Shown: positions 1 to 650 of the stretch, one piece after another | Position numbering within the stretch: position 1 is the first letter of the stretch | Layout of the letters: each line of letters opens with the position of its first letter | NCBI RefSeq assembly: GCF_003334405.1 | Contig: NZ_QOWM01000059.1 | Length of the DNA stretch: 650 nt | Source of the DNA: Escherichia coli | Lineage (GTDB): Bacteria > Pseudomonadota > Gammaproteobacteria > Enterobacterales > Enterobacteriaceae | Reading direction: 5' to 3' (one strand) | Program-made: the position numbers and the translations under genes | The notes under the pieces: model-generated | Told to the model about the DNA's origin: nothing | Seen by the model: only the letters and a program-made list of their open reading frames with translations | Database searches by the model: none

Positions 1-650
1 CTTTTCGCGCCGGTGTGTATTCCGGCTCCACCTGTCTGGCCAGTTGCTCCACCGTCAGCCCGCACTGCGCAAGCCACGCCCGGCTTTCACTGCTCACGCG
101 GTCTGCCCGGATTTCTTCCTCCAGCCTGTCCAGCAGCCGCACCAGTTCAGCCGGGAACACCACGCCGTGGCCGTTCTCACTCCCTTCCTGCTGGAGCGTC
201 TCTGCCAGGCTGCGCCGCTGCGCTTTTTCCCGCTCGCCGTTCTCTGTCTCGACCCGGATGAGCGGCGTGAAGCTTCCCGGCTCGTATACCGTCTGGATAC
301 GTGTGGTGTCAGTCTGCACCGTCGTCAGCCTGTCTCCGTCCCAGCCATACCACGTCACCTCCGGTTTACGCGACAGCGACATCCACCCCGTCAGGTCACG
401 CTCCCGCCGCCAGACCCGTTTTGCCATTCGCCGTCCCAGCGGGTCGTAGAGGTAGCGGCTCTCGACCAGTGGCTCGCCATGCTGTATCCGCGTGTAGAAC
501 ACCAGGCGGTGCTGGCTGTCGTAGTGGTAGTGGTGGGTCCGCTCGTCGTCCGTCCGTATCACACCCGCCGGGATGCGGTCCGTCTTCTCCGTCAGCCTGC
601 CGTATTCATCGTGGCGGTAGACATAGTGCGCATCCTCCGCGATGCGGTTA
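1..650 (-). CDS. rhs: Rhs family YD-repeat protein, conserved core region; internal fragment, partial at both ends (N-terminus beyond position 650, C-terminus beyond position 1)
   Basis: Hand translation of the reverse complement in the frame with codons 649..647 down to 4..2 gives 216 codons with no stop. The product contains YD-repeat motifs ([39 protein letters not shown]) and matches my recollection of the E. coli RhsA/B/C/D core. GC about 64% with G/C-rich third positions, typical of Rhs cores. Paralog cannot be resolved from this window; the symbol is a family-level placeholder. Confidence 0.95.
32..253 (-). other. Glu/Arg-rich segment of the Rhs core lacking YD motifs, probably helical
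   Basis: Translation [74 protein letters not shown] is dense in E/R/Q/L/A and has no Y-x-Y-D pattern. Helical character is inferred from composition only, not modelled. Confidence 0.5.
326..625 (-). other. Block of four degenerate YD (Rhs) repeats within the Rhs core coding sequence
   Basis: Protein-level motifs fitting the YD-repeat pattern (Y-x-Y-D-x2-G-R-L or close variants) at about 593..625 ([11 protein letters not shown]), 500..529 ([10 protein letters not shown]), 428..454 (YLYDPLGRR) and 326..352 (WYGWDGDRL). Spacing is about 25-35 residues. These are degenerate at the DNA level, not nucleotide direct repeats. Confidence 0.8.

Follow-up and report, generated by a model that had tools for sequence, protein, structure and literature searches.

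Does a stretch of Escherichia coli DNA that can be read without a stop along its whole length belong to a gene, and if so, to which gene, and is that gene intact? The stretch analyzed here, which we call the window, is 650 nt long with a G+C content of 64%. In a six-frame translation, the minus-strand offset-1 frame runs from nt 649 to nt 2 (2..649, minus strand) as 216 codons with zero stops, and it continues off both edges. An earlier note, made from the letters of the sequence, had assigned this frame to an Rhs core gene that is open across both window edges, and our re-translation bore this out. The note had also explained correctly why the frame is missing from the list of open reading frames: the gene exceeds the window, and the listing omits open reading frames that run off the source. 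Taken alone, an open frame is weak evidence in this window, because the G+C content is high and at least one open 216-codon frame also occurs in 4-8% of composition-matched random sequences. Homology, not openness, decides the identification.

We believe, with a probability of about 97%, that the window is minus-strand coding sequence from the interior of an Rhs core gene, one that belongs to the rhsD/rhsE subfamily of E. coli. The NCBIfam equivalog model NF041261 (RHS_core, "RHS element core protein") matches the window translation with 473.6 bits (E=1.4e-141), in a single ungapped stretch that covers profile positions 941-1156 of 1261. The whole-protein cutoff of this model is 2000 bits, which is out of reach for a 216-aa fragment; full-length RhsD scores 2787.7 bits. 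At the DNA level, BLAST comparison gave 100% identity over 650 nt to rhsD and other Rhs core genes, and the 216 aa are an exact substring of RhsD, aa 938-1153, which lies in the C-terminal third of the 1258-aa core, where the note had predicted it to be. The gap-free alignment to NF041261 and the exact substring also agree with the statement that the segment contains no frameshift or premature stop.

The repeat models are less uniform. TIGR01643 (YD_repeat_2x) matches the window with 18.8 bits against a cutoff of 15.8, with its best stretch at aa 98-122 of the translation, and matches full RhsD with 158 bits in 6 stretches. The Pfam model PF05593 (RHS_repeat), which had been proposed as a check on the identification, gave no significant match inside the window (E=0.69 and 5.4), although it is significant elsewhere in RhsD (aa 320-396, E=1.7e-4 and 8e-4). 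This miss is explained by how degenerate the repeats are toward the end of the core, and it is no argument against membership in the family; at the level of sequence profiles, the identification is carried by TIGR01643 and RHS_core. Pfam matches of the window translation to CesT and PDEase_I_N are chance matches and uninformative, and we rejected them.

Rhs stands for "rearrangement hot spot". Descriptions of rhsD and rhsE go back to the late 1980s and early 1990s, and the structure and function of Rhs cocoons have been characterized. As the earlier note maintained, this is a known Rhs system and not a new one; the window is an ordinary piece of the E. coli rhsD/rhsE core, already known at the gene level, and nothing about its gene identity is new. 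The note had given the sequence as the RhsA-D core of E. coli. That it is an Rhs core holds, and it can be placed more exactly in the rhsD/rhsE subfamily. RhsA of K-12 (b3593, rhsABCF subfamily) has the same architecture, including the helical insert described below, but it belongs to a different subfamily, is only 78.7% identical in amino acid sequence over the window region, and is not detected at the megablast level in the K-12 records among the matches listed.

Two parts can be distinguished in the translation. The first, aa 1-136 (242..649, minus strand), is the YD-repeat part and corresponds to the last beta-hairpins of the Rhs shell, an assignment that draws on alignment to solved shells, predicted strands and TIGR01643. 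Residues 2-136 align to the solved Rhs shells of Tse5 (8cp6, E=1.5e-8), Salmonella bongori Rhs (8qjb-d) and Pseudomonas protegens RhsA (7q97), and AlphaFold2 predicts this part, which ends in a strand, as beta strands. We noted four YD-like motifs in it, two of them found with a regular expression and two by eye. Motif 1 (aa 9-19; 593..625, minus strand) was recognized by eye and overlaps a weak Pfam RHS_repeat match at aa 10-24 with E=0.69, while motif 2 (YHYDSQHRL, aa 41-49; 503..529, minus strand) was found by regular expression, with a weak Pfam match at aa 40-50. Motif 3 (YLYDPLGRR, aa 66-74; 428..454, minus strand) was also found by regular expression, and it aligns with YRYDALSRR of Tse5. 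Motif 4 (WYGWDGDRL, aa 100-108; 326..352, minus strand) was recognized by eye and falls within the TIGR01643 match at aa 98-122; in this region, the alignment-query residues G5, W6, D7 and G8 are invariant or nearly so. At the DNA level, the window contains two short direct-repeat families, which are either an echo of the YD motifs in DNA or chance. The family with copies at 328-345 and 423-440 is such an echo, of motifs 4 and 3, respectively.

The second part, aa 137-216 (2..241, minus strand; RhsD aa 1074-1153), makes up about 37% of the window and is a helical insert, not YD, so the recognizable YD repeats claimed for the window are confirmed for aa 1-136 and not for the remainder. It comes after the final shell hairpin and before the C-terminal plug. 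Five helices are predicted in it by AlphaFold2 (nt 38-241), at window aa 137-143, 148-155, 167-181, 187-195 and 200-204. The model, which was built for the fragment from a 30-sequence alignment, has a mean pLDDT of 78 and a pTM of 0.60, with helices 3-5 at a pLDDT of about 90 and beta-hairpins flanking the insert. A Pfam scan found no domain in the insert. The Pfam domain PF03527 (approximately RhsD aa 1155-1190, outside the window), at the start of the plug, begins 2 aa past the window end. The window codes for the final turn of the shell wall and for a lineage-specific five-helix insert before the plug, and it contains no catalytic or toxin residues.

In the alignments of the window query to solved Rhs structures, aa 137-216 lie outside the aligned region. 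A longer query was made of window aa 98-216 and the downstream sequence encoded by rhsE, and is equivalent to RhsD 1035-1258. With this query, alignment to all solved structures resumes at the following conserved block, which reads VHFYHCDHRGLP in rhsE and AHLYHCDHRGLP in RhsD. The spacing between the conserved blocks on either side is about 81 aa in RhsD versus 3-4 aa in 7q97 and 8qjd. In Tse5 it is roughly 25-35 aa, and in Tse15 it is roughly 40 aa, the latter a rough estimate from match coordinates of two separate searches. The solved T6SS Rhs cocoons considered are those of Tse5 from Pseudomonas aeruginosa (8cp6), P. protegens RhsA (7q97), S. bongori Rhs (8qjb-d), Acinetobacter baumannii Tse15 (8uxt), Vibrio parahaemolyticus RhsP (8h8a) and Photorhabdus Rhs1 (7pq5). 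They share with RhsD the YD-hairpin shell, the YEPGSFxPL strand, the YHxDHLGTP block and the aspartyl-protease plug, all of which align. They differ in the spacer that joins the YEPGSFxPL strand to the YHxDH block, which has 3 to about 40 aa in the solved structures checked but about 81 aa, with five predicted helices, in RhsD.

The insert is not peculiar to RhsD. RhsA carries it with 67.5% identity, compared with 85% in the YD part. Among 1.84 billion 50%-identity representatives, 38,649 relatives were found at E<=1e-3, and many of those at 40-55% identity align unbroken through the insert with a similar length. Its length across the alignment, which extends to relatives at about 40% identity, is 70-100 aa, and it contains semi-conserved amphipathic blocks. 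One representative, P0001 (509 aa, 623 bits in 4 stretches), starts with an RhsA-type core end followed by scrambled repeats and contains PARKIHLYHCDHRGLP four times. This protein, a chimera in which RhsA-type core-end segments are scrambled, is most likely an assembly artifact in the public collection, and it was set aside.

A Foldseek search with the model returned Tse5 (E=6e-12), Tse15, RhsA, RhsP, the Advenella and Salmonella Rhs cores, teneurins and TcB/TcC, with TM-scores normalized to the query of at most 0.47. Scores in this range would fit a superposition of the beta parts in which the predicted helices have no counterpart. The YD shells of TcB/TcC and teneurins show distant similarity, in both fold and sequence, at the shell end and plug, but they belong to other delivery systems and domain contexts and are only 12-16% identical. 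A simple, non-exhaustive term search in a few Rhs structure papers found no mention of the insert, which is the sole item in the window with residual novelty. It is conceivable, although rather improbable, that in a large Rhs lineage of enterobacterial type the five-helix insert forms a functional module not described before. It might then act as a latch or gate when the toxin is released, or offer a chaperone or spike component a surface for docking.

The remaining question is whether the gene that hosts the window is intact. In K-12, the window sequence is present exactly twice, in rhsD and in rhsE. The rhsD copy (b0497, NP_415030.1) comprises gene nt 2811-3460, which encode aa 938-1153 of 1426, at NC_000913.3 526,071-526,720; it is 100% identical to the window over 650 nt, with no difference inside the window. 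The other copy, also 100% identical over 650 nt, is in the rhsE pseudogene (b1456) at NC_000913.3 1,528,525-1,529,174, which is annotated as "incomplete; missing N-terminus" and adjoins ydcD and ISAs1/H-repeat transposase genes. What rhsE keeps is the part of the core that matches profile positions 734-1261, plus a tip unlike that of rhsD, and its fragment scores 1164.8 bits against NF041261, under the 2000-bit cutoff. Since rhsD and rhsE are both 100% identical to the window, the intactness of the host gene is undecidable from the window, and the window sequence alone cannot separate intact rhsD from truncated rhsE. The earlier note had called the sequence intact; this is correct for the segment, and it does not extend to the gene.

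The window could accordingly be a truncated, non-functional copy of the rhsE type, lacking the N-terminal ~730 codons, in which the frame is an open yet untranslated relic. We consider this unlikely, although it deserves to be taken seriously. It is consistent with the identical copy in the annotated-incomplete rhsE of K-12 MG1655, with the low score and partial profile coverage of that fragment, and with the annotation of the genome matches, where 5 of the 30 listed 100% matches lie under a partial rhsE-type feature. However, the intact rhsD is equally identical over 650 nt, most of the listed 100% matches carry an rhsD or full Rhs core protein annotation, and nothing within the window separates the two. 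For scans of this kind the lesson is that an open window in a multicopy family cannot certify an intact gene; here, an identical copy sits in a pseudogene.

The genome survey behind these annotations used megablast with the window DNA against complete E. coli genomes. Matches were found in 3,724 of 5,426 genomes, at a median of 3 places per genome, and in 1,790 records the best place reached an identity of 99% or more. Among the matches listed, all 30 were 100% identical over 650 nt, and the features under them are named rhsD, "RHS element core protein" or "RHS repeat-associated core domain-containing protein". At megablast sensitivity, each of the K-12 records among the matches listed has only 2 places. 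The complete E. coli genomes contain 10,781 matching places altogether, and 15 of these are on plasmids rather than chromosomes.

The two K-12 copies were also compared beyond the window. Over 1,566 colinear nt, rhsD and rhsE differ at 65 positions, all of them outside an 848-nt tract, rhsD nt 2613-3460, that is perfectly identical to rhsE; divergence elsewhere is about 9%. When 65 mismatches were placed uniformly 200,000 times, none of the placements gave a run as long as 848 nt. The window occupies the final 650 nt of the tract, which reaches 198 nt beyond position 650. At the other side, rhsD and rhsE first differ at the base immediately beyond window position 1, so that the tract end and the window edge coincide exactly. 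Judging from this pattern of mismatches, the tract is probably the product of recent gene conversion or recombination between two Rhs cores. Such an exchange is in keeping with the name "rearrangement hot spot". The main text of PMC2935791 makes no mention of gene conversion between rhsD and rhsE.

The earlier note was silent on a second open frame in the window. On the plus strand, the offset-1 frame likewise runs for 216 codons without a stop (2..649, plus strand), and one could propose that this frame is the real gene, or that an antisense gene overlaps the Rhs gene. We find this very improbable. The frame does span the whole window, and two open frames are seen in only 0.1-0.2% of composition-matched random sequences. 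However, it lies in the exact antisense register of the Rhs sense frame, and its openness is accounted for by the codons of the sense frame: none of its 18 Leu and 10 Ser codons is TTA, CTA or TCA, which would be the source of antisense stops, and sense GC3 is 80%. The whole of rhsD contains 23 TTA, CTA or TCA codons, and therefore the antisense frame is not open gene-wide. An NCBIfam profile search of the plus-strand frame found no family match, no promoter-like or terminator-like sites were found in the window when both strands were scanned, and an antisense gene is unannotated in all records examined (the K-12 rhsD and rhsE loci). The plus-strand frame is a codon-usage shadow and not a gene, and when a scan meets an open antisense frame in register with G+C-rich coding DNA, it should be read as such a shadow. 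That the minus-strand frame arose by chance in G+C-rich non-coding DNA, or that the window holds a structured RNA, has a negligible probability: frames of this length do occur in random sequences at the frequency given above, but the protein-level match at E=1.4e-141 refutes a chance frame, and an RNA finds neither an Rfam match at E<=1 nor inverted repeats in the window.

With the window assigned to an rhsD/rhsE core, the K-12 genes show what surrounds it. RhsD has the N-terminal domain DUF6531 at aa 46-123 (E=1.2e-18), which is missing from the truncated rhsE. In Tse5, DUF6531 is the N-terminal plug (PMC10684867). The Pfam PAAR_motif model reaches only E=0.14 at RhsD aa 2-20, and there is a literal PAAR tetrapeptide at aa 5-8; because only about 45 aa precede DUF6531, any PAAR domain in RhsD is short or atypical. 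At the other end of the core, TIGR03696 matches RhsD aa 1181-1258 and rhsE aa 456-533, outside the window, and the core-end motifs are DPxGx18DPxG at RhsD 1232-1257 and PxxxxDPxGL at RhsD 1249-1258 and rhsE 520-529. The C-terminal tip of RhsD contains DUF4329 (approximately aa 1292-1411, E=2.3e-37). G+C content is 63.3% in the rhsD core, 36.5% in the tip and 30.6% in ybbC, which is directly downstream of rhsD and annotated as a "PF15631 family protein". A fall in G+C from core to tip and downstream gene is the classical Rhs pattern (PMC2935791). An orphan Rhs C-terminal fragment, ylbH, follows ybbC, as does the pseudogene ybbD.

By analogy with published Rhs structures and genetics, the YD hairpins of a complete protein would spiral into a closed shell that encloses the C-terminal toxin. 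The C-terminal plug would be an aspartyl protease that cuts the toxin free inside the shell, after the DPxGL motif. The complex would then be mounted on the T6SS spike via PAAR/VgrG and delivered into neighboring bacteria, and a downstream immunity protein would shield the producer. The YD barrel around the toxin, the aspartyl-protease plug, T6SS delivery and the immunity gene are known from homologues (PMC10684867, PMC3150448, PMC7216683), for which autoproteolytic release and contact-dependent killing have been shown (PMC10684867, PMC3150448).

In K-12, no vgrG is annotated within 9 kb of rhsD or rhsE. In K-12-like strains the window sequence is probably not deployed as a weapon, because K-12 is not known to have a T6SS, and because rhsE is truncated. 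In such strains the sequence may be mainly a recombination substrate.

The rhsD neighborhood lies in NC_000913.3 521000-532000, with its features at 2262-8131 of that region. The rhsE locus (NC_000913.3 1524000-1534000; 3891-8953) continues with ydcD, the degraded ISAs1/H-repeat gene yncI and the intact ydcC.

Follow-up and report, generated by a model that had tools for sequence, protein, structure and literature searches.

How does a 650-bp stretch of Escherichia coli DNA, referred to here in its whole length as the window, come to carry about 64% G+C in a host of about 51%, and in which sense can such DNA be called foreign? The original prediction, which was made from the letters of the sequence, recognized part of an Rhs core and interpreted its composition as the mark of horizontal acquisition. 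Below we consider what the window is, how far it departs from its host, where the excess resides and which process could have produced and preserved it.

Identity of the Window

All 650 bases are identical to two mismatch-free copies in E. coli K-12 MG1655, one in rhsD and the other in the rhsE pseudogene:

rhsD copy: NC_000913.3, locus L002 23072-23721, reverse complement of the window
rhsE copy: locus L001 20001-20650, in a 5'-truncated pseudogene that adjoins ydcD and the ISAs1-family gene ydcC

The product of the minus strand, 216 residues long, corresponds to residues 938-1153 of the 1426 residues of RhsD. It matches the NCBIfam equivalog NF041261 (RHS_core) with E = 1.4e-141 and 473.6 bits over profile positions 941-1156 of 1261, a score that stays below the whole-protein cutoff of 2000 bits because the window holds only a 216-aa fragment. 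Together with the complete identity to annotated rhsD and RHS core genes, this match bears out the predicted Rhs identity. A Pfam scan of the 216-aa fragment returned only insignificant RHS_repeat matches (E = 0.69 and 5.4), and an Rfam search of both strands at E <= 1 found no RNA family in the window.

Solved structures of Rhs shells, namely Tse5 (8cp6; E = 1.5e-8) as well as 8qjd from Salmonella bongori and 7q97, match residues 2-136 of the product, and this places the window in the part of the gene that specifies the C-terminal portion of the beta-cocoon shell. More precisely, it codes for the last YD-repeat strands of this shell and for the region leading towards the motif that ends the core. 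YD-peptide repeats of the Rhs core are present in the translation, and their key residues are invariant in an alignment of 15 sequences (A1) that comprises relatives at 36-80% identity. The features of the window are the following:

1..650, minus strand, frame running from position 649 down to 2: internal segment of the Rhs core open reading frame, stop-free, with GC1/2/3 = 0.68/0.45/0.80
593..625, minus strand: YD-type repeat in the translation, Y11, D14 and G17 invariant
503..529, minus strand: YD-type repeat YHYDSQHRL in the translation, H39, D44, R48 and L49 invariant
428..454, minus strand: YD-type repeat YLYDPLGRR in the translation, Y66, Y68, D69, R73 and R74 invariant
326..352, minus strand: WYGWDGDRL motif in the translation, the most conserved stretch, Y101, G102 and G105 invariant
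2..649, plus strand, frame 1: antisense stop-free frame (shadow ORF), zero stops

A search for repeats in the window revealed nothing structural; only imperfect two-copy families of 15-18 nt were found, which reflect the periodicity of the YD-repeat coding sequence.

The two stop-free frames lie on opposite strands and are codon-aligned. In its full extent the antisense open stretch spans 356 codons (L002 22824-23891), matches rhsD sense codons 855-1210 exactly and is bounded by sense codons of the type TTA, CTA or TCA at rhsD 854 and 1211, which act as stops on the other strand. All three codons are absent from the window, because the GC3-rich codon usage of the sense strand leaves them out. 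This absence explains the antisense frame, which we reject as a gene.

The window segment is distributed patchily among strains. Megablast detected it in 3,724 of 5,426 complete E. coli genomes, at 10,781 places in total (one to six per genome, median three), and the annotation beneath these matches reads rhsD or "RHS element core protein"; the best place is at least 99% identical to the window in 1,790 E. coli records. Fifteen of the 10,781 places are borne on plasmids, the others being chromosomal.

Organization of the Rhs Loci

The core of rhsD extends from the start codon to the motif PLQQIDPMGL (residues 1-1258; 3,774 nt) and has 63.3% GC with a GC3 of ~0.754. The motif itself occupies residues 1249-1258 of RhsD and is not part of the window, whose end is 96 codons upstream. 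In the 150-bp GC profile the composition falls abruptly after the core, the tip of 507 nt having 36.5% GC and a GC3 of 0.178, so that K-12 rhsD displays a GC-rich core of ~3.7 kb that ends in PxxxxDPxGL and gives way to a variable, AT-rich tip. The same layout is found in rhsA, rhsB and rhsC, whose cores have 61.3-61.7% GC and whose tips are likewise AT-rich. On the upstream side, the core of rhsD starts immediately after a leader of 430 bp with 28% GC (L002 19832-20261, in the ybbP-rhsD intergenic region).

Downstream of rhsD lie ybbC, a member of the PF15631 family and an immunity candidate, and the pseudogene fragments ylbH/ybbD; downstream of rhsE lies the small ORF ydcD. All of these are AT-rich (27-45% GC), and both the small downstream ORF and the orphan core/tip fragments of Rhs elements are thus present at the K-12 loci. 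The rhsE tip and ydcD are followed immediately by ISAs1-family transposase genes (L001 16223-18589), comprising ydcC (ISEc5) and a frameshifted copy; this pair corresponds to the "H-repeat" component of classical Rhs elements. The composite of GC-rich core and AT-rich tip is the description given by the Hill laboratory and summarized later (PMC2935791; PMC7259588).

A further arrangement is seen at the rhsE locus of E. coli Z226-6 (NZ_CP159641.1, L092 5896-7890), where an intact vgrG overlaps 46 bp identical to positions 1-46 of the window, and short Rhs remnants follow vgrG and this 46-bp stretch. It appears that vgrG came to adjoin the tail of the Rhs core through an internal deletion. Since vgrG abuts an Rhs remnant in this strain, the rhsE locus would ancestrally have been linked to VgrG and hence to a type VI secretion system (T6SS). 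Within ~20 kb of the K-12 rhsD (L002) and rhsE (L001) loci, no vgrG or other T6SS gene is annotated; K-12 is not known to possess a functional T6SS.

Base Composition and Codon Usage Against the Host

The window contains 82 A, 239 C, 179 G and 150 T. G+C thus amounts to 418 of 650 bases (64.3%), exactly the number that had been obtained earlier by hand. All 100-bp sub-windows have between 62 and 67% GC; the composition is therefore uniform, with no local patch behind the overall value. As a sample of the host we took the rhsD and rhsE loci of K-12, together with ~20 kb of neighboring DNA to either side, and the ribosomal-protein/tufA/fusA region. The overall GC contents of these loci are 49.2%, 51.8% and 49.7%, far from the host average close to 64%, with similar codon usage, at which the anomaly would disappear according to the original prediction.

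Under a model with 50.8% GC, the binomial probability of at least 418 G+C in 650 positions is 2.6e-12. None of 10,779 overlapping 650-bp windows from ~110 kb of K-12 DNA outside Rhs elements reached 64.3% (mean 50.5%, sd 4.5, maximum 61.1%; z = +3.0 for the window), and the value is therefore strongly atypical for a host of ~51% GC, as had been proposed. A strong anomaly also emerges from the comparison with flanking genes that had been suggested at the same time: GC3 is 0.80 in the window vs. 0.56 +/- 0.07 (maximum 0.73) in 58 flanking coding sequences, and 0.51 in ribosomal/EF genes. The synonymous codon usage of the window is also distinct from that of its flanks (chi2 = 172, df 41, p = 6e-18), the chi2 per codon being 0.80 vs. 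a flank-gene median of 0.18, with CGG, ACG, GAG, GTG and AGC strongly preferred. Both base composition and codon usage of the window hence differ significantly from those of the host. That this anomaly is the one long known for Rhs cores, and that it has been understood as horizontal acquisition, is stated in the literature: a passage of PMC7259588 that cites Hill et al. (1994) reads it as introduction from a GC-rich organism, and so does PMC2935791.

Homologous Segments in Other Hosts

Homologous segments were sought with the pattern [TVF][WFY]YGW[DE]GD and the alignment of 15 relatives, by which 70 loci were recovered from one-genome-per-species contigs. GC contents were compared in the 43 loci that have at least 3 kb of distant flank, with 3-12 kb of local flank as background. 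In 34 of these 43 loci the segment exceeds its background, by 4.3 points on average over all of them. Segment GC follows host GC only in part (r = 0.66, slope 0.54), and the fitted line crosses y = x at ~65.6%.

The elevation is seen in nearly all of the enteric hosts, where the segment lies 1 to 19 points above its background. Examples are E. albertii (+4 and +13), Yokenella (+14), Citrobacter youngae (+3 and +19), Phytobacter (+8 and +11) and Buttiauxella (+7 and +8). Segments in GC-rich hosts are level with their backgrounds or slightly lower, as in Pseudomonas MRCP1333 (66.9% vs. 68.9%), Paracidovorax (72.4% vs. 72.5%), Burkholderia (66.2% vs. 67.3%) and Delftia (65.3% vs. 68.0%), and those of low-GC hosts are low, with 45.4% in Pragia and 41.0% in Acinetobacter. 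The fold therefore does not need high GC, and the enteric copies look as if their composition had been brought in from elsewhere. Among 100,044 species genomes no close GC-rich donor was found: the close relatives all belong to Enterobacteriaceae, and those relatives from GC-rich hosts that match the window in composition share only 27-38% protein identity with it.

Several individual loci deserve mention in their own right. Citrobacter youngae ATCC 29220 carries two Rhs copies (L011 10001-10654 and L012 2861-3514), both with 62% protein identity to the window, of which one has 55.7% GC and a GC3 of 0.65 and the other 66.7% and 0.84; the two may differ in residence time or stem from separate introductions. 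Pseudomonas sp. RIT-PI-AD (L057 3134-3541) shows a reverse anomaly, its segment having 47.8% GC (GC3 0.36) vs. a background of 60.8%. Rhs segments resembling those of E. coli (79-97% protein identity) were also met on short "non-enteric" contigs (L004, L010, L031 and L043), which come from a Collinsella MAG, a Bacillota MAG, Jeotgalibacillus sp. ET6 (270 bp, coverage 0.77) and an "UNVERIFIED_CONTAM" Acidovorax. These segments most likely represent contamination during assembly or binning and not transfer.

Probable Origin of the GC Richness

We consider that the GC richness of the window is probably a synonymous legacy of an origin at ~65% GC, which is retained in the Rhs core and slowly ameliorates in enteric bacteria. 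The Rhs core lineage would have gained its composition in a genome of ~65% GC and would then have entered enteric bacteria by horizontal transfer, where it may drift only slowly towards the composition of the host while recombination between copies would both spread and homogenize it. The core codes for the beta-cocoon shell, built of YD repeats, that belongs to a polymorphic toxin, and it is followed by an exchangeable AT-rich tip and a putative immunity gene. The GC-rich donor and the timing of the transfer are what we infer from the present pattern. In any case, "foreign" should not be read as "recent", since the window occurs in 3,724 of 5,426 E. coli genomes and GC-elevated relatives are present in enterics such as E. 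albertii and Citrobacter.

Two observations stand against a purely passive legacy. All E. coli variants of the window, although up to 10% diverged, have 63-65% GC and keep a GC3 of 0.77-0.82, which speaks for long persistence, and the Rhs family has been described as old in Enterobacteriaceae, with mostly vertical inheritance (PMC2935791; Jackson et al., 2009). That no close donor was found among the relatives recovered likewise counts against the proposed origin.

Recombination Between Copies and Direction of Change

The same two observations could be accommodated if the high GC were actively maintained. Recombination or conversion among copies might then act through GC-biased gene conversion or the re-import of GC-rich alleles, and thereby offset AT-biased mutation. 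We regard such maintenance as unlikely; its main support is the relation between rhsD and rhsE. These two align over 1,566 nt with 95.8% identity and 65 mismatches, at which rhsE carries G or C 45 times and rhsD 26 times. An 848-bp tract (L002 22874-23721 in rhsD, L001 20001-20848 in rhsE) that contains the whole window is free of mismatches, and all 65 mismatches are confined to the remaining 718 nt of the alignment. The tract ends exactly at position 1 of the window, the next base (L002 23722) being the first mismatch. Were the mismatches spread uniformly, a gap of this kind would have a probability of 0.46^65; the copies are therefore mosaics that arose by gene conversion or recombination. 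Literature from the Hill laboratory reportedly describes a "mosaic protein", which is consistent with the rhsD/rhsE mosaic. As the window lies inside the identical tract, it is assignable neither to rhsD as opposed to rhsE nor to one particular strain. Partners for conversion are also at hand in the multiple copies per genome (median three, up to six).

Conversion homogenizes copies, however, and need not raise their GC content. The comparison across species likewise argues against active maintenance: cores are not elevated in GC-rich hosts and are low in low-GC hosts, and there is therefore no universal GC-raising force acting on the family.

The direction of change within E. coli was followed in 15 variants fetched at 90.4-99.8% identity to the window, with 16 sequences in the substitution count and with the K-12 rhsA/B/C segments, E. 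albertii and Pseudocitrobacter as outgroups. A change was polarized where at least two outgroup groups agreed and none supported the other allele; the 145 variable sites accordingly comprise 70 biallelic polarized, 63 unpolarized and 12 multiallelic ones. Within these 70 of 145 sites, all from the Rhs segment alone, changes from G/C to A/T (S→W) outnumber those from A/T to G/C (W→S) by 39 to 15 (p = 0.0015 against 1:1), which speaks against maintenance. At third codon positions, of which 173 are S and 43 W, there are 19 S→W changes and 6 W→S changes. These counts imply an equilibrium GC3 of 0.56, equal to that of the host flanks, and their ratio is indistinguishable from the 3.2:1 expected for relaxation towards host composition.

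This skew is carried mostly by singletons (23 to 4); among the other changes the two directions come close to parity (16 to 11), a point in favor of maintenance. Since a mutational bias towards A/T raises the number of recent S→W changes whatever the gene, the skew weighs less as evidence for amelioration; the direction of change agrees with amelioration and is not decisive against active maintenance. In its stronger form, the argument for maintenance holds that the enteric GC excess is a steady state and not a fading relic, upheld by recombination from copy to copy and from strain to strain. Such a steady state, which we think quite improbable, would explain how an ancient family can stand at a GC3 of ~0.8 in a host whose flanks have 0.56, and the 848-bp rhsD/rhsE tract would be one of the conversion events involved. 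Altogether, the cross-species and substitution-direction results favor slow amelioration of a core of ~65% GC over maintenance by recombination.

Amino Acids, Expression and the Source of the Excess

A different account would place the cause in the protein itself, since Gly, Arg, Asp, Pro and Ala, all with GC-rich codons, are abundant in YD-repeat shells. The GC1 of 0.68 points in this direction, and when the amino acids of the window are recoded with host codon frequencies, 55.7% GC is predicted, ~5 points over the host mean. The observed value of 64.4% nonetheless lies far above this expectation, so that of the 14 points of excess ~5 are due to amino acids and ~9 to synonymous sites; the largest excess sits at synonymous third positions (0.80 vs. 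0.56), and homologues of the same fold have only 41-45% GC in low-GC hosts. We therefore reject amino-acid composition as the main cause, and a protein-imposed GC content seems to us very unlikely.

That the gene is highly expressed and owes its codon bias to translational selection, or that the source genome is GC-rich and the anomaly hence absent, can practically be dismissed. The preference for C-ending codons in Asp, Tyr, His, Asn, Phe and Ile does recall highly expressed E. coli genes. The CAI, however, is 0.314 when referred to the highly expressed set and falls below the flank median of 0.385, which excludes translational selection as the cause; CGG, AGG, ACG, GAG, GTG and GGG are preferred in the window and nearly absent from ribosomal/EF genes, and the source is E. 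coli itself by sequence identity (100% to rhsD/rhsE, and 100% in over 1,700 E. coli genomes). The earlier suggestion to compare the codons with those of highly expressed host genes thus yields a clear distinction, in CAI as well as in GC3 (0.80 vs. 0.51). The 64% GC of the window is mainly a synonymous-site signal, with preferences unlike those of the E. coli genome or of its highly expressed genes.

Comparison With Known Systems

The slowly ameliorating core of ~65% GC origin is the published interpretation, with which the work of Wang, Zhao and Hill in 1998 is reportedly in line, and the window therefore contains nothing new. The feature is already known in every respect, its composite structure having been standard since the work of the Hill laboratory in the 1990s. 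Its significance beyond a correct annotation is small, and it is useful mainly as a positive control for the reading of a sequence from its letters alone. Of modest interest is that a family considered ancient in enterics stays so far from the composition of its hosts.

The nearest known systems are RhsD of K-12 (b0497) and the rhsE pseudogene (b1456), which form part of the RhsDE subfamily in clade I of Jackson et al. (2009). Nucleotide identity with the window is 100%, and the GC-rich core, the AT-rich tip and the small downstream ORF are the same, without any difference. RhsA, RhsB and RhsC of K-12 (RhsABCF subfamily) resemble RhsD in the length of the core, in its PxxxxDPxGL end at residue 1238 and in the change from GC-rich core to AT-rich tip. 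They differ in the window segment itself, with 76.5-77% nucleotide identity and a GC3 of 0.74-0.755 vs. 0.80.

More distant are the Rhs effectors of T6SSs, such as Tse5 of P. aeruginosa (8cp6) and those of Salmonella bongori (8qjd) and Photorhabdus (7q97), whose shells match the product of the window with E = 1.5e-8 to 9e-5, a similarity that is distant and covers only ~135 residues. Linkage to VgrG is seen at the rhsE locus of Z226-6, whereas the K-12 rhsD and rhsE loci are without an annotated vgrG.

The broadest comparison is that with acquired genes of atypical composition, for which the concept of amelioration is said to go back to Lawrence and Ochman. Like such genes, the window is atypical in GC, GC3 and codons, varies among strains and shows an S→W bias towards the host equilibrium. 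Most E. coli islands are AT-rich. The window differs from such acquired genes in that it is GC-rich and not AT-rich, and in that it is no recent arrival but widespread in Escherichia and its relatives.

Follow-up and report, generated by a model that had tools for sequence, protein, structure and literature searches.

Solved T6SS Rhs shells share a YD-repeat cocoon and two sequence anchors that are kept in all Rhs shells, Y-E-P-G-S-F-x-P-L-x-R-x-E and (Y/F)-(Y/H)-x-D-H-x-G-x-P, the latter corresponding to PF03527. In the minimal shells of S. bongori Rhs, P. protegens RhsA, and V. parahaemolyticus RhsP, the same cocoon and anchors are found with only 2 to 5 residues between the anchors. Tse5 of P. 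aeruginosa (8cp6) has the same anchors and carries about 34 extra residues at the site, QACEPDPPELLQLRQAFAAEGQPLPAQCVPALGEAR, a loop that is not discussed in the Tse5 structure paper. Tse15 of A. baumannii (8uy4 and 8uxt) has an insertion of about 40 residues in the same hairpin loop, and Hayes et al. (PMC11461821) reported its residues 1256 to 1267 as a solvent-exposed exterior loop without density. Kielkopf et al. described the exteriors of T6SS Rhs proteins as smooth and without decorations, and pointed to loop 1312-1315 of S. bongori Rhs as the most notable spot of longer loops in other Rhs shells. TcB-TcC, with its beta-propeller, and the teneurins, with their FN-plug and NHL domains, likewise combine a YD cocoon with extra domains that mediate interactions. 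Loading of the cages onto the T6SS spike and release of the toxin are open questions.

The window, by which we mean the whole 650-nucleotide stretch of Escherichia coli DNA that was analyzed, encodes part of such a shell. Of its six frames, only the minus strand read from nt 649 was open throughout, giving 216 codons without a stop; in this frame, window-protein residue i occupies nt 650-3i to 652-3i. The product was 100% identical to residues 938 to 1153 of E. coli RhsD (1426 residues). The window was also 100% identical to the N-terminally truncated rhsE pseudogene of K-12, and because identity is complete to both K-12 rhsD and rhsE, the locus of origin of the window is ambiguous. By megablast, 3724 of 5426 complete E. 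coli genomes carried the 650 bases, at a median of 3 places per genome, and nearly all of these places carried the annotation "RHS element core protein" or rhsD. Of the 10,781 megablast places, 15 were plasmid-borne rather than chromosomal.

RhsD scored 2787.7 bits against the NCBIfam RHS_core equivalog NF041261 (cutoff, 2000), with residues 1 to 1258 matching profile positions 1 to 1261, and the profile spanned the repeats and the insert described below in one unbroken stretch. YD repeats (TIGR01643/PF05593) were recognized by TIGR01643 in 7 stretches of RhsD (E=1.8e-47). At the N terminus, DUF6531 was clear at residues 46 to 123, and the Pfam PAAR_motif matched weakly at residues 3 to 20 (E=0.084). 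The identity of the gene is thereby established by computation, and we conclude that the window is an ordinary piece of a classic, long-known, and fully annotated E. coli rhs core gene. Set beside the E. coli RhsA-D cores (NF041261; P16919), the window is RhsD itself and shows no difference from it; its helical sub-element carries no domain name.

A GTG-initiated ORF of 144 codons was present on the plus strand at nt 15 to 449, antisense to the rhs frame, and either this ORF or an RNA element could in principle explain the composition of the region at a level other than protein. The ORF was Ser/Arg/Cys-rich, as would be antisense read-through of a 64% GC gene, and was without annotation in any RefSeq record examined; it is most likely an artifact of high GC. 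Moreover, Rfam returned no match to either strand of the window even at E<=1, and the minus frame was open throughout, conserved at the protein level, and under a dN/dS of 0.1. We consider it exceedingly improbable that the feature lies anywhere but in the Rhs protein.

Inspection of the window had suggested that nt 326 to 625 encode four degenerate YD repeats, and all four were borne out within that interval (Table 1). A loose YD pattern matched three times in the minus frame and zero times in the other five frames, and in 5000 shuffles of the window protein the same pattern matched a mean of 0.04 times, with a maximum of 2. Aligned to solved Rhs proteins, the repeats fell in register with the YD repeats of those structures (Tse5, E=1.5e-8), which establishes the repeat register. 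Pfam RHS_repeat scored them weakly (E values of 0.7 and 5), so "degenerate" is a fair label. The motif of repeat 4 is kept as GWDGDR in Tse5 and other relatives, and its strands were modeled at model residues 975 to 982 and 985 to 990. Beyond it, a last shell hairpin (strands at model residues 994 to 1000 and 1007 to 1014) contains the sequence YEPGSF.PL.R.E, common to solved Rhs proteins. The charged segment had been placed after the four repeats in the earlier note; the order was right, and this fifth hairpin separates repeat 4 from the insert.

Table 1. Positions of features in the window (nt), of neighboring RhsD features outside it, and of the spacing between the two anchors in RhsD and solved shells
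Feature	Position or length	Strand	Basis or remark
Internal rhs core ORF fragment	2..649	-	Translation, 100% megablast matches, mapping to RhsD
YD repeat 1	593..625	-	Motif scan, AlphaFold2 secondary structure, alignment to Tse5; modeled hairpin strands YVYRH and LTEKTD
YD repeat 2	503..535	-	Motif scan, AlphaFold2 secondary structure, Tse5 alignment
YD repeat 3	428..460	-	Motif scan, AlphaFold2, alignment to solved Rhs proteins; nearest of the four to consensus
YD repeat 4, WYGWDGDRL	326..352	-	Read from sequence; degenerate, W for Y, spacing one residue under canonical
Fifth, atypical shell hairpin (last regular one)	248..304	-	Between repeat 4 and insert; N-terminal anchor of insertion site
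Helical insert module	2..247	-	RhsD ~1072-1153, 82 residues; predicted by AlphaFold2 in context (pLDDT 65-88) and alone
Predicted insert helices	221-241, 185-208, 107-151, 65-91, 38-52	-	AlphaFold2
GSENG five-residue indel	170..184	-	Acidic loop between helices 2 and 3; present or absent by allele in alignments
Long amphipathic helix with L-E-x-E-(I/L) motif (E1114, E1116)	107..151	-	AlphaFold2, alignment
Most conserved insert motif (WL..CGLT.EQ)	44..76	-	Alignment columns
PF03527	RhsD 1155-1190		Outside window; Pfam
TIGR03696 (Rhs-associated core)	RhsD 1181-1258		Outside window; NCBIfam
PxxxxDPxGL aspartyl-protease motif	RhsD 1249-1258		Outside window
DUF4329 toxin	RhsD 1292-1411		Outside window; toxin region ~170 residues
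Anchor gap, V. parahaemolyticus RhsP (8h8a)	2 residues
Anchor gap, P. protegens RhsA (7q97)	about 4 residues
Anchor gap, S. bongori Rhs (8qjb-d)	about 4-5 residues
Anchor gap, Tse5	about 34 residues
Anchor gap, Tse15	about 40 residues
Anchor gap, RhsD	83 residues

For structure prediction, relatives were collected by a full-library HMMER search, and 82 of them, each of at most 1700 residues, were aligned with RhsD residues 60 to 1258 as input for AlphaFold2. The model was a beta cocoon with a mean pLDDT of 87.3 and a pTM of 0.81. Foldseek matched it best to the Tse5 shell (E=1e-90; 30% identity), with TM-scores of 0.80 when normalized to the model and 0.88 when normalized to Tse5. The Advenella, P. 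protegens, Tse15, S. bongori, P. laumondii, and Vibrio shells gave model-normalized TM-scores of 0.61 to 0.75, other T6SS Rhs shells reaching about 0.75 (model normalized) and 0.88 (target normalized), and teneurins and TcB-TcC were more distant matches. The RhsD core is thus predicted to adopt the closed beta-cocoon fold, with the window repeats modeled as beta hairpins of the cocoon, in agreement with the earlier proposal that they form the beta-cage.

The modeled core was nearly all beta apart from five helices within RhsD residues 1074 to 1141 (1074-1080, 1085-1092, 1104-1118, 1124-1132, and 1137-1141), flanked by modeled strands at 1066 to 1073 and 1152 to 1159. When the insert was modeled alone from a 17-sequence alignment, the same five helices were obtained, with a pLDDT of 64 overall and of 82 to 83 at the center, and the isolated model superposed on the full-length RhsD model of the AlphaFold database (P16919) with a TMq of 0.75 and an rmsd of 2.0 A. 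The insert is therefore predicted to be helical, as had been supposed from composition, and self-contained rather than a beta strand continuous with the YD shell. A second non-beta segment was modeled outside the window at RhsD residues 252 to 285, where a 14-residue helix (the QAQRAEEARTSSLS region) is followed by a Ser-rich stretch; pLDDT was below 50 at residues 271 to 275, and means over 10-residue blocks were 56 to 68.

An E/R-rich segment lacking YD motifs had been assigned to nt 32 to 253, and both its existence and its composition held. Glu and Arg made up 17.6% and 12.2% of the 74 residues encoded by that interval, versus 7.0% and 9.4% of the whole core. The limits did not hold, as the predicted module extends from about nt 247 to the left edge of the window at nt 2. 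The 82-residue insert contained one Tyr, 16 acidic and 12 basic residues (net charge, -4), and zero YD motifs. As the earlier note had stated, it is found close to the C-terminal end of the core, just before PF03527 and TIGR03696. Because its longest helix was strongly amphipathic (hydrophobic moment, 0.69) and other Rhs and PAAR effectors insert helices into membranes, the helices could interact with membranes and help the cage or toxin across the target-cell envelope. That role is very unlikely: the mean hydrophobicity was negative in four of the five helices and 0.23 in the fifth, which is five residues long; the 16 acidic and 12 basic residues argue against it as well; and the segment does not resemble the transmembrane helices of prePAAR effectors, which are N-terminal and chaperone bound rather than embedded in the shell.

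The insert is flanked by the last shell hairpin on one side and, on the other, by the PF03527 strand with which the C-terminal plug begins. Anchor-to-anchor spacing was read from HMMER alignments to solved structures, and the range in Table 1 establishes the RhsD segment as an insertion relative to solved homologues. Since three solved shells have 2 to 5 residues at the site, the module is a clade-specific insertion and not a universal Rhs feature. Absence of the stretch from homologous cores, which had been raised as grounds for reading it as an insertion, thus applies to the more distant homologues, namely, those three solved T6SS shells, and not to RhsA-D-type proteins, in which it is present. 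Among 59 relatives that span the site, the gap ranged from about 10 residues (Chitinimonas) to 118 residues, partly of low complexity. By these alignments, the site is an indel hot spot of which the E. coli-type module is one occupant. By the same alignment mapping, S. bongori loop 1312-1315 marks the insert site. Tse15 residues 1256 to 1267 also map to it.

Neither of the two longer occupants with solved structures is the same element. The Tse5 insert is less than half as long as that of RhsD, and homology to the E. coli module was not demonstrable; we considered it as a solved version of the RhsD module and rejected it, as the hhalign probability was 4%, and with that value against Tse5-type short inserts no solved structure can be claimed for the insert. 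The Tse15 insertion is unrelated in sequence, Y/K/P-rich, partly disordered in the map, and without a helical bundle. The extra domains of TcB-TcC and teneurins differ in having other folds, other positions, a much larger size, and known partners.

The location of the insert immediately before the plug-forming region is compatible with helices that face the lumen and, from within the cage, contact or retain the C-terminal plug or the unfolded toxin, in the manner of anchor helix or plug elements. Helices inside Rhs cages have been described, including the anchor helix of P. protegens RhsA (Kielkopf et al.) and the cage-opening helix of Tse15 (PMC11461821). We nevertheless judge a lumenal position improbable. 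The equivalent Tse15 loop is described as exterior and solvent exposed (PMC11461821), an 80-residue bundle is large against a lumen of ~25,000 cubic angstroms (Kielkopf et al.) that also holds a toxin region of ~170 residues, and the segment is strongly hydrophilic with its net negative charge. From the one published sentence on the nonhomologous Tse15 loop at the same site, together with the volume argument, we infer by analogy that the insert is on the exterior.

The reading that we favor, and hold to be somewhat probable, is that the RhsD-type fragment encodes cocoon hairpins followed by a separately folding helical decoration of the exterior that serves in bracing or docking. The first 134 codons would supply the final regular beta hairpins of the YD-repeat cocoon around the C-terminal toxin, and the last 82 codons five short helices that form a small bundle and fold separately. 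The bundle would sit in a hairpin loop, preceded by the final shell strand (...PLIRVE) and followed by the HLYHCDHRGLP strand (PF03527) that begins the inward-spiraling C-terminal plug and the aspartyl-protease region. It would thus lie on the outside of the cocoon at the C-terminal pole, its conserved hydrophobic face packing and its variable charged residues facing solvent. There it may be a surface decoration particular to the clade, either bracing the junction of shell and plug or offering a protein-docking surface in T6SS loading, and would be neither cage wall nor catalytic; we infer bracing or docking as its role. The pLDDT of 65 to 88 in the insert, and of 64 for the isolated model, counts against this reading.

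Conservation of the stretch in the RhsA-D family had been suggested in the earlier note, and the alignments upheld this and reached further. Besides the E. coli RhsA-D-type proteins, Salmonella, Citrobacter, and Serratia had a conserved copy of the module, and conservation was weaker in Paracidovorax. The helix pattern remained recognizable at 23 to 33% identity in Serratia silvae, Citrobacter farmeri, and Paracidovorax avenae/citrulli. In the motif W-L-x-x-C-G-L-T-x-E-Q, every specified residue was invariant among the enterobacterial sequences aligned. Fourteen insert positions were conserved as hydrophobic with i/i+3/i+4 spacing. Few polar positions were conserved (E1114, E1116, S1123, S1126, and Q1091); E1114 was present in 16 of 17 aligned sequences and E1116 in 14 of 17, and S1123 directly precedes predicted helix 4, at the place expected of an N-cap residue. 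Between E. coli alleles, dN/dS was 0.10 to 0.11 in the insert and 0.06 to 0.11 in the flanking shell, on small counts of 8 to 9 synonymous and 3 nonsynonymous changes. These comparisons establish both conservation and purifying selection. Recent acquisition of the insert was also considered and rejected, its GC content (~0.64) being equal to that of the rest of the core. We conclude that the insert is under constraint and probably folded, and did not arrive recently as foreign DNA.

The same data bear on the weightiest rival, a loop expansion tolerated without specific function, in which the helices are simply what charged, Leu-rich filler adopts. Such an expansion would fit a site that accommodates such widely differing lengths, some of low complexity, in relatives, and would fit the three solved Rhs shells that work without the insert and the lack of a match to any known domain. 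It would also fit the faster divergence of the insert, which was 64% identical among near relatives versus 72 to 82% for the flanks, and 25 to 30% versus 53 to 57% among distant ones; this is also expected of a loosely constrained loop. A functionless loop would not be expected, however, to evolve at a dN/dS of about 0.1, equal to that of the shell, to retain its helix pattern and hydrophobic positions from Enterobacterales to a betaproteobacterium at the low identities given above, or to keep WL..CGLT.EQ invariant among enterobacterial copies, and the isolated segment gave the same predicted fold as in context. We therefore regard functionless expansion as rather unlikely. A more specific form of the favored reading is that the insert, with its L-E-x-E helix and WL..CGLT.EQ motif, is a functional exterior decoration restricted to the RhsA-D-type clade that acts as a surface on which a T6SS component docks or as a latch at the shell-to-plug junction with an effect on toxin release; this we propose tentatively, as a possibility with the balance against it.

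Domain and fold searches with the insert gave no named match. Pfam searches of the window, of RhsD 900 to 1426, and of the insert alignment gave no family for the insert (best E=0.16). An insert profile searched against PDB sequences gave a best E of 0.11, a chance match to an unrelated protein, and did not match Tse5; Foldseek of the isolated insert model against the PDB gave a best E of 2.1. Against AFDB50, the best 50 Foldseek matches listed were all the same module in Rhs proteins. The earlier note had thought the sub-element probably known. This is true of the gene and its sequence, which the curated RHS_core model spans, insert included; no description of the helical sub-element itself was found in the published literature searched. 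What is new is thus confined to a helical module that is missing from all solved Rhs shells and belongs to no named family, within a gene already known.

Genomic context was compared for correlates of the insert. A PAAR-like N terminus, MSGKPAAR...CSVCPGG, occurs in relatives with and without the insert, so the presence of the insert does not track N-terminal type. vgrG was directly upstream of the insert-bearing Serratia homologue; the insert-bearing Paracidovorax homologue stands alone, with vgrG not adjacent. The neighborhoods of these two homologues had no common partner beyond the usual vgrG and immunity genes. Thus, among the N-terminal types and the two neighborhoods compared, no correlate of the insert points to VgrG, PAAR, or an adaptor as a partner. 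Downstream of rhsD is a small ORF, ybbC. At the rhsE locus of E. coli Z226-6, a vgrG ORF runs into the last 46 nt of the insert-coding region (window nt 1 to 46); judged from the sequence of this junction, a deletion that ends inside the insert appears to have removed almost all of the rhs core. The junction places vgrG directly upstream at that E. coli rhs locus.

All solved T6SS Rhs shells are without the module, and current models therefore ignore it, although the most widespread E. coli Rhs family contains it, near-identical windows occurring in the 3724 genomes noted above. The smooth, undecorated exterior described by Kielkopf et al. does not hold for the RhsD-type model, and if a functional exterior decoration is real, the RhsA-D-type clade would stand apart from the T6SS Rhs shells with solved structures, which are smooth. 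Should the module dock a partner or stabilize the plug, a loop-swap mutant would give a handle on the steps of loading and release. If it does nothing, the site would be a permissive exterior position for engineering tags or cargo-targeting domains into Rhs cages.

Two further observations concern other parts of rhs cores. Synonymous divergence between two rhs cores was uneven, with a dS of 0.13 upstream, 0.49 across the four YD repeats, 0.17 in the insert, and 0 downstream, and such jumps between adjacent segments look like a recombination mosaic within the core. In addition, a protein of 509 amino acids contained, at residues of about 282 to 500, three to four tandem copies of a segment equivalent to RhsD residues of about 1144 to 1207 (the PF03527 area), which may be either orphan core ends fused into an array or an artifact of assembly.

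Follow-up and report, generated by a model that had tools for sequence, protein, structure and literature searches.

The window, by which we mean the whole stretch of 650 bases analysed here, is an ordinary internal piece of the known Escherichia coli RhsD/RhsE toxin-shell gene. We are highly confident that it encodes residues 938-1153 of a core of the RhsD/RhsE subfamily, that its locus is ambiguous and that a full-length gene is its more likely host. This reading is carried by the match of the encoded peptide to the core model, by exact copies of the window in full-length and in truncated genes, and by its position inside a longer tract over which rhsD and rhsE do not differ.

The window is an internal segment of an Rhs core gene

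The gene occupies all 650 bases on the minus strand and is read from position 649 down to position 2 in a single uninterrupted frame of 216 codons (translation of window positions 1-649). The remaining two minus-strand frames of the window both contain stops and neither is open. The encoded peptide matched the NCBIfam model RHS_core (NF041261) over profile positions 941-1156 of 1261 with an E-value of 1.4e-141 and 473.6 bits, the curated cutoff of 2,000 bits being a whole-protein value that the window peptide, as a fragment, cannot attain. In RhsD and in full-length RhsE the window corresponds to residues 938-1153 (nt 2811-3460) of a core whose last residue is 1258. It begins at 75% and stops at 92% of the core length, and about 105 codons remain to the core end, which bears out the proposal of the first-pass annotation that the whole window belongs to the C-terminal third of an Rhs core. 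The complete codons are 938-1153; of codon 937 (the Asp of VWPD) only the last base falls within the window, at position 650, and of codon 1154 only the first (G), at position 1.

The GC content of the window is 64% (62-67% throughout), and the window thus shows the GC-rich composition of Rhs cores. YD repeats are present as YHYD and YLYD, with YxYD at peptide residues 41 and 66. The YD_repeat model TIGR01643 scored 18.8 bits on the window peptide (cutoff 15.8; E 0.0017) and 158 bits on the full-length host proteins. A Pfam search with the 216-residue peptide alone detected no significant domain, the best hit being RHS_repeat with an E-value of 0.69. Using phmmer, residues 2-136 of the window peptide aligned to the late YD-repeat shell of solved Rhs proteins with E-values from 1.5e-8 to 9e-5. 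The features of the window are as follows.

Positions 1-650, minus strand: internal segment of a RhsD/RhsE-subfamily core ORF (open frame, RHS_core match, exact copies)
Positions 242-649, minus strand: part of the Rhs shell wall made of YD-repeat beta-strands, residues 938-1073 (phmmer alignment to solved shells, YxYD motifs, TIGR01643)
Positions 2-241, minus strand: charged segment, residues 1074-1153 (RHS_core coverage and composition; no YD motif)
Positions 13-449, plus strand: overlapping antisense ORFs at 13-261 (82 aa) and 15-449 (144 aa) (mechanical ORF listing)

The charged segment contains 15 Asp/Glu and 12 Lys/Arg among its 80 residues. The E. coli core model includes it as a conserved stretch, yet it is not aligned by sequence to the shells 8cp6 and 8qj*. 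The two plus-strand ORFs matched no NCBIfam family at E<=0.1 and are most likely by-products of the GC-rich gene on the opposite strand rather than genes. An Rfam search of the window returned nothing at E<=1, and a search for repeats found no inverted repeats and only two short imperfect direct repeats.

The 650 bases occur in full-length and in truncated genes

The window was compared by megablast with 5,426 complete E. coli genomes and was found in 3,724 of them, with a median of three places per genome. The best match reached at least 99% identity in 1,790 records and only 90-95% in 1,529. Nearly all matching places were chromosomal, 15 of 10,781 being located on plasmids. A 100% copy was present in 21 of 60 rows evenly spaced down the ranking, that is in about one third of the matching records, which corresponds to a rough figure of 1,300 records with an exact copy of the window. 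K-12 contains two window-matching places only, rhsD and rhsE, and in one K-12 genome both are exact, at rhsD (L002 8072-8721) and at a 5'-truncated rhsE pseudogene (L003 8526-9175). The exact copies were examined in three kinds of context.

Context (i): full-length rhsD in the order ybbP-rhsD-ybbC, 1,426 codons, window at nt 2811-3460; K-12 (L002) and strain 720632 (L007)
Context (ii): full-length rhsE in the order yncH-vgrG-rhsE-ydcD, 1,407 codons, window at residues 938-1153; strains 720632, 510016 and L73 (L004-L006)
Context (iii): K-12 rhsE pseudogene, annotated as 'missing N-terminus', 682 codons (L001, L003)

In the full-length hosts the ORF is unbroken to the start (MSGKPAARQGD...), with 937 codons before the window. 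The expectation that the N-terminal part of the gene lies beyond coordinate 650 was therefore correct, the frame running on the minus strand, and so was the suggested extension of about 3 kb, since 2,810 nt of coding sequence precede the window in the full-length gene. The residues VWPD, which the first-pass annotation had placed before the window peptide, were also found: all three host contexts read ...LHPDSTLTVWPD (...TLTVWPD) immediately before it. Full-length rhsE has vgrG upstream, a linkage seen directly in strains 720632, 510016 and L73 and noted before for EHEC (PMC7216683). This deliverable full-length layout is absent at K-12 rhsE, which has 682 codons and has lost vgrG by deletion. 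The difference is also reflected in the RHS_core scores of the host proteins.

RhsD, K-12: 2,788 bits, profile 1-1261
RhsE, strain 720632 (full-length): 2,767 bits, profile 1-1261
RhsE ORF, K-12 (truncated): 1,165 bits, profile 734-1261

At the 3' side the contexts are alike. The core-end motif PxxxxDPxGL was present in every exact-match context examined, as PLQQIDPMGL or PIQVIDPMGL at residues 1249-1258, and TIGR03696 scored 82-86 bits at this core end. Behind it follows a tip of 149-168 aa and then ybbC or ydcD.

Deletions at the rhsE locus

To map the truncation, the K-12 rhsE locus was aligned to the intact locus of strain 720632. The two differ by a single 4,432-bp deletion (L004 3949-8380), which took vgrG, the 67 bp before it and 2,187 nt from the 5' end of rhsE. 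At the junction (L003 7885-7925) there is a 3-bp TTA microhomology, with the parental sites at L004 3946-3948 and 8378-8380; in gene sense the K-12-type junction joins ...GACTCGCTTA directly to ACCACCCTCAGCC. The remnant keeps all 650 bases of the window and about 620 nt of core upstream of it (the core extends to 623 nt beyond coordinate 650). Its ORF of 682 codons has no internal stop and comprises core residues ~733-1258 and the toxin tip, while the start is a fortuitous ATG (L003 7891) in former vgrG-upstream DNA. GC content is 36% in the upstream spacer, 63% in the core fragment, 41% in the tip and 27% in ydcD, with the jump from 36 to 63% located at the junction. The gene is flanked by yncH and ydcD, and no rhs gene lies upstream. 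Judging from this alignment, K-12 rhsE is a deletion remnant at its own separate locus and not a displaced cassette. It has been tabulated as a pseudogene, whereas rhsE of strain B has been listed as not a pseudogene (PMC3032704).

Two other strains show different, independent 5' deletions at this locus. Strain NCTC9100 has lost L004 3927-9092 (endpoint L009 6228) and keeps 558 window bases, and strain Z226-6 has lost L004 ~5862-9604 (endpoint L008 6001), keeps 46 window bases and has the 3' part of vgrG fused to the core remnant. Both deletions cut into the window, and neither of them can therefore be the source of a complete window. Including the K-12 type, the rhsE locus has undergone deletion on three or more separate occasions.

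Displaced orphan cassettes do not reach the window

Orphan cassettes are well known from Rhs loci (PMC2935791), one example being the orphan rhs of Salmonella Typhimurium (PMC7043789). The first-pass annotation had accordingly considered that the window could belong to a displaced orphan toxin/immunity cassette, in which a short 3' piece of the core, an alternative tip and an immunity gene are located downstream of a full-length rhs gene. A gene of this kind, ylbH, does adjoin rhsD-ybbC downstream. What it keeps of the core 3' end amounts to only 280 nt in K-12 and to 221 nt in strain 720632, with 83-86% identity, but these pieces correspond to nt 3495-3774 and nt 3526-3746, respectively, and do not overlap with the window at nt 2811-3460. 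Moreover, matches to the window in K-12 are limited to rhsD and rhsE, and the displaced-cassette layout was absent from all examined contexts that hold the complete window. As the core piece of ylbH follows the window in gene sense and is separated from it by 35 nt or more, we rejected this model and regard such an origin of the window as very improbable.

An identical tract of 848 bp is common to rhsD and rhsE

In K-12, rhsE and rhsD align without gaps over 1,577 nt with 95.6% identity. All 69 mismatches fall outside one tract of 848 bp with perfect identity (rhsE L003 8328-9175, rhsD L002 7874-8721; core nt 2613-3460). If the mismatches were placed at random, a gap of 848 bp would have a probability of at most 5e-22, and none of 20,000 permutations reached it. 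The tract is also common to the rhsD/rhsE pair of strain 720632.

The flanks of the tract differ by 5-16% per 100 nt. An intrinsically invariant stretch was considered as the cause of the identity and rejected, as 1,529 records match the window at only 90-95%. Invariance is also countered by the flanks, in which 36 of 58 differing codons differ synonymously.

The tract ends with coordinate 1 of the window (the 3' end in gene sense), and on the other side of the window 198 more bases are identical. The first difference between rhsD and rhsE is the base just outside coordinate 1, where codon 1154 encodes Ala in RhsD and Val in RhsE. In every genome sampled, the plus-strand base before position 1 was G in the rhsD allele (GCx) and A in the rhsE allele (GTx). 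Since the window lies inside the identical tract, it holds no information on the locus, nor on whether the 5' two-thirds of the gene are present. As far as the compared alleles show, it is without any base that separates rhsD from rhsE, or an intact from a truncated gene. The earlier view that the choice between a full-length gene and a fragment cannot be made from the window itself thus stands, as exact copies occur in both kinds of gene, while the displaced orphan that had been offered as the fragment does not fit.

This has a practical consequence for annotation and read mapping. The perfect repeat of 848 bp exceeds the window and the two loci are about 1 Mb apart, so that a window of 650 bases or a short read is unassignable to a locus, or to an intact as opposed to a decayed gene.

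The source is more likely to be a full-length gene

The two kinds of source can be weighed by their frequency. A full-length, uninterrupted D/E-type core from the start codon through the window was present in 3,864 of the 5,426 complete genomes (3,460-nt query covered by at least 80%), compared to 449 with the K-12-type junction (500-nt query covered by at least 80%), a large part of which are laboratory strains and as such frequent sources of sequence. A full-length host is therefore more likely. In about 850 further genomes with exact copies, these resided in full-length genes in all sampled cases. By rough inference, about one in five of the exact-match places is of the truncated kind. We put the probability of a full-length host at about 70-80%, falling to 50% should the window come from K-12, with the K-12-type remnant as the rest; these values derive from rough counts, namely the 21 exact rows among the 60 sampled, with one place shown per record. 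Rarer types of fragment that contain the whole window may exist.

The main competing explanation is that the window derives from a K-12-type rhsE pseudogene, that is from a remnant of 682 codons which would be undeliverable and either silent or expressed only intracellularly. The match of K-12 rhsE to the window is exact, the remnant retains all 650 bases together with 620 nt of upstream core, and the junction recurs in the 449 genomes mentioned above. On the other hand, K-12, the one junction-bearing genome checked, also has an exact window in its full-length rhsD, and we assume that other K-12-type genomes carry a full-length rhsD copy too. With an exact copy in both genes, the odds of the remnant are capped at 50% within K-12-type genomes, and the approximately 850 further genomes, with exact copies only in full-length genes in all sampled cases, lower them again. 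A weak hint against the reference K-12 record as the source is that it has both genes in plus orientation, in contrast to the minus-strand gene of the window. Altogether, we consider the remnant an unlikely source, albeit one with an appreciable chance, and retain the full-length RhsD/RhsE-type gene as the preferred host.

Possible exchange between rhsD and rhsE

Jackson et al. assigned rhsD to position 3 and rhsE to position 6 and inferred that the former arose from the latter by duplication (PMC2935791). We compared rhsD of strain 720632 (L007 41372-45652) with rhsE of the same strain (L004 6191-9964) and with K-12 rhsD (L002 5262-9035). Over 1,764 nt (core nt 685-2448; P <= 1e-16), the rhsD and rhsE genes of strain 720632 have the same sequence. 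Over the same interval, K-12 rhsD differs from every sampled rhsE allele by up to 16 per 100 nt. Outside this interval, the rhsD gene of strain 720632 agrees with that of K-12 at every base.

In the few genomes compared, the D/E-type cores are mosaics of each other, and the alternation of identical and divergent stretches suggests gene conversion between rhsD and rhsE, a modest point. The pattern in strain 720632 conflicts with an earlier conclusion that recombination of this kind is rare, should it take place at all (PMC2935791).

For the spacer from yncH to rhsE, Shimada et al. described an in vitro binding site of RpoD holoenzyme that overlaps H-NS, with the sequence TTGACT-17-TATTAC (PMC3946193). 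This sequence is located at approximately L003 7701-7729, about 165 nt upstream of the remnant ORF.

It may be speculated that the K-12 remnant is not inert, in that it could undergo gene conversion with rhsD and could be expressed intracellularly as a fusion of core fragment and toxin together with its immunity protein. The intact ORF of 682 codons, the presence of ydcD, the RNA polymerase site and the 848-bp tract common with rhsD are what suggest such an activity. For the expression, the analogy is the Salmonella orphan Rhs, which has been reported as a toxin-antitoxin-like module. We regard this proposal as doubtful, with only a small chance of being correct.

The genes rhsD and rhsE and the defective rhsE of K-12 are long established, and all central points of this analysis are already known. 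The biological consequence is small, and the practical lesson concerns annotation and read mapping.

Comparison with known Rhs systems

The late parts of the YD-repeat shells of Tse5 (8cp6; E 1.5e-8), of a Salmonella bongori Rhs protein (8qjd) and of the Rhs family protein 7q97 resemble residues 2-136 of the window peptide. These solved shells are only distantly related, and residues 137-216 of the peptide are unaligned in 8cp6 and 8qj* and aligned in part in 7q97. From its sequence, the charged segment (residues 1074-1153) may be an insertion in the shell that is specific for the subfamily.

From what is established for the family and its solved members, the YD repeats of the core would form a closed beta-sheet cocoon around the variable C-terminal toxin, which would be released within this cocoon by an aspartyl autoprotease located where the core ends (PxxxxDPxGL). 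Type VI secretion would rely on the N-terminal region to couple the protein to a VgrG spike, and the small downstream gene, ybbC or ydcD, would encode the presumed immunity protein. The window would then be part of the shell wall and would itself encode neither toxin nor immunity protein. E. coli K-12 is not known to have a type VI secretion system (T6SS), and its RhsD is therefore probably not delivered.

Among the known genes, K-12 rhsD (b0497; 1,426 aa, followed by ybbC) is the same as the window, with 100% identity over the 650 bases and in the same frame. The identity of rhsE (1,407 aa, in the order vgrG-rhsE-ydcD; pseudogene b1456 in K-12) is likewise 100% over the 650 bases, in both its intact and its deleted form. 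Unlike intact rhsE, the K-12 gene is without vgrG and without core residues 1 to ~732. In this respect it is similar to orphans such as ylbH and the Salmonella Typhimurium rhs (PMC2935791, PMC7043789), which likewise combine a 3' core piece with a toxin tip and are without the delivery part. K-12 rhsE differs from the ylbH orphan in its origin, as it arose from a deletion in place and not from the displacement of a tip.

Follow-up and report, generated by a model that had tools for sequence, protein, structure and literature searches.

Core segment of the RhsD/RhsE subfamily in Escherichia coli: a direct two-copy repeat in most carrier genomes, and the gene conversion that may keep the copies identical

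The Rhs core segment analyzed here raises the question of whether a stretch of 650 nucleotides (the window) can be assigned to a single place in the genome that carries it and, if not, what keeps its copies alike. The best explanation overall, with a probability of about 0.9, is that the window is a core segment of the RhsD/RhsE subfamily, present as two direct copies in most carrier genomes, with their identity upheld by gene conversion. The two-copy repeat is in itself already known, and all of the results fall within well-known Rhs biology; they serve as a caution for practical work and not as a discovery, and illustrate how Rhs cores evolve in concert, a process whose outlines have been known since the 1980s–90s.

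With respect to the nature of the window, the sole stop-free frame of the six is minus-strand frame 2, which is open across all 650 bases. Its 216-aa product was matched to positions 941–1156 of the 1261 positions of the NCBIfam model NF041261 (RHS_core), with an E-value of 1.4e-141 and 473.6 bits—a score that falls short of the cut-off for the whole protein (2,000) because only 17% of the core is contained in the window. The peptide corresponds to residues 938–1153 of RhsD, that is, nt 2811–3460 of the rhsD coding sequence (CDS), and the full genes matching the window are annotated as 'RHS element core protein' or RhsD. The mean G+C content of E. coli is ~51%; that of the window was found to be 62–67% in each 100-nt step, and within rhsD the values are 63.3% for the core versus 36.5% for the tip. 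The motif marking the end of the core, PxxxxDPxGL, occurs in RhsD as PLQQIDPMGL at residues 1249–1258, ~100 residues downstream of the segment encoded by the window, and beyond it come the toxin tip, which is variable and A+T-rich, and then a small gene, namely ybbC for rhsD and ydcD for rhsE. The single open frame, the RHS_core match, the RhsD coordinates, and the G+C content thus confirm the identification of the window as part of an Rhs core, as proposed in the initial annotation. The features of the window are as follows.

1–650, minus strand: internal segment of an Rhs core open reading frame of the RhsD/RhsE subfamily, open at both ends (RHS_core match; identity with K-12 rhsD and rhsE)
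242–649, minus strand: YD-repeat (beta-shell) part, peptide residues 1–136 (structure alignments, TIGR01643, and motifs), with a conserved 13-residue end
599–619, minus strand: YD-type motif YRHDEYG in the window peptide
434–454, minus strand: YD-type motif YLYDPLG in the window peptide
2–241, minus strand: charged stretch of ~80 aa without YD motifs, peptide residues 137–216, ending in EPEYTPARK and lying inside the RHS_core model

Residues 2–136 of the window peptide align with the C-terminal YD-repeat shell of solved T6SS Rhs proteins, including the YEPGSFTPL motif, with matches to Tse5 from Pseudomonas aeruginosa (8cp6; E 1.5e-8), the Rhs core from Salmonella bongori (8qjd/8qjb), and an Rhs family protein (7q97). 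TIGR01643 (YD_repeat_2x) was matched at residues 98–122 (E 0.0017), and a Pfam scan of the 216-aa peptide returned RHS_repeat matches at sub-threshold level only (E 0.69 and 5.4); full-length RhsD contains 12 YDxxG motifs. The charged stretch at residues 137–216 is unaligned or only partly aligned in every solved Rhs structure found, and is also present in rhsA, rhsB, and rhsC, to which the window aligns without gaps. Overall, the window very probably encodes the last YD-repeat strands of a shell enclosing a C-terminal toxin. At the level of sequence, its apparent likeness to T6SS Rhs effectors extends to the shell alignment of residues 2–136 and to the vgrG gene directly before intact rhsE in strains M217 and O157:H7. 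However, these effectors are distant (E 1e-8 to 1e-4) and offer no aligned counterpart for residues 137–216, and the linkage to vgrG has been lost at K-12 rhsE, together with the 5′ part of rhsE itself, and is absent beside rhsD.

Internal repeats in the window consist of just short two-copy matches of 15–18 nt with 81–87% identity, and the internal-repeat search found no inverted repeats in the window. No Rfam family was matched in the window at E-values up to 1, so that the coding sequence is the sole feature found there. Two plus-strand open reading frames, of 144 aa (15–449) and 82 aa (13–261), lie antisense to the Rhs frame; they were rejected as genes, as none is annotated in K-12 and such frames are expected opposite a coding region of ~65% G+C.

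Comparison of the window with the five rhs loci of K-12 MG1655 (NC_000913.3) showed 650/650 identity at two of them: rhsD (b0497; 526,071–526,720), between ybbP and ybbC, and the rhsE pseudogene (b1456; 1,528,525–1,529,174), between yncH and ydcD. Both exact copies are on the plus strand and 1,002,454 bp apart, and are therefore direct repeats; an exact duplicate of 650 bp cannot arise by chance. Apart from this complete identity, the window shares with K-12 rhsD and rhsE the reading frame and the succession of a G+C-rich core and an A+T-rich tip, and nothing differs. The homology between K-12 rhsD and rhsE extends over 1,577 bp at 95.6% identity, with the 69 mismatches unevenly distributed: an 848-bp tract (rhsD CDS nt 2613–3460) has none, and the adjoining 415 bp to one side and 314 bp to the other contain 36 and 33, respectively.

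1–650, no strand given: dispersed two-copy exact repeat, wholly within the 848-bp tract

Since the window lies wholly inside this zero-mismatch tract, it can be assigned neither to rhsD nor to rhsE. Base 1 of the window is the last identical base of the tract (526,720 in rhsD; 1,529,174 in rhsE), presumably by a coincidence of how the window was cut. The base that follows it in the gene differs between rhsD and rhsE, so that one extra base would discriminate the two loci.

The remaining Rhs loci stand further off. Rhs genes have been grouped into the rhsABCF, rhsDE, and rhsGH subfamilies, with a G+C-rich core and an A+T-rich tip (PMC2935791). A member is expected to diverge by a few percent within its subfamily and by more than 20% from the others, and the identities observed, 100% to rhsD and rhsE and 76.6–77.0% to rhsA, rhsB, and rhsC, place the window in the rhsDE subfamily. 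The core fragment at ybfO falls in the same range of 76.6–77.0%, and the alignment with rhsA, rhsB, and rhsC is gapless over 649 nt. Thus, RhsA, RhsB, and RhsC resemble the window in gene family and core architecture, but at only this level of identity. Among themselves they are much closer, with rhsA and rhsB 99.2% identical and either of them 96.8% identical to rhsC over 3.7 kb, and they are reportedly the original 'rearrangement hot spots' of Lin, Capage and Hill (1984; cited in PMC3045373), mediating duplications. The longest exact word that the window has in common with rhsA, rhsB, or rhsC is 14 nt, and RecA-dependent recombination needs ~20–30 nt of perfect identity. On the basis of the 77% identity and the 14-nt word, these three loci were rejected as mapping competitors or efficient recombination partners of the window.

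Strains with an intact rhsE extend the comparison. In M217 and O157:H7, a full-length rhsE with vgrG directly upstream is found between yncH and ydcD, and the M217 rhsD, located by synteny, is identical to that of K-12. The rhsE of K-12 is a deletion remnant: only its last 2,037 nt are left, 100% identical to M217, and vgrG is gone. Because the rhsD and rhsE sequences are identical over the parts compared, K-12 and M217 represent one history and not two. In M217, rhsD and rhsE have a 3,774-bp common core with 97.5% identity, 95 mismatches, and no gaps; the mismatches are clustered in three patches (CDS nt 249–459, 2136–2612, and 3461–3774), which leave exact tracts of 1,676, 848, and 248 bp. 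The window occupies CDS nt 2811–3460 in both genes, and the 848-bp tract ends sharply at the identical base in K-12 and M217, with locus-specific differences flanking it. In O157:H7, the rhsE locus contains the only near-identical copy, whose one mismatch falls within window positions 326–650.

The number of copies was then determined for a population set of 5,426 complete E. coli genomes. A megablast search with the window hit 3,724 genomes at 10,781 places in total, with a median of 3 and a maximum of 6 per genome, and the best place was at least 99% identical in 1,790 records. A sensitive blastn search, which includes the 77% paralogues, gave 25,118 places in 3,899 genomes (median 7, maximum 11), with six in K-12. 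Near-identical copies were counted with the 325-bp halves of the window, not the full 650 bp, using the E-value cut-off as an identity filter; for a 325-bp half, the score is 601 bits (E 8e-169) when the match is perfect and drops by ~5.5 bits with every mismatch. The counts were as follows.

Window 1–325, ~98.5% identity or better: 1,837 genomes, 3,019 places; two copies in ~65%
Window 326–650, ~98.5% identity or better: 1,816 genomes, 3,006 places; two copies in ~65%
Window 1–325, zero mismatches: 1,792 genomes, 2,855 places; two copies in 1,063 (59%)
Window 326–650, zero mismatches: 1,343 genomes, 2,298 places; two copies in 955 (71%)

With either filter, none of the 5,426 genomes had more than two copies of a 325-bp half, and a near-identical copy is present in about one third of the set. 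Of the 40 genomes listed as matching all 650 bp at 100%, most have two or more places. The window is carried exactly by more than 1,000 complete genomes, and no particular strain is pinpointed by it. An exact 50-mer (window 281–330) was absent from 100,044 species-representative genomes, that of E. coli included; within E. coli, the sequence is confined to certain lineages. The E. coli representative thus lacks an allele that is carried by ~1/3 of the complete E. coli genomes.

Judged from these sequence counts, the window is probably non-unique in its own genome, in a strain-dependent manner, and the expectation of a non-unique segment in the initial annotation held up, with two exact copies in K-12 and 59–71% of the genomes with an exact copy having it doubled. 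The further expectation of several near-identical multi-kilobase copies was borne out in part: the copies are near-identical, but there are exactly two (rhsD and rhsE) rather than several, and multi-kilobase homology is found only where rhsE is intact (3,774 bp, 97.5%), the tract in K-12 being 848 bp.

What, then, keeps two loci 1 Mb apart identical over such lengths? The distribution of mismatches is far from random: in 20,000 permutations with randomly placed mismatches, the longest exact run had a mean of ~200 bp and a maximum of 561 bp, against observed runs of 1,676 and 848 bp. Furthermore, 18.8% of the third codon positions differ in the divergent patches versus 0 of 283 in the 848-bp tract, an outcome with a probability of ~2.5e-26 at the patch rate. 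Inferred from this pattern, the mosaic of identical tracts and patches with ~19% divergence at third positions indicates gene conversion between paralogues. The affinities of individual segments are also mosaic. At nt 601–2097, M217 rhsE matches the rhsD of the same genome exactly and differs from O157 rhsE; at nt 301–450 and 3448–3597, it groups with O157 rhsE; and at nt 2848–3447, rhsD, M217 rhsE, and O157 rhsE are all identical.

According to the proposed mechanism, the rhsD and rhsE cores, direct copies ~1 Mb apart, would be kept partly identical by conversion between the loci, which would produce long zero-mismatch tracts (848 and 1,676 bp) between patches with ~19% third-position divergence. 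The rhsE copy has yncH (or vgrG) on one side and ydcD on the other, and rhsD has ybbP and ybbC as its neighbors. The core homology would serve the exchange of toxin tips, by analogy with the orphan rhs of Salmonella (PMC3967940).

The extent of the tracts was also compared among lineages by means of the patch adjoining the window (nt 2136–2460), the rhsD type of which was found in 1,394 genomes (1,596 places) and the rhsE type in 594 genomes (676 places). Because this patch is single-copy in most genomes and doubled or tripled in some, the boundaries of the tracts vary among lineages. Derivatives of E. coli B have two near-identical copies of the rhsD-type patch and one exact copy of window 326–650, the reverse of the arrangement in K-12, suggesting a different mosaic of rhsD and rhsE types in the B lineage.

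Two other origins of the identity were weighed against gene conversion. Strong purifying selection on the shell part, without recombination, would be conceivable for a segment that encodes conserved structural repeats, and the protein is indeed under constraint, as synonymous changes account for 52 of the 81 codons that differ in the divergent patches. However, selection on the protein is unable to remove synonymous differences, so that protein-level selection does not explain third positions that differ at 0 of 283 sites in the tract and at 18.8% in the patches. Moreover, rhsD and rhsA show 26–43 differences per 150 nt (17–29%) in the region of the window, as in the rest of the core, and a constraint at the nucleotide level is disfavored by the lack of an Rfam match and of any annotated antisense gene in K-12. 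Purifying selection as the source of the identity, highly improbable in our estimation, was rejected as effectively refuted by the third-position and rhsA data. An artefact of assembly or polishing, with the reads of one locus overwriting the other in public genomes, is less credible still. Rhs genes are known to cause misassembly (PMC3045373), and some 'plasmid' records with the window sequence resemble misplaced chromosomal pieces, but the MG1655 reference NC_000913.3 has the duplicate, as do about a thousand complete genomes that were assembled independently. In addition, the tract has a sharp end, at a base common to K-12 and M217, with locus-specific differences beside it, and an experimental rhsD × rhsE recombinant has been recovered, showing that usable homology exists.

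The remaining alternative concerns the strain from which the window was taken—that is, the window may be part of an Rhs core yet single-copy in its own genome, with no second rhsD/rhsE-type copy and no problem of mapping or assembly. Single-copy carriers do exist: among genomes in which the second half is exact they number 388 of 1,343, and among those in which the first half is exact, 729 of 1,792. They include the E. coli B derivatives, with one exact copy; ECCWS199 and RM14721, with one place even at megablast sensitivity; and O157:H7, with one copy at the rhsE locus. In such genomes the divergence of the other paralogues, whose longest exact word in common with the window is 14 nt, is too great for interference. 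On the other hand, most genomes that have an exact copy (59–71%) have a second one, the listed genomes with 100% identity over 650 bp mostly show two or more places, and O157:H7 is ruled out as the source by the one base in 326–650 at which its single copy differs from the window. A single copy in the source genome is thus regarded as possible but rather unlikely, and the two-copy rhsD/rhsE repeat maintained by conversion is the reading retained here.

The consequences of the two-copy repeat for sequencing were assessed in K-12 by scoring reads that lie at least half inside the window for exact identity at the other locus. The fraction of such reads was 92% for a length of 100 nt, 88% for 150 nt, 77% for 300 nt, and 54% for 500 nt, and fell to 0% for 1,000 nt. 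The loci thus constitute a repeat in the practical sense, with two copies and identity exceeding read length (848 bp in K-12; 1,676 and 848 bp in M217). In most carrier strains, short reads from the window are not uniquely placeable. Variant calls are unreliable at the edges of the identical tract, and short-read assemblies break at rhsD and rhsE. Indeed, 454 shotgun assemblies of K-12 strains were reported to have contig breaks at rhsD and rhsE, as well as at rhsA, rhsB, and rhsC, and one false polymorphism was traced to rhs misassembly (PMC3045373). Reads of at least 1 kb resolve the repeat in K-12, and an intact rhsE demands a span of up to ~1.7–3.8 kb.

Recombination between the two copies is possible, leading to duplications or circles of ~1 Mb. 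In a conjugation between E. coli and Salmonella, a donor fragment of ~957 kb was found to have been circularized via recombination between rhsD and rhsE (PMC9551528), and the size of this circle is close to the 1.0-Mb spacing of rhsD and rhsE measured in K-12. The effects on read mapping and contig joins and the role as a recombination substrate that were foreseen for this segment are therefore both substantiated, the former by the 88% of ambiguous 150-nt reads in K-12 and the reported contig breaks, and the latter by the rhsD × rhsE crossover together with the mosaic pattern that points to past gene conversion.

A related arrangement is known from Salmonella Typhimurium, in which recombination of the main rhs gene with an orphan fragment activates a new toxin (PMC3967940). 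K-12 resembles this system in having a truncated core with its own tip and immunity gene (rhsE with ydcD) and with core homology to a full-length rhs gene. The Salmonella orphan, however, lies directly downstream of the main gene, whereas 1 Mb separates rhsD from rhsE in K-12 and their orientation is direct, so that a simple crossover between them would duplicate or delete 1 Mb. Transfer of the rhsE tip to rhsD without a large rearrangement could occur only by non-reciprocal conversion. It has also been considered, as a speculative proposal that we regard as improbable, that the zero-mismatch tracts are repeatedly renewed, with lineage-specific boundaries, and are selected as a homology 'landing pad' for the transfer of tip and immunity genes between distant rhs loci. 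The window being mostly present in two copies, and the adjacent patch mostly in one and sometimes in two or three, fits repeated events but does not demonstrate selection. If true, such a landing pad would extend the main/orphan mechanism of Salmonella to unlinked loci.

The window sequence is also matched by 11 records of a plasmid collection. These were rejected as evidence of a mobile copy, those examined being chromosomal pieces or circles consisting only of repeats. NZ_CP069916.1 ('Klebsiella oxytoca FDAARGOS_1334 plasmid unnamed5'; 19,343 bp, linear) contains the window at 100% identity, and its gene order, ybbA-ybbP-rhsD-ybbC followed further on by allS-allA-allR-gcl-hyi-glxR-allantoin permease, is that of the E. 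coli chromosome; this suggests a contaminant or an unplaced contig instead of a plasmid of Klebsiella. NZ_OY757120.1 (E. coli pF873-2; 7,307 bp, circular, non-mobilizable) combines an Rhs core fragment, with 94.5% identity to the window, and small open reading frames associated with rhs (dsORF-e4), and no replication or mobilization genes are listed for it. Similar records of 6.8–7.0 kb are CP048292.1 and NZ_CP034740.1. All three are probably repeat-induced assembly circles derived from rhs loci and, if so, would exemplify the assembly risk raised in the initial annotation.
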